In this document: one piece after another, positions 1-57,932 of the stretch
Numbering within the stretch: the first letter of the stretch is position 1
Layout: each line of letters begins with the position of its first letter
Translations under genes and position numbers: made by a program
Assembly (NCBI GenBank): GCA_039679545.1
Contig: JBDKUT010000008.1
Location: 1-57,932, forward strand
Direction: 5' to 3'
From: Thermotogota bacterium
Lineage (GTDB): Bacteria > Bipolaricaulota > Bipolaricaulia > UBA7950 > UBA9294
DNA length: 57,932 bases
Notes under the pieces: model-generated
Databases searched by the model: none
Seen by the model: only the letters and a program-made list of their open reading frames with translations
Told to the model about the DNA's origin: nothing

Positions 1-202
1 CGAGGTGGTGCGGAACCTCATGGGCGTCACCAACCCGCAGAAGGCGGGCTCGGGAACGATCCGCGGGGACTTCGGCCTCAATCTGACGATGAACCTGGTC
101 CACGGGTCCGACTCGTTGGCCTCGGCGCAACGCGAGCTGGCCCTGTTCTTCGAGCCGGAAGAGCTCTACGGCTACAAGATGACGATGGGGGTCTGGACGT
201 AG
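1..202 (+). CDS. ndk: Nucleoside diphosphate kinase, C-terminal part (truncated by window edge)
   Basis: GTIRGDFG and NLVHGSDS catalytic His motif. Confidence 0.95.
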
Positions 203-283
203 ACCCCTCGGGCGACCCGCCCCGGGCGGCGGCGACCCGAAGCCAACATTCGTCGCAAACCCTGTGGTAGTACGGAGGTCGAG

Positions 284-2911
284 ATGGAACTGTCGAAACG
301 CTATCAGCCGGCAGACGTGGAAGCGAAGAACTATCGCTTCTGGGAGGAAGGAGACTACTTCCGAGCGTCGGTTGGCGTCGTTAGCAAGGTTCCCTTCTCG
401 ATCGTCATCCCGCCGCCGAACGTAACGGGCCGGCTCCACATGGGACACGCGCTGAACAACACGCTCCAGGACGTGGTGATTCGCTACCGAAGGATGCTCG
501 GAGACACAGCCTGCTGGTTCCCGGGCACGGACCACGCCGGGATCGCCACCCAGAACGTGGTCGAGAAGGCCCTCGCCAAAGAGGGAACGAGCCGGCACGA
601 ACTGGGCCGCGACGCGTTCGTAGCGCGCGTGTGGGATTGGAAGGCGAAATACGGCTCCGAGATCATCGACCAATTGAAGGCCCTCGGTTGCTCCTGCGAC
701 TGGTCGCGGCTGCGGTTCACCCTCGACGACGGGCTGTCGAAGGCCGTGCGCTACGTCTTCGTCCGGCTCTACGAGGACGGCCTCGTCTATCGCGGCGAGT
801 ACCTCGTGAACTGGTGCCCGCGGTGCCGGACCGCGCTCTCCGACCTGGAGGTGGACCACAAGGACGAGGACGGCGCCCTGTACTACGTCCGATACCCGCT
901 TGAGAAGGGCGGGCACCTGACGATTGCGACGACCCGGCCGGAGACGATGCTCGGGGACACGGCGGTCGCCGTGCATCCGCAGGACGAGCGGCACAAGGAC
1001 CTCATCGGCTCCTTCGCGATTCTCCCGATCCTTGGCCGTCGGCTTCCGATTGTTGGTTCCGAGTCGGTGGATCCCGAATTCGGGACCGGGACGCTCAAGG
1101 TAACGCCGGGCCACGACCCGGTGGACTTCGAGATCGGGAAGAAAGAGGGGCTCGAGTTCATCAACATCCTGAACGGGGACGGGACCCTCAACGCCGCGGC
1201 GGGTCCGTTCGAAGGGATGGGGCGCGACGAAGCGCGAAAGGCCGTCATCGAGCGACTCAAGGCCGAGGACGCGCTCGAGAAGATCGAGCCGTACCGCCAC
1301 GCCGTGGGGCACTGCGAGCGGTGCGACGCTCTCGTCGAGCCACTTCTCTCGACGCAGTGGTTTGTCCGAATGAAGCCTCTGGCGGAGAAGGCGATCGCCG
1401 CCGTGAAGGATGGGCGGATCCAGTTCGTCCCCGACCGCTGGACGAAGCTCTACTTTGACTGGCTCGAGAACATCCGCGACTGGTGCATCTCGCGGCAGCT
1501 CTGGTGGGGGCATCGAATTCCCGTCTGGTACGGGCCGGACGGGCGCGAGTTCGTGGCGGAGACGGAGGCCGAGGCGGCCGCACGGGCGAAGAAATACTAC
1601 GGGCGCTCGGTCGAGCTTCGCCAGGACGAGGACGTGCTCGACACGTGGTTCTCGTCGTGGCTGTGGCCGTTCTCCGTCATGGGATGGCCGGAGAAGACGG
1701 AGGATCTCGCGACGTTCTTCCCAACGTCGTTTCTGCTCACCGGGTTCGACATCCTCTTCTTCTGGGTGTCGCGCATGGTTATGGCGTCGCTCTACTTCAT
1801 GGACGACGTCCCGTTCCGCACGGTGTACATCACGCCCCTGATCGTCGACGACAAGGGGCAGAAGATGTCGAAGTCGAAGGGGAACAGCGTCGACCCGATC
1901 GACTTGATCGGCGAGTACGGCGCCGACGCCCTGCGGCTCGCCATGGCGCGGACGACGGGCAAGGGGCGGACCGTCCGAATGCCGTGGGGCGACCTCACCG
2001 AGGGCCGCAACTTCCTGAACAAGATCTGGAATATGGCCCGCTTCGTCCTGATGAACCTCGGGGACGAGCGCCCGAAGCTTCCGAAACGGCTCCGCGAGGC
2101 CGAGGACCGCTACATCCTGTCGCGCCTGTCGGCGACCGTCGCCGTCGCGCGAGCGCACCTCGAGGCCTACAGCTTCCACCTCGCGGTCGAAGAGATCTAC
2201 GACTTCGTGTGGCACGACTTCTGCGACTGGTACCTTGAGATCGTCAAGGTGCGCCTCGCGAGTTCTCCGGACGACGGGGTGAAAGGAGTTCTCTACCACT
2301 CACTCTGTGAGATCGTGAAGCTCCTGCACCCGTTCGTCCCGTTCGTGACGGAAGAGATCTGGCAGGCCCTCGGCGAGAAGCCGGCCTCCGTGTCCATCGC
2401 GGCGTTCCCGGAGGCCGGAGACCGAGACGACGAGGCCGAGGCGCTGATGCGGGCGTTCCAGGAGATCGTCGTGGGTGTTCGCTCGATTCGCTCGGAGCTG
2501 GACGTTCCGGCGTCCGCCAAACTGACCGCTCTGGTGAAGACGAAGGACAAGGGCTTGCGGAAGCTCCTGGAGGAGAAGGAGGCCGCGCTCGCGGTGCTCT
2601 CGGGAGCGTCGTCGTGGACGGTGGCGGCGGAAGTGACTCCGCCCGGTGGGTCGGCGCGCCAGGTGCTTGCGAGCGCTGAGCTGTTCGTTCCGCTCGCCGA
2701 GTGGATCGACATCGACGCCGAGAGGACGAGGCTTCGCGCCGACCTTGTAGCGGCTGAGTCCGACCTGGCCAAGGTGGAGGCAACGCTCGCGAACGAGAGG
2801 TTCCTCGCCCGGGCTCCGGAGGACGTTGTCGAGAAGGAACGCGCGAAGCAGGCCGAGTTCAGCCACAAGCGGGACCGACTTCAGGCGAATCTGCGTTCGC
2901 TCGGAGGCTAA
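284..2911 (+). CDS. valS: Valine--tRNA ligase
   Basis: PPPNVTGRLHMGH, WCISRQLWWGH, KMSKS, C-terminal coiled coil; 875 aa. Confidence 0.98.
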   Translation: MELSKRYQPADVEAKNYRFWEEGDYFRASVGVVSKVPFSIVIPPPNVTGRLHMGHALNNTLQDVVIRYRRMLGDTACWFPGTDHAGIATQNVVEKALAKEGTSRHELGRDAFVARVWDWKAKYGSEIIDQLKALGCSCDWSRLRFTLDDGLSKAVRYVFVRLYEDGLVYRGEYLVNWCPRCRTALSDLEVDHKDEDGALYYVRYPLEKGGHLTIATTRPETMLGDTAVAVHPQDERHKDLIGSFAILPILGRRLPIVGSESVDPEFGTGTLKVTPGHDPVDFEIGKKEGLEFINILNGDGTLNAAAGPFEGMGRDEARKAVIERLKAEDALEKIEPYRHAVGHCERCDALVEPLLSTQWFVRMKPLAEKAIAAVKDGRIQFVPDRWTKLYFDWLENIRDWCISRQLWWGHRIPVWYGPDGREFVAETEAEAAARAKKYYGRSVELRQDEDVLDTWFSSWLWPFSVMGWPEKTEDLATFFPTSFLLTGFDILFFWVSRMVMASLYFMDDVPFRTVYITPLIVDDKGQKMSKSKGNSVDPIDLIGEYGADALRLAMARTTGKGRTVRMPWGDLTEGRNFLNKIWNMARFVLMNLGDERPKLPKRLREAEDRYILSRLSATVAVARAHLEAYSFHLAVEEIYDFVWHDFCDWYLEIVKVRLASSPDDGVKGVLYHSLCEIVKLLHPFVPFVTEEIWQALGEKPASVSIAAFPEAGDRDDEAEALMRAFQEIVVGVRSIRSELDVPASAKLTALVKTKDKGLRKLLEEKEAALAVLSGASSWTVAAEVTPPGGSARQVLASAELFVPLAEWIDIDAERTRLRADLVAAESDLAKVEATLANERFLARAPEDVVEKERAKQAEFSHKRDRLQANLRSLGG

Positions 2912-4189
2912 GTGGACTACGCCGAGGCTCGGGCGCTCCTCGATCGCCTGCCTCGCCTTCTCGTGAAGCCGGGGCTCGCGCGCGTGCAGCGCCTGCTCGG
3001 GGTTCTCGGGAATCCCGAACGAGCGTTCCCGTCCGTCCACGTCGCCGGGACGAACGGCAAGGGATCGGTCGTGGCGATGCTCGACGGCATCCTGCGTACG
3101 GCCGGGTACCGCGTAGGGAGGTACACGTCTCCCGAGGTCGAGGACTTCCGCGATCGGATTTGTGTCGACGGGGCCTGGATCTCTGAAGCTGACCTTGCCT
3201 CGGGAGCCGCCCGACTCGCGGAGGCCCTGTTCGCCGACCCCGACGTTCCGAGCCAGTTCGAGGCAATCACGGCGATTGCCTTCGACCACTTCCGGGACGC
3301 CCATGTTGATGTCGCCGTCGTCGAGGTAGGCCTCGGGGGCCGGTTCGACGCGACGAACGTGGTCTCTCCGGCGCTCTCGATCCTGACGAACGTGACCCTC
3401 GATCACACGGCGATCCTGGGCGGCACTGTGGAGAAGATCGCATGGGAGAAGGCGGGGATCGCGAAGCAGGGCGTCCCGTTCCTCGTCGGTCCGCTTCCGG
3501 AGGGCGTCGCGGCGGTGGTTCGAGCTGAGTGCGCCGCCGTCAGGGCGCCGCTCCTTTCGGCCGACGGCGTCTCCGTGACGCGAGGTCCTTCCGACCTCGA
3601 TCGCGCGGAGTACGCGGTGGAGGGCGACGGCCTGCCGACGCGGATCGAGCTGGGTCTGGTTGGGGGGTATCAGCTCGAGAACGTGCGGCTTGTCTTGAGA
3701 GCCGTGCAGCTTCTCCGCGCGTCCGGGATCGCAATCCCGTCCGATGCAGTTCGGCAGGGGTTGGCCGCCGCGCGGTGGCCGGGGCGAGCGGAGGTCGTGC
3801 GGCGGCGGCCGGCGGTCGTGCTCGAAGGAGCCCATAACCCCGCAGGCGCGGAGGAGTTGGCGCGCGACATCGTTCGCTGGGCTCCGAACCGGAGCCAGCG
3901 CCGACTCGTCCTCGGAATCCTCGCCGACAAGGATGTCGACGCGATTGTTCGGACCCTCGTTCCGCTGTTCGGACACGTCGCCGTGTGTCGTTCCGAGAGC
4001 CCACGGGCGCTTGGCGTCGACGATCTTGCAGCGCGCGTCCGAAAGCACGCGACGGAGCCGTCGTGCTATGATTCGGTCGCACGGGCGGTTCGGGACGTGG
4101 TGGCCTGTGCGGGGGCGGAGGACGTGGTGGTGGTGACGGGATCTCTCACAGTTGTCGCAGAGGCGCGGCGGGAGCTCTGCGGCAGATGA
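2912..4189 (+). CDS. folC: Folylpolyglutamate synthase/dihydrofolate synthase
   Basis: HVAGTNGKGS, EVGLGGRFDATN, WPGR, GAHN motifs; follows valS. Confidence 0.95.
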   Translation: MDYAEARALLDRLPRLLVKPGLARVQRLLGVLGNPERAFPSVHVAGTNGKGSVVAMLDGILRTAGYRVGRYTSPEVEDFRDRICVDGAWISEADLASGAARLAEALFADPDVPSQFEAITAIAFDHFRDAHVDVAVVEVGLGGRFDATNVVSPALSILTNVTLDHTAILGGTVEKIAWEKAGIAKQGVPFLVGPLPEGVAAVVRAECAAVRAPLLSADGVSVTRGPSDLDRAEYAVEGDGLPTRIELGLVGGYQLENVRLVLRAVQLLRASGIAIPSDAVRQGLAAARWPGRAEVVRRRPAVVLEGAHNPAGAEELARDIVRWAPNRSQRRLVLGILADKDVDAIVRTLVPLFGHVAVCRSESPRALGVDDLAARVRKHATEPSCYDSVARAVRDVVACAGAEDVVVVTGSLTVVAEARRELCGR

Positions 4190-4932
4190 CCACACTGCTC
4201 GAACGAGTGAAGGCGGTCGGCGTGCCCCGGCACGTTGCCCTGATTATGGACGGCAACGGCCGGTGGGCCCGGGCGCGGGGCTTGCCTCGAACGGCGGGAC
4301 ACGAGGCGGGGGCACGCGCCGCAGAGAGACTGATTCGCTTCATTGGCGAGAGAGTTGGAGTTTCCTACGTGACTCTCTTTGCCTTCTCCGCAGAGAACTG
4401 GGGACGTCCGGAGGCCGAAGTGAACTTCCTCCTGGCTCTCCTCGATCGGTTTATCGCCGAGCACCTCAGGGAGTTCGTGGATTCTGGAATCCGACTTCGC
4501 GTGGTCGGCGACCTCGCGACGTTGCCGGTCGCGATGCAAAGGACGGTGGCGAACGCCATCGAGACCACGCGGAGCGGGACGAACCTCAACCTCACGATTG
4601 CCCTCTCCTACGGCGGAAGGCAGGACATCACGCGCGCCTGCCGACGGATCCTGGCCGACGTCGCGGAGGGGCGGATCGCGGCGAGGGACGTGAGCGAGGA
4701 GGTGATCGCCGAGCGGTTGGACACAGCGGAGACTCCGGATCCGGACCTCGTCATCCGCACGAGCGGGGAACGGCGGTTCTCGAACTTCCTTCTTTGGCAG
4801 GCCGCCTACGCGGAGCTCTATTTCACCGACGTCTTGTGGCCGGACTTCTCCCCCGCCGATCTGATCATAGCGATCAACGACTTCCAGAAGCGCGAGCGGC
4901 GGTTCGGAGCCGTGGCGGAGGTGGCTGGATGA
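4186..4932 (+). CDS. uppS: Undecaprenyl/polyprenyl diphosphate synthase
   Basis: HVALIMDGNGRWA, FSAENWGRP, IRTSGERRFSNFLLWQ. Confidence 0.97.
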   Translation: MTTLLERVKAVGVPRHVALIMDGNGRWARARGLPRTAGHEAGARAAERLIRFIGERVGVSYVTLFAFSAENWGRPEAEVNFLLALLDRFIAEHLREFVDSGIRLRVVGDLATLPVAMQRTVANAIETTRSGTNLNLTIALSYGGRQDITRACRRILADVAEGRIAARDVSEEVIAERLDTAETPDPDLVIRTSGERRFSNFLLWQAAYAELYFTDVLWPDFSPADLIIAINDFQKRERRFGAVAEVAG

Positions 4933-5783
4933 ACGTGCTGAAGCGCCTGGCGAGCGGGGTCATCGCGGGCGGTGTCATCTTCGGCGTGCTCTACGTGGGG
5001 GCCCGGTTTGACATCCGCTGGATCTCGGCGTTCGTCATCCTGGCCATCGCGTACCTCGGAGCGATCGAGTACCTGCAACTCATGCGGAAGCTCGACATTC
5101 CGCTGGCGGTGCCGGAGTTCTTGATCTGGATTCCTCTTCTTGTCGCGAGCTACGTCGCGTTCGGCGGCCGGTACGCCGAGCTGGTCCTTCTCTTCGCCAT
5201 TGCGTACCAGGTCCTGCGGTACCTGAGTGTGCTCCCGCACCGAACCGGGTTCCTGCAGGCGGTGGCCGGGGTGTTCGGCCTTCTCTACATCCCTTGGCTC
5301 CTGCACTACTTCTACCTGATCTATATGGGAGCCGCGGGGTATCCGCCGCACGTGGGGGGCGTGAACGCCGTCATCGTCCTTCTTATGGTGTGGGGGTACG
5401 ACGCGGGTGCCTATTTCATCGGAACCGCCTTCGGAAGGCACAAGGCGTTTCCGAACGTCAGTCCGAAGAAGACGTGGGAGGGAGTCGCTGGAGGTGTTGC
5501 GATGGCGATCGCGGGAGGCATCGTCGGAGCGACGTTCTCCCCCGTCTGGAGGGAACTCGTCTTCTGGGGCGGGTTCCATCACATCCTGATCTCGGGGTTC
5601 CTCGTGAGCTGCGCGACGCAGTTGGGCGACGTGTTCGCGTCGAAGCTGAAGCGCGCCGCGGATGTGAAGGATTCGGGCGTCTTCCTCCCCGGGCACGGCG
5701 GAGCCCTTGATCGCATTGACGGCCTCTTGTTCGCCTTGCCCGTCTTCTACTTCTACTTCCACTACATCCTGCGGTTCCTGTGA
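4929..5783 (+). CDS. cdsA: Phosphatidate cytidylyltransferase
   Basis: Multi-TM; SPKKTWEG and KDSG..LPGHGGALDRIDG; ATG at 4929 overlaps the uppS stop. Confidence 0.93.
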   Translation: MNVLKRLASGVIAGGVIFGVLYVGARFDIRWISAFVILAIAYLGAIEYLQLMRKLDIPLAVPEFLIWIPLLVASYVAFGGRYAELVLLFAIAYQVLRYLSVLPHRTGFLQAVAGVFGLLYIPWLLHYFYLIYMGAAGYPPHVGGVNAVIVLLMVWGYDAGAYFIGTAFGRHKAFPNVSPKKTWEGVAGGVAMAIAGGIVGATFSPVWRELVFWGGFHHILISGFLVSCATQLGDVFASKLKRAADVKDSGVFLPGHGGALDRIDGLLFALPVFYFYFHYILRFL

Positions 5784-5833
5784 GCTTCAGCCGTGGTGGG
5801 AGAGAGGGAACTTCGAAGCGTAGGGTAAAGTGT

Positions 5834-5866
5834 AGGGCGGCCGCGCTAGGTTCGCTCGGCCGCCCT
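5834..5866. terminator. GC-rich hairpin between convergent cdsA and Rrf2 genes (probable terminator)
   Basis: agggcggccg ... cggccgccct inverted repeat. Confidence 0.6.
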
Positions 5867-5912
5867 CTCCGGGTGGTGAAAAAGATGAGGGGGTTCTTTT
5901 TCGCTCCGGGTG

Positions 5913-5954
5913 ACTATACCACATGCGGCGGGGAGCGTCAGTAATGCGCATTAC
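5913..5954 (-). promoter_or_regulatory. Candidate sigma70 promoter (CTGACG-17-TATAGT, extended TG) with an adjacent perfect palindrome
   Basis: Minus strand ctgacg N17 tatagt; gtaatgcgcattac palindrome at 5941-5954. Confidence 0.5.
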
Positions 5955-6009
5955 GAACGATCTGTAATGCAGAAAACAAGCATCGTTTACCTAACCGCAC
6001 CGGCATGGA

Positions 6010-6411
6010 TCAATCCCGGAGGAGGTCGCCCACGGAGAGGGATTCAAGGAGGTCCGAGACCCTCGCGTTGATCCGTGCCCACGCTTTCTTCGTCGGGCAG
6101 ATCAAAACGAGATCGCACCGGGGCTCTTCTCCCAGGCAAGGAACGAGGTCGATCGGCTCATCGAGCGCCCCGAGGATGCGACGAACGGACAGCTCCTCCG
6201 GCGGCACGGAGAGGCGGTAGCCGCCAGCTCGGCCCTGGCGAGACTCAACAAGCCCGGCGGTTCGCAGGTGGTGGAGGATCTTCTCCACGAACGGCGACGG
6301 AAGAGAGCATCGCTCGGCGACGGCAGCCGCAGACAGTGACTCGTCGGCCGGCAGGCGTGCGAGCTCGAGCATGAGGATCAGGCCGTAGCTCGCCTTCTTG
6401 GTCAGCTGCAT
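6010..6411 (-). CDS. Rrf2-family transcriptional regulator (IscR/CymR-like, three Cys)
   Basis: MQLTKKASYGL, GLVESRQGRAGGYRL, C-x6-C-x5-C; start reassigned to ATG at 6411. Confidence 0.92.
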   Translation of the reverse strand: MQLTKKASYGLILMLELARLPADESLSAAAVAERCSLPSPFVEKILHHLRTAGLVESRQGRAGGYRLSVPPEELSVRRILGALDEPIDLVPCLGEEPRCDLVLICPTKKAWARINARVSDLLESLSVGDLLRD

Positions 6412-6938
6412 GACGCCGAGTCTTCGACCGCAGCGGCGTTCCCTTTCGCCTGCTCGCGGTCGAGGAAGGCCTTGTAGCGCTTGTCGAGCGCGGCAACGTC
6501 TTTCTCGATCTTCTCGTGACGGCGCCGCAGGGCGTCGGGAATCGGCATCTTGCGCTCGGCCAGGTAGTTGTGGATCGCCTCGTTCAGCGCGTCGGCGGCG
6601 AGCGCCGAGCAATGCATCTTCACTGGGGGAAGGCCGCCGAGCTCCTGGGCCACGTCCTGGTTGGTGATGGCGATGGCTTCCTCGAGCGTCTTGCCCTTGG
6701 CGAGGTCGGACACCATCGAGGAGGTGGCGATGGCCGCCGTGCATCCGAACGTCTCCCACGACACGTCGGCGATGACGTCCCGCCCTTGGCTGTCCTTTTC
6801 CACTCGGATGTAGAGCCACATGACGTCACCGCAGACGATGTTGCCGACCTTGCCGATCGCCGATGGATTGGCCAGCTTTCCCATGTTGTGAGGATGGCGG
6901 AAGTGCTCGATGACTCTCTCGGTGTACACGTCATTCAC
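6402..6938 (-). CDS. iscU: Fe-S cluster scaffold IscU/NifU-N
   Basis: GNIVCGDVM, FGCTAAIA, LPPVKMHCS. Confidence 0.95.
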   Translation of the reverse strand: MNDVYTERVIEHFRHPHNMGKLANPSAIGKVGNIVCGDVMWLYIRVEKDSQGRDVIADVSWETFGCTAAIATSSMVSDLAKGKTLEEAIAITNQDVAQELGGLPPVKMHCSALAADALNEAIHNYLAERKMPIPDALRRRHEKIEKDVAALDKRYKAFLDREQAKGNAAAVEDSASCS

Positions 6939-8088
6939 CTACCTTGAACGGAGACAGGTCACGCAGGTCCTTGACGACGCGGGGGAGGACGTCGAGGAGC
7001 CGATCGATGTCGCCGTCCGTCGTCTGGCGCCCGGTGCTGATGCGCAGGCTGCCGTGCGCCATTGACAACGGCACGCCGATCGCCACGAGGACGTGGCTCG
7101 GCTCAAGGTCGGGCGACGAACAGGCAGAGCCGGTCGACGCGGCGATCCCCTGCTCGTCGAGACGCATGACGAGGCTCTCGCCCTCGATCCCCTGGAAGCT
7201 GAAGTTGACGACGTGGGGGAGGCTGTCCGTCGGGTGACCGTTCAGGCGAGTTCCCGGGATCGATGCGACCCCCTCGATCAGGCGGGTGCGGAACCGCCGC
7301 ATGCGGGCGACAACCTCGTCACGCTCCTGCGCGGCGAGGCGGGTGGCGGCGGCGAACCCGACGATCCCGGGCACGTTTTCCGTACCGCTGCGTCGCCCTC
7401 GCTCGTGGCCCCCGCCGTGCATCGTTGGGGAGATGCGCGTTTTCCTGCGTACGACGAGGAGGCCTACGCCCTTCGGTCCGTGCAGTTTGTGGGCCGACGC
7501 CGACAGAAGGTCGACAGACTCCGTCGGCAGATCAATCTTCCCGAACGCTTGGACGGCGTCGGTGTGGAAGGCGATTCTCCGCTCGCGGCAGAGGGCGCCG
7601 ATCTCGGCAATCGGTTCGAGCGTTCCGATCTCGTTGCTCCCCGCGATGACGGACACGAGAAAGGTGTCCTTGCGGAGCGCGGCCCGGACCTGCTCGGGGT
7701 CGACGCGGCCCAAGTCGTCGACGTCGAGGAGCGTCGTTTCGAAGCCATGAGACGTGAGCCAGTCGACGGAGTGGAGCACGGCGTGGTGCTCGATCTTCGT
7801 CGACACCACGTGGCCGCCGTTCCGGCCCGGGGCGTAGGCGGATCCGAGGATCGCGAGGTTGTCGGCCTCCGTGGCTCCGGACGTAAACACGATCTCCTCG
7901 GGGAGGACGTGGAGGAACTCTGCGATTATGGCACGGCTCTCGTCCACAGCGTGATGGGCCTCACGCCCGAACGCGTGCAGGCTCGACGCGTTGCCGTAGA
8001 CGGAGTCAAAGTACGGCCGCATGGCGTCGACGACCTCAGGGGCGGCGGGCGTCGTTGCACTGTTGTCCAGGTAGACTCGGTCGAGCAT
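6931..8088 (-). CDS. iscS: Cysteine desulfurase (IscS/NifS)
   Basis: YLDNSATT, HTDAVQ, SAHKLHGPKG, STGSACSS. Confidence 0.96.
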   Translation of the reverse strand: MLDRVYLDNSATTPAAPEVVDAMRPYFDSVYGNASSLHAFGREAHHAVDESRAIIAEFLHVLPEEIVFTSGATEADNLAILGSAYAPGRNGGHVVSTKIEHHAVLHSVDWLTSHGFETTLLDVDDLGRVDPEQVRAALRKDTFLVSVIAGSNEIGTLEPIAEIGALCRERRIAFHTDAVQAFGKIDLPTESVDLLSASAHKLHGPKGVGLLVVRRKTRISPTMHGGGHERGRRSGTENVPGIVGFAAATRLAAQERDEVVARMRRFRTRLIEGVASIPGTRLNGHPTDSLPHVVNFSFQGIEGESLVMRLDEQGIAASTGSACSSPDLEPSHVLVAIGVPLSMAHGSLRISTGRQTTDGDIDRLLDVLPRVVKDLRDLSPFKVGE

Positions 8089-8103
8089 GGTCGATCACCG
8101 GCA

Positions 8104-8134
8104 AAATCCTACCAAAAGAGTCCGACTTACGCAA
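8104..8134 (-). promoter_or_regulatory. iscS promoter (TTGCGT-17-TAGGAT) overlapped by an IscR-like operator
   Basis: aaatcctaccaaaagagtccgactt partially matches the IscR type-1 box and fills the promoter spacer. Confidence 0.55.
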
Positions 8135-8181
8135 GAAGAAACCGCCCGCGGTAGCGCGGGCGGAGGCAAGGAAGCCTGGTC

Positions 8182-8349
8182 TCAGATCTGCTCGAACAAC
8201 TCTGCCCCAGCTCCGCAGTCGGGGCACGTCCATCCGTCGGGTAGCTTCTCGAACGGCGTGCCGGGCTTGACTCCGGTGGTCGGATCGCCGACCGCAGGGT
8301 CGTAGATGTACCCGCAGACCGTGCACTCCCACTTAGCTGTCTTGTCCAT
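8182..8349 (-). CDS. Rubredoxin (55 aa, below ORF-track cutoff)
   Basis: [18 protein letters not shown]...[13 protein letters not shown]; two CxxCG knuckles; GGAGG RBS. Confidence 0.96.
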
Positions 8350-8920
8350 CTCTTACCTCCTGGTCTAGAGGACCGGACGCTTCCGCTTCCGGGCTCCCCG
8401 CCTCCTGGACGGTCGGTGCGCCGGCTGCGTGGAACCGAAACTCGTCGATTGTACTCAGCCCGAAATGGCGGAGGAAGTCCTCCGTGACGGTGAGGAGGAC
8501 GGTCCGCCCTTGCTCCTCGCCGCGAATGAGCTCGCGCTCCTCAAGTTCCTTGATGTGCTCGTAGGCCTTGTTCCCTCGCACACGGACGACGTCGGCCTGG
8601 GTAATCGGCTGGTTGTAGGCAATGACGGCGAGGGTGCGCAGAATGGGTTGCGGAATGTCCTGCTGAGGTGCGAGGTGCGCGACGCGTTCGACGTACGCCG
8701 ACTTGACGCGGAGGAGGGCTCGGCCCTCCTCGACGTGGAGTTCGATCCCCCTGGCCGGGTCGGCGTAAACGCCTTGCAGGTCCTCAAGGAGACGGTCGAC
8801 ATAGGCGAGTGGGACATCTCCGAGGATCTTGGCCAGGGCGCGCCGTGTGAGGGGATGCGTGGCGAGGAATAGAGCCGCCTCCACGACGGCGAGGTCGTTT
8901 CCGCGGTGTGCGTCATCCAT
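8333..8920 (-). CDS. scpB: Segregation and condensation protein B
   Basis: [35 protein letters not shown]. Confidence 0.93.
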
Positions 8921-8947
8921 GTCCGTCTCCTTCGGGCCGCGCGAGAG

Positions 8948-9673
8948 CTAGGCTTCCGCTTCGAGTCGGATCGAGATGTCGCCGAGGAATTCCTTCTGCG
9001 AGCAGGAGATCTGGCCTTCCGCGGCGAGGTGCAGGACTTCGAAGAACCGGTGAACGCGCTCTTCTTTGTCGCCCTTGTCGAGCAGCTTGAAGAAACTGAG
9101 GACGCGTCGGCCGGAGAGGAGGCTCTTGATCCTCTCGAGCAGGGCGTGCAGGCGCTCCGAGAAGTCGGCGCCGCCGAGCTCGAAGGCCTGGAAAGGATCG
9201 TATTCGTCCTCGATGTCCACGTGGTCGATGAGCCGTTCGGCTCGCCGCCGGCTGACCTTCATGGCTCCCTGGAGCGCGGTACGGAGGTCGAGGAGCGTGA
9301 CCTGGCGTCGCGGCGCGCGAAGGATGGGGAGGCGGAAGCTGCCCGGATCGACCGGATCGCTGCCGGCCTCGAGGGCTTCATCCACCGCCTCGTCGAGCTC
9401 GGCGACCAGTCCGTCACGATCCGTCGCCCGCTCCTGCGCGAGGAGGAGGTCCGACTTCATGCGGAGGAGAATCGAGCAGGTGAGGACCATGCGGCCGGGG
9501 ATCTCGAACTCCAACTCTCGCAGCGCCTGCAGGTAGTCCCGATAGCGCCGGGCGAGCTCGGAGACGTCAATGTCCCATGGGTCCATGTCGGCGGTCAGGC
9601 GGTGAAGCACACCTTCCCAACTCTGCCCGACGAGTTCCTCGACGGGGATTGCGGCAATCCGCAGTCCTTCCAC
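8948..9673 (-). CDS. scpA: Segregation and condensation protein A (kleisin)
   Basis: MDPWDIDVSEL, LLRMKSDLL, C-terminal FFEVLHLA..Q.E.LGDI; lies between smc and scpB. Confidence 0.9.
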   Translation of the reverse strand: MEGLRIAAIPVEELVGQSWEGVLHRLTADMDPWDIDVSELARRYRDYLQALRELEFEIPGRMVLTCSILLRMKSDLLLAQERATDRDGLVAELDEAVDEALEAGSDPVDPGSFRLPILRAPRRQVTLLDLRTALQGAMKVSRRRAERLIDHVDIEDEYDPFQAFELGGADFSERLHALLERIKSLLSGRRVLSFFKLLDKGDKEERVHRFFEVLHLAAEGQISCSQKEFLGDISIRLEAEA

Positions 9674-9687
9674 GGCAGCGTTCTCCT

Positions 9688-12228
9688 TCAGTTCAGCTTG
9701 AGACTCAACACTTCCGACGCACCATGCTTGATTGTCACGCCGTAGGCCCGATCCGCATGACGAACTGTTTCCTCGTTGTGGGAGACAACGATCACCTGGA
9801 TCCGCTTCGCGTACTGCTGCAGCATCCGGGCGAGGCGACTCGCGTTCATGAGGTCCAGCGCGGCATCGATCTCGTCGAGGATGAAGAACGGGGCGTTCTG
9901 GTGCTCCTGGATGGCGAAGACGAACGCCGTCGCGACGAGGGTCTGCTCGCCTCCCGACAGCGCATCCAAGACGTGCGGTTCCTTGTCGGGCGGGTGCGCC
10001 TTAATCAAGAGGCCGGACGAAATGTCACCGGGGACCTCGAGTTCGAGCGTGCCGCTCCCGCCCTCGAACAGCTCACGGAACAAACGGTCGAATTGAATCC
10101 CGACCGCCGTCAGGGTCTCAAGAAATCGCTCGCGCTTTCGTTCCTCAATCTCGCCGATCAAACGCTCGATCTCGCGCTTCTCTTGCTCGAGGGCGTCAAC
10201 ACGTTCCCGGAACTGGTTGAACTCCGCTTCGTACGCGGCGTACTCGTCGATCGCGCGCATGTTGATCGGCTCGAGGTGTTTGAGCTGGCGTCGGTTCTGC
10301 TCGACGCGCCGCTCGAGTTCCCGAAGGGGAGCGTCGACGTAGTAGTCCGCTGGCCGCTTCTCCTCCTCGCCGAGCGTCTCAAGCTCCGTCTGGGCTTCCG
10401 CTTCCTGCCTCTCGTAGCGGGTCATCGCCCGGCGCAGGTTCTCCAGACCCTGGTACGTCTCGCGGCGCTTCTCGCGCAGGTCGCGGAGCTTGTCGCTCCG
10501 GTCGGAGGCCTCACCCTTGGCGCGCGACTTCGTCTCCTGGGCCGCGGCGGCCTCCTGTTCCTTCGCCTCGAGCCGGGACGCGAGCTCCGCCAACTCTTCC
10601 TCGAGCTTCTCGGCGTCCTTGCGAAGCTTGGCGATGTGCTGTCGCCGCTCGGCGACGTCGAACCCGCCATCCTTCGGCTTCGCGGCGGGCTCGGCCTTCG
10701 CGCCGGGCGTCGGCCTCCATCCTCCGGAGAGCGCTCCGCCTTTGCTCTGCATGTCGCCGTCCTGGGTCACGACGCGGACGCCGTCGATCGTCTTGACGGA
10801 CTCGAGGTTTTCCGCGACGACGGTGTCCGAGAGGACGTACTCGAAGGCGCGGCGGTACTTCTCGTCGAACGTCACGAGGTTGAGCGCGTAGTCGATGACC
10901 CCGGGAAGCTTGAGCGCTTCCGCGGAGGCGAGGCTCTTCCGGACCGTGACCAGTCGGCGGAGCGGCAGGATGCGCGCCCGTCCGAGTCGCTTCTCTTTCA
11001 AGTAGTTGATGCAATCGATGGCCGTCTCGCGGGAGTCGACGACGAGGTCTCCCAGGCTTCCGCCCGCCGCCGTCTCGAACGCAACTTCGAATCCGGCCTT
11101 GGGGGAGGCGAGGGACGCGACCGTTCCGTACACGCCCCCGTACTTCCGCTCGATGAGCGCATCCACCGCCGGGTTGACGCGGGCGGACACGGTCCCGTCG
11201 GCGGCCTTCGCGGGCGCCGCGGCGCGCATCCGGGAAATCTCGTCGATCATCTCCTGGATGTTGTGAATCTGCTGGCGCTTGAAGTTCAGCTCGCCTTGCT
11301 TGTGGAGCATCTCCGACCGCACCCGCTCCACGTCCTTGATCATCGCGATCTGCGTGTCGCCTGCGAGGTCCTCGCGCATCCCTTCGAGTTCCCACTCCTT
11401 GTTCTCGATCTCCGCGTCGAGTTGCGCAACCTCCTTCTCATGCTGCGCGATGCGCTCGTCCATTCCTTGGCGTTCCGTCACGGCCTGCTTGAGCTTGTCG
11501 GCGATGCGCTGCCGTTCAAGGTGGCGGATCGAGTGGTCCAAGCGCTCTTGTTCCTGCATCAGGTTCTGGTACTCAAGGGCCGCGTCGCGCTCCTTCTGGA
11601 GCGCGACCAGCCGTCGCCGCCGCTCGGCGAGGATCACGCGATGGGTATTGAGCTTCGTCTTGACGTCTTTCAGCTCAAGGATGGCTTTGTTGCGTTTCTC
11701 GTCGTAGGAGGCGATGCCGCTGACTTCGTCGAGGATCTCGCGACGGCGAAGCGGCGTGCGGCGCACGATCTCCGTCACGCGTCCCTGTGCGATCAGTTGC
11801 TGGCCGTCGGGATCGATTCTCGCGGCTTCAAGCACCTCATCGATCGTGGTCCGCGGGCAGCTCTTCCCCATGAACGTGTAGGTCGACGACTTCCGCGTGA
11901 TGCGGCGGCCGAGCGCGATCTCCGGGAGCTTCGCTCCCGGGTCGATGAAGCGGTTGAAGACGCCGTCCTCGTTGTCGAGGAAGAGGGTAACCTCGGCCGA
12001 ATCCGCGGGGTCGAATCGTTCTCCACCGTTGAAGATCAGGTGCTCGAGCCGGTCGGCGCGGAGTTGGGACGAGCGCCGTCCCATGACGAAGCTGATGGCG
12101 TCAAAGAGGTTCGACTTCCCCGAGCCGTTCTCCCCGACGATGGCCGTCATCCCTTCGAAGAAAGGAAGCTCGGTCCTCTTGCGGAACGACTTGAACCCCG
12201 CGACCTCCACTCGGTTGATCTTCGTCAT
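9688..12228 (-). CDS. smc: SMC ATPase with hinge and short coiled-coil arms (846 aa)
   Basis: GFKSF, GENGSGKSN, IAQG, hinge GVYGTV...GRARILPL, LSGGE, FILDEIDAALD, VSH. Confidence 0.93.
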   Translation of the reverse strand: MTKINRVEVAGFKSFRKRTELPFFEGMTAIVGENGSGKSNLFDAISFVMGRRSSQLRADRLEHLIFNGGERFDPADSAEVTLFLDNEDGVFNRFIDPGAKLPEIALGRRITRKSSTYTFMGKSCPRTTIDEVLEAARIDPDGQQLIAQGRVTEIVRRTPLRRREILDEVSGIASYDEKRNKAILELKDVKTKLNTHRVILAERRRRLVALQKERDAALEYQNLMQEQERLDHSIRHLERQRIADKLKQAVTERQGMDERIAQHEKEVAQLDAEIENKEWELEGMREDLAGDTQIAMIKDVERVRSEMLHKQGELNFKRQQIHNIQEMIDEISRMRAAAPAKAADGTVSARVNPAVDALIERKYGGVYGTVASLASPKAGFEVAFETAAGGSLGDLVVDSRETAIDCINYLKEKRLGRARILPLRRLVTVRKSLASAEALKLPGVIDYALNLVTFDEKYRRAFEYVLSDTVVAENLESVKTIDGVRVVTQDGDMQSKGGALSGGWRPTPGAKAEPAAKPKDGGFDVAERRQHIAKLRKDAEKLEEELAELASRLEAKEQEAAAAQETKSRAKGEASDRSDKLRDLREKRRETYQGLENLRRAMTRYERQEAEAQTELETLGEEEKRPADYYVDAPLRELERRVEQNRRQLKHLEPINMRAIDEYAAYEAEFNQFRERVDALEQEKREIERLIGEIEERKRERFLETLTAVGIQFDRLFRELFEGGSGTLELEVPGDISSGLLIKAHPPDKEPHVLDALSGGEQTLVATAFVFAIQEHQNAPFFILDEIDAALDLMNASRLARMLQQYAKRIQVIVVSHNEETVRHADRAYGVTIKHGASEVLSLKLN

Positions 12229-12229
12229 G

Positions 12230-12493
12230 TCACGTTTCCGAGAGAGTACTGGGGACTCGCTCCGGGAACAGGCTCAGTTGGATGATGGCTCCGCGGGCAG
12301 GAGGACATGCGGGAGCCTCCAAGCCGACGAGCAGTTGGTCGATCTTGAATCGGTTGTAGTCGTTCGGTTCGGAGATCCCTCCCTCCCATCGAATGATCGA
12401 CGGGGTCGAGACTCCGAGGCGCTGAGCGGTCGCCCGCTTGCTTAGCCCGTTCTCGAGTCGAAAAACCTGAAGTCGCTTCCCAAGTTCATCCAC
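12230..12493 (-). CDS. XRE-family HTH protein with C-terminal QLSLF motif
   Basis: LSKRATAQRLGVSTPSIIRWEGG HTH; stop lies 1 nt before the smc ATG. Confidence 0.85.
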   Translation of the reverse strand: MDELGKRLQVFRLENGLSKRATAQRLGVSTPSIIRWEGGISEPNDYNRFKIDQLLVGLEAPACPPARGAIIQLSLFPERVPSTLSET

Positions 12494-12522
12494 CCTGGAG
12501 GCCCCCCTCCGACCACCGTACC

Positions 12523-12551
12523 AATATAACTTTTGTTACACCCGGCTGCAA
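12523..12551 (-). promoter_or_regulatory. Promoter of the HTH-smc-scpAB operon (TTGCAG-17-TATATT) with a TAAC-N4-GTTA palindrome
   Basis: Seen on minus strand; taacttttgtta overlaps the spacer and -10. Confidence 0.55.
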
Positions 12552-12557
12552 AAAGAT

Positions 12558-12584
12558 CGAGAGGGGCAGTCCATGCCCCTCTCG
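12558..12584 (-). terminator. Rho-independent terminator of the coiled-coil gene
   Basis: cgagaggggca-gtcca-tgcccctctcg followed by a T-run on the minus strand. Confidence 0.75.
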
Positions 12585-12613
12585 GAGAACCGTATCCCCT
12601 CACCTGAAGCTTG

Positions 12614-13690
12614 TTACTTCGTTCCGACGAACCCCCAGATCAGGGAGCCGACGCCCGCGAGCAACGCGACGATCGAGATGAAGTACAGCGTGCTGATGTC
12701 ACTCGCCGTCTTGGTGTCGTTCTCCTCCAGGGCCTGGATCCGAGCGTCGTACTCGGCGAGCAGTTGCTCGTTCGCCTTCATGATGCCCTCTTTGGTGGTG
12801 GCCATCTCCGCGGAGAGGCTGGCGATCGCTTGGTCGAAGCCTTCGAGCTTGGCTCGGTTGTTATCGACCTTGATCGCAAGGGCGGCCATGGATCGTTCGA
12901 GCTCGATAACCTTCTTCTTGAACGTGCCGACGTCCTCATCCTCGAGGGCCTGGACGCGCATCGCCAACTCGGCGTACTGGGACTCGAGCATCGTGATGTC
13001 CGAGCTGAACGTCTGCTCCATGGTCTGGAGATCTCCGTAGAACATGTTGCGGAGGCCGTCGATGTTGCCGTAGACATCAGCCTTGAAGCCGTCCAGTGCG
13101 CCGTAGAGGTCGGTCTTCAGGCTCTCGAAGTCGCCGTAGATTCCGGTGCGCAGGGCTTCGAGTTGCGCGAGGATGTCGGCCTTGAACGCCGCGAACTCGT
13201 TGACGTGCGCGCCGAAGGCGGCCGCTAGGGCATCCGCATCCGCACGCAGAGTCGTGAGATCGGCGCCCTGAGTGTCTAGACGGGCCTTCATCTCATCGCA
13301 GAACGCGGCTAGCTCAGACAAGCCGGCCTCAAGCGCGACGATTCGGGCACTCTGCTCTTGAGCGCGCGCTCCGAGGGCATCGACGTCCGTGCGGAGTCCG
13401 ACGAGCTTTCCTTCTGCGGACTTCAGCTCAAGGGAGACCGCCGAGACGATGTCCTTCAAGTCCTTGACCTTGGCCGAGACGTCGTCGAGGCCGGACATGT
13501 TCCCCTTGACCTCGGTGATCAGCTCAGCCATCACGCTCTGGACGCTGCCGAAGGCGGCTTCCATGGCCGTGAGTTCCTGTTCCAGTAGTGCCGGGACCGC
13601 CGTGGTGGTAGCTTCCTGCGCGTAGCCGACGAACAGGAGAGCGAGGAGCGTCAGGGCGGTCATCGTTGCGACAGAAAGCGCTCTCTTCAT
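12614..13690 (-). CDS. Exported long coiled-coil protein with C-terminal TM anchor (Omp-alpha-like architecture)
   Basis: Signal peptide MKRALS...GYA, heptad and 11-mer repeats, C-terminal LYFISIVALLAGVGSLIWGF. Confidence 0.8.
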   Translation of the reverse strand: MKRALSVATMTALTLLALLFVGYAQEATTTAVPALLEQELTAMEAAFGSVQSVMAELITEVKGNMSGLDDVSAKVKDLKDIVSAVSLELKSAEGKLVGLRTDVDALGARAQEQSARIVALEAGLSELAAFCDEMKARLDTQGADLTTLRADADALAAAFGAHVNEFAAFKADILAQLEALRTGIYGDFESLKTDLYGALDGFKADVYGNIDGLRNMFYGDLQTMEQTFSSDITMLESQYAELAMRVQALEDEDVGTFKKKVIELERSMAALAIKVDNNRAKLEGFDQAIASLSAEMATTKEGIMKANEQLLAEYDARIQALEENDTKTASDISTLYFISIVALLAGVGSLIWGFVGTK

Positions 13691-13814
13691 CTTCTTCCTC
13701 CTTAGTGCGTCAGAAGATTCCGACTGAGCGTAGCGGGGATCGCAGTTTCCGAACGGGACCGGCGCGCTCGACATGTTGGCGCTTTGTCAGTCGGGAGCCG
13801 GACACCTGTCCTGC

Positions 13815-13955
13815 TTATCCCTTTAGGGCAGCGGGGATGTACTTGAGTTCGCATCCGGCGAACCGAATCTGTACGCCCAAGCCGCCTTCACAGTCGCAGA
13901 CCTTTCCAACTTCCAGGAGCAGAGACATCAAGACGTCAACGCGAGTAGTCGCCAT
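13815..13955 (-). CDS. Small 46-aa hypothetical protein ending inside the left TIR
   Basis: GAGGAGG RBS; MATTRVDVLMSLLLEVGKVCDCEGGLG...PAALKG. Confidence 0.45.
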   Translation of the reverse strand: MATTRVDVLMSLLLEVGKVCDCEGGLGVQIRFAGCELKYIPAALKG

Positions 13956-14018
13956 GTTCCTCCTCATCATTGTCCCGACCTCGCGCCTCGCATAGACTAT
14001 GATGCGAGGTGGGATCTC

Positions 14019-14354
14019 ATGTCATTTGGTTTTGAGATTCGTGGGCTGGACGAGGTAAAGAAGCGCATTGATGACCTCGCCAAGGCAGCAGGCAAGCTTG
14101 AAGGCGAGCACGCGGTCAAGTTTGATGACCTGTTCACGCCAGCGTTTATGCGAAAGTACACGCGCCTTCAAACCATCGACGAGTTCGTGAAGGCGACGGG
14201 GTACAAGGCGGATACTCAGGCTGACTTCGACGCGATTCCCATTACGGCGCTCGATTCATTCGTCCGCGCTCGAACCCAGTTCAAGGACTGGGAAGACATG
14301 CTGGGAAAGGCGGTAGAGGAGTACACCGCCAGGGAATTGGGGTTCGATACCTAG
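14019..14354 (+). CDS. Hypothetical passenger protein (111 aa)
   Basis: GAGG RBS, coding-like composition; no recognised function. Confidence 0.75.
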   Translation: MSFGFEIRGLDEVKKRIDDLAKAAGKLEGEHAVKFDDLFTPAFMRKYTRLQTIDEFVKATGYKADTQADFDAIPITALDSFVRARTQFKDWEDMLGKAVEEYTARELGFDT

Positions 14355-14509
14355 TCCTCCTTCCCGAGCCTCTCGCGCAACGCCTCTCGAATGATCTCCG
14401 ACTCGCTCTGCCCCGTCTTCTGCGCCTCGTCCTTGATGGCTTGAAGTAGGCTTACAGGGCACATGAACACCTTCTGCGCCAGGATCTCACCCTCTCGCTT
14501 TCTCGGCAT
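14351..14509 (-). CDS. Ribbon-helix-helix (CopG-like) protein
   Basis: QKVFMCPVSLLQAIKDEA..TGQSESEIIREALRE; own promoter TTGACC-17-TAGAAT at ~14526-14554. Confidence 0.8.
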   Translation of the reverse strand: MPRKREGEILAQKVFMCPVSLLQAIKDEAQKTGQSESEIIREALRERLGKED

Positions 14510-14628
14510 GGCTACCACCGAGACGATTCTATAACTAACGCAGTAGGCGGTCAACTCTTTGCCCTCCGCTGACCTTCTATGCTAGGATCTTCACCTATGA
14601 CGATGCTCTCGTTGGACGGGGAGGAGAA

Positions 14629-14964
14629 GTGAACATGGAGAGGATGTGGGGTATCAAGGCTGGCTGCAAGCACTACGAATGCCGGCACCAATTCGTCGTG
14701 GATCGCGGTGGAGATAGAAGCGGTCTCTTCCGTACTGAAGAAGAGGCCATTGTCGCGTTGCGAGAAGAGAAGGTGCGGGATTGGCTAACCCTCGCGGGAG
14801 TCGTTCAGGGCGCAATGGGGAACATGGTTGGGAAGATGCCAGCCGCACGGGAGACTCCATCGCGAGTGTTGAAGTGCCCGACGTGCGGAAGATCAGCCAT
14901 ATTCACTGCTGAGGAGCTGTACGTCGAGTTCACGTCAGACTTCTTCCACGGGATCGAGCCCTAG
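14629..14964 (+). CDS. Hypothetical Zn-ribbon protein
   Basis: CKHYEC and CPTCG; GGAGGAG RBS. Confidence 0.6.
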   Translation: MNMERMWGIKAGCKHYECRHQFVVDRGGDRSGLFRTEEEAIVALREEKVRDWLTLAGVVQGAMGNMVGKMPAARETPSRVLKCPTCGRSAIFTAEELYVEFTSDFFHGIEP

Positions 14965-15059
14965 CAGTTGCCGGATGTAGTTCTCCAAAGCGTCGCGTTT
15001 TGCGGCGCCATCGCCATCTAGCCCCGTATCGCCTTCTTTAGCACGCATCCGAGATCTCC

Positions 15060-15088
15060 TTGACTCGTTGGTTAGTGATGTATATAAT
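15060..15088 (+). promoter_or_regulatory. Near-consensus sigma70 promoter of the transposase
   Basis: TTGACT-17-TATAAT. Confidence 0.75.
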
Positions 15089-15106
15089 GCTTCCGAGGTG
15101 ACACGA

Positions 15107-15967
15107 ATGGACAAGATCACAAGCCTCGTCGCAGCTCGAAAGCGGTTCGCTACGCAAGACGCGTGTGAGAAGTACCTGACCGAAACCCGCTGGCCTGACG
15201 GCGTGACTTGTCCTCGCTGTGGCTCGAAGCACGTCACCTACATGGCTTCGCGCCACCAGTGGCAATGCGAGTGCCGCTACCAGTTCAGCGTTACGAGCGG
15301 CACCGTCTTCCACAAGACGCACATTGACCTTCCCCGTTGGCTCATGGCGACCTGGCTCGTCTGCCACTCTCCGAAGGGCGTTTCCTCCAAGCAGATCCAG
15401 CGCGAGCTAGGATGCACCTACAAAACTGCTTGGTACATGACGCGCCGTATACGGCTCGCCATCCAGAAGAACCTCGTCGGGATGCGGATTGAGGGCCGCG
15501 TAGAGATCGACGAAGCCGTAATCAAAGCGGACGGCGGAAAGGCCACGGGGAACATCAAGTACGGCGCGAAGGACGTTCTCGGCATGGTGTCGCGCACCTA
15601 CGGCACTCTGCGCATGTTCGTTCTCGAACAGCTTACGAAAGCGGAGATCGAGCGCGTCTGCGCCACGAATCTCGGCAAGGTAAAGGCGTTCTACACCGAC
15701 GCGGCGCAGCGGTTCGACTTCCTGAGAGCGCGCGCCCCTCGCTACAGCGTCACCCACGGATGGTACGGGCACAGCGAGTTCGCGCGGGGAAACGTCCACG
15801 TGAACCGAGTCGAGAACGCCTGGGGCCTCTTCAAGCGCGGATTGATGGGCGTCTACCATCACGTCAACGCCAAGTACCTACAAGAGTACCTCGATGAGTT
15901 CGCTTTCCGGCAGTCGAACCTTGGCAACCAAGAGGCGCTAGTCAGGCTCGTACTGGCGAGTTGCTAA
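15107..15967 (+). CDS. IS1595-family (ISXO2-like) DDE transposase
   Basis: RWPDGVTCPRCG...CECRYQFSVTSGTVFH zinc ribbon, HTH, VEIDE, YTD, HVNRVENAW, YLDEFAFR. Confidence 0.95.
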   Translation: MDKITSLVAARKRFATQDACEKYLTETRWPDGVTCPRCGSKHVTYMASRHQWQCECRYQFSVTSGTVFHKTHIDLPRWLMATWLVCHSPKGVSSKQIQRELGCTYKTAWYMTRRIRLAIQKNLVGMRIEGRVEIDEAVIKADGGKATGNIKYGAKDVLGMVSRTYGTLRMFVLEQLTKAEIERVCATNLGKVKAFYTDAAQRFDFLRARAPRYSVTHGWYGHSEFARGNVHVNRVENAWGLFKRGLMGVYHHVNAKYLQEYLDEFAFRQSNLGNQEALVRLVLASC

Positions 15968-16662
15968 TTCGGCTCGTGGATCTCCATTCCCTCGTCGGGT
16001 ATGAGCGTCCATATGTAGCGTGCAGAACACTTGTCTGGAGCGCACCTGGCGCATTCGGAGAAGATCGTTCGCAGGGCTTCATCTAGGGAGCATTCCTGCC
16101 CGCTGAGTAGCGACGGCGCGCGCTGGCGAAGTTCGTCGGTTGCACCGGGGGAGTTGAGCGCCACATCTCCCGGCCAGTAGAAGGCGGGCTTCGTATGATC
16201 CTTGTCGATCACGGCAACGCGCGGACCTGCTCCCGAATGCTCGTCTGCATCGAAGAGTCCACCAACCAGGAAGCCAGCCTCAAATGGATTCTTCTCCTGG
16301 GTTTCCTTGGGCCGTTTCTCAGCCAGTCTGCGAAAACCTTCGCGCAGCGAGGCAATCGCCTCAACTATCCAGTTGGGGGTTGACTGATCGAGACTGTGTG
16401 GATGGTTGTCCCTGATCCGCCTCTCGATGTTAAAGGTTCCAAGCTCCTCCGGTCCTGGGAGCCACTTTTCAACGTCGAACAAGCGGGCAAGGATCTGGTT
16501 CGTGAAGGCGAGGGAACCGTTCGACGCAATAGCGCACCGCTCGTTTGCGCATGCAATCTTCAGTTGGTCGGCGTCCACTATCCCGCCGCCCTTCTTGGAG
16601 CCAGCCCTATCTGCGACAACCAGCACGGATGCATCAGTGGCGAATCCCAGTAGAGTTGTCAT
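15964..16662 (-). CDS. Proteasome-beta/HslV-like Ntn-hydrolase (candidate)
   Basis: From ATG 16662: (M)TTLLGFATDASVLVVADR...LKI...IASNG, giving T1, D17, K34, G48. Confidence 0.6.
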   Translation of the reverse strand: MTTLLGFATDASVLVVADRAGSKKGGGIVDADQLKIACANERCAIASNGSLAFTNQILARLFDVEKWLPGPEELGTFNIERRIRDNHPHSLDQSTPNWIVEAIASLREGFRRLAEKRPKETQEKNPFEAGFLVGGLFDADEHSGAGPRVAVIDKDHTKPAFYWPGDVALNSPGATDELRQRAPSLLSGQECSLDEALRTIFSECARCAPDKCSARYIWTLIPDEGMEIHEPN

Positions 16663-16956
16663 CCTATCCGGCGTGATTCTGCTCCCAATATGGATTATGT
16701 GCCAAGGGCCATAGTGTCTGAAGAAGGCCGCATTGATATCATAGTCCAGGATGGGCTCCCAGGGTGAATCCCATGGCGGCAGGTCGATGCCCCCCTGCCG
16801 CTGCACAGGGATGGATCTCGAATCTAACGACCTACTCCCGTCTATCAGTGTTATCTAGCCGGTTGTTCCGGCCTGCCAATTGGAGCCCGCGACCGCTTCA
16901 CAGCAAACGGACATCAATCCGGCTTGCTGTAGTAACGGGATAAGCGAGACACCTGT

Positions 16957-17418
16957 CCGGCTTATCCCGTTAGGGCAGCCGGATGTGCCTCTCTCTGCGC
17001 ATACTTGGCACAGACTTGAGTCCGGCGGGGAAGCCGCCTCGCGGCCGAAACTCGATACAGAAACGGAGAAGCAAACAGCGGCGCTGGATGAGCGCTATGC
17101 GAGGATGAAGAGGCTTGAGCCGTCCGCAATGACGCTGCGGGACTTGTACCAGGCAAGTTGGGAGGCAGAGGTGACCCTCAGGATGGACCTTTCACAACAC
17201 GTACAGAGGTTCATCTCCGCTCACAATGCGGTCACAATGGCAGTAGAGAAGCGGTACTTGATGTCTGAGGGGCTACAGGCATCGCAAGAGGAGTTCAAGG
17301 ACATGCTGACCACGATCTATGGCCCTCCCATGCCAGATGATCAGCTATCGAAACGCCTCCGCGAAGCGCAGACGCATCTGGACGAGGCACTCAAGAGGCA
17401 CATCTGAGGCACATCTGT
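16957..17418. mobile_element. Second IS1595-type left end plus captured gene fragment (truncated element)
   Basis: ccggcttatcccgttagggcagccggatgt closely resembles the first left end; no right TIR found. Confidence 0.55.
17045..17407 (+). pseudogene. Helical protein fragment, probably 5'-truncated
   Basis: Coding-like 3' part of ORF 16880-17407; its 5' part runs across the TIR/TSD junction. Confidence 0.4.
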
Positions 17419-17548
17419 TGCTCTAGAACTCAGGTGACCCGTGCACGTGGATCGCCCCCGCGAACTACAACGACCTGGCCGAAGTGGCGCACACCGCCCA
17501 GGGGAACATGGCGCTCCGCTTCCGCGTCGCATTCCAAGACGCGGGATC

Positions 17549-18718
17549 CTAGAACCGTCGTGCGACTGTCGCGCGGATCCGATTGACGGCCTCGCGTAGG
17601 TTGTCGAGCGAATTCGCATAGGACAGGCGCAGGTGCCCCTCGCCGTGGCGGCCGAACGCTGTGCCGGCCAGGGTTGCGACTCCGGCCTCCTCGAGCAGGA
17701 GGTCGGCGATCTCCTTTGCAGGCCGCCCCAGGGCAGCGACGTTGGGAAAGGCGTAGAACGCCCCTTGCGGCATCCGACAAGAGACGCCCGGAATGTCGTT
17801 TAGGCCCGCGACGAGGGCGTCGCGGCGGCTACGGAACGCCTCGACCATTGCGGTCACCTCGGCTTGGCTCCCGCGTAGCGCTGCGACTCCCGCGACCTGC
17901 GTGAACGACGCGCAGCACGAGTTGGAGTTCGTCATCAGACGTGTAACCCACGGGACGAGAGAGCGGCTCATGACGCCGTAGCCAAGGCGCCATCCTGTCA
18001 TCGCGTACGTCTTGGAGAATCCGTCGAGGAGGACAGTCCGTTCGAGCATTCCCGGCAGCGCAGCGACGCTTCGGTGCTCGCCCTCGTAGAGGATCCGTGA
18101 GTAGATTTCGTCACTCAGCACGTAGGCGTCGGCACGGAGAGCGGCTTCGGCGACGGACTCGATCTCCTCCTCTGTTGCCACGCCACCGCAGGGGTTGCCC
18201 GGTGAGTTCACAACGATCAGCTTCGTACAAGGCGTCACGAGGGCCTGCAGTTCGGCTGGATCGAATCGGAAGTTGCGGCCCTCGCGTAACGGGAGCGGTA
18301 CGGGGACGCCGCCGGCGAACCGGATCATGCTCTCATAGATCGGGAACCCGGGGTCCGGGTAGATGACCTCGTCCCCCTCCTCGACGACGGCGAGCATGGT
18401 GTAGAAGAGGATCGGCTTTCCGCCGGGGACGACGACCGTGTTCTCCGCGGTCACCGGCAGGCCTCGGGTCTGCGCGACGTGCTCGGCGCAGGCCTGCCGG
18501 ATCTCGGCGAGACCGGCCGACGGGGTGTAGTGCGTGCATCCGCCGTCCAAGGCCTCCTTGGCGGCGTCGCGGATGTGGGCGGGCGTGTCGAAGTCGGGCT
18601 CGCCGATCTCAAGGTGGATGACGTTCTTGCCCTCCCGCTCTAGTACGCGCGCCCGGCTCAGAACCTCAAATGCCGTCTCGGTACCCAAACGATTCAATCG
18701 ATTCGCTAGTGGTTTCAC
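17549..18718 (-). CDS. Class I/II PLP aminotransferase (aspartate aminotransferase-like)
   Basis: IGEPDFDTP, NSPGNP, SDEIY, GFSKTYAMTGWRLG. Confidence 0.95.
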   Translation of the reverse strand: MKPLANRLNRLGTETAFEVLSRARVLEREGKNVIHLEIGEPDFDTPAHIRDAAKEALDGGCTHYTPSAGLAEIRQACAEHVAQTRGLPVTAENTVVVPGGKPILFYTMLAVVEEGDEVIYPDPGFPIYESMIRFAGGVPVPLPLREGRNFRFDPAELQALVTPCTKLIVVNSPGNPCGGVATEEEIESVAEAALRADAYVLSDEIYSRILYEGEHRSVAALPGMLERTVLLDGFSKTYAMTGWRLGYGVMSRSLVPWVTRLMTNSNSCCASFTQVAGVAALRGSQAEVTAMVEAFRSRRDALVAGLNDIPGVSCRMPQGAFYAFPNVAALGRPAKEIADLLLEEAGVATLAGTAFGRHGEGHLRLSYANSLDNLREAVNRIRATVARRF

Positions 18719-18875
18719 TGCCCCTCCAGAGACCACCGGTGATTCCTGGAACGAAGAAGCTGCCGATCCAGACGCGGTGCCGAACCCGAAACCGTCCTAT
18801 CGAGACACGACGAGCACGATGCCCGCGGCGTGCTGGAGCCCAGGAAGCGATCCCGCTGCAGCCTCCGGAACCCGC

Positions 18876-21227
18876 CTAGCGCGTCGCCTCAAGATCCGCG
18901 CGGAGCCTCGCCAGCCGCTCATCCCTCTCCCGGGCGAAGCGCTCGATCCCCTCGAAGATCCGGTCGGGCGTCAGGTGCGCCTCGTCGAGCGCCTCATCCA
19001 GCGTGCCCCCCGTCCTCCACCGGTCGTCCCAGTCGGCGGACATGGCGTAGTCCTCGGACACCTTGCTGTAGAGCCAGTCGTGCATGAGCCAGCGGGCCTG
19101 CGTTGTGATAACCGTGGAGTCGAAACGGTCGCCGGCAGAGAGCACTCGATCCTGGTACTCCTTGGGCTGGACGGCGAACAACTGCGGGCTCGTCGCGCAC
19201 ACGATTTTGACGTTCTGGTGTCGACTGAGCTTCGGTAGGAGCTTCACAACGCCTGCGATCGCGCTTGCCCCCTGCACGATGATTGTGCCGCTGCGGGGCA
19301 CGCCGGGTTGGTGCGGTCGCAGCACGTAGGCGCCGCGCGCGGCTTCGAAGTGCGACGGGATGCCGAGCTTGTCACGATCCGGGACCTCGACCGGCGGGCG
19401 CGTTAGGTGCAGAGCGACGATCGGCACGTCGAGCCGCAGCGCGGTTCCGAGGAGGACAGGAACTTCGTTCGCCTCCCAGGGGTGAAGGTTGATGATCTGT
19501 CCGCGCGGGAAGAGCTGGGTCACGCCGGGGGCAAAGATTCCGAAATGCGTACGGCTGTCGTCGGCGGTCTCTGGGCCCGAGTGGCTGGCCACCCAGATGA
19601 CCTTTCCCACCTTGAGCGGGCAGTCCTGGGCCAGCTGGCTGTAGAGCCGGAACATTCCGTACTTCAGATAGGAGAACGCGCCGTACGTCGAGCACGCGCC
19701 CCAAAATCCGTTGAACTCCTCTTCCGGTTCCGAGGAGAGGTTGACCGAGGCGACGCCAGCCACGATCCCCGCGTTGGCGAACTCGGTGATCTCCTGCGGG
19801 AGAAGCACGCCTTCCGGCGTCCCGAAGCGCTCGTACCAGCCGTAGCCGGGGAACGCCCCGAACGGCTTCGCGAAGCCGCTGAGACTCGTGGAGTCGGCCA
19901 GGTCCGCGGAGCAAGCGAGGACAAGAGGCCGTCCGTACTCGGTCGCGCCGAATGCGTTGATCCACGCTCCCCACTTGGCGAGTCCGGAGCGGTTCGGCAC
20001 GGACGATCCGGGCTCGGCGAACAGGTCGGCGGGGTAGTGGCGCACGTCGTACAGGCGCTCGTCGGCAAACGGGCTTCCGCGGCGGCCGAGTCGAAAGGTG
20101 GGCAGCACGTCGGGTACGCTGTCGCCGATCGCCACGAGGGTTTCGGCCAGGTAGTCGACGAGGTCCTGATCTCGATGCAGGACCTCGATGACCACCCGCA
20201 AGTTGGCTTCGAACTCGGCTCGTAGCTTTGCCGCGGAGGTCGGAGCGGCACCCTCGAAGTTGGCGAACCGGACGTCGTACTTCTCCGCGAACGGTCGCTT
20301 CGTCTCCCAGAAGAGCTCGGAGTCCGTCTTGTGGGGCGAGCCGTGCGACGCGTAATCGTACTTGAGGTAGCCGCGTCCCTTCTGGGTCCGCATCCACACG
20401 GCGCTCGGGGTGCGGTTCGGGTTGGGCTCGAGGGTCATGGCGAGGAGAGCCTGAGTCACACAGGCCCAATCGCTTCCTGACTCTGCTGGGAACACCCGCC
20501 AGCCGTGCGACGCGAACCAGTCGCCCGGCGTGCCGTAGACGACGCTGCTCACCGGATGCTCATCGATCCCGTAGTCGTTCCAGTCGAGAACGTAGTAGAG
20601 GTTGTCGAGCGCCAGGCCCCAGGCGGAGTTGAGCGTTTCGTGGTTCGCACCGGGCGTCAGCCCCGCCTCTCCCTCGAACGCGAAGACCCTGACGCCGGGC
20701 GCCCCGGCCCGCTTGAGCGCGAGGGCCTCGCCGGCGGCCGCGGACGCACCGTGCCCCGAGGGCCCCGTGTTGAATTTGAGGAACAGCGACTTCCCCGTCA
20801 TCTCCGCGTGTCCGGACAGGCCGCCGCGGCGGCGGAACGCGAGGAGATCCTCCCAGTAGAGCGCGCGATTCGACGCGTTGGAAATCGCGTACTTCGGGTC
20901 TCCGGTCTCTTCGAACTTCACGCGAAGCGCTTCGTTGAGGACGGCCAGCGTGCAGTAGACGACAGGCACGGTGTGTCCTCCGGCAAGGATGAAGCGGTCG
21001 CCGAAGCGCTTCTCGGGGTGGCGGATATCCCAGCGCATCACCCCGAGAAGCGTGGCGATCAGGGCGTGCACCTTCGACCGCGAGCCTCCGGGGTGACCGC
21101 TCTGGCGGTAGTTCAGAATCAAGTCGAGGAGTTGGTCGACGAGGTCTTTGGTCTTCTCCCAGTGGGCGAAGTGGGAGGTGAGAACCTCCAGCCGTGCGGC
21201 GACTCGTTCATCGGGTGAGCGATTCAT
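18876..21227 (-). CDS. Divergent transketolase-like ThDP enzyme
   Basis: QSGHPGGS, DRFILAGGH, NTGPSGHG, SADLADS, SHSGPETADDSRTH; ThDP motif reads EGEAG. Confidence 0.85.
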   Translation of the reverse strand: MNRSPDERVAARLEVLTSHFAHWEKTKDLVDQLLDLILNYRQSGHPGGSRSKVHALIATLLGVMRWDIRHPEKRFGDRFILAGGHTVPVVYCTLAVLNEALRVKFEETGDPKYAISNASNRALYWEDLLAFRRRGGLSGHAEMTGKSLFLKFNTGPSGHGASAAAGEALALKRAGAPGVRVFAFEGEAGLTPGANHETLNSAWGLALDNLYYVLDWNDYGIDEHPVSSVVYGTPGDWFASHGWRVFPAESGSDWACVTQALLAMTLEPNPNRTPSAVWMRTQKGRGYLKYDYASHGSPHKTDSELFWETKRPFAEKYDVRFANFEGAAPTSAAKLRAEFEANLRVVIEVLHRDQDLVDYLAETLVAIGDSVPDVLPTFRLGRRGSPFADERLYDVRHYPADLFAEPGSSVPNRSGLAKWGAWINAFGATEYGRPLVLACSADLADSTSLSGFAKPFGAFPGYGWYERFGTPEGVLLPQEITEFANAGIVAGVASVNLSSEPEEEFNGFWGACSTYGAFSYLKYGMFRLYSQLAQDCPLKVGKVIWVASHSGPETADDSRTHFGIFAPGVTQLFPRGQIINLHPWEANEVPVLLGTALRLDVPIVALHLTRPPVEVPDRDKLGIPSHFEAARGAYVLRPHQPGVPRSGTIIVQGASAIAGVVKLLPKLSRHQNVKIVCATSPQLFAVQPKEYQDRVLSAGDRFDSTVITTQARWLMHDWLYSKVSEDYAMSADWDDRWRTGGTLDEALDEAHLTPDRIFEGIERFARERDERLARLRADLEATR

Positions 21228-21359
21228 TCCATCCCCCTCAAGTTGGAGAGGGTAGCTTGGCTCTGCGGCGGGCGCCACCGTGGCGGAACTTGCCCTTCGC
21301 AGGAGGATGGCGGACCATGCCGTCCGCGTCGCGGTCAGACCCGCCACGGAAGGAGAAAC

Positions 21360-21899
21360 ATGGACTACCCATTTCTCGTTGGGGAATGCGTGTACCTGAG
21401 GCCGCTCGACGAGGCGGACCTCGACCGCTGCATGCGGTGGATCAATGATCCGGATCTCCTTCCATTCCTCATGCGGCGGACCCCGATGAGCCGGAGCGCC
21501 GAGCGGGAATGGCTCCTCGAGCAAGGGCGGAGCGAAACGTCGTTCTCTCTCGCCATCGTGCTGAAGGACGGCGACCGCCACATCGGGAACGTTGGGCTCC
21601 ACGGGATTCATCCGTTCAACCACAGCGCCGAGTTTGGGATCTTCCTCGGTGAGGCCGACGCGCGGGAGAAAGGGTACGGCACCGAGGCGGCGCGGCTGCT
21701 CCTGGAGCACGGGTTCCGAGAGCTCGGCCTTCACCGGATTCAACTCCATGTCTATGCGTTCAACGCCCGGGCGCGGCGGGCGTATGAGAAGCTGGGCTTC
21801 CACGTGGAAGGGACGAAGCGCGACGCGTACTACCGCGGCGGCCGCTACCACGACGTCATCGTCATGTCGATCCTCGAGTCGGAATGGGGCGTGACATGA
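21360..21899 (+). CDS. GNAT N-acetyltransferase (RimJ/RimL/SpeG-like)
   Basis: AREKGYGTEAA, NARARRAYEKLGF. Confidence 0.92.
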   Translation: MDYPFLVGECVYLRPLDEADLDRCMRWINDPDLLPFLMRRTPMSRSAEREWLLEQGRSETSFSLAIVLKDGDRHIGNVGLHGIHPFNHSAEFGIFLGEADAREKGYGTEAARLLLEHGFRELGLHRIQLHVYAFNARARRAYEKLGFHVEGTKRDAYYRGGRYHDVIVMSILESEWGVT

Positions 21900-22129
21900 A
21901 CCTCAGCCTGTGGAGTGACGAGGATCGATGGTTTGTGCCGCGCACCTTCGGCCTAGGCTACTCGCTCAACCTGAAGTACGTGGTGAAGAGGCTTGGATGG
22001 ATCAAGACGAGCACACCGCCTGAGCTCACGGCTCCGACCCGGGCGGGAGAGGGGCCGGCACACCCGGAAAGCCGGCAGGACCGGCTGCGGAGGCAGGCCG
22101 ACGAATCGAAGTACGAGGTGAGACCATGA
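21896..22129 (+). CDS. Small DUF5808-like protein
   Basis: WFVPRTFGLGYSLNL resembles the DUF5808 VPKRFGIGWTLN core; coupled to both neighbours. Confidence 0.6.
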   Translation: MNLSLWSDEDRWFVPRTFGLGYSLNLKYVVKRLGWIKTSTPPELTAPTRAGEGPAHPESRQDRLRRQADESKYEVRP

Positions 22130-23043
22130 TCCAGACGCAGGGCCTCACGCGTCGATTTGGCCCTCGGGTCGCCGTCGACGGGCTTGACCTCGACGTTCCT
22201 CGCGGGGAGGTCTTCGGGTTCCTCGGCCCGAACGGCGCGGGAAAGACCACGACCATCCGGATGCTTGCCGCGCTGATCGCCCCGACGAGCGGATCGGCGA
22301 CGGTGGCGGGACATCGGTTGGGAGAGGCGAACCGCGAGATCCGCCGCCGTGTGGGTGTGCTGACGGAGACGCCGGGGCTGTACCGCCGCCTCTCGGCTCG
22401 GGACAACCTGCTCTTCTTCGCGCGCCTCTACCCCGTGCAGGAGCCCGAGCGCCAGGTCGAGCGGTACTTGAGGCTGTTCGAGCTGTGGGATCGCAGAGGC
22501 GAGCCTGCGGGCAGCCTCTCCAAGGGGATGAGGCAGAAGCTCGCCATCGCTCGCGCTCTCTTGCATGAGCCGGAGATCCTCTTCCTCGACGAGCCGACGG
22601 CCGGACTCGATCCGGAGGCGGCGAAGACCGTGCGTGACCTGATCGAGACCCTTCGCTCGAAGGATCGGACGATCTTCCTCTGCACGCACAACCTCGACGA
22701 GGCCGATCGGCTCTGCGACCGGATCGGGCTCTTCCGGACGCGGATGCTCGCGGTGGGGGCCCCCGCCGAGCTCAAAGAGGAGATGTACGGTCGGAGGACC
22801 GTGGTTCACCTCGCGAGCCCGAGTCCCGGCATCGAGCAGGCCCTCGACCTCTCGTTCGTCAAGAAGGTCGAGCGGCTCGACGACAGGCTCATCGTCTCGC
22901 TGGCCGACCCCGACAGAGAGAACCCGGCGCTCATCCGGCGGCTGGTCGAGCTTGGCGCGGAGGTGCGGTTCGTGAACGAGCTCCGCGTGTCGCTCGAGGA
23001 CCTCTACTTGGACCTGATGGAGGGGCGCGATGCGAAGGCTTAA
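22126..23043 (+). CDS. ABC-2 transporter ATP-binding subunit
   Basis: [23 protein letters not shown]. Confidence 0.96.
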
Positions 23044-23746
23044 GGTTCTCCTCTTCAAGGAGTGGCGCGAATCGCTGCGGAACAAGATGGTCGTCTTCGG
23101 CGTCGTCTTGCTTCCGCTCTTCCTCGTCGGGATCTCGGTCTACATGATCGCGCTCGGGGAGGGGATCGGAGACCCGACGGCGTCGATCGTCATGTTCAAC
23201 ACGAGCCTGATGTACTTTCTCCTCCTCCCGACGATCATCCCGCTCGCGATCGCCGTGTACTCGATCGTCGGGGAGAAGGAGCAGACGACCCTCGAGCCGC
23301 TCCTCGCGACACCGATTTCGGACCTTGAGCTCTTCCTCGGCAAGGCCCTCGCGAGCGTGATCCCCGCGATCGTCGTCAACTGGCTGTCGTTCGGACTCTT
23401 CCTCGCGGCGACGCGCATTGTCGTCGGCGCGGTGCCGCTCCAGGCGCTGACGGCGCCTTGGCTCGCCTCGATCTTCGGCCTGTCGCCGCTTCTCGCCCTC
23501 TTCTCGGTCGGTGTGACGATGCTCGTGTCGTCGCGGGCCAGCGACGCGCGCGCGGCATACCAGTTCTCGAGCTTCGCGGTCCTGCCGGGCCTCGTCCCGC
23601 TGATCATCTATTCGAGCAAACAGACCCTCGTCGACCTCCGTCTCGTGGTCGTGGAAGGCGGGGTGCTCGTTGTCCTGTGCGCGGCCATCCTTTACCTGGC
23701 CATCCGCGTCTTCCGCCGGGAGCAGATCCTCACGCGGTGGCGGTAG
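23030..23746 (+). CDS. ABC-2 transporter permease
   Basis: GEKEQTTLEPLLATP...LFLGK; multiple TM segments. Confidence 0.93.
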   Translation: MRRLKVLLFKEWRESLRNKMVVFGVVLLPLFLVGISVYMIALGEGIGDPTASIVMFNTSLMYFLLLPTIIPLAIAVYSIVGEKEQTTLEPLLATPISDLELFLGKALASVIPAIVVNWLSFGLFLAATRIVVGAVPLQALTAPWLASIFGLSPLLALFSVGVTMLVSSRASDARAAYQFSSFAVLPGLVPLIIYSSKQTLVDLRLVVVEGGVLVVLCAAILYLAIRVFRREQILTRWR

Positions 23747-23785
23747 GTCGAGCTGCAAAATACCGGCTCTTCGCATCAGAAGAAA

Positions 23786-23812
23786 CGAGAGCAGGAAAGA
23801 TCCCTGCTCTCG
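23786..23812 (-). terminator. Terminator of the small peptide gene
   Basis: cgagagcagg...cctgctctcg hairpin followed by tttcttc on the minus strand. Confidence 0.65.
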
Positions 23813-23838
23813 CTTCGGCGCTAGCTACGAATGCTCTC

Positions 23839-24021
23839 TTACATCCAGAAGCTCCACCTCGTGGTTCCGCCCCCCAGACAGGACGCCCCTATGCAGACTC
23901 GATCGGCGAGGGAGAAGCCGTCGGCGTCACGGAACCCCCACAGATTCATCGCCAGCGCGGAACCTGCGCCGGCGAAGACGAAGGTGAGGACGAGGAAGAC
24001 CAGCAGTAGCTTCTTCAGCAC
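23839..24021 (-). CDS. Small secreted peptide (signal peptide plus 36-aa mature region with 2 Cys)
   Basis: GGAGGTGA RBS, MLKKLLLVFLVLTFVFAGAGSALA signal peptide, own terminator. Confidence 0.7.
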   Translation of the reverse strand: MLKKLLLVFLVLTFVFAGAGSALAMNLWGFRDADGFSLADRVCIGASCLGGGTTRWSFWM

Positions 24022-24268
24022 GCGAATCACCTCCAGTGCTCCGCAAGGATGGGAAGACTAGCGGGGCGCAATAGCACAGTAGCAGAGCATGTAGGCGGAG
24101 GCACGAGGAGAGAGGAGACAATACGTAAGAGCCCTGTCCGTGCTGGGAAGCCCGCGAGCAGAGAAGACTAGCATGGGGGTGAGGTCGCGCGGGCCGACGG
24201 CACCTCAGGCTATACTCACGTCCTTGGCGTCCTGCGTCGACGGTGACGGGTGATGAGGGAGGGCAAGC

Positions 24269-26020
24269 ATGAACACGAAGCTGCTTCTGATCCTCGGTGC
24301 GGTGTTGGGAGTCCTGCTCTTGGCGCTTGTGGTTCCGCACTCCGCGGGACCGGCGAAGGGTCCGGATGAGAAGGGGATACAGATTGCCGCCGGGCGGTTC
24401 GCGGTGGAACAGGCGGACGTGCGCTTGCTGGATGAGTCGTACACGCTTCTTGCGCGTCCAGAAGGCGGCTACATCCTCCTCTCTCAGGGCGAGATCCACG
24501 CGCCGGGTCAAACGGTCAAGCTGTCGCAGGAGACGGAGTACGGCCGCGATTTCACGCCGTTCTCATACACGCTCACCGCAGAGACGAAGACCGGCAAACA
24601 AACGGTCTCCGCTCGGAACGACCGGACCGGCTTCGTGATGGAAGCGCGCGCGGGGCTCGCCCATCAGTCGAACAACATCAAGGACGCGAAGGCAATCGCT
24701 CTCCTCGACAACAATGTCGTCTCCCATTACGCGGTGCTCCTGTTGGCGCTTCGCGCGGGAGCGCTTGGGAAGGCATTCACGGCAGCAATTCCTCAGCTTC
24801 TCCTCGACCTTCCCGCGAAGGCCGAAGGGCCGGAGAAAGTGGAGTTCCAATCGGGGGACGAGGTCCTTGAGGGCGCGGCGTTTCGGGTTCACATTGGAGA
24901 CACGGCGATCGTTCTTGTCGAGCGCGAGGGTCGCCTCGTCGGTCTCGTGAACGAGACGCAGGGAACCGTGGCGTTTGACGTAGGCGTTCTTCCGAAGGGG
25001 TTCACGATTCTTGAGTCCGGGGAAGCGGGGCAACCGGGGAAGAAGGCGGGGATTGAATCCAAGGTGGCGTTCCCGAGTGGCAACTTGACCCTCGCCGGAA
25101 CGCTGACCGTGCCTGCGGGTGGTCGTGGGCCGTTCCCCGCGGCGCTCCTAATCCACGGTTCGGGTCCAGTCGATCGCGACGAGAACGCGCCGGGACTCAA
25201 GACGGATATCTTCCGCCAGCTTGCGGAAGCGCTCGCCGCCTCAGGGATTGCTTCATTCCGGTTTGACAAGCGGGGAGTCGGCGAGAGCGACGGGAACGCA
25301 GCGTCGGCCTCGCGTGCCGACCTTCTCGACGACGTGCGCGCCGCGCTCGATGCGCTGCGGGCGCAGCCCGAAGTGGATGGCGGGCGCATCGTCCTGATCG
25401 GGCACAGCGAAGGCGCGTACCTTGCGCCGATCGTCGCTGCTGAGGATCCGGCGATCGCGGGCCTGGTTCTTCTGGCCGGTGCGGCGCGATCCCTGGCCGA
25501 GATCACGCGCTGGCAGGTGGAGACGCTCCTGCGGCTGCAAGGCGCGTCCGACGAACAGGTGAGCGCGGCGCTCGCTCAGGAGGACCAGTACCTCGCCTTC
25601 GTGAAGGGCTCCGAGGGGGAGTGGAGCGACTACTCCTACGAGAAGCTCAAGCAGGCGATGCCATGGTTGACCGAGCAAGCCGCGTCGGCGCTCGTGGCCA
25701 CACCCCTCTCGCTCCCCTGGCTTCGCGAGCACTATCGGGACGACCCGCGGGTGTGGCTCCGGCAGGTGTCCGCGCCCGTGCTCGTGATCAACGGCGAGAA
25801 GGACCTTCAGATCCCCTCGTCTGAAGCGAACGGCATCCAGGTCGCTCTGGCCGAGGGAAAGAATCCGGAGGTCACGATCCGTGTCCTTGACGATCTGAAC
25901 CATTTTCTGCGCCATCACCCGGAAGCGCCGAGCCTGACCTATCGTCATCTGGACGAGCCCGTCGACGCCCGAGTGCTCGATGCGGTGACGACGTGGCTGA
26001 AGAGGCTGTTCGTTGACTGA
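24269..26020 (+). CDS. Exported alpha/beta-fold serine hydrolase with N-terminal beta domain
   Basis: Signal peptide, HGSGPVDRD, FDKRGVGES, GHSEG, GEKDLQI, LNH. Confidence 0.9.
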   Translation: MNTKLLLILGAVLGVLLLALVVPHSAGPAKGPDEKGIQIAAGRFAVEQADVRLLDESYTLLARPEGGYILLSQGEIHAPGQTVKLSQETEYGRDFTPFSYTLTAETKTGKQTVSARNDRTGFVMEARAGLAHQSNNIKDAKAIALLDNNVVSHYAVLLLALRAGALGKAFTAAIPQLLLDLPAKAEGPEKVEFQSGDEVLEGAAFRVHIGDTAIVLVEREGRLVGLVNETQGTVAFDVGVLPKGFTILESGEAGQPGKKAGIESKVAFPSGNLTLAGTLTVPAGGRGPFPAALLIHGSGPVDRDENAPGLKTDIFRQLAEALAASGIASFRFDKRGVGESDGNAASASRADLLDDVRAALDALRAQPEVDGGRIVLIGHSEGAYLAPIVAAEDPAIAGLVLLAGAARSLAEITRWQVETLLRLQGASDEQVSAALAQEDQYLAFVKGSEGEWSDYSYEKLKQAMPWLTEQAASALVATPLSLPWLREHYRDDPRVWLRQVSAPVLVINGEKDLQIPSSEANGIQVALAEGKNPEVTIRVLDDLNHFLRHHPEAPSLTYRHLDEPVDARVLDAVTTWLKRLFVD

Positions 26021-26909
26021 GCCGGGACTCGATCGCGCCTCGATTCGTCGATCCCTCGATGAGCTTGGCGTGCGGCCGAGCAAGAGGCTAGGTCAGAACT
26101 TCCTGTCCAGCCCCTCGGTGGCGCGGCGGATCGCGGACGAAGCGACGCGCGGGGCACCGGCCTGCATCGTTGAGATCGGCCCGGGACTTGGATCGATCAC
26201 ACGGTTTCTGGCGGAAACACGGATTCCTGTCGTTGCCGTGGAGATCGATCGGCGCCTGGCCGACTATCTGGCGCAGGAGTTCACGGGACACTCGTCGGTT
26301 GAGATCCGGGCGGACGACGCCCTTGAAGTTGACTTGCAAGCAATCGCCGCGGTACACGGTGAGCGCCTCACGATCGCCGGGAGCATCCCCTACAGCATTA
26401 CCGCGCCGATCCTGAAGCGGATCGTTTCACAGCGCACGGAGGTCCGCTCGGCGATCCTCGTCACACAGCGGGAAGTGGCCGAGAAGATTGCCGCGAGCCC
26501 TGGAAAGGACGGATCGGCCCTCGGGGTCTACGTGCAAGCATATGCGGACGTCGAGGTGCTTCGGCGAATCCCTCGGGGCGCGTTCTTCCCCATTCCCGAT
26601 GTCGATTCCACTCTGTGGTCGCTCCAGTTCGGGCGGCCTCGGCGCTTTGAAGCGTCGGAGGCCGCGTTCTTTTTTGTGGTCCGGGCGCTCTACGGAGCGC
26701 GACGAAAGACGACCCGCAATGCGCTTCGTCGGGTCCTCTCCGCGGAGGACGTAGAGTCCGTGCTCGCCAAGGCGGGCATAGACGGGGCGGTGAGAGGTGA
26801 AACACTCGGATTCCTCGAGCTGGACGCAATTGCCCGTTCTGTCGATGCGGCGAAGTGCTTGCGGGATGGGGCGGCCGTGGAAGAACCAGAAGAGATGTCT
26901 GACCTCTAG
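26013..26909 (+). CDS. rsmA: 16S rRNA dimethyladenosine transferase
   Basis: KRLGQNFL, VEIGPGLG, IPYSIT, QREVAEK, FFPIPDVDS. Confidence 0.95.
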   Translation: MTEPGLDRASIRRSLDELGVRPSKRLGQNFLSSPSVARRIADEATRGAPACIVEIGPGLGSITRFLAETRIPVVAVEIDRRLADYLAQEFTGHSSVEIRADDALEVDLQAIAAVHGERLTIAGSIPYSITAPILKRIVSQRTEVRSAILVTQREVAEKIAASPGKDGSALGVYVQAYADVEVLRRIPRGAFFPIPDVDSTLWSLQFGRPRRFEASEAAFFFVVRALYGARRKTTRNALRRVLSAEDVESVLAKAGIDGAVRGETLGFLELDAIARSVDAAKCLRDGAAVEEPEEMSDL

Positions 26910-27004
26910 AGGGTTCCCGGAACCTCGCAGGGTGCTCGATGTCTCCCTTGAAACCGCGCCGGGAGTGGGGTAATGTCTCGCTCGTCGTGACCCCGACGGG
27001 GTGC

Positions 27005-27033
27005 TTGACACCCCTGCGGGGTCATGTTACGAT
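27005..27033 (+). promoter_or_regulatory. Promoter of the 23S-5S unit
   Basis: TTGACA-17-TACGAT with extended TG. Confidence 0.75.
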
Positions 27034-27089
27034 CGTTCACTCCGCAGCTAGGGCTGCGATGATCCTTGACAAGTGAATAGAGTGTGTGC

Positions 27090-30045
<2,956 letters not shown>

Positions 30046-30095
30046 GGCACACACCCTGTTCACTTGAAAGGGATCAAGAAGTGGACGAGAAGATT

Positions 30096-30212
30096 CCAGG
30101 TGGCACATGGCGGAGGGGAAACACCCGTTCCCATCCCGAACACGGCAGTTAAGCCCTCCTGCGCCGATGGTACTTGCCTCGTAAGGGGCCGGGAGAGTAG
30201 GTCGCCGCCTGG
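30096..30212 (+). rRNA. rrf: 5S rRNA
   Basis: CCCATCCCGAACAC, GCCGATGGTA, GAGAGTAGGTCG; ccagg/cctgg ends pair. Confidence 0.97.
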
Positions 30213-30237
30213 TCTTTCTTTTTCCCGACGTGAGATC

Positions 30238-30262
30238 AGGCCCGAAGGGTTCCGGGCCTTTC
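30238..30262 (+). terminator. rRNA unit terminator
   Basis: aggcccgaagggttccgggcc followed by ttt. Confidence 0.65.
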
Positions 30263-30331
30263 GCTTTGCCAGATCCTCGGATCCCTGGCAGCGGGTCAGG
30301 AGAAGCAGCCTTGCCGCGCGGCTTCTCCCCA

Positions 30332-30678
30332 GCTGCCGAGTCGGAAGTGCGCCAACTCGGCAGCCAGCGTCGGAGCTTGCCTCCGACGTCCTCGACTTGC
30401 CGGGGCCCGACAACCAACGTCGCACGTAGGGTGCGACCAACGTCGCACATAGGGCCCGACCAACGTCGCACACAAGGTGCGACGCTACAGACGGTCTCGG
30501 GTTCGTAGATCGCTACCTCGCGGTCGCCGGGAGTCCGTGTTGTGACCGCCGCGAGAGCGCAAATGGCTGTAGCGTCGGAGCTTGCTCCGACGTCGTTCCG
30601 CTGTGACGTCCGGGACGAAGGTCGCACACAATGGTGCGGTGCGCTCTCGCGTGAAAACCGAGCGCATAGACGCTACAG
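30332..30678. repeat. REP-like palindrome cluster (GTAG-type) with a 3x23-bp tandem repeat
   Basis: agcgtcggagcttgc(c)tccgacgtc x2; accaacgtcgcac-N10 x3 at 30413-30481; ctgtagcgtc/gacgctacag ends. Confidence 0.75.
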
Positions 30679-31194
30679 GCTCAGACTGCCCTGCTCGAGG
30701 GCGAGTAGGCGCTCCTTGAGCGGGAGTCCTCCGCCGAACCCCGTCAGGTTCCCGGACGTACCGATTACGCGATGGCAGGGGATGACGATCGGTACGGGGT
30801 TCGCGCCGACTGCTTGTCCAACGGCGCGCGTCGCCTGCGGACGGCCAATCCCCGCGGCCAGCGCTCCGTAGGTTGTCGTCTCACCGTACGGGATCTTGGC
30901 CACAGCCTGCCACACGCTCTCCTGAAACGGAGTCCCCCGAAGGTCGAGCGGCAGGTCAAACAATCGGCGCTCTCCGCAGAGGTAGCCGCGCACCTGCTGC
31001 AGGATCTCCTCATTCGACGCGTCGTCCGGGACTACGCGGGCCTTGAGCCGCTCGGCAAGCTGCGGGAACGGAGTCCCGACGAGGTCGACGAACCGAAGGC
31101 CCGCCGGCGACGACAGGATGTGGAACGTCCACCCCTCCCAACTCACGGCGCTCCCGTACAGCTTCTCCGGTAGAGACTTCGGACGCTGACTCAT
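30673..31194 (-). CDS. ogt: Methylated-DNA--protein-cysteine methyltransferase
   Basis: GTPFQ..VW, IPYGETTTY, RAVG, NPVPIVIPCHRV. Confidence 0.95.
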   Translation of the reverse strand: MSQRPKSLPEKLYGSAVSWEGWTFHILSSPAGLRFVDLVGTPFPQLAERLKARVVPDDASNEEILQQVRGYLCGERRLFDLPLDLRGTPFQESVWQAVAKIPYGETTTYGALAAGIGRPQATRAVGQAVGANPVPIVIPCHRVIGTSGNLTGFGGGLPLKERLLALEQGSLSL

Positions 31195-31249
31195 CGCGGC
31201 TCCTCGTAGATCGTAGTCGGTTCGAGGGTAGTGGTCTGAAGGCGAGATG

Positions 31250-31939
31250 TCAATCAGCCAGTCCGGGGTCGGTTTCCGAGAAGTGATTGGCCTGATAGAC
31301 ATCGACACGGAGAAGAGCCGACGTCCGCCAGGCATCGCGCGGGGCCCCATGCTTCCGGCACAGCTCTCCGAGGAAGACCTCCGGGTCGGTGAGCTCCTCC
31401 CACACCTGTGGGAGGAACGTCGACGTGCCGTACGTCGTCGTCAAGATGACTCCATCGATGCCCGGCCGGAGCTTCCGTAGGAGATCGTCGGGGCCGCTGG
31501 AGGCCAATTCATAGGGCTTCCCGAGGACGCTGATCTCGATCGTCAGGGCCGCGAGTTCCGCCTCACGGACGGCCGGGAAGCGGGGATCGGCTGTTGCGGC
31601 AAGAACGGCGTTTCGCTGGACGTTCTTGTAGATCGGCTCGTGCGCGGCGAAGGCGTCGAGGATGCAGCCACGGAGCGAGCCTCCTTTCGTTAGCGTCACG
31701 AAGCACGCAGCTATCTCGCGCGTTGCGGGGGTGAGAAGCGCGGCGTCGACGGGATCCGGCGGACGTCCCGCGAGGTTTGCCGTGAGCGACTCGCGCGCAA
31801 GCCATAGGAGAAAAGACTTCTCGTCCGGAGAGAGATTGACTGGCCCGGTTCTCGACACAGTGGCCTCCTTGGGGGCAAGGAACGCGTACCCGGCTGCCGC
31901 AACGACGGCTGCGATGATTAGAGCCCACCACCATCTCAT
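31250..31939 (-). CDS. amrA: AMMECR1-domain protein (AmmeMemoRadiSam A) with N-terminal membrane anchor
   Basis: ACFVTL...LRGCI, DPRFPAV, IEISVL, TFLPQVW, LCRKHG. Confidence 0.88.
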   Translation of the reverse strand: MRWWWALIIAAVVAAAGYAFLAPKEATVSRTGPVNLSPDEKSFLLWLARESLTANLAGRPPDPVDAALLTPATREIAACFVTLTKGGSLRGCILDAFAAHEPIYKNVQRNAVLAATADPRFPAVREAELAALTIEISVLGKPYELASSGPDDLLRKLRPGIDGVILTTTYGTSTFLPQVWEELTDPEVFLGELCRKHGAPRDAWRTSALLRVDVYQANHFSETDPGLAD

Positions 31940-32043
31940 CTCGTGCACCGCAGGTACGGTACGGGACGCCGATCGAAAAGGCAACGAGCCGTGACGCCGA
32001 AGGGGACACCGCCTATACTCGTCTGGAAAGCGAGGCGGCGTCT

Positions 32044-33117
32044 ATGCAAAAGGATATCGTGGCGTTGTTCTGCGAGTTCGTGCAGATCGACAGCGAGTCG
32101 GGCGACGAGGCGCGGTTTCTCCGACACCTGGCGGGAGTTCTGACGGAGGAACTCTCAGCCCGGTGCGAGTTTGATGCGTACGGCAACCTGATCGCACGCG
32201 TCGACGCAGCCGAGTCGGCCGCGCCCCCCGTCCTCCTCGGAGCGCACGGCGACACCGTGAAGCCGGGGCAAGGCATCGAGCCGGTCGTCGAGAAGGGAGT
32301 CGTCCACTCCTCGGGCGCAACCATCCTCGGCGCCGACGACAAGGCAGCGATCGCCGAGATCGTGGAGGCCGTTCGAACGGCCCGCCGTCACCCCCCGCTC
32401 GAGATCGTCGTCACGGTCGGAGAGGAGGTCGGCCTCCTCGGAGCGAGGAACCTTGACCTCAAGCGAATCCACTCGCGCCGGGCGTTCGTTGTCGACGGCG
32501 AACATTTGAATGAGGTGGTGATCGGAGGACCGACCCACGTGAACTTCGACATCGTCATCACCGGGAAGGCGGCACACGCGGGAATGGAACCGGAGAAGGG
32601 GATCTCCGCCATTCGCGTCGCGGCCAAGGCGATCGTCAGCATGCCCGAAGGGCGAATTGACTTTGAGACGACGGCCAACGTCGGCGTCATCGAAGGCGGC
32701 CTGATCCGAAACGGTGTGCCGGAGACGGTCAAGATCAAGGCCGAGTGCCGGAGCTTGACGCACGAGAAGGCACTCAAGCAGGCGCGGGCAATGCGCGATG
32801 CCTTCGAGGCGGCGGCGCGCGAAGCAGGCGCGAAGGTCGACATCGCAGAAGAGATCGAGTACGAGGCGATGTCGGTCCCCGAGGATTCCGAGCTTGTGCG
32901 CGTCGCCAAAGCAGCGATTCGATCGGTGGGGCTCGATCCCATCGCCAAGCGGGTTACCGGCGGCACCGACGCACTCATTCTGGCGAACCGCGGCCTCGAC
33001 GCGGTCGTTCTGGGATACGGCGGTGTGCAGGCGCACTCTCGCGACGAGTCGATCGAGGTCGCGGTGCTCGAGCGAGGGAGCGAGATCCTGCGCCACCTTC
33101 TGGAGGCGCTGGCGTAG
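32044..33117 (+). CDS. M20 family metallopeptidase (peptidase T-like)
   Basis: AHGDTV, LGADDKAA, GEEVGLLG, GGTD, AHSRDE. Confidence 0.93.
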   Translation: MQKDIVALFCEFVQIDSESGDEARFLRHLAGVLTEELSARCEFDAYGNLIARVDAAESAAPPVLLGAHGDTVKPGQGIEPVVEKGVVHSSGATILGADDKAAIAEIVEAVRTARRHPPLEIVVTVGEEVGLLGARNLDLKRIHSRRAFVVDGEHLNEVVIGGPTHVNFDIVITGKAAHAGMEPEKGISAIRVAAKAIVSMPEGRIDFETTANVGVIEGGLIRNGVPETVKIKAECRSLTHEKALKQARAMRDAFEAAAREAGAKVDIAEEIEYEAMSVPEDSELVRVAKAAIRSVGLDPIAKRVTGGTDALILANRGLDAVVLGYGGVQAHSRDESIEVAVLERGSEILRHLLEALA

Positions 33118-33186
33118 GCCGGCGCCTCGGCTCCGGGCCGGTTGACGGGGAGCGAGGGCGGACGGTAGAATCCCGCTTGCATAGAT

Positions 33187-33262
33187 TCCTCGGTAGCTCA
33201 ATTGGCAGAGCGCTCGGCTGTTAACCGAATGGTTGGAGGTTCGAGTCCTCCCCGGGGAGCCA
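33187..33262 (+). tRNA. tRNA-Asn (GTT)
   Basis: 76-nt cloverleaf, anticodon loop CTGTTAA, GTTCGAG T-loop, encoded CCA. Confidence 0.97.
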
Positions 33263-34678
33263 GGTAGGACAGGTCTGCCATTTCGCTATCCCTGCAAACG
33301 GTTCCTTGTAGAGAGGTTCTACACTGTCGGACTTCACGATGCAGTTCGAACACACGGCGCGGAGGAGCGCAGCCCTTTCCTCATGCGAGTGCTCCAAGTA
33401 CGCTTCGGGCAGGCGTTTCACGAGTTCTATCACTGTACGAACCGCTTGAGGATCGAAGTCGTCATCGGCGGCGAGCTTCGCCATCTCCTCGCGTACCATA
33501 GCGAGTCGCCCCGCTTGCTGGGCATCACGACGCGTCCACTGCTCCTCCGTGATCTTCCCGTCTACGCGGTCCTCGTACATGGCGTCCATGCGCTCGATGA
33601 TCGTCTTCTCTTCAGCCTTGAGCGCCATACGTCGGGCTACCCGGTCGCGGCGGCGGTCTTCGTTCGACCCGAGAACGAAGTCCATGAGTTGCTCGGCTAC
33701 GTCATCGGACATCCTCAGCGGCTCCAGGACGCCTGCTAATGCATCCGAGAGGGCGTCCTGCGACCAGTTGCGCTGCTCGCATGGACCGTGGTTGTGAGTG
33801 CAGTGGTAGTAGACGTAGCGCCCTTTCTTCAATTCGGCCGTGAGCTGGCACCCGCAGTATCCGCACGTCGCCAGGCCGCGATAGGGGAATTCCATGCGGA
33901 CCCTCTTCGGCGCACCGCGGCTGTGGAGTTTCTCCTGTACTGCAGCGAACAAGCTTTCGTCGATGAGCGGCTCGTGTGTCCCAGTGTAGACCCTGTCACG
34001 GAAGCGGAACCGACCCACATAGACGGGGTTCTGCAGGATCTCGTGAATGACGGCCTTGGACATCGGCTTGCCGTAGCGGGACCGAATCCCTCTCGCCTTG
34101 GCCCAGGCCGCGAGAGTTGCCAGCGAGTCGTCTGTCCGCGCGTAGCGCAAGAACAGGGCACGCACCATCTGACCGTTCGCGGGGTCGATCACGATGTTGC
34201 GGTTGCTGTTCACGTAGCCAATCGGCGCGTAGGTGGGATAGATACCAGCCTTCGCCTTTGTCAGCAGTGCCGCCCGCGTCCGCTCCGAAAGCTGTGCTGA
34301 GTAGAAGCGGGCGAAGGACGCGAGGTTGTCTGACACAAGTCGTCCCGCTGAATTCGCTGGCAAGTCCTCAGTGACAGAGATGAGGTTCACGCCGAGTTTA
34401 TCTACGAGCATTCCGTAGTCGTAGAGGTTGCGGGAAGAGCGGTCGATCTTGTAGACGAGAACAGCCTTCACGTCGGGATTCCCCCGCAGGAACTCAACCA
34501 TTCGCTCGAATCCAGTCCGGCCCAGCGTGAACCCTGATTCCTGCCCCACAAACGTGGCCACGACCTCAATGCCGTGCTTGGCGGCGTACTCCTCGCGCGC
34601 CTGACGCTGCGTGTCAAGCGAATAGCCGTCTAGTTGACCGCTATAGGACACTCGTTCGTAGGCTACGGCCTTTGTCAT
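33221..34678 (-). CDS. Large serine recombinase (integrase)
   Basis: AYERVS catalytic Ser, KIDRSSRN, APIGY, HEPLI, zinc ribbon CGYCG/YYHC; C-terminus encoded antisense to the tRNA. Confidence 0.95.
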   Translation of the reverse strand: MTKAVAYERVSYSGQLDGYSLDTQRQAREEYAAKHGIEVVATFVGQESGFTLGRTGFERMVEFLRGNPDVKAVLVYKIDRSSRNLYDYGMLVDKLGVNLISVTEDLPANSAGRLVSDNLASFARFYSAQLSERTRAALLTKAKAGIYPTYAPIGYVNSNRNIVIDPANGQMVRALFLRYARTDDSLATLAAWAKARGIRSRYGKPMSKAVIHEILQNPVYVGRFRFRDRVYTGTHEPLIDESLFAAVQEKLHSRGAPKRVRMEFPYRGLATCGYCGCQLTAELKKGRYVYYHCTHNHGPCEQRNWSQDALSDALAGVLEPLRMSDDVAEQLMDFVLGSNEDRRRDRVARRMALKAEEKTIIERMDAMYEDRVDGKITEEQWTRRDAQQAGRLAMVREEMAKLAADDDFDPQAVRTVIELVKRLPEAYLEHSHEERAALLRAVCSNCIVKSDSVEPLYKEPFAGIAKWQTCPTWLPGEDSNLQPFG

Positions 34679-34689
34679 GGCCCCTCAGT

Positions 34690-34830
34690 CTAGTCCTCCC
34701 CAAACTGCTGTGCCAAGAGCCTCCGGGCCTGATCATTGTCAACGGATGCCCAGCGCAACAGAACTCGCACGAACTCACGAGCATTGGCCTCGGCATCTGT
34801 CTCGGGCGCTGGCTCTCGTGTGTTGGACAT
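34690..34830 (-). CDS. 46-aa protein immediately upstream of the integrase (possible directionality factor)
   Basis: MSNTREPAPETDAEANAREFVRVLLRWA...QQFGED; function inferred from position only. Confidence 0.45.
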   Translation of the reverse strand: MSNTREPAPETDAEANAREFVRVLLRWASVDNDQARRLLAQQFGED

Positions 34831-36306
34831 GTGGAATCGTCTCTTCGGTTCTCCTATACCGGTTGGCAGACCACTCCAACCCGTATTGCTCCGGCCCGTG
34901 TAGTGGGACTACCGGAGGGCGACTCAAGCGCGGGTTTGTCGACCGCCCTTCTCGTGGGCCAGTCGCTCCGGCTCCCTGGACGCAACTGCGAGCCTTTGAC
35001 AGCTCTGCGCCGCCTCACAAGCAGGCGTAGGGACATCTCGCCGTATGCTTCGGTCGTGTATGGGGTAGGCCTCGCCAGGCTTCGCCCCCGGGGCGGGTTG
35101 TTCACCCCCCCGCGCGTACCGGTGGCCATCCGATGGGAAAACGTCCGGGCGGCGAGCCCCGGGCGAGCAGTTTTGGCGCTCGGCGTTTGCTGGGCCGATG
35201 GATGGTTTTTGGTCAGGTTCCACCCGAGAAACCCCCTGTTCCGTCCGTCTTGTCGAAGGTCTCTCGGGGGAAAAGAGAGAGACCGCCCTGTCCGTCACAA
35301 GGTCAGTCTCACAGGCAATCTCAGTCTCAATTGGCAGCGAGAGTGTTCGTCCCTGGTGCGCGGCCGGGCAGTGACTCTGCCGTCGCGCGCAGGGGCAAGA
35401 ACTCCCAATAACAATCTACGCGATACAGGGCATCATCGTCAAGGGTAGCGGAGACAGGTGGAGTCTCCCATATATGGCGAATGGAAGCGACACACACAGC
35501 GAGGCGGGCCGAAGTGGCTCCCTGCGGCCTTCAGTATGGCGTCACGGCTGCCAACGGCTGGCGCTCTGCGGCTATGTGGGCTCGATAGTGAATCAGCAAT
35601 GCTCTCGCCACCGCGCTCCGCGACCAGCGCTGCCCCGTCGCCACGGGTGATTCCATCCGCAGTTGCAGGACCCACCGCTCGTGCAGCTGAGAGCCACGAG
35701 ATCGCTGCGCTCTGCGTCTGTCGGGCAGGGCCTTCCCCGCCCGTTTCTCGGCGCGCCCCGTGAATCCTCCCACTACGTGAATCTCCTCCATAGACTCCCC
35801 GCCGTGAGTTGGGTGTGCGGTTCGTGATGCTGGTTCTCTCGTTCCCTCGGCGAATGGCCGTGCAGCAATCGCCAAGGCAACGACGCTAGGATCGCCCTCG
35901 ACCGACGCTTGAGGACTTGGCCAAGCAGAGCCGCAGCTGCGCTCCTGCATCTCGGGATTGCCCTGATGGCCGCCTTTGGCTACGCGGTGCAACCCTTTGG
36001 CAGGGTGGGCGGCGCTCAGATATGGGAGCGGGCCAATTCGTCAGAACGGGCCGCTTCACGAACCCGATTCCCGGACGGCCGAGCTCGCCTCTGTGGGTTC
36101 TGTGACTCCGTTTGTTCGGCGTCGTCCGCTGCCTTCGGGCGGGAGAGACGTTAGGGCAGTCGAGAGGGCTCGGCCTAACACCCAGCAGGCACGTTGACGT
36201 GAGGTCGTCCACGTCTTCCTAGGGCGGCAGTTTCCACTCTAACTCCGGCGTCCGCCGCATATGGTATAGTCTGACGGGATTCAATGCACGAGCAGGAGGG
36301 AAGATC

Positions 36307-36819
36307 ATGAAGCGAGCATTATTCTCAGCTGCGACGATTGCGCTGCTGTTAGGCGTGATCGCATCGGCACAGATCAAGGACGAAATCTGGGCAACAGTCC
36401 CGGTGAACACAAGGATCGAGTTCGTCGCTCGTGCGTATGATGGAAGCGTCTTCGCTTACGTCCAGGCGCTCTGGGCGGCGCCGGGTTCTGAGGTATTCGC
36501 TGGCGAGATCGGCCCGAAGTTGATCGCTGCTGCAAGACTCATGTTTGACGGGCGCGAGGCGCTCATGGTCTTTGTGGCTCCCGCTACGACAGGATACTTC
36601 TGGCCTACCGATCTCGCTTTTGTGCAGGGCTACACGCAATACGGAGTCGGCTACGGTGACTACTTCGCGCTGTCCGGTCCCTTCTCGGGACAGCTCCTTT
36701 CTGGTACGGTCTCCGTGGGGTTTGTTGCGCTCCCTTCTGCTCTGGACCTGACGAAGGCACTCATGCTCTACTACGACGACAAGATGCAGGGCCCGATGGG
36801 CCCGTTTCGCCTTCCGTAG
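36307..36819 (+). CDS. Exported hypothetical protein
   Basis: AGGAGG RBS, signal peptide ending ASA, upstream TGGTATAGT extended -10. Confidence 0.8.
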   Translation: MKRALFSAATIALLLGVIASAQIKDEIWATVPVNTRIEFVARAYDGSVFAYVQALWAAPGSEVFAGEIGPKLIAAARLMFDGREALMVFVAPATTGYFWPTDLAFVQGYTQYGVGYGDYFALSGPFSGQLLSGTVSVGFVALPSALDLTKALMLYYDDKMQGPMGPFRLP

Positions 36820-37062
36820 CTATCGTTCTCACGTCTTCGTTTGAGATCGGCTGACGCCGCACCCGTAGCCTACGCGATCGAGCGTAATGCCCCTCCAATC
36901 GCCCCGGGCGCCTCTCCCTACCTGAGGAGAGAGGCCGACCGACGGCCGAAGTAGCAGGACGGCGCGGCAGAAGCCACCGCAACGTGGTCAGCGTAGATGC
37001 GGCGCGAGAACTCGTACCCGATCGAGCGTAGGGCGATAGCCTAGGTCCAATGCCGACGGCTA

Positions 37063-37473
37063 CTAGTACAAGTACGAGTATTCTGCCACCAGTGCGGCAT
37101 ACACGACGAGATAGACCGCGACGACCAGCACACCTTCTGTGGCCCACCCATAGAGCGCATTCTTCGTTCGTATCCTCTTCCACTCTTCTTTGTATCCCTC
37201 AAGAAACCCACGTTTGTAGTCATCCGACCCTGGTAAGGACTGCATCTGCGCGGGAGACGGAGCCTGGCCGTCTGCAAGGAGAGAGTACGCTACGTAGACT
37301 ATCCCCAGGAAGAACCCCCCAGCAAATGACGCACCAGGGCGGATCTGTTGAACCGCGAGGCTCCGGCCTTCGTTGTACCCATCCATGTAGCCCTTCTGTG
37401 CTTGCGCTGCACTGCATAGTGACACGGCGAGAATCAAGACACCGGCCACACACACCAGTCTTCGAGGCTTCAC
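37063..37473 (-). CDS. Exported/membrane hypothetical protein with GYxxGY repeats
   Basis: Signal peptide, GYMDGYNEG and YKRGFLEGY, two further hydrophobic segments. Confidence 0.7.
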   Translation of the reverse strand: MKPRRLVCVAGVLILAVSLCSAAQAQKGYMDGYNEGRSLAVQQIRPGASFAGGFFLGIVYVAYSLLADGQAPSPAQMQSLPGSDDYKRGFLEGYKEEWKRIRTKNALYGWATEGVLVVAVYLVVYAALVAEYSYLY

Positions 37474-37496
37474 AGGTCCTCCTTTACCTCCGCACC

Positions 37497-37886
37497 CTAG
37501 AGACGTTGAAGCGGGACCGGGCCGGTAGTTGATAGGTTCGTTTCCAGAGTGTAGTTCAGAGTGTTGCTGTCGACCTTGTCGAACTTCATCCGCATGTAGC
37601 CATCGCCCGCCGGGACGCGGAACGCGTATACCGTGTCAGTTATTGTCTCGGTCACGTTCGTATTGGATTGTTTGTACAGCTCTCCGAGATCTAGGGTGGT
37701 TAGACCTATGGTCTCGAGAACGGTGGTTTCGGTGAACGTGAAGGAGAACATGCTAGTGTCTGACGCTGGAGCCCACTCCCCCCAGATCCAGGCAGGCGGG
37801 TGGAGTTTGTATGGGTCGACTAGTTCACATCCTGCGAGGAAGAGCAGGAGAACAAGACAGGCAACCGTAACTACTCGCATCTTCAT
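37497..37886 (-). CDS. Lipoprotein
   Basis: Lipobox LAGC, GGAGG RBS. Confidence 0.8.
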   Translation of the reverse strand: MKMRVVTVACLVLLLFLAGCELVDPYKLHPPAWIWGEWAPASDTSMFSFTFTETTVLETIGLTTLDLGELYKQSNTNVTETITDTVYAFRVPAGDGYMRMKFDKVDSNTLNYTLETNLSTTGPVPLQRL

Positions 37887-38088
37887 TGGTCAACCTCCCT
37901 GGGGAGTCTACCCCAACCTCCGATTCCTGGGCAAACGCCAGCAACCGAAGCCCGTCAGCTGATCGAGCGTAGCGGCCCGCAGATTGCCCCGAACGAGCCG
38001 AGGCTAGAAGGGGGGGAGGCGGCTCGTCTACCGAACGGCCACAGCGACCGGCGACGGACAGGCGCGCGAATCACCCCCCTAGCACCAT

Positions 38089-39429
38089 CTATCTCCACAG
38101 CAAGAGTGCGGGGACGCCCGCCAACGCCGCCACAGTGCAGAGCAGTACTACCACTGGCATCAAGCATCCGATGCCTGTCGGAGAGCGAGATCGCCGAAGT
38201 AGTTCGGCAAGACGGCGCGTTGCTTGTGAAGCCCGTGGGAGATCGCCGCGCACATTCGTGAAACAGAATCCACCCTCGGGAACGCGCTCTGCTATACCCT
38301 CCGCAAGCGCCCGCTCGGGCGACTCAAGGAAGACTCTCCCGGGATGCTCGGCCTGTGCAAAGAAAGCGTCGTAGTCGTCGAACAGTGACTCATAGGTCTG
38401 CAACAAGGCTTGCATGAGGAGTGCTGGAGGGCCAGGCCCAACGTCCATCGAGCGAGCGTCCCTGTAACCTGTTCCAAGGCCGCGGAGTAGCTCTTCAATG
38501 CGCTCGAAGTGGCTCTGGACTTCATGTCTAGGGGTCTTCTCCGAGAAGGTCGCGAGTCCTGTCCTCAGCAGCCCTGCAAATGCCTCGACGGTCGCCTCCT
38601 GCAGGGCAAGGTGCCGTTCACAGGTTCTCGAAACCTGGTCTGCGGAGAGCGGCACTTGCGGCGGACTGACATTACGGACATCAGACTCTGCCCGGATGAT
38701 ATCAAGGAGGCCGCGCAAGCTAGCGAATCCATCCACCGTTCGCTGGAGGAACGCACGCGATTCCTCTGATAGGAACACCTTCGGAGCATCTACGGCTGCC
38801 GCCGGAGATAACGCGGTCTCCGAAGTGGACGGGGGTTGCTCGCGGTGGGGGATGGCTTCACTCTCCTGGGCCGCCAGACTCGGAGGCGGTGACGGGAACT
38901 GGGCCTCCCGGTGGAGCCGCGCCCACTGGAGAAGCTGGCTGCCATCCACCAGGCGAATCGGCTTGCCCTCCGCGAAAGAGGCTGCAGCGGCCGAGAAGGA
39001 ACCGGTGGTAACTAGGTGCGCCTCATCAGCATGCACGTGCATCAGCACACCATAGAGGTCGCGCACTTCTCTCTGCCCCACACTCCCTTTCCACTTCTTG
39101 CACTGGACTACTGCTCTCCTGCCGTCGGACGGTCGTGAGAGGTTGATGTCGATCCCCATGTCGCCGGTTCTGGGTGTGAGAGCTGATTGCCAGCCTTCTG
39201 ACTCGAAGAGCGCGGCCACAAAAGACTCGAACTCCTCGGCAGTGAGTGTGCCGATCTCTCTGTCCAGAGAAACCCGGAGGGACAGATGCTCCTTCTGGAG
39301 TCGAATCCCTGTACTGCGGCGCGTTTCGCGGAGGAGCATCTTCTGTCTCCGCGCGGCGTCCCTCTGCCACTGCTTGTAGGCATTGACGCCGACTCTGAAT
39401 AGCAGGTCACTCCACTTCACGCTGGCCAC
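38089..39429 (-). CDS. Mrr-family (type IV-like) restriction endonuclease with C-terminal TM helix
   Basis: EFESFVAALF, GDMGID, VVQCKK, LVTTGSFS, LVDG. Confidence 0.85.
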   Translation of the reverse strand: MASVKWSDLLFRVGVNAYKQWQRDAARRQKMLLRETRRSTGIRLQKEHLSLRVSLDREIGTLTAEEFESFVAALFESEGWQSALTPRTGDMGIDINLSRPSDGRRAVVQCKKWKGSVGQREVRDLYGVLMHVHADEAHLVTTGSFSAAAASFAEGKPIRLVDGSQLLQWARLHREAQFPSPPPSLAAQESEAIPHREQPPSTSETALSPAAAVDAPKVFLSEESRAFLQRTVDGFASLRGLLDIIRAESDVRNVSPPQVPLSADQVSRTCERHLALQEATVEAFAGLLRTGLATFSEKTPRHEVQSHFERIEELLRGLGTGYRDARSMDVGPGPPALLMQALLQTYESLFDDYDAFFAQAEHPGRVFLESPERALAEGIAERVPEGGFCFTNVRGDLPRASQATRRLAELLRRSRSPTGIGCLMPVVVLLCTVAALAGVPALLLWR

Positions 39430-39843
39430 CTCTGCCCGCTACGAAAGGTGCTCGGCAACACCGCCTTGGCAGCGATCCCAACGGCAGGGAACATCTCCAT
39501 AGAAGTGCCTTCCTCCCTGTAGTACAGCAGACCTCTGGAACGGCAGCCGTCTTCCCGTGGGACCACATCCCGCACCATTCTACAAGGCAGGGGAGTGTGT
39601 CAAGTCCGACCCGTCCAGCGGTTTCCCGCACGGGTGCGTCGGATCAAGCCAGAGGCGCTTTCAGTGGCGCAGAGGAAGCAGCGAGTATCCGAGGCAGCGT
39701 AAGAGTTCCCCATATATGAAGCCGCGTCCAAGCAGACCGAGAAGGCCCAAACCGGCGCGCATGTCAAAGTCGATCCACGTCTACGTGACGGGTCCCATCT
39801 ACTGGACCGTGTGACTCCGGCTTATGTGCCTGGCCCGCTACCA

Positions 39844-40434
39844 TCACGCTACTTCGACCGGCGTTCTGCGAAAGGACTTGAGAGCGCCCTCAAGCTCTTC
39901 GTCGACGATGTGCGTATAAATCTGAGTTGTCGAGAGGTTCGCGTGTCCGAGCGCCTTCTGTGTGAGTCGGATGTTCGTCGTCTGCCGGTAGAGGTCAGTT
40001 GCGAATGAGTGCCTCAGCGTGTGCGGGTGCACGTCCTTCACGATCCCGGCTTTCGTTGCGTACCGCTTCACCATCCGCTGCACGTATCGAGGGTCCAGGT
40101 TGCCGCCTTCCTTGGTCGTGAAGACGCTCTCCGAACGTCCGGTGCCTTCTTTGGCCTGTCTCTCTCTCCACCCTACAAGCGCGGCGAGGTTGCTTTCGCC
40201 CGTCCACAGTGTCCGATCCTTGGCGCCCTTGCCTTGCCGGACCATCACCTTGCCGGAGTTGAGGTCGACGTCCTTCCAGCGAAGATTGATCGCCTCGGAC
40301 AGTCGCAAGCCAGTATCGAGCATCACGCGGAGCATCACGCGGTTCCGATGCCCGGTGAAGTATCGCGGGTTGGGTTGTGAAACGAGCGCCTCTTGTTCGG
40401 TTTCCGTCAGCACTTCGGGAATCTTCCTTCCCAT
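39844..40434 (-). CDS. Small tyrosine recombinase (catalytic domain only; resolvase/invertase-like)
   Basis: TGLRLSE, GKGAKDR, HPHTLRHSFAT, LGHANLSTTQIY; 196 aa. Confidence 0.93.
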   Translation of the reverse strand: MGRKIPEVLTETEQEALVSQPNPRYFTGHRNRVMLRVMLDTGLRLSEAINLRWKDVDLNSGKVMVRQGKGAKDRTLWTGESNLAALVGWRERQAKEGTGRSESVFTTKEGGNLDPRYVQRMVKRYATKAGIVKDVHPHTLRHSFATDLYRQTTNIRLTQKALGHANLSTTQIYTHIVDEELEGALKSFRRTPVEVA

Positions 40435-40448
40435 GTTCGCCTCCGTAT

Positions 40449-40528
40449 TAGTCCGTCTTCTGACCCTTATGCGGACTCATGCACAGACGATAGCGCGTCT
40501 CGAAGACCTTGTCAACAGAAAGCGGACT
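40449..40528 (-). promoter_or_regulatory. Recombinase promoter (TTGACA-17-TATCGT) with three AGTCCG half-sites
   Basis: agtccg at 40450, cggact at 40472 and 40523. Confidence 0.55.
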
Positions 40529-40799
40529 GATTCACGGGCGGGCGTCCAAGAGGCACTCGCGCCCTCTCCGGGATACAGGTGAGCCGGTTGCGGAGCCCGA
40601 TCGCGTATGAAGGCCGCTATTCCCTTCGGTCGACTGAACCTCACCCCAGACCGTATGCACCAGTCTCGTCTACGTGCACCCCGCGGCTGAGGCGTTGGGC
40701 AGCGTTGGCGCTGGTGAACTAGACTGACTCGACGAGCAGACCGAATGGCAAGGCAGGCGAGAACATTCGGGGCCGGTTCGAGTCAGGAGGTGCAGGATC

Positions 40800-41126
40800 G
40801 TGGGGTACATGAGGCATCGTGGAGAATCCGCTGTTACCATCGACAAGCCCCTTGATGATGTCTACGCAGCGCTCGTACAGGCTGGTGCTGCAATTGGAGC
40901 CATCAAGGAGCAGAGCAGACTGGCCGGGTACGTTGTGATACGCACGCGGATGAGTCTGTTCCCTCCCAAGAATCCGGCTACCGTCCGAGTGTCAGTCAAG
41001 AAGACAGGAGATACTCAGACCGAGGTCTCCTTTCAATCTGACTCGCTGGACGGGATAGTTGGGTTCGGATCTGCTGGGAAGGGCATCGACGAAGTTATCA
41101 GGGAACTGGAGCGCGCGTTGTCATAG
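40800..41126 (+). CDS. Hypothetical protein (108 aa)
   Basis: AGGAGG RBS, coding-like alpha/beta pattern. Confidence 0.65.
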   Translation: MGYMRHRGESAVTIDKPLDDVYAALVQAGAAIGAIKEQSRLAGYVVIRTRMSLFPPKNPATVRVSVKKTGDTQTEVSFQSDSLDGIVGFGSAGKGIDEVIRELERALS

Positions 41127-41329
41127 GTGACTGGGACCCGCAGGAGATCCCTGCCACTACTGACGGGGATGGTTCTCGTGGCGCTCCGAAGGGGTACTCC
41201 TCCCTCCATCCCTTGGTGGCAGAGTTGGTGGGACGCAAGGTCGAATAGGGTGCGCGTAGGAGGCTGGGAGTGTCGGCTTGGTCTGGCTGTCTAGCGAGAG
41301 CTGCTTCCGCGAGAGGTTCAAGAGAGAGG

Positions 41330-42190
41330 ATGCAGGCATTCTGTGCTGCCTTGATGCTCATCTTGTGCTCTGCGATTCCAGGCTCTGCACAGTCTATGCA
41401 GAGCCATGAAGGTGCGAGCGCATCGATCGTGTATGTGGAGGTAACGCGAGGCCAGGACACATACTGTGCATCGGGGTTCGTCTTCCACAGGTCAGGTCTC
41501 ATAGCCACATGCTACCACGTGGTAGAACTCGCTGACGGCGTCCGCGTACGCTCGGCAAGCGGGACGTGGTACACCGCCAAGGTCGTAGGTACTGACGGGA
41601 TCAACGATCTAGCCGTTCTGCAGATCGACTCCACGCGGTTGCCCCCATTGAAGCTGGGACTGGCTGCGCACCTCTCATATGGTCAGGATGTCATTGCCTA
41701 CGGGTATCCTTTGTGCGGAAGCTGGTTGGGACAAGATGTGGTTGCCACGCGCGGGGAGATTACCGCAGTCAGAGGCACAGGAGAGGGTCAGGCGTACCAA
41801 TTGCGGCTAGACGCAATGCCGGGCAATAGTGGAGGGCCCTTGCTCAACGATGCTGGCGAAGTCATAGGTGTGCTGTTCCTAGCCGTGAATCCCGTCAAGG
41901 TCTTCCTGTTGACGGGCTGGCTACCGGCTGAGCCTATATCGTTCGCCGTCCCAGTATGGCGCTTGGAGGAGATCACACCGGGGCCAGCTCGTCTGGACGT
42001 CTTCTCCCGGAACGCGAGTTCATCTGCGTACCCTACCGTAGGATCTGGGGTAACCGGGGCACCTGCCTCCTCCGTGGTGGCGCCAGCGGGGCAGCCATCC
42101 AAGTTCTGGCACTACTTCTGGCCGACACTGGGCGTTCTGTGGCTAATCGGACTAGTAGGCGCTTTGGTCACAGGGGCGTTCTGGGAGTAG
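41330..42190 (+). CDS. Trypsin-like (S1C/HtrA-type) serine protease, exported, C-terminal TM, no PDZ
   Basis: ATCYHVV, DLAVL, PGNSGGPL. Confidence 0.88.
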   Translation: MQAFCAALMLILCSAIPGSAQSMQSHEGASASIVYVEVTRGQDTYCASGFVFHRSGLIATCYHVVELADGVRVRSASGTWYTAKVVGTDGINDLAVLQIDSTRLPPLKLGLAAHLSYGQDVIAYGYPLCGSWLGQDVVATRGEITAVRGTGEGQAYQLRLDAMPGNSGGPLLNDAGEVIGVLFLAVNPVKVFLLTGWLPAEPISFAVPVWRLEEITPGPARLDVFSRNASSSAYPTVGSGVTGAPASSVVAPAGQPSKFWHYFWPTLGVLWLIGLVGALVTGAFWE

Positions 42191-42310
42191 TGATCTGCCC
42201 CCGAAAACCGGTCCAAGTTGGGACCTCGAATCGAAAGGAACCGAGGCAGGGATGTCGAGGAAGCGGCATCGACCGGAAGAGGTCATCGCCAAGCTGCGTG
42301 AGGCTGGCCT
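42191..42310 (+). mobile_element. IS3-family left-end remnant
   Basis: TGATCTGCCCCCGAAAACCGGTCCA end; OrfA start MSRKRHRPEEVIAKLREA at 42252, then truncated. Confidence 0.7.
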
Positions 42311-42569
42311 TCTCTCTAGGGCCTCCCACCCACACAGACGGCCCGAACTGAGCTCACTCCTGCCACGTCACCCGCGAAGTTGCGAAGATCGTCAATGACG
42401 GGGAGCCAGCAGGCTGTAACACCGTAGATAAAGCATCTTCAGCCACCCGCCTCGCATGACACTGGCCTCCCGACCTTGGCATCCACCTCGGACCGCTTTT
42501 CGGTGGGGCGGGTCGCTTGCCGCCCCCGGCTAGTCAGAGCTGCCCCACAAAGTGCCGCGCTTCTGTGGC

Positions 42570-42959
42570 CTACCCCGGCGGTGCCATACAACCGCTCCAG
42601 ATCGGGTGGCTGACGTCTCCTCCTTCGAACTCGACCCACACGGACTGTCCCACTTCGGGGACGAATGGCTCACGCGAGTGAAACACTGTGCACGGCACAC
42701 ACGGCACAGCCCAGCTCGTGGCGTTGCCCAGTACCTGCGGAACCGAAACGAGGATTCGTCCGTAGCCCATGGGGTCCTGGTTGTCCACTGTCACGCCGCG
42801 ATACTTGCCAAACCAGCCTGTCCCGCTAAAGGAATGACCGATTTGCCCACCGCCGATGATGAGGGGCGCACCCTGGCCGACCGCAATGGCGTACGCAAGG
42901 GCCCCGACAGCAAGAGATCCTAGTGTCGCGACGACTAACCACGTTCTCCTTTTCGCCAT
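42570..42959 (-). CDS. Gp5/baseplate V OB-fold domain protein with N-terminal signal/TM
   Basis: FGKYRGVTVDNQDPMGYGRILVSVP...WAVPC...PEVGQSVWVEFEGGDVSHPIWSG. Confidence 0.8.
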   Translation of the reverse strand: MAKRRTWLVVATLGSLAVGALAYAIAVGQGAPLIIGGGQIGHSFSGTGWFGKYRGVTVDNQDPMGYGRILVSVPQVLGNATSWAVPCVPCTVFHSREPFVPEVGQSVWVEFEGGDVSHPIWSGCMAPPG

Positions 42960-43654
42960 AGCACAACCACCTCTGACGTAACCTGCCTCCACTGTGGGGG
43001 TTCAGTTCTGGAGTCAGTCTAGCACCCCTCCGCCAACCGTGACGAGCGCTTCAGGCCGCGGGAGCCCAGACCTGCGCAGCAGCCACCGTCAACGACCGTA
43101 TCTCCTCCGCCCTCGGCCATGGAGAAGTTGCAGGAGCGTTCGCCGAGGTGTCCCTGTTGTCGAGCAGAGCCCTTCGACCACCAAGTCGAAGGGCTGTAGA
43201 TGGGCTCCACCTTCCCGCTTGGCCTGCCTCCGAAACCTGGCCCAAGCTAGAGGGCTTGGCCATTAGGGGATGTTTCGAGTTGTCGTGGGGATTGTGGGTC
43301 CGTGCAGGGATACTGAACTCTTCGCCCGCACAGTGTGCGGATCGATCCAAGCGCAACCGTATTGGACGCGTAGTTGCGAAGAGCAACAGTGACGGGGAGC
43401 CTAGAGAGACAGTGCGTGAACGATCTCCGGGTCGAGTTCGGTAAGAGTCTGGAGTTTGTCCGCTACGGAGAGCAAGCGGTCTTCAATGCAGTTCGTGTCT
43501 GCATTACGCTGTTCGAGTCCTCTATTCCCTTGGCCGTCTGTGACTTGTCCACAGGCATCTGCCTGCAGTGCCCCAATCCTGGCATTCCCGCTGGACCGTT
43601 TCTCGTGCGGCGGGCTTACGCCAGCTGGTTGGTCCAGCGTCACAGACTCATGAT

Positions 43655-44167
43655 CTAGTCGCCCACAGGGTGCAATGCCTCTAGCGCTGCTATCTCACAA
43701 CCAGCTACTGTGCCCACATCAAGGAGGTCCTCCGGGACGGCATCGATCCGAACGTAGATGAAACTGCCTTCTGCGGTACCAAGATCGACATCCATTGCGC
43801 CATTTGGGCCCCTCGTCTGAGGATCTGCCTGCGTTGTCGCCACCCAGTTCACCCGATCGACACTCACAGATACAACGAAAGTGTCGTTTTGACCGACCTC
43901 GTACACGCGGAGGTCAGGACCGAAGCCAAGCTCGAATGCCTTTCCCATCTTTGCCACAACAAACGCGCTGGGGCGTAGATTCGCGTAGTCCTTCGTATGC
44001 ATCCAGTCTCTGGGCGGAGGGCCAGGAATGCGTGTTGCCCGACTGCAGCCCGCAGAGTGCTCAATGACCTCAACCGCGTAGACGCTGTCTTTTGAGTCTC
44101 CCCATATAGCTGACGTTCCTAGCACAACCAGGCCAACGACGACTGCCGCGATGCTGGCTTTGCGCAC
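43655..44167 (-). CDS. Exported hypothetical beta-rich protein
   Basis: AGGAGGAGG RBS, signal peptide, DLRVYE/YVRID motifs. Confidence 0.7.
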   Translation of the reverse strand: MRKASIAAVVVGLVVLGTSAIWGDSKDSVYAVEVIEHSAGCSRATRIPGPPPRDWMHTKDYANLRPSAFVVAKMGKAFELGFGPDLRVYEVGQNDTFVVSVSVDRVNWVATTQADPQTRGPNGAMDVDLGTAEGSFIYVRIDAVPEDLLDVGTVAGCEIAALEALHPVGD

Positions 44168-44715
44168 TTCGCCTCCTCCTAACTCGGTCCTTCGGTTGTC
44201 ACTAGAGTGACTAGCAACGATGTTGAATCCACCTCTATGGTGAGTCTAGCAACTCTCCTGACGCTGACCAACAGCTAAGGTGATGGCGGCTAGGAAGTAC
44301 CTTCAGCGCCCGCGGCGCGACGAACACATCCACAAGTGAGCGATCAGTGGGGCTTCCTCCAGCAACAGCGAATCCACACGTGTGGAGCGCCCTGGCCTGG
44401 GCGACGATGCCACCTGCTGCGAAGGAGTGCCCCACCGCTCAAGCGCCGTCGACTTCCGAAGTGCACGCGGCACCGATCAGATCCGCCGGGATCACGAGGC
44501 CGTGCCGAGTTTGAAAGTAGTCCTCTACGGGGAGCCGGAATCACGCGGCGATGTTTCGTGCGGGCTTTCGCAGTTCCAGTTCTCTTCGTCCGTTGGTTTC
44601 CGTCTCGTTCCGATTGCCCCTTCCTCCTCCGCAGAACTCGACGCACAGGGGGTAGCTCCGCGGAAGAGCGGTGCGGCCCGAGAGTCGGGGGCTGCGAAGT
44701 CAGAGTGCTTCGAGA

Positions 44716-45816
44716 TCAGCTGGAGCCCTCAATTCGAAGCGAGTAGCTTGGATCGAGGATGTGGCGGCCGAGGTCGTCGATGTCTTCGTAGGTGTTGGTC
44801 AAGACGACGACGCCCACCTGCTTCTCCTTGATGAACCCGACGTACGCCCAGGCCCCTCCGGTGGCCCCGTGGTGCTCAACTACGGTTCCACCAGGTGTCC
44901 ATCGCAGGTTCCACCCCAGCCCGACGCGCGTTTCCCCGGCCTCGAAGTGCGGCTCGTGAGTCACGGCGATGCTCGGGGCGAGGGGAGTGTCGAGGAGACC
45001 TAGGTTTGCTGCAACGTAGATTCCAAGATCTGTCGCCGTCGAAACGCCGCCACCCGCCCCTGCCAACGTCGGATTGTCCCACCGAGGGAAGACCTCGCCG
45101 CCGCGGTAGCCCGTTGCCAGGCGGTTCGCGATCGCCGCGGTCGGAGTCATGACGGTGGAGGTCATTCCAAGGGGGCCTGCCAGACGCGATGTGAGCAGCT
45201 CCTCGTAGTTCATGCCCGTGCGTAGCTCGAGGATGTGTCCGAGAAGCCCAAAGCCGAGGTTGGAGTACCGATACTTCGTGCCGAGGCTCGGAAGCTGGTA
45301 GCCCGAGAGGAACTCGTAGAGAAGGGCGACGGTGTAGTCCGCGTACGGGTTCATCTCATCCGCAGGTGCGAGGTTGTCGGGGATTACGGGCAGGCCGGAG
45401 GTGTGCGTCGCGAGGTGCAGAAGGGTGATCTCCCTCCCGAAGCGGGTTGGGACAGTCACCGTCTCGGGGAGGTACTGCCGTATCGGATCTTCGAGCCGCA
45501 CTTCGCCGCGGCGCACGGCATCGGCCAGGAGGGTCCCGGTGAACGTCTTCCCAATGGAGCCGATCTCGAATACCGTCTTCTCGTCCGCCTTCTCGGCGCG
45601 AGACGCGGAGACGTAGCCAGCTGAGTAGAACTCCGTTCCCGACGCGGAGACGACACCGAGGACGATTCCCATGTTCAAGCCGCTCTCGATCCGGGCAAGC
45701 ATGGAAGCCTTGACGTCGTCGGGAATGGCCGAGGGCGATTGGCCGCAGGCCTCAACGGCAACCGCCGTCACGAAGAAGAGGACGAGAGCGATTGGCGCAG
45801 AGGTTCGCCTGTACAT
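44716..45816 (-). CDS. Serine hydrolase, class C beta-lactamase/AmpH-like
   Basis: FEIGSIGKTF (SxxK), YSN, HHGATGG; signal peptide. Confidence 0.92.
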   Translation of the reverse strand: MYRRTSAPIALVLFFVTAVAVEACGQSPSAIPDDVKASMLARIESGLNMGIVLGVVSASGTEFYSAGYVSASRAEKADEKTVFEIGSIGKTFTGTLLADAVRRGEVRLEDPIRQYLPETVTVPTRFGREITLLHLATHTSGLPVIPDNLAPADEMNPYADYTVALLYEFLSGYQLPSLGTKYRYSNLGFGLLGHILELRTGMNYEELLTSRLAGPLGMTSTVMTPTAAIANRLATGYRGGEVFPRWDNPTLAGAGGGVSTATDLGIYVAANLGLLDTPLAPSIAVTHEPHFEAGETRVGLGWNLRWTPGGTVVEHHGATGGAWAYVGFIKEKQVGVVVLTNTYEDIDDLGRHILDPSYSLRIEGSS

Positions 45817-46126
45817 TCCGTACACACTTCCCTCCCGACGGCGGCCGTGGTGGCGATAGCTGCTGCGCGGGACGCCGCCGCCCTGCCACGATAGCGTTGG
45901 GCGCCGCACGGAGCAACTCGCCTCAACGCAGGCTGGGACCGCCCTGCCTGCCGCCGATGGCGCGTTGGAGGAGTCCGGGACCGACCTCGCCTAGACAGAC
46001 CCCGCGGTCTCCACAACTGCTTCGGGACGCGGCCGACCTTTGCCGCAGATGGGAGTCCGGACACTGCAACTCGCCTCGCAGGCGGGGTTTTGCCAGCCGT
46101 TTGCTCGACCCGTAGAATGCTGCAGG

Positions 46127-47128
46127 ATGTGTGACCGGGTGTCGAAGTCCAGAGAGAGCGAGGAAGTCGGCACAGGGCGGCGCGCTCCATCGCGGTCCCT
46201 TCGCCAGGTGCTCCGCCAACTCAACGGCGCGTTCGACGCAGGTGGAATCGAAGCCCTGCACGAAGCTCATCTAGACTGTCTTCACAGAAGCAGGCGGTAT
46301 CGTCTCCTGTTCGGGCTCGAGAGGTAGTTCCTGCCCATCACTCCGCTTCTCACCATCACGAAGGACCTCGAACGCCTTGTGGGAGAGTTGGGGGTTCACG
46401 GCGCGTCTCGAGCGATCCTCGCGCACCCGCCCGTTCCGTGGGAGGTCGTGATGCCATCGCGCGGCGAGGAGGAGATCCGCGCGGGTTCGATGATCGTCTA
46501 CGGGACGCACGGCTCCATCCTAACGCCCATTCTGCTTGCCGCGGCGATCAACCGCCCGGATCTCAAGATGGTCGCTGCAGACTACATCGCCAAGCTGGGC
46601 CCCAACATTGCTGGGTGCTCGTTTCCCGTCTACGCCGCGATGCGCGTCACGGTGAAGCGAGCCAGCGACAAGGGCCTGGTCCCCCGAGCCATGGGGTGGA
46701 TTGCTAGCAAGTCGGCGGGGCCCTCGGATCGCGACGCCGTGAGGCAGCGGAACCGCGAGTCCCTTGCGGGAGCGGCCGAGCACGTCCGACAAGGAGGAGG
46801 CCTCATCATCGCTCCCGAATCGCGCAATCGCCGTGAGCCGTGGCGCACGGGGCTCGGAACTCTGGTGGCAGACCTCGCGCGCGATGCAGCCTGCCGACCG
46901 ACCTACTTGGTTCCGTGGAGCATCCGGGGAGCCTCCGTCACGGCCATCTTCCAGCTTCTGTCTCGCAACCCTCTCGCCCGGCGCCTCGGCGCACGACGGT
47001 TTCGTCACCCGGTCCAGGTAGCGTTTGGCGAGCCGATGCTGGTCGAGCGGGTCGTCGCCGAAGCTGGCGACGACCCGGCCGGAATCACGGCCTACCTCGA
47101 GCGCGATTACCGCGGGCGCGGCTTCTAG
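46127..47128 (+). pseudogene. Acyltransferase-like gene interrupted by an in-frame TAG at 46325-46327
   Basis: ORFs ending 46327 and starting 46379 share a frame; GTHGSILTP, IIAPE, VAFGEP PlsC-like motifs. Confidence 0.6.
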
Positions 47129-47257
47129 CGCTCGCGGAAGCGCGACGGCCTCCGACGTGCTGTCTTGCGGACGGCGGGCGGCTTCAGCGGGGTGTGCCGC
47201 GGACGGCGTCCCTATATTCGGCCCGCGCGATCGGCGCTCCGGCATCGTTGGGACGGG

Positions 47258-49186
47258 CTACGCAGACCGTGTGGCGGCCCCTCTCTTGTCCTCGTACATC
47301 AATCGATCGGCCTCGGCGAGGGCTTGGTCGATGGTTTGGCCGCTCTCCGGACTCCAGTGGTACGTGCCGATGGCGAGCGTTACGGGAAACTCGAGGAGGG
47401 GATTCGCCTCGTTCCTTCTGGCCACCTCTGCCAGGATGCGGTTCTTGACCGAGGCGGTCTCGCCATCGGTCTCCGGGAGGACCGCGAGGAACTCGTCGCC
47501 ACCGTAGCGCACGAGGATGTCGGAGCCGCGAAGGCTCTTCTGCAGCACTTCGGCCACGGCCTGGAGAACCCTGTCGCCTATGGCGTGGCCAAACCGGTCA
47601 TTGATCTCCTTGAACCGGTTGATGTCGATCATCAAGAGACCGATCGGCCGCGTGTAGCGCTCCGATCGAGTGGCCTCGCGTTCGAGCAGCTCGCCGAGCG
47701 CGTATCGGTTGAGGGCGCCCGTGAGGGGGTCGTGCCGCGCCATGCGTGCGAGGTCTTCCTCGAACTGCTTTCGGACCAGTGCCTCGCCGATGTGGGCTGC
47801 GATTCCCTCCAGCTGCTCGATCACCGCGAGGGAGAAGAACCCCTTTCGGCGGTCGTTCAGCTGGATGAGTCCGACGATCTTGCCTCGCGCGCGGATGGGC
47901 ACGAGGGCCGCGGAGGCATACCCGGAGTGGATGCACTGATTGCGGGGATGGTAGCGGGGATCTCGATCGGCCGGGACTTCGAGAAGCGGAAAGGAATCGT
48001 TCGTCCAGAAGCTTCCCCCCTTCGTGAAGGACGGACTCGAGGGATCGACCCTGCCGGAGACGACCAGGCCGCAGGTACATTCGAGACTGACGTTTCCCCT
48101 TTCGTCCCGGCACACGCCGCCGTCCGGGCCGCGCCCGACGAGCGTGTTCTCCGTACGCAGAAAGTCCTCAGAGAAGCCTTCCTGGGCCAGGTACGGGAAG
48201 TCGTCGCTGTCCTGGAGGCGCATTCCCACGGCATCTGCACCAGTTCGTGCCTTGACCGTGGCGAGGACACGCTTGATCGAACGATGCAGAGGCTCCGACT
48301 CGTTCAGGATCTCAAGAATCTCGCGGCTCATGCCGCGATAGGTCTCCGCCTGCTTGCGCTCGGCGATGCGGCCAAGTCGCTCGGCGAGGGCGTCGATGAG
48401 CTGCCTCTCCTCCTTCAGGAACGGACCCTCATCCTCATCCGGCCTCGCCTCGAGGTACCCGACCTCGATGAATCCCAGGACGGCCCCGCCGACGCGGACT
48501 GGCGCGGACTGCCTCCAGGGCGGGTCTGCGAAGTTGGTCGTCCGGAAGTCACGTCCTCCGATGACGATTCTGGCGCAGGCGACCTCCTCATGCTGCCAGC
48601 TAGTTGGCAGGGCGTCCGCAAGGGCCTGGCACACCCCGTCCAGGGAGATGCCTTCTCTCTCCGTGATCTCGGACAGGCTGAAGAAGGCCCGCAGCTCCTT
48701 CACGCGTTCGCGGAGCTCGTGCTCTACCTTCTTCCGCGCGGAAATGTCGCGCGCAATACCGAGGACCAGCCTCCGCTTCCCAATCCGCACCGGATGGGTT
48801 CGTATCTCAACGGGGACGATCGTCCCGTCCTTGCGGGTTAGGGTGAACTCGTCCGGCCCGGTCGAATGCCCAAGCAAGTTCCTGGCCAGGAGAGACGCGG
48901 CTTCCAGCACGTCCCCCGGAGATAGAAGCTTCAAGGCAAGGAAGCTCCTGCCGATCAGCTCGGCTCGTCCGTAGCCTGTAATCGCCTCGGCTGCGGCGTT
49001 ACCGTCGACGAAGGTTCCCTTGAGGTCGGAGAGGTAGTACCCGTCCGGCGCATCCTCGAACAGGATCTTGAACCGTTCCTCGGAGCCCTCGAGGCGCGCG
49101 TTCTCTCGCTCGAGCTGGTTGACTCGCTCGCGCAGAAGCTCAAGCTCGTCGTAATCGCCGGTACCCCTCCGCCTTCCGCTTCCCAT
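47258..49186 (-). CDS. PAS/GAF sensor diguanylate cyclase
   Basis: PAS (LFEDAPDG...RKDG..VPVE), GAF, HDPLTGALNR, RGSD I-site, RYGGDEF. Confidence 0.93.
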   Translation of the reverse strand: MGSGRRRGTGDYDELELLRERVNQLERENARLEGSEERFKILFEDAPDGYYLSDLKGTFVDGNAAAEAITGYGRAELIGRSFLALKLLSPGDVLEAASLLARNLLGHSTGPDEFTLTRKDGTIVPVEIRTHPVRIGKRRLVLGIARDISARKKVEHELRERVKELRAFFSLSEITEREGISLDGVCQALADALPTSWQHEEVACARIVIGGRDFRTTNFADPPWRQSAPVRVGGAVLGFIEVGYLEARPDEDEGPFLKEERQLIDALAERLGRIAERKQAETYRGMSREILEILNESEPLHRSIKRVLATVKARTGADAVGMRLQDSDDFPYLAQEGFSEDFLRTENTLVGRGPDGGVCRDERGNVSLECTCGLVVSGRVDPSSPSFTKGGSFWTNDSFPLLEVPADRDPRYHPRNQCIHSGYASAALVPIRARGKIVGLIQLNDRRKGFFSLAVIEQLEGIAAHIGEALVRKQFEEDLARMARHDPLTGALNRYALGELLEREATRSERYTRPIGLLMIDINRFKEINDRFGHAIGDRVLQAVAEVLQKSLRGSDILVRYGGDEFLAVLPETDGETASVKNRILAEVARRNEANPLLEFPVTLAIGTYHWSPESGQTIDQALAEADRLMYEDKRGAATRSA

Positions 49187-49326
49187 GCCTTGCCTCCGGC
49201 GAACCGGGTGTCTCTTGAACCACTCTAGAGTTTTCCACCGACGGAGGCCAGCACAGCGGGTGTGAAAAGAGACGTGCCCCCCGTCCGACAATGAGCGAGG
49301 GGCACAGACTGGTTCTGGCGGACCGA

Positions 49327-50433
49327 TCAGGAGGACAGGTCGACGGCGACGGAGATCGAGATGTCCACGGTCCAGCCGGGCGTGTTTGATTCGTTCGTGA
49401 GAGAGAGCTGCAGGCCAAGGTCAGTGGTCCCGACCGTGAAGTTGACGAGCAGCGTTGCCGCCTGAGTCATGTTCGTCTCGTCACCCGACTGAACGCGCTG
49501 GAGGGTGTACGCCGCTTCGAGCGAGCTTTCGTCGGTCAGGTCACGGTCGTACGACGCCCTCGCAACCATCGTGTTCTCCTCGAGGATGTGGAACGGACCG
49601 TAGAGGCTGGCACGGAACAGGAACTGGCTTGGGGGGTCGGGAGCCAGCGCGGCGTCCGCGGACACGGTTACGAGGAGGTCGCGAGCACCTCCATAAGGGT
49701 CGACGAGTTCGTACCCGAGCCCTGCCTGAACGGCCCAGCCGCAGTTGCGCTCGTCGCCGGTCGCAAGCATGACGTCCTCGACCATGAGAACCTGACGTGG
49801 CTCGATCGTCACGCCGGTCGCAGCTTGGATGACGTCAACCACCGCAGCGGCGGCGTCCTTCACCGTCTCGTACTCGGCTTGACGGGCGATGATCGCGGCC
49901 ATGTCCATGAGGACCTGGTCCGAGAGCGACTCCGAGATCGTCCCGGCCTTGAGAAGCTTGCCCTGGATCGTGAACGCCTTCGCCAGGGGAGTCGTGTCGG
50001 AGAACCGCCCGTATCCCACTCCCGCGCTGAGGCTGACCGCTGGTTGGGGTTGACTGCTGGCCGTCGATGCCTCCAGCCCGCCGAATCCGAACAGCGGCAT
50101 GTCATCCATGAGGTAGTAGCGGAACGTCCCGGCCGCCGAGCCAAGCCCGGACGTGGGGACGAAGTTGTCGAGCAGGATCACGCCGCTCGCCGCGACGGTG
50201 AACCCGACGTCCGGGGAGTCGTAGAGTTGGCTGAAGTCGATGGCCGCGCGGCCACCGCTCTCGTCGAGTTCTTCCGTTCCGGCGTCATCGAAGTAGCGGT
50301 AGCTGAACGAGAAGGTGACGTCCGTCAAGTTGGTCTCCGGCGACACGTAGTCGCACAGGCCGATCGCCGCCGCCGCCGTCGCAACGCCGAGGAGCAATGC
50401 CACACAGACAAGAACCCCTCCCATCCTCTTCAT
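49327..50433 (-). CDS. Exported hypothetical protein, possibly an outer-membrane beta-barrel
   Basis: Signal peptide; amphipathic beta-strand pattern around a helical insert. Confidence 0.7.
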   Translation of the reverse strand: MKRMGGVLVCVALLLGVATAAAAIGLCDYVSPETNLTDVTFSFSYRYFDDAGTEELDESGGRAAIDFSQLYDSPDVGFTVAASGVILLDNFVPTSGLGSAAGTFRYYLMDDMPLFGFGGLEASTASSQPQPAVSLSAGVGYGRFSDTTPLAKAFTIQGKLLKAGTISESLSDQVLMDMAAIIARQAEYETVKDAAAAVVDVIQAATGVTIEPRQVLMVEDVMLATGDERNCGWAVQAGLGYELVDPYGGARDLLVTVSADAALAPDPPSQFLFRASLYGPFHILEENTMVARASYDRDLTDESSLEAAYTLQRVQSGDETNMTQAATLLVNFTVGTTDLGLQLSLTNESNTPGWTVDISISVAVDLSS

Positions 50434-50670
50434 GGCCGATCACCTCATCTGCGAGTGTATAGACAAAGAGCGTCAAGGGGAAAAGGTGAGCCGAAGGGAG
50501 GCCGCCGCGGTGGGGCTGTCCGGCGAGTCGTGCTCGTTCAGGGAGAACTACGCGAGCGGAAGCGGGCTTTGACAAGCGAGCGTTCTTACCTCACCATGAC
50601 AACCTACTCGGGTGGGCGAGACGCGCTTCGGGGAGTGTTCGATACGCTCGATGGGGAGGGGAACAGAAGA

Positions 50671-51609
50671 ATGCGCAAGTACTTCGTCATCGTTAACCCA
50701 GTGTCCGGCCGCGGCGATGGGGCTCGAGCCATTCCGCGCGTTGAGCAGCAGCTCCGAGCTGCGGGCCTTGACTTCCAGCTCGTTCGAACCGAGCGCCCGT
50801 GGCACGCCGCGGAGCTGGCGCGGAAGGCGTCGGCCGACGGGTTCGACGTGGTGGTCTCCGTCGGGGGAGACGGCACGGCGAACGAGGTCTTGAACGGCCT
50901 GATGCAGGCGAAGGACGCGGACGGGCGATGCGCCGTCATGGGCGCGCTCTGCGTAGGACGGGGCAACGATTTCGCCTTCGGAGTCGGAGTGCCGCGGGAT
51001 CTCGCCCTGGGGTGCCAGGCCCTCGCCGGAGATCACGTGCGGGCGATCGACGTCGGGCGCGTGAGCGGCGGCGAGTACCCGAACGGCCGCTACTTCGGAA
51101 ACGGCGTCGGCATAGGGTTTGACACGATCGTCGGCTTCGAGGCACAGAAGCTGAAGCACGTTCATGGATTCGCGGCGTACTTGATCGGCGCGTTGAAGAC
51201 GATCTTTCTCTACTTCCGCGCTCCCCTCGTGCGAATCACCTGCGACGAGCGTACGCTGGAACAGCGGGCCCTTCTCGTCTCGATCATGAATGGGCGGCGC
51301 ATGGGGGGCGGGTTCCTCATGGCGCCGCTGGGAAAGCCGGACGACGGCCGGCTCGACCTCTGCATCGCCGGGCAGGTGACGCGGCGGGGTGTGCTGGCGC
51401 TGATGCCCCGGTTCATGAAGGGGACGCAGGGAACGCATCCTGCCATCACGACGCTTCAGTCCACGCGCGTCTCGGTAGAGGCTATCGACGGGGCGCTGCC
51501 GGCTCACACGGACGGGGAGACGGTCTGCGAGGCGGGCACGCGGCTGAACGTGGAGATCCTTCCAAAGAGGATCTCGATTCTCGTGCCGAGCGAGGCGGTG
51601 AAGCCGTGA
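50671..51609 (+). CDS. Diacylglycerol kinase family lipid kinase
   Basis: VIVNPVSG, GGDGTANEV, GRGNDFA, GIGFD, HTDGE. Confidence 0.93.
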   Translation: MRKYFVIVNPVSGRGDGARAIPRVEQQLRAAGLDFQLVRTERPWHAAELARKASADGFDVVVSVGGDGTANEVLNGLMQAKDADGRCAVMGALCVGRGNDFAFGVGVPRDLALGCQALAGDHVRAIDVGRVSGGEYPNGRYFGNGVGIGFDTIVGFEAQKLKHVHGFAAYLIGALKTIFLYFRAPLVRITCDERTLEQRALLVSIMNGRRMGGGFLMAPLGKPDDGRLDLCIAGQVTRRGVLALMPRFMKGTQGTHPAITTLQSTRVSVEAIDGALPAHTDGETVCEAGTRLNVEILPKRISILVPSEAVKP

Positions 51610-52289
51610 GGGGGGCTCGCCTCTTACTGGATGGGGTGGAGGGCGCGCTCGTCCGGCTGTTGTGCCGGGTCGATGACACCGAACTCGCGAAGGTCCCGCT
51701 GCACGGGCCGCTGATCCTCGTGTCGAACCACATCAACTTCCTCGAGATCCCCGTGCTGCATTCACGCCTTCGACCCCGCGAGGTTGTGGGGTTGGCCAAG
51801 GCGGAGTCCTGGGACAACCCGCTTCTCGGCTGGTTGTTCAGCCGCTGGGGTGCGATCCCCGTCCGGCGGGGCGAGGCGGACATCGCCGCGCTGCGCGCCA
51901 GTCTGGACGTTCTGCGCCGGGGAGGCATCCTCGTCGTCGGTCCGGAAGGAACGCGGAGTCGCGACGGGCGGCTCCGGCGGGGACATCCGGGGGTGGTCAC
52001 GCTGGCCGTAAAGAGCGGGGCGCCCGTTCTGCCGATGGTCTTCTACGGCGGAGAGAGGTTCGGCCATCAGGTCCGGCGCCTCTGCCGGACGCCGTTTCAC
52101 GTGGTCGTCGGAGAGCCGTTCCGCGTTGAGCCCAAAGCGCCGAGGCTTACCCACGAGGTCCGCCAAAACGTCGCCGACGAGATCATGTACCAGCTTGCGT
52201 CACTCCTACCGCCTGCGTATCGGGGCGTGTACGCGGATCTCCGCTCGGAGAGACCGGTCCACTTGCAGTTCGACCTGTCCCTCTCGTAG
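51606..52289 (+). CDS. Lysophospholipid acyltransferase (PlsC-like)
   Basis: SNHINFLE, PEGTRS. Confidence 0.9.
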   Translation: MRGARLLLDGVEGALVRLLCRVDDTELAKVPLHGPLILVSNHINFLEIPVLHSRLRPREVVGLAKAESWDNPLLGWLFSRWGAIPVRRGEADIAALRASLDVLRRGGILVVGPEGTRSRDGRLRRGHPGVVTLAVKSGAPVLPMVFYGGERFGHQVRRLCRTPFHVVVGEPFRVEPKAPRLTHEVRQNVADEIMYQLASLLPPAYRGVYADLRSERPVHLQFDLSLS

Positions 52290-52314
52290 CGGCTGGCCGC
52301 GCGTCGCGGCCCGG

Positions 52315-53580
52315 CTAGGCGTGTCGTGATTCGTCGGACGGGAGAGGCTCCGGGAGGACCGGGGCGTTCGCTGTCTCGGCCGTCCGCCGGAAGAAGACGT
52401 ACGTCAGCACGGTCGACGTCACGTAGAAGCCGGCCGTGATCAGGAAGAGGGGCGAGAACCCTGCAGCGACCTGGATGTGGCCGCTGATCCAAGACGACAG
52501 CGCCCACCCTGCGTTCCACGCGAGCATCATGAGGCTTGCCGTCAACGGCCGAAGCTCACCCGGGACAATCCCCATGATGTAGGCGGGGAGAAGCGGCGAG
52601 CTCATGTTCATGAGCGCCGTGCGAACGAGGTAACTTGTTGCCGAGACGCCGGCGTTCGGAACGAAGCCCATCGCGAGCAGGAAGGGGATCGACATCGCCT
52701 GTGTCAGCACGATGGCGCGGATCTTGCCCATCCGGGCGGCGGCAAGGGGCGCCAGGATGGCGGCGATACCCGTGAAAAGTGACGAGGCCGCGAAGACCGC
52801 TCCCAGGGCAGGATCAGGAAGGTTGAACCGCAGGCGATAGAAGACGTTGAGGAACGGCATGAGCATACCGGCGCCGAACGAGCCTGTGATCTCGACAGCG
52901 AGGATCTTCGCGAGCAGCGAGCGATGAACCTCGACGTCGCGGGCCCTGAGAGCCTCTCCGCGTGCGCCGTGAAGTCCGCGGAGTCGAGCGATGGGGTAGA
53001 GTGCGGCAAGCGTCAGCCCCATCGAGATGAGGAGAACGCCGCGGTAGGCCGAGAGGCCAGCCAAGAAGCCGGGAGCGATTGCGCGGAAGGCCAGGGGCAA
53101 GTACCCGCCGACAAGGTTGGCGAGCACGCCGGCGAACGTGCTGAACGCGAACTGAACTCCGAAGAGATGGGTCCTCGTCTTCTCCGTGCTGATGGCCACC
53201 ATCAAGGGTGAGGAGGCCACGGAGGTCAGTGCGGATCCGAAGCCGGAGAGGACGCACGCGGCGATCAGGACGCCTCGACTTGGGAGCACCGCACATCCTA
53301 GGAGGGCGACGGCGATCAGAAAGCAGCCGAGGAGGAGCCCGCGGCGGTACCCGAGGCGGGGAAGCACCATCCCGATCGGAATGGCGGCGATTGCGGTCAT
53401 CAGGGCCGGAAGGCTTGCGAGGAGGCCGATGAACGCCTGGTCGTAGTCGAGAGACAGGACGTAGAGGTTGAAGAACAGGTACTGAATGCCGCTCGTCACA
53501 CCGAGGAGAATGGTGGCGGTCAGGTAGACGCGCGCGTTGGCCGAGAACTCGCGAACTGCGTTGCGGTACTCCCGGAACAT
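52315..53580 (-). CDS. MFS transporter
   Basis: About 12 hydrophobic segments, RLGYRR and RMGKIR loop motifs. Confidence 0.9.
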   Translation of the reverse strand: MFREYRNAVREFSANARVYLTATILLGVTSGIQYLFFNLYVLSLDYDQAFIGLLASLPALMTAIAAIPIGMVLPRLGYRRGLLLGCFLIAVALLGCAVLPSRGVLIAACVLSGFGSALTSVASSPLMVAISTEKTRTHLFGVQFAFSTFAGVLANLVGGYLPLAFRAIAPGFLAGLSAYRGVLLISMGLTLAALYPIARLRGLHGARGEALRARDVEVHRSLLAKILAVEITGSFGAGMLMPFLNVFYRLRFNLPDPALGAVFAASSLFTGIAAILAPLAAARMGKIRAIVLTQAMSIPFLLAMGFVPNAGVSATSYLVRTALMNMSSPLLPAYIMGIVPGELRPLTASLMMLAWNAGWALSSWISGHIQVAAGFSPLFLITAGFYVTSTVLTYVFFRRTAETANAPVLPEPLPSDESRHA

Positions 53581-53599
53581 CCTTCCCCCTGAGCTTCGG

Positions 53600-55651
53600 T
53601 TACGACGCGATCAGACGGCGTGCGGTCTCGACGACGGCGTCGACAGTGAGGCCGAGCTTCTCGAACACCTCTCCCGCCGGCGCGCTGGCTCCGAAGCGAT
53701 CCACCCCGAGTGGGACGCCGTGATCCCCTACGTAGCGCTCCCAACCGAGGGTCCTTCCGGCTTCGACGGAGATCCGGGCCGGGACGGCGGAGGGGAGTAC
53801 CGACTCTCGGTACTCGTCGCTCTCTCGCTCGAACAGCTCCCAGCTTGGCATGGACACGACACGCACGCGCGCTCCGTCGGCAGCGAGCGTCTTGGCGGCG
53901 CTCATGGCGAGCGACACCTCCGATCCCGTCGCCACGAGAATCAGCTGAGGAGACGGAGCGGAATCCCAAAGGACGTACGCGCCGCGGCGCACGCTGGCGG
54001 CCTCCGTCTTGGAGCGGTCAAGCGTAGGCAGGTTCTGGCGCGTCAGCACGAGGATTGTTGGACCGTCGCGGCGCTCGAGGGCGACGCGCCATGCCTGTGT
54101 CGTCTCGTTCGCATCGGCCGGGCGCAACACGACAAGGTCCGGGATCAGGCGGAGGCTCATCAGCTGCTCCACCGGCTGGTGCGTTGGGCCGTCCTCTCCG
54201 ACGCCGATGCTGTCGTGCGTGAAGACGAAGACGGTCGGGTAGCGGGACAGCGCGGCGAGGCGGATCGGCGCCCGCATGTAGTCGGCGAACGCAAGGAATG
54301 TGGCGGTGTAGGGGATGAGGCCACCATGCTGTGCAATTCCGTTCGCGATGGCACCCATGGCGTGTTCGCGAACGCCGAAGTGGAGGTTGCGGCCGGCGTA
54401 GGACCAGGACGGTCCCACGGCGCCCTGCGCGGCAGCGGGCCGCGGATCGGACTCGAAGTCGCCGGCGGTGCGGAGCCAGGTGAGCGTCGACGGGTTGAGG
54501 TCGGCGGAGCCACCGATGAGCTCGGGGAGCATGGGAGCCACGGCCTGCAAGACCGTTTCGGACGCCTTCCGCGTCGCGAGTCCCTTGGCGTCGGCCGGGA
54601 ATGCAGGCAGGGCGCTGTCCCACGCGGACGGTAGCTCACCGTTCATCCTTCGCACGAACTCTGCCGCGAGGTCGGGAAACGCGCCACGGTACGCCTTGAA
54701 CGTCCGAGTCCACTCGACGTGGGCCGCGGCCGCGCGGCGCGTGAGCGACGCGGCGTAGGCACGCACATCGTCGGGAACGTAGAACGGCGGAGTGTCCGGC
54801 CATCCGAGCGCGGCCTTGGCCTTGCGCGTCTCTTCCGCGCCGAGCGGCGAGCCGTGGGCTCCGTGCGTGTTCTGTTTGGTCGGAGCGCCGTATCCAATGA
54901 CGGTCTTGACCTCAATCAGCGTCGGTCGCTCGCTCTCCGCCTCGGCGGCCGCGATGGCGCGGTCGAGGGCCTCGAGATCGTTCCCGTCAGTGACCCGCTC
55001 GACGCGCCACCCTGCGGCCTGGAAGCGTCCCGCGACATTCTCCGACGTTGAGAGCGACGTCGAGCCGGCAAGGCAGATATCGTTCGAGTCGTAGAGAACG
55101 ACGAGCCGACTGAGGCGCAGGTGGCCGGCAAGAGCGGCGGCCTCGTACGAGATCCCCTCCATCAGATCGCCGTCGCCAACCAGGGCGAACGTCCTGTGAT
55201 CGACAATGGAGTAGCCGGGCCGGTTGAAGACGACGGCGAGATGCCGCTCGGCGATGGCGAGGCCGACGGCGTTCGCGATTCCCTGGCCGAGCGGTCCGGT
55301 CGTGACCTCGACTCCGGGCGTGAGCCCGCTCTCCGGATGGCCCGGGGTCCGGCTCCCCCATTGGCGGAACTGCTCGAGATCGGTAAGCGGCAGGTCGTAG
55401 CCGAACAGGTGAAGAAGCGAGTACAGAAGAGCGGAGCCATGGCCGGCGGAGAGGACGAACCGATCCCGGTCGTGCCATGCGGGATCGGCGGGGTCGTACC
55501 GCAGGTGTCGCGACCAAAGAGCGTACGCCATCGGCGCGGCTCCAAGGGGAAGCCCGGGATGGCCGGAGTTGGCCTTCTCGATGGCGTCAACCGATAGGAA
55601 CCGCAGCGCGTTCACGCAGCGTCCGTCGAGCGTTCGTTCCTGGATCATCAT
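53600..55651 (-). CDS. tkt: Transketolase
   Basis: [41 protein letters not shown]. Confidence 0.97.
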
Positions 55652-55814
55652 CCCTCGCTTCTCGGACCCCATCGCGCTTCAGGGCTGGCGAGACTTTCGC
55701 CTACGGGGGAGGGGGGTGTCAAGCGAGCCTATCCCTCTTGCCGAGGGTTCTCTTTCCAGTAGACTTGCGCCGGAGTCAGCCGACCGCAGCATAGGATCTA
55801 GGGGAGGTGTGCTG

Positions 55815-56822
55815 ATGCCCTTTCGTGGAGGAGTCGCGCTCCGAGAGGCGTACCGACGTGCGGAAGCTCGTGGCTACGCCTTCATGGCCAACAACATCGC
55901 CGAACCCAATACCCTGATTGGGTTGCTCGACGCGTACGCCGCGGCCAGGTCCGACCTGCTTGTGCAGGTGAGTCCCGGAGCCGTGAAGTTCGCGGGTGCC
56001 GGGGACAAGATTACCGGGCTCAAGGCCCTCGCGGGTCTTGTGAGAACACTTGCCGCGCCGCGGCCGATCGCTGTCTTTGTCAACCTGGACCACTTCACGG
56101 TAGGAGAGATGGACCTGATTGACTTGGCGATCCGCGAGCGGTTGGCGTCGTCGATCATGATCGACGCGTCGAAGGAGAGCTTCGACGAGAACGTGCGGAT
56201 CAGTCGAGACGTCGCCCGACGGGCCGAGGGGAGCGGGATCCTCGTGGAGGCGGAGCTCGGCAAGATCCGCGGCGTCGAAGACGAGATCGCGTCCAGCGAC
56301 GCCTTCTACACGAACCCCGATGAGGCGGTCGAGTTCGTTCGCGCGAGCGGCGCCGACCTCCTGGCGATCTCGATCGGCACGGAGCACGGCGTCTCGAAGG
56401 GAAAGGACATCAAGCTGCGTCTCGACCTTGCGAAGGAGATCCAGGCGAAGTTGGCCAAGGCGAAGCTCTCGACGCCCCTCGTCCTGCACGGCTCGTCGGG
56501 ACTTCTCCCGAATCAGGTGCGCGCGGTGATCCAGTACGGGATTCGGAAGCTGAACAAGGACACACATTACCAGTACGTGTACGCGCGGACCGCGTGTGAG
56601 TTCTACCAAGATCACGTTGCGGACATTGTTCCTCCGGAGGGAACGGACGATGACGTCGTGAACCTGTTCCCCGGGGGGACGTGGAGCCCCAACAAGAAGG
56701 TCTTCGACCCCCGTGTGGTGGGGAAGGTCGTCCAGGATGGGATCCGAGGGATTGCGCTCGCCCTGCTCGAACAGGCGGGCAGCGGCGGACAGACGCTGGG
56801 TGACGAGGAGGATTCGCAATGA
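55815..56822 (+). CDS. fba: Class II fructose-bisphosphate aldolase
   Basis: NLDH, EAELG, IGTEHG, VLHGSSG. Confidence 0.9.
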   Translation: MPFRGGVALREAYRRAEARGYAFMANNIAEPNTLIGLLDAYAAARSDLLVQVSPGAVKFAGAGDKITGLKALAGLVRTLAAPRPIAVFVNLDHFTVGEMDLIDLAIRERLASSIMIDASKESFDENVRISRDVARRAEGSGILVEAELGKIRGVEDEIASSDAFYTNPDEAVEFVRASGADLLAISIGTEHGVSKGKDIKLRLDLAKEIQAKLAKAKLSTPLVLHGSSGLLPNQVRAVIQYGIRKLNKDTHYQYVYARTACEFYQDHVADIVPPEGTDDDVVNLFPGGTWSPNKKVFDPRVVGKVVQDGIRGIALALLEQAGSGGQTLGDEEDSQ

Positions 56823-57847
56823 TGCGGGCTGGAGTTCTCACGGGAGGCGGAGATTCTCCGGGGATCAACGCGGCGCTTCGGTCGATCGTGCGGTTTGGGG
56901 CGAAGCACGGGGTCGAGGTCGTTGGATTTCTCGAAGGATGGCGAGGTCCGTTGGAGAACCTCGTCCAGCCGCTCTCCATGGCGGACGTGTCGGGGATCCT
57001 GCAGGTCGGCGGGACGATCCTCGGAACGTCGCGGACGAACCCGTTCCGCATTGACGGCGGTGTCGAACGGGTGCTCGACAACCTGAAGCGGAACAAGCTG
57101 GACTTCCTGATCGCCATCGGCGGCGACGACACGATGGGCGTCGCCCACCGCCTGGCGGGGAAGGGCCTGAACGTCGTCGGCATCCCTCAGACGATCGACA
57201 ACGATATCGCGATGACCGACTACTCCCTTGGGTTCTGCTCTGCGCTGGGGGCTGTGACCGATGCGATGGACCGACTTCACACGACGGCCGCGTCGCACAA
57301 CCGCGTGCTCATCCTGGAGGTCATGGGCCGCGATGCGGGCTGGCTCAGCCTTATGGGCGGAGTCGCCGGCGGAGCAGACGTGATCCTCGTCCCGGAGCAG
57401 CGGTTCTGTGTGGACGCGATCTACCGCCGGATTCAGCAGCGGGAGGCGCAGAAGAAGCACTTCAGCATCGTCATCGTCGCCGAAGGATCGAGGCCGGAGG
57501 GGAGTGACAACCAGGTTGTCGCGGAGGCGGAGGTCGACGCGTTCGGCCACGTCAGGCTCGGAGGCATCGGACAGTACTTGGCGAACGAGCTGTCGGACCG
57601 GCTGCACGTGCCGGTGCGCGTGACGAATCTGGCGTACCTGCAGCGGGGCGGGAGCCCGGCGCCGTTCGACCGCATCCTTGCAACACGGTTCGGTGCCGCG
57701 GCGATTGAGTTCGCCTTGGAGCGGAAGTTCGATGTGATGACAGCGCTCCAAGGGATTCGCATTGTGCCCGTGCCGCTCGGCGAAGCACTCGCGAAGCCGC
57801 GGCCGATCGAGGACTGGCTTTTCTACCTCATCGATCTCTTCGAGTAA
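56819..57847 (+). CDS. pfkA: Phosphofructokinase (PfkA family)
   Basis: TGGGDSPG, GGDDT, TIDND, EVMGR, QRGG. Confidence 0.95.
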   Translation: MMRAGVLTGGGDSPGINAALRSIVRFGAKHGVEVVGFLEGWRGPLENLVQPLSMADVSGILQVGGTILGTSRTNPFRIDGGVERVLDNLKRNKLDFLIAIGGDDTMGVAHRLAGKGLNVVGIPQTIDNDIAMTDYSLGFCSALGAVTDAMDRLHTTAASHNRVLILEVMGRDAGWLSLMGGVAGGADVILVPEQRFCVDAIYRRIQQREAQKKHFSIVIVAEGSRPEGSDNQVVAEAEVDAFGHVRLGGIGQYLANELSDRLHVPVRVTNLAYLQRGGSPAPFDRILATRFGAAAIEFALERKFDVMTALQGIRIVPVPLGEALAKPRPIEDWLFYLIDLFE

Positions 57848-57932
57848 CAGGGACCCGTCCCTAGCGGCGAGCGGGTTTGTCTCCGGGCGAGACGGCGTTG
57901 TAGCCGCCGTCGAGAGCTTGGTTGTTCATCGG

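Follow-up and report, generated by a model that had tools for sequence, protein, structure and literature searches.

The operon that encodes the Smc-ScpAB condensin of a Bipolaricaulota bacterium is headed by a gene for a small helix-turn-helix (HTH) protein, which we regard, with modest confidence, as a clamp-binding autoregulator of that operon, its binding to DNA and to the sliding clamp DnaN both being computational predictions. The operon lies in a window of 57,932 nucleotides, the whole stretch of DNA that was analysed. The conserved tail of the protein looks suited to gripping the clamp, a hint that folding of the chromosome is linked to its replication in these bacteria.

The targeting and control of Smc-ScpAB in bacteria that lack ParB/parS is an open question, and direct links between the sliding clamp and SMC complexes are few in bacteria. 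The available part of a 2024 review of clamp partners makes no mention of SMC or MukB, and in the literature found, the relationship between MukBEF and the clamp is only indirect. A condensin operon headed by an HTH gene with a clamp motif was not found in the open-access literature searched. If the clamp link is true, this would be, among the examples found, the first cellular (non-phage) transcription factor wired to the beta clamp, and condensin supply, or possibly loading, would be coupled to replication. The locus provides a compact and testable handle: a protein of 87 residues in which a single DNA-binding domain is combined with a single five-residue motif. The HTH gene is present beside smc in approximately 95 species-level genomes, and natural tail-less and gene-less variants serve as built-in controls. 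The host organisms are uncultured, and the components are small enough for reconstitution in vitro.

Operon organization and gene content

The genome contains DnaN and one SMC, with the SMC-hinge gene in single copy, and the genes considered here are ordered HTH, smc, scpA, scpB and rubredoxin on the minus strand (Table 1). Judged from the sequence, the only smc-scpA-scpB(-rubredoxin) operon of the organism begins with the HTH gene, whose translation is coupled to that of smc; the rubredoxin gene is probably the last of the transcription unit. The junction reads ACG TGA C ATG ACG, which leaves 1 nt between the HTH stop codon and the smc ATG, and no obvious Shine-Dalgarno sequence of its own can be read upstream of smc. 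This junction, the QLSLF in the tail and the TAAC-N4-GTTA palindrome in the promoter had all been pointed out in a preliminary description of this DNA and were confirmed in the sequence.

Table 1. Features of the condensin operon and its upstream region, with positions in the window
Feature	Position	Strand	Evidence
Terminator-like hairpin and T-run	12558-12584	-	11-pair stem, 8 GC pairs
Sigma-70-like promoter, TTTGCA-18-TATATT (alternative reading TTGCAG-17-TATATT)	12523-12552	-	Promoter scan
Dyad TAACAAAAGTTA (TAAC-AAAA-GTTA; extended TGTAAC-N4-GTTATA), putative HTH operator	12527-12538	-	In promoter spacer, overlaps -10 hexamer
Shine-Dalgarno-like GGAGGGGGG, 8 nt ahead of GTG start	12502-12510	-	GAGGGGG conserved there in relatives
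HTH gene, 87 aa, XRE/Cro-C1 type, GTG start	12230-12493	-	ORF call and Pfam profiles
QLSLF, putative beta-clamp-binding motif	12266-12280	-	Tail sequence, orthologue comparison
smc, 846 aa, short arms, hinge at residues 365-477	9688-12228	-	ORF with SMC_N, SMC_hinge
scpA (kleisin), 241 aa	8948-9673	-	ORF with SMC_ScpA
scpB, 195 aa	8333-8920	-	ORF with SMC_ScpB, TIGR00281
Rubredoxin, 55 aa, overlapping scpB end by 17 nt	8182-8349	-	ORF with profile match

The smc-scpA-scpB set has the profile matches expected of a Smc-ScpAB condensin (SMC_N, SMC_hinge, SMC_ScpA and SMC_ScpB, with TIGR00281 above its cut-off). The SMC_prok_A profile scores 637 bits, under its cut-off of 729.4, which fits a shorter protein (846 aa against a profile of 1165 positions). 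The earlier term mini-SMC/ScpAB operon is apt insofar as a short SMC occurs with ScpA and ScpB, but the shortness has no special tie to the HTH gene, since SMC proteins of 821-846 aa are common to the whole class independently of HTH presence. Natural short-arm SMCs are also discussed in the available part of an earlier paper (PMC5344682), and for these two reasons the short arms are left out of the novelty considered here.

Two other assignments were rejected. An archaeal reading, with PCNA and a PIP box, was prompted by SMC_prok_A as the best NCBIfam hit and by a TATA-like promoter; the genome has DnaN and gave no PCNA_N match. For anti-phage SMC systems (Wadjet, Lamassu), PADLOC gave SMC only generic SMC-head and ABC-ATPase matches and left ScpA and ScpB without any match, and the smc operon is syntenic across the class.

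An RNA-library contig of 4,284 nt from a relative approximately 91% identical maps exactly to positions 8184-12463, which is a weak hint only as to the extent of the transcription unit. One RNA-library run, analysed as contigs, contains a share of 0.05 of the stretch, and three others contain next to none of it. The contig does not reach the promoter or the part of the HTH gene past 12463, and nothing is concluded from this gap.

Structure and conservation of the HTH protein

The protein matches HTH_31 at 31.1 bits (cut-off 27) and HTH_3 at 26.3 bits (cut-off 23), and its Pfam matches include no ParB_N/CTPase domain. A four-helix DNA-binding domain (residues 1-57) is followed by a disordered tail (residues 58-87); in the predicted structure the helices lie within residues 3-57, with pLDDT above 90 at residues 11-50 and of 44-57 in the tail. 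The nearest solved folds identified by Foldseek are P22 c2, DdrO, ClgR, HipB and R-M controller proteins, with E-values of just ~1e-2 for this small domain. Superposition on solved repressors and C proteins gave TM scores of 0.55-0.79 and an rmsd of about 1-1.5 A over ~53-55 residues.

An alignment of 18 sequences spanning genera contains 26 invariant positions, and its mean column identity is 65%. Conservation is strong in the HTH domain, and the linker is too variable to align; nothing in this alignment is conserved beyond the domain and the five-residue motif, so that it offers no third surface. A profile search of 1.84 billion representatives returned 4,451 hits at E<=0.001, of which 248 reached 1e-10 and 8 reached 1e-30; multi-HTH repeat proteins make up most of the highest-ranking hits. 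The single-domain hits represent the same orthologue group together with a more distant subfamily that lacks the motif (P0044, P0053, P0054, P0056, P0099). The sole informative locus of this subfamily (L170; L158 and L211 were too short) is not beside smc and has an HNH-like ORF and other small ORFs as neighbours. The metagenome scan mainly gave more Bipolaricaulota loci.

A conserved clamp-like motif in the tail

The QLSLF at residues 72-76 of 87, within the low-pLDDT segment, has the form of a clamp motif. The 2024 review, in its available part, gives the clamp consensus as QL[S/D]LF and the canonical form as Q-aliphatic-x-[LM]-[FL], with a variable position 3, and reports that substitutions for Q at position 1 lower affinity in E. 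coli peptides. A single QLxLF is unremarkable, as 19 matches occur in the six-frame segments of at least 80 aa in this genome, and it is conservation across relatives that raises the motif above chance. A second occurrence, QLSLFPGRVP on another contig (C21), was dismissed as chance: it lies within a hairpin upstream of an integrase, in a frame that is not coding, and has no DNA similarity to the HTH gene.

The conservation that had been proposed as a check was found, though with Q confined to one set of relatives. Among 59 complete orthologues, mainly from family f1, 49 carry xLxLF, 44 of them as QLxLF, among which are the consensus forms QLSLF (22) and QLDLF (8); 16 of 27 proteins from a second family, f6, also carry xLxLF. 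The motif is absent from the remaining 10 and 11 proteins, or 21 of the 86 orthologues. Leucines 73 and 75 and phenylalanine 76 are invariant in the 18-sequence alignment despite the variable linker.

Position 1 of the tail motif tracks the clamp motif of the Y-family polymerase by family. In this genome the polymerase (DinB/Pol IV, with IMS domains) ends in RQLPLF. Position 1 of its C-terminal motif is Q in 6/6 f1 genomes, while in f6 it is P in 4/5 and Q in 0/5; the corresponding position in the HTH tail is Q in 44/49 of the mainly-f1 set and in 0/16 of the f6 motifs, where P, L or M is found.

Predicted complex with DnaN

Prediction of the tail-DnaN complex, another of the checks proposed earlier, yielded a model in which the tail (residues 53-87) docks with a score of 0.76, against 0.01 for the best of three controls; these controls combined unrelated peptides and an unrelated receptor, all at or below 0.01. 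Of 80 solved complexes 58 attained the score mark applied, as did 2 of 110 mismatched pairs; these figures are approximate, since our own alignments were used. At least 91% of the contacts recur between model runs, and the pLDDT of the partner does not fall below 62. The modelled contacts join tail residues 67-76 to DnaN residues 177-182, 248, 253, 353, 355 and 375-382, so placed that the tail would sit in the canonical cleft between domains II and III near the C-terminus, a placement that is a likeness only. The score itself may reflect memory of the many solved clamp-peptide structures. Across 34 DnaN sequences the contact positions hardly vary. The sole systematic difference is at position 159, which is S or N in 22 f1 sequences and A in 5/5 from f6, and no conclusion is drawn from it.

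Promoter and candidate operator

The terminator-like hairpin ends the upstream gene, which encodes a coiled-coil membrane protein, and a hairpin is found at the same position in 20/20 upstream sequences of relatives; it marks where a separate transcription unit begins. A promoter scan of 600 nt found one site, against a mean of 0.0 in shuffled sequences, and this promoter is nearly invariant over 20 family loci.

The dyad is exact at 47 of 60 loci with the HTH gene and has one mismatch at the other 13. In f6 it is found at 25/27 loci, and at loci lacking the gene in 0/8. This co-occurrence of dyad and gene is circumstantial evidence that the HTH domain may bind the dyad. The element TAAC-N4-GTTA occurs only three times in the 2.35 Mb genome, on three contigs (the other two at C124:9881 and C133:20393), against ~7 sites expected from base composition. 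It is therefore conservation across relatives, and not genomic enrichment, that places the dyad above chance, and a parS-like site set was rejected, with fewer sites than expected and no clustering. The right half overlaps the -10 hexamer, and part of the dyad conservation may be promoter conservation. In three f6 genomes with a decayed HTH gene (G032, G035 and G038) the dyad persists, and in G013 it is mutated yet symmetric; such persistence may reflect another reader of the dyad or recent decay.

Linkage to smc and distribution

The linkage of the HTH gene to smc held in every relative with downstream DNA. The two genes abut in 20/20 loci, with a gap of -17 to +5 nt that is mostly an ATGA overlap, and they are adjacent at all 59 loci of the mainly-f1 set and all 27 of f6. 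Of 47 metagenome loci that extend over 300 nt further downstream, 46 have the HTH gene beside smc. The gene was found in 66 of 73 genomes of family f1, 28 of 50 of family f6 and none of 60 from nine other families.

Both the tail and the entire gene have decayed repeatedly while smc stayed. Tail-less clades exist; the gene was found in 0/4 genomes of one genus (g9), and 9/14 of another (g23) gave no match, with smc kept. Decay of the HTH gene has left a short upstream ORF that retains the ATGA overlap; its length is 36-69 codons in G032, G035 and G038, and 42 codons in G013. In the sister families f2 and f7 the same SMC of ~840 aa occurs with neither ParB_N nor the HTH gene.

No ParB_N match was obtained in this genome, which is 93.55% complete, in 24/24 genomes of one search or in 72/73 family genomes of another, an outcome in line with the check for parB/parS suggested earlier; ParA-type AAA_31 was likewise not found in this genome.

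Proposed function and alternative explanations

In the model that we favor, the HTH domain would bind the dyad and autoregulate the operon, like the R-M controller and antitoxin-type XRE repressors in the same gene position. The tail motif would truly bind the clamp, entering the canonical hydrophobic cleft of DnaN, as suggested by the complex model and the co-variation with Pol IV. The least certain step is that clamp binding would tie the regulator to replication. DNA-loaded clamps behind the forks might titrate the regulator off its operator, a DnaN dimer might hold two tails and supply the dimerisation that is missing from the four-helix domain, or the promoter might be activated in a clamp-dependent manner, as with MuC of phage Mu. 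Titration, dimerisation and activation are not distinguishable with the present data; under every one of them condensin synthesis would follow replication activity. Of the functions envisaged in the preliminary description, autoregulation coupled to replication is favored and a loader or adaptor is disfavored, the dyad being essentially a single-copy promoter element.

That second function can be stated as a clamp-tethered recruiter that rides DNA-loaded DnaN behind the forks, or sits at a DNA site, and recruits or loads Smc-ScpAB in place of ParB/parS. We consider it unlikely. It would account for the missing ParB_N and ParA-type AAA_31, it draws on the same clamp-motif evidence (the DnaN model, conservation and Pol IV co-variation), and translational coupling implies an HTH protein at least as abundant as SMC; there is also eukaryotic precedent in the recruitment of the cohesin loader Scc2 by PCNA, as described in the available part of one report (PMC10497406). 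However, families f2 and f7 indicate that an SMC of this size works without either ParB_N or the HTH protein, and the repeated loss of gene or tail with smc kept (g9, g23 and the tail-less clades) points the same way. Only three dyad sites exist in the genome where ~7 are expected, the protein has no conserved candidate for SMC binding beyond its domain and five-residue motif, and SMC, ScpA and ScpB lack a clamp motif in every locus examined, tail-less relatives included. A loader or adaptor role is therefore not supported. In one version of it, set in a phylum that lost ParB, the HTH protein would be produced in parallel with SMC and tethered to DnaN that remains behind the fork; it would thereby label newly replicated DNA and bring Smc-ScpAB to it. 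This is distinctly doubtful; if true, bacteria would have a counterpart of the cohesin loading that PCNA guides, and prokaryotic condensin would have a second, replication-coupled route of targeting.

The likeness of the tail to a clamp motif could instead be coincidental, in an ordinary autorepressor whose motif serves another partner such as SMC/ScpAB, RNA polymerase or a protease/adaptor as a degron. The invariant core is just L-x-L-F, Q is missing from 16/16 f6 motifs, short hydrophobic motifs serve many systems, and memorised clamp-peptide structures may lie behind the model score. Nevertheless, a different partner would not predict the parallel change, from one family to the other, of position 1 in the tail and in the Pol IV clamp motif; moreover, the two commonest motif forms are exactly the published consensus and the unrelated control peptides and receptor remained at or below 0.01, all of which makes this explanation quite unlikely. 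It is very improbable that the small ORF acts chiefly as a leader that couples translation to smc, with motif and dyad lacking a function of their own. Retention of a short ORF with the ATGA overlap after HTH decay, and an smc without an obvious Shine-Dalgarno sequence, are what such a leader would give, but a leader peptide needs neither a confident fold nor a motif conserved inside a variable tail, and the 65% mean column identity and 26 invariant positions across genera also speak against it.

Comparison with known systems

Small XRE autoregulators, including R-M C proteins, typically have their gene at the head of the operon that they regulate, often with an overlap into the following gene, and use a dyad operator inside their own promoter. 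The C proteins and antitoxin-type repressors (C.AhdI, C.BclI, HipB, HigA2, ClgR, P22 c2) share the fold and small size of the 87-aa protein. They dimerise through their own helices, lack a clamp motif and have a nuclease or toxin as cargo, whereas the cargo here is a housekeeping condensin. The ParB/parS system, in the sources as available, is similar in that a protein binding a DNA site is functionally tied to Smc-ScpAB; the HTH protein differs in having neither a ParB_N/CTPase domain nor a site cluster and in being dispensable in sister lineages.

In the PCNA-Scc2 and PCNA-Eco1 systems a replication clamp recruits an SMC-complex factor by a short motif, according to the available parts of two reports (PMC10497406, PMC7571713); clamp, motif (PIP) and factors are all different, and the analogy holds only if the HTH protein is a recruiter. 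Pol IV/DinB, Pol II and Hda bear a five-residue Q-L-x-L-F in a disordered terminus and use the same DnaN cleft, as outlined in the available part of the 2024 review. Those carriers are replication or repair enzymes, whereas the motif here is attached to a 57-residue DNA-binding domain with no enzymatic part.

Clamp-dependent transcription is known from phages. In phage T4 the clamp gp45, acting with gp33 and gp55, links transcription to replication by way of short tails that transcription proteins carry (bioRxiv 10.1101/2025.01.04.631326, in the part available); the clamp is phage-encoded, the proteins bind RNA polymerase, and neither an HTH operator protein nor an SMC link is involved. The same source describes the transcription factor MuC of phage Mu, for which late transcription depends on its clamp motif and on the host beta clamp; its promoter activity is clamp-dependent. 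A clamp-requiring transcription factor is therefore already described, and the earlier remark that no system with this architecture is known agrees with the open-access literature searched, in which no such factor was found on a condensin operon. MuC is a phage protein, a late activator of the Mor/C family with an N-terminal QHDLF that controls phage late genes, and the Mor/C family is absent among the Pfam matches of the operon's proteins. In contrast, the 87-aa protein is chromosomal and of the XRE type, carries its motif at the C-terminus and has as its putative target the condensin operon of its own host.

Organization of the condensin operon

The preliminary description of this locus, including its gene order, the TGA-C-ATG junction at which the smc ATG comes after the HTH-gene stop, and the position of the clamp-type motif, is correct base for base. 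A 4,284-nt RNA-library contig from a relative (~91% identical) coincides with 8184-12463, from the rubredoxin gene to the HTH gene; this is a weak hint of one polycistronic unit, which it fits, although contigs cannot prove a transcript. Because this RNA-library contig spans the rubredoxin gene together with the condensin genes, the operon seems to end with a redox protein.

Features of the condensin locus, in forward-strand coordinates of the window
Feature	Position	Strand	Basis
HTH gene	12230-12493	-	87-codon ORF, GTG start; Pfam HTH_31 and HTH_3 above cut-offs
QLSLF, residues 72-76 of HTH protein	12266-12280	-	read from ORF
smc, 846 aa	9688-12228	-	SMC_N and SMC_hinge (Pfam/NCBIfam)
scpA	8948-9673	-	SMC_ScpA match
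scpB	8333-8920	-	SMC_ScpB match
rubredoxin, 55 aa	8182-8349	-	ORF overlapping scpB end by 17 nt
terminator-like hairpin	12584-12558	-	upstream of operon
sigma-70-like promoter TTTGCA-18-TATATT	12552-12523	-	sole promoter-like site within 600 nt scanned
dyad TAAC-AAAA-GTTA	12527-12538	-	in promoter spacer, extending into -10 hexamer
coiled-coil protein, 386 aa	12614-13774	-	N-terminal signal/TM segment and C-terminal TM segment; directly upstream of HTH-smc operon

The source assembly (2.35 Mb, 163 contigs, 93.55% complete) encodes DnaN, the beta sliding clamp, and no PCNA, which identifies the organism as a bacterium. No SMC-hinge gene or ScpB besides those of the HTH-headed operon occurs in this genome, and PADLOC returned generic SMC-head matches for the SMC and no matches for ScpA or ScpB; the operon is therefore read as the housekeeping condensin, and a defence-system identity was rejected. 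ParB_N and ParA-type AAA_31 domains were not found in this 93.55% complete genome. The hinge occupies SMC residues 365-477, with ~365 residues per side for head half and arm, and short SMCs (821-846 aa) are class-wide, families f2 and f7 included. Natural short-arm SMCs have already been discussed in print; the accessible text gives 344 aa for the wild-type B. subtilis arm and 253-267 aa for functional short arms (PMC5344682). No SMC-hinge match was obtained in five genomes searched from families f3, f5 and f8. ParB_N-like matches, many of them weak, occurred in f5 (11/18) and f8 (2/9), and the SMC-bearing families mostly lack ParB_N. From these domain searches, SMC and ParB seem to exclude each other almost entirely across the phylum.

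Shorter proteins (171-349 aa) that resemble this coiled-coil neighbour are encoded at the equivalent place in f2, f6 and f7 (among loci L088-L098), and this synteny with condensin is kept more widely than the HTH gene. The protein could be a membrane-anchored partner of condensin or merely a conserved neighbour. In one f4 genome (G030, locus L092), dnaA lies directly upstream of smc, ~270 nt away, with no HTH gene between.

Linkage of the HTH gene to smc

With the HTH protein as query, an orthologue was found in 23 of 24 genomes of the source family (f1), and the gene abuts smc in all 20 loci fetched, the two genes overlapping by 4 nt (ATGA) in 12 and having a gap of +1 in seven and of -17 in one. 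Scanning one genome for each species gave 60 HTH loci, with smc adjoining in 59/59 having downstream DNA. Across 184 genomes of the phylum, a profile search placed the gene in 66/73 genomes of f1, 28/50 of a second family (f6) and 0/60 of nine other families; in f6, smc adjoins it in 27/27 fetched loci. Among metagenomic loci with >300 nt downstream, 46/47 have the pair, the sole exception (L170) belonging to a more distant HTH subfamily with unrelated gene context. Judged from these comparisons, conservation of the pair is strong and the association originally noticed is real.

The promoter dyad

The dyad is exact in 47 of the 60 HTH loci and has one mismatch in the other 13, a conservation to be read with the caveat that the -10 hexamer overlaps the right half of the element. 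A second caveat is that the dyad survives in three f6 genomes (G032, G035, G038) in which only 36-69 codons of the HTH gene are left and, mutated yet still symmetric, in G013. In f6 it is present in 25/27 loci, frequently in the perfect form GTAAC-N4-GTTAC, and it is absent within 300 nt upstream of smc in 8/8 loci of HTH-less families. Genome-wide, TAAC-N4-GTTA occurs at three sites against ~7 expected, which rules out a parS-like array and marks it as a promoter element of the condensin operon. Among solved folds, those nearest to the HTH domain belong to XRE repressors that bind operators and to controller proteins of restriction-modification systems. Such regulators are small, and each is the first gene of an operon that it autoregulates. 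The HTH domain probably binds the dyad.

The perfect form occurs in the source genome only at C124:9881-9894, immediately ahead of an ORF and overlapping a -10-like hexamer (TATAGT), and at C133:20393-20406, which is intergenic and near a NikR/CopG-like gene (0.75 expected). These sites may be further HTH targets or chance matches.

The tail motif and the sliding clamp

AlphaFold2 predicts four confident helices (residues 3-57) followed by a low-confidence tail. Across an 18-sequence alignment the linker is unalignable and L73, L75 and F76 are invariant. The motif xLxLF is found in 49 of 59 complete HTH proteins, 12-19 residues past the domain and 4-15 ahead of the C-terminus; 44 carry Q (QLSLF 22, QLDLF 8, QLGLF 6, QLNLF 3, QLPLF 3, QLQLF 1, QLALF 1), the remainder being ELALF (2), SLSLF, PLGLF and LLSLF (1 each). 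The ten without it comprise five short forms (65-67 aa) and five degenerate tails. In f6, xL[SGETP]LF, usually followed by D, occurs in 16/27 proteins, and 11/27 are tail-less or degenerate. The accessible text of a 2024 review of clamp partners gives the consensus as QL(S/D)LF and the canonical form as Q-aliphatic-x-[L/M]-[F/L], with QLxLF the tightest binders and the third position highly variable.

The source genome's Y-family polymerase (Pol IV; IMS, IMS_HHH and IMS_C domains) ends in RQLPLF, indicating that the lineage uses the standard clamp motif. Position 1 of the Pol IV motif is Q in 6/6 f1 genomes (RQLPLF, RQLSLF, QQLSLF, QQLPLF) and in 0/5 of f6, where four of five have RPLPLF, YPLHLF, RPLHLF or RPLSLF. 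The HTH tail switches in the same family-specific way (Q in 44/49 versus 0/16 in f6), a co-change in two unrelated proteins that is predicted by a shared binding pocket. The tail is very probably a functional short linear motif.

A model of the complex between cognate DnaN (29-row alignment) and residues 53-87 of the tail (18-row alignment) reached a score of 0.76, against 0.01 for the best of three controls; 58/80 solved complexes and 2/110 mismatched pairs meet that mark, counts that are only rough since own alignments were used. Three runs have at least 91% of contacts in common, with partner pLDDT of at least 62. Tail residues 67-76 are placed against DnaN 177-182, 248, 253, 353, 355 and 375-382, a cleft beside the C-terminus. 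The residues of this cleft hardly vary among 34 DnaN sequences from the phylum. Passing the mark indicates likeness to the many solved clamp-peptide complexes rather than proof of binding; we consider it quite probable that the tail binds DnaN.

Only one predicted contact, DnaN alignment position 159, differs systematically by family, with A in 5/5 f6 sequences and S/N in 22 from f1; this parallels the change from Q to P/L in the motifs. Many f6 tails (L130-L135, L139) have an additional mini-motif, [AML]PLF or QLSLIG, ~10 residues before xLSLFD, and such tandem motifs could engage both pockets of the DnaN dimer.

Autoregulator or loader

The preliminary description also raised the possibility that the HTH protein helps to load the SMC complex; recruitment or loading of SMC is a role that we consider unlikely. 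Families f2 and f7 have the short SMC with neither ParB_N nor HTH found alongside, so SMC does without the protein there. In f1 and f6 themselves, decay of the tail or of the entire HTH gene has occurred repeatedly, with smc retained. The 18-sequence alignment contains no conserved surface able to hold SMC besides the DNA-binding domain and the five-residue motif, and SMC, ScpA and ScpB carry no clamp motif in the loci examined. Where the HTH gene has decayed, a short ORF ahead of smc keeps the ATGA overlap, which suggests that smc translation depends on coupling.

The decayed HTH-gene remnants (L093 in G032, L095 in G035, L097 in G038 and L099 in G013; 36-69 codons) retain the first helix, the ATGA overlap and the upstream dyad, and represent natural 'knock-outs' comparable with intact relatives.

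On balance, sequence, comparison and models lead us to lean toward an XRE protein that binds the clamp and autoregulates the condensin operon: the HTH domain would act at the promoter dyad and the tail motif would bind DnaN.

Relation to known systems

The open-access literature searched yielded nothing relevant on an HTH-smc architecture with a clamp motif. SMC and MukB go unmentioned in the accessible text of the 2024 review, and the MukBEF-clamp relationship found in the bacterial sources, as far as their accessible text goes, is indirect only. The autoregulator reading would combine known kinds, namely clamp-motif proteins, XRE autoregulators and clamp-dependent transcription factors. In eukaryotes, according to the accessible text, the cohesin loader Scc2 is recruited by PCNA (PMC10497406). 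[quoted passage not shown]
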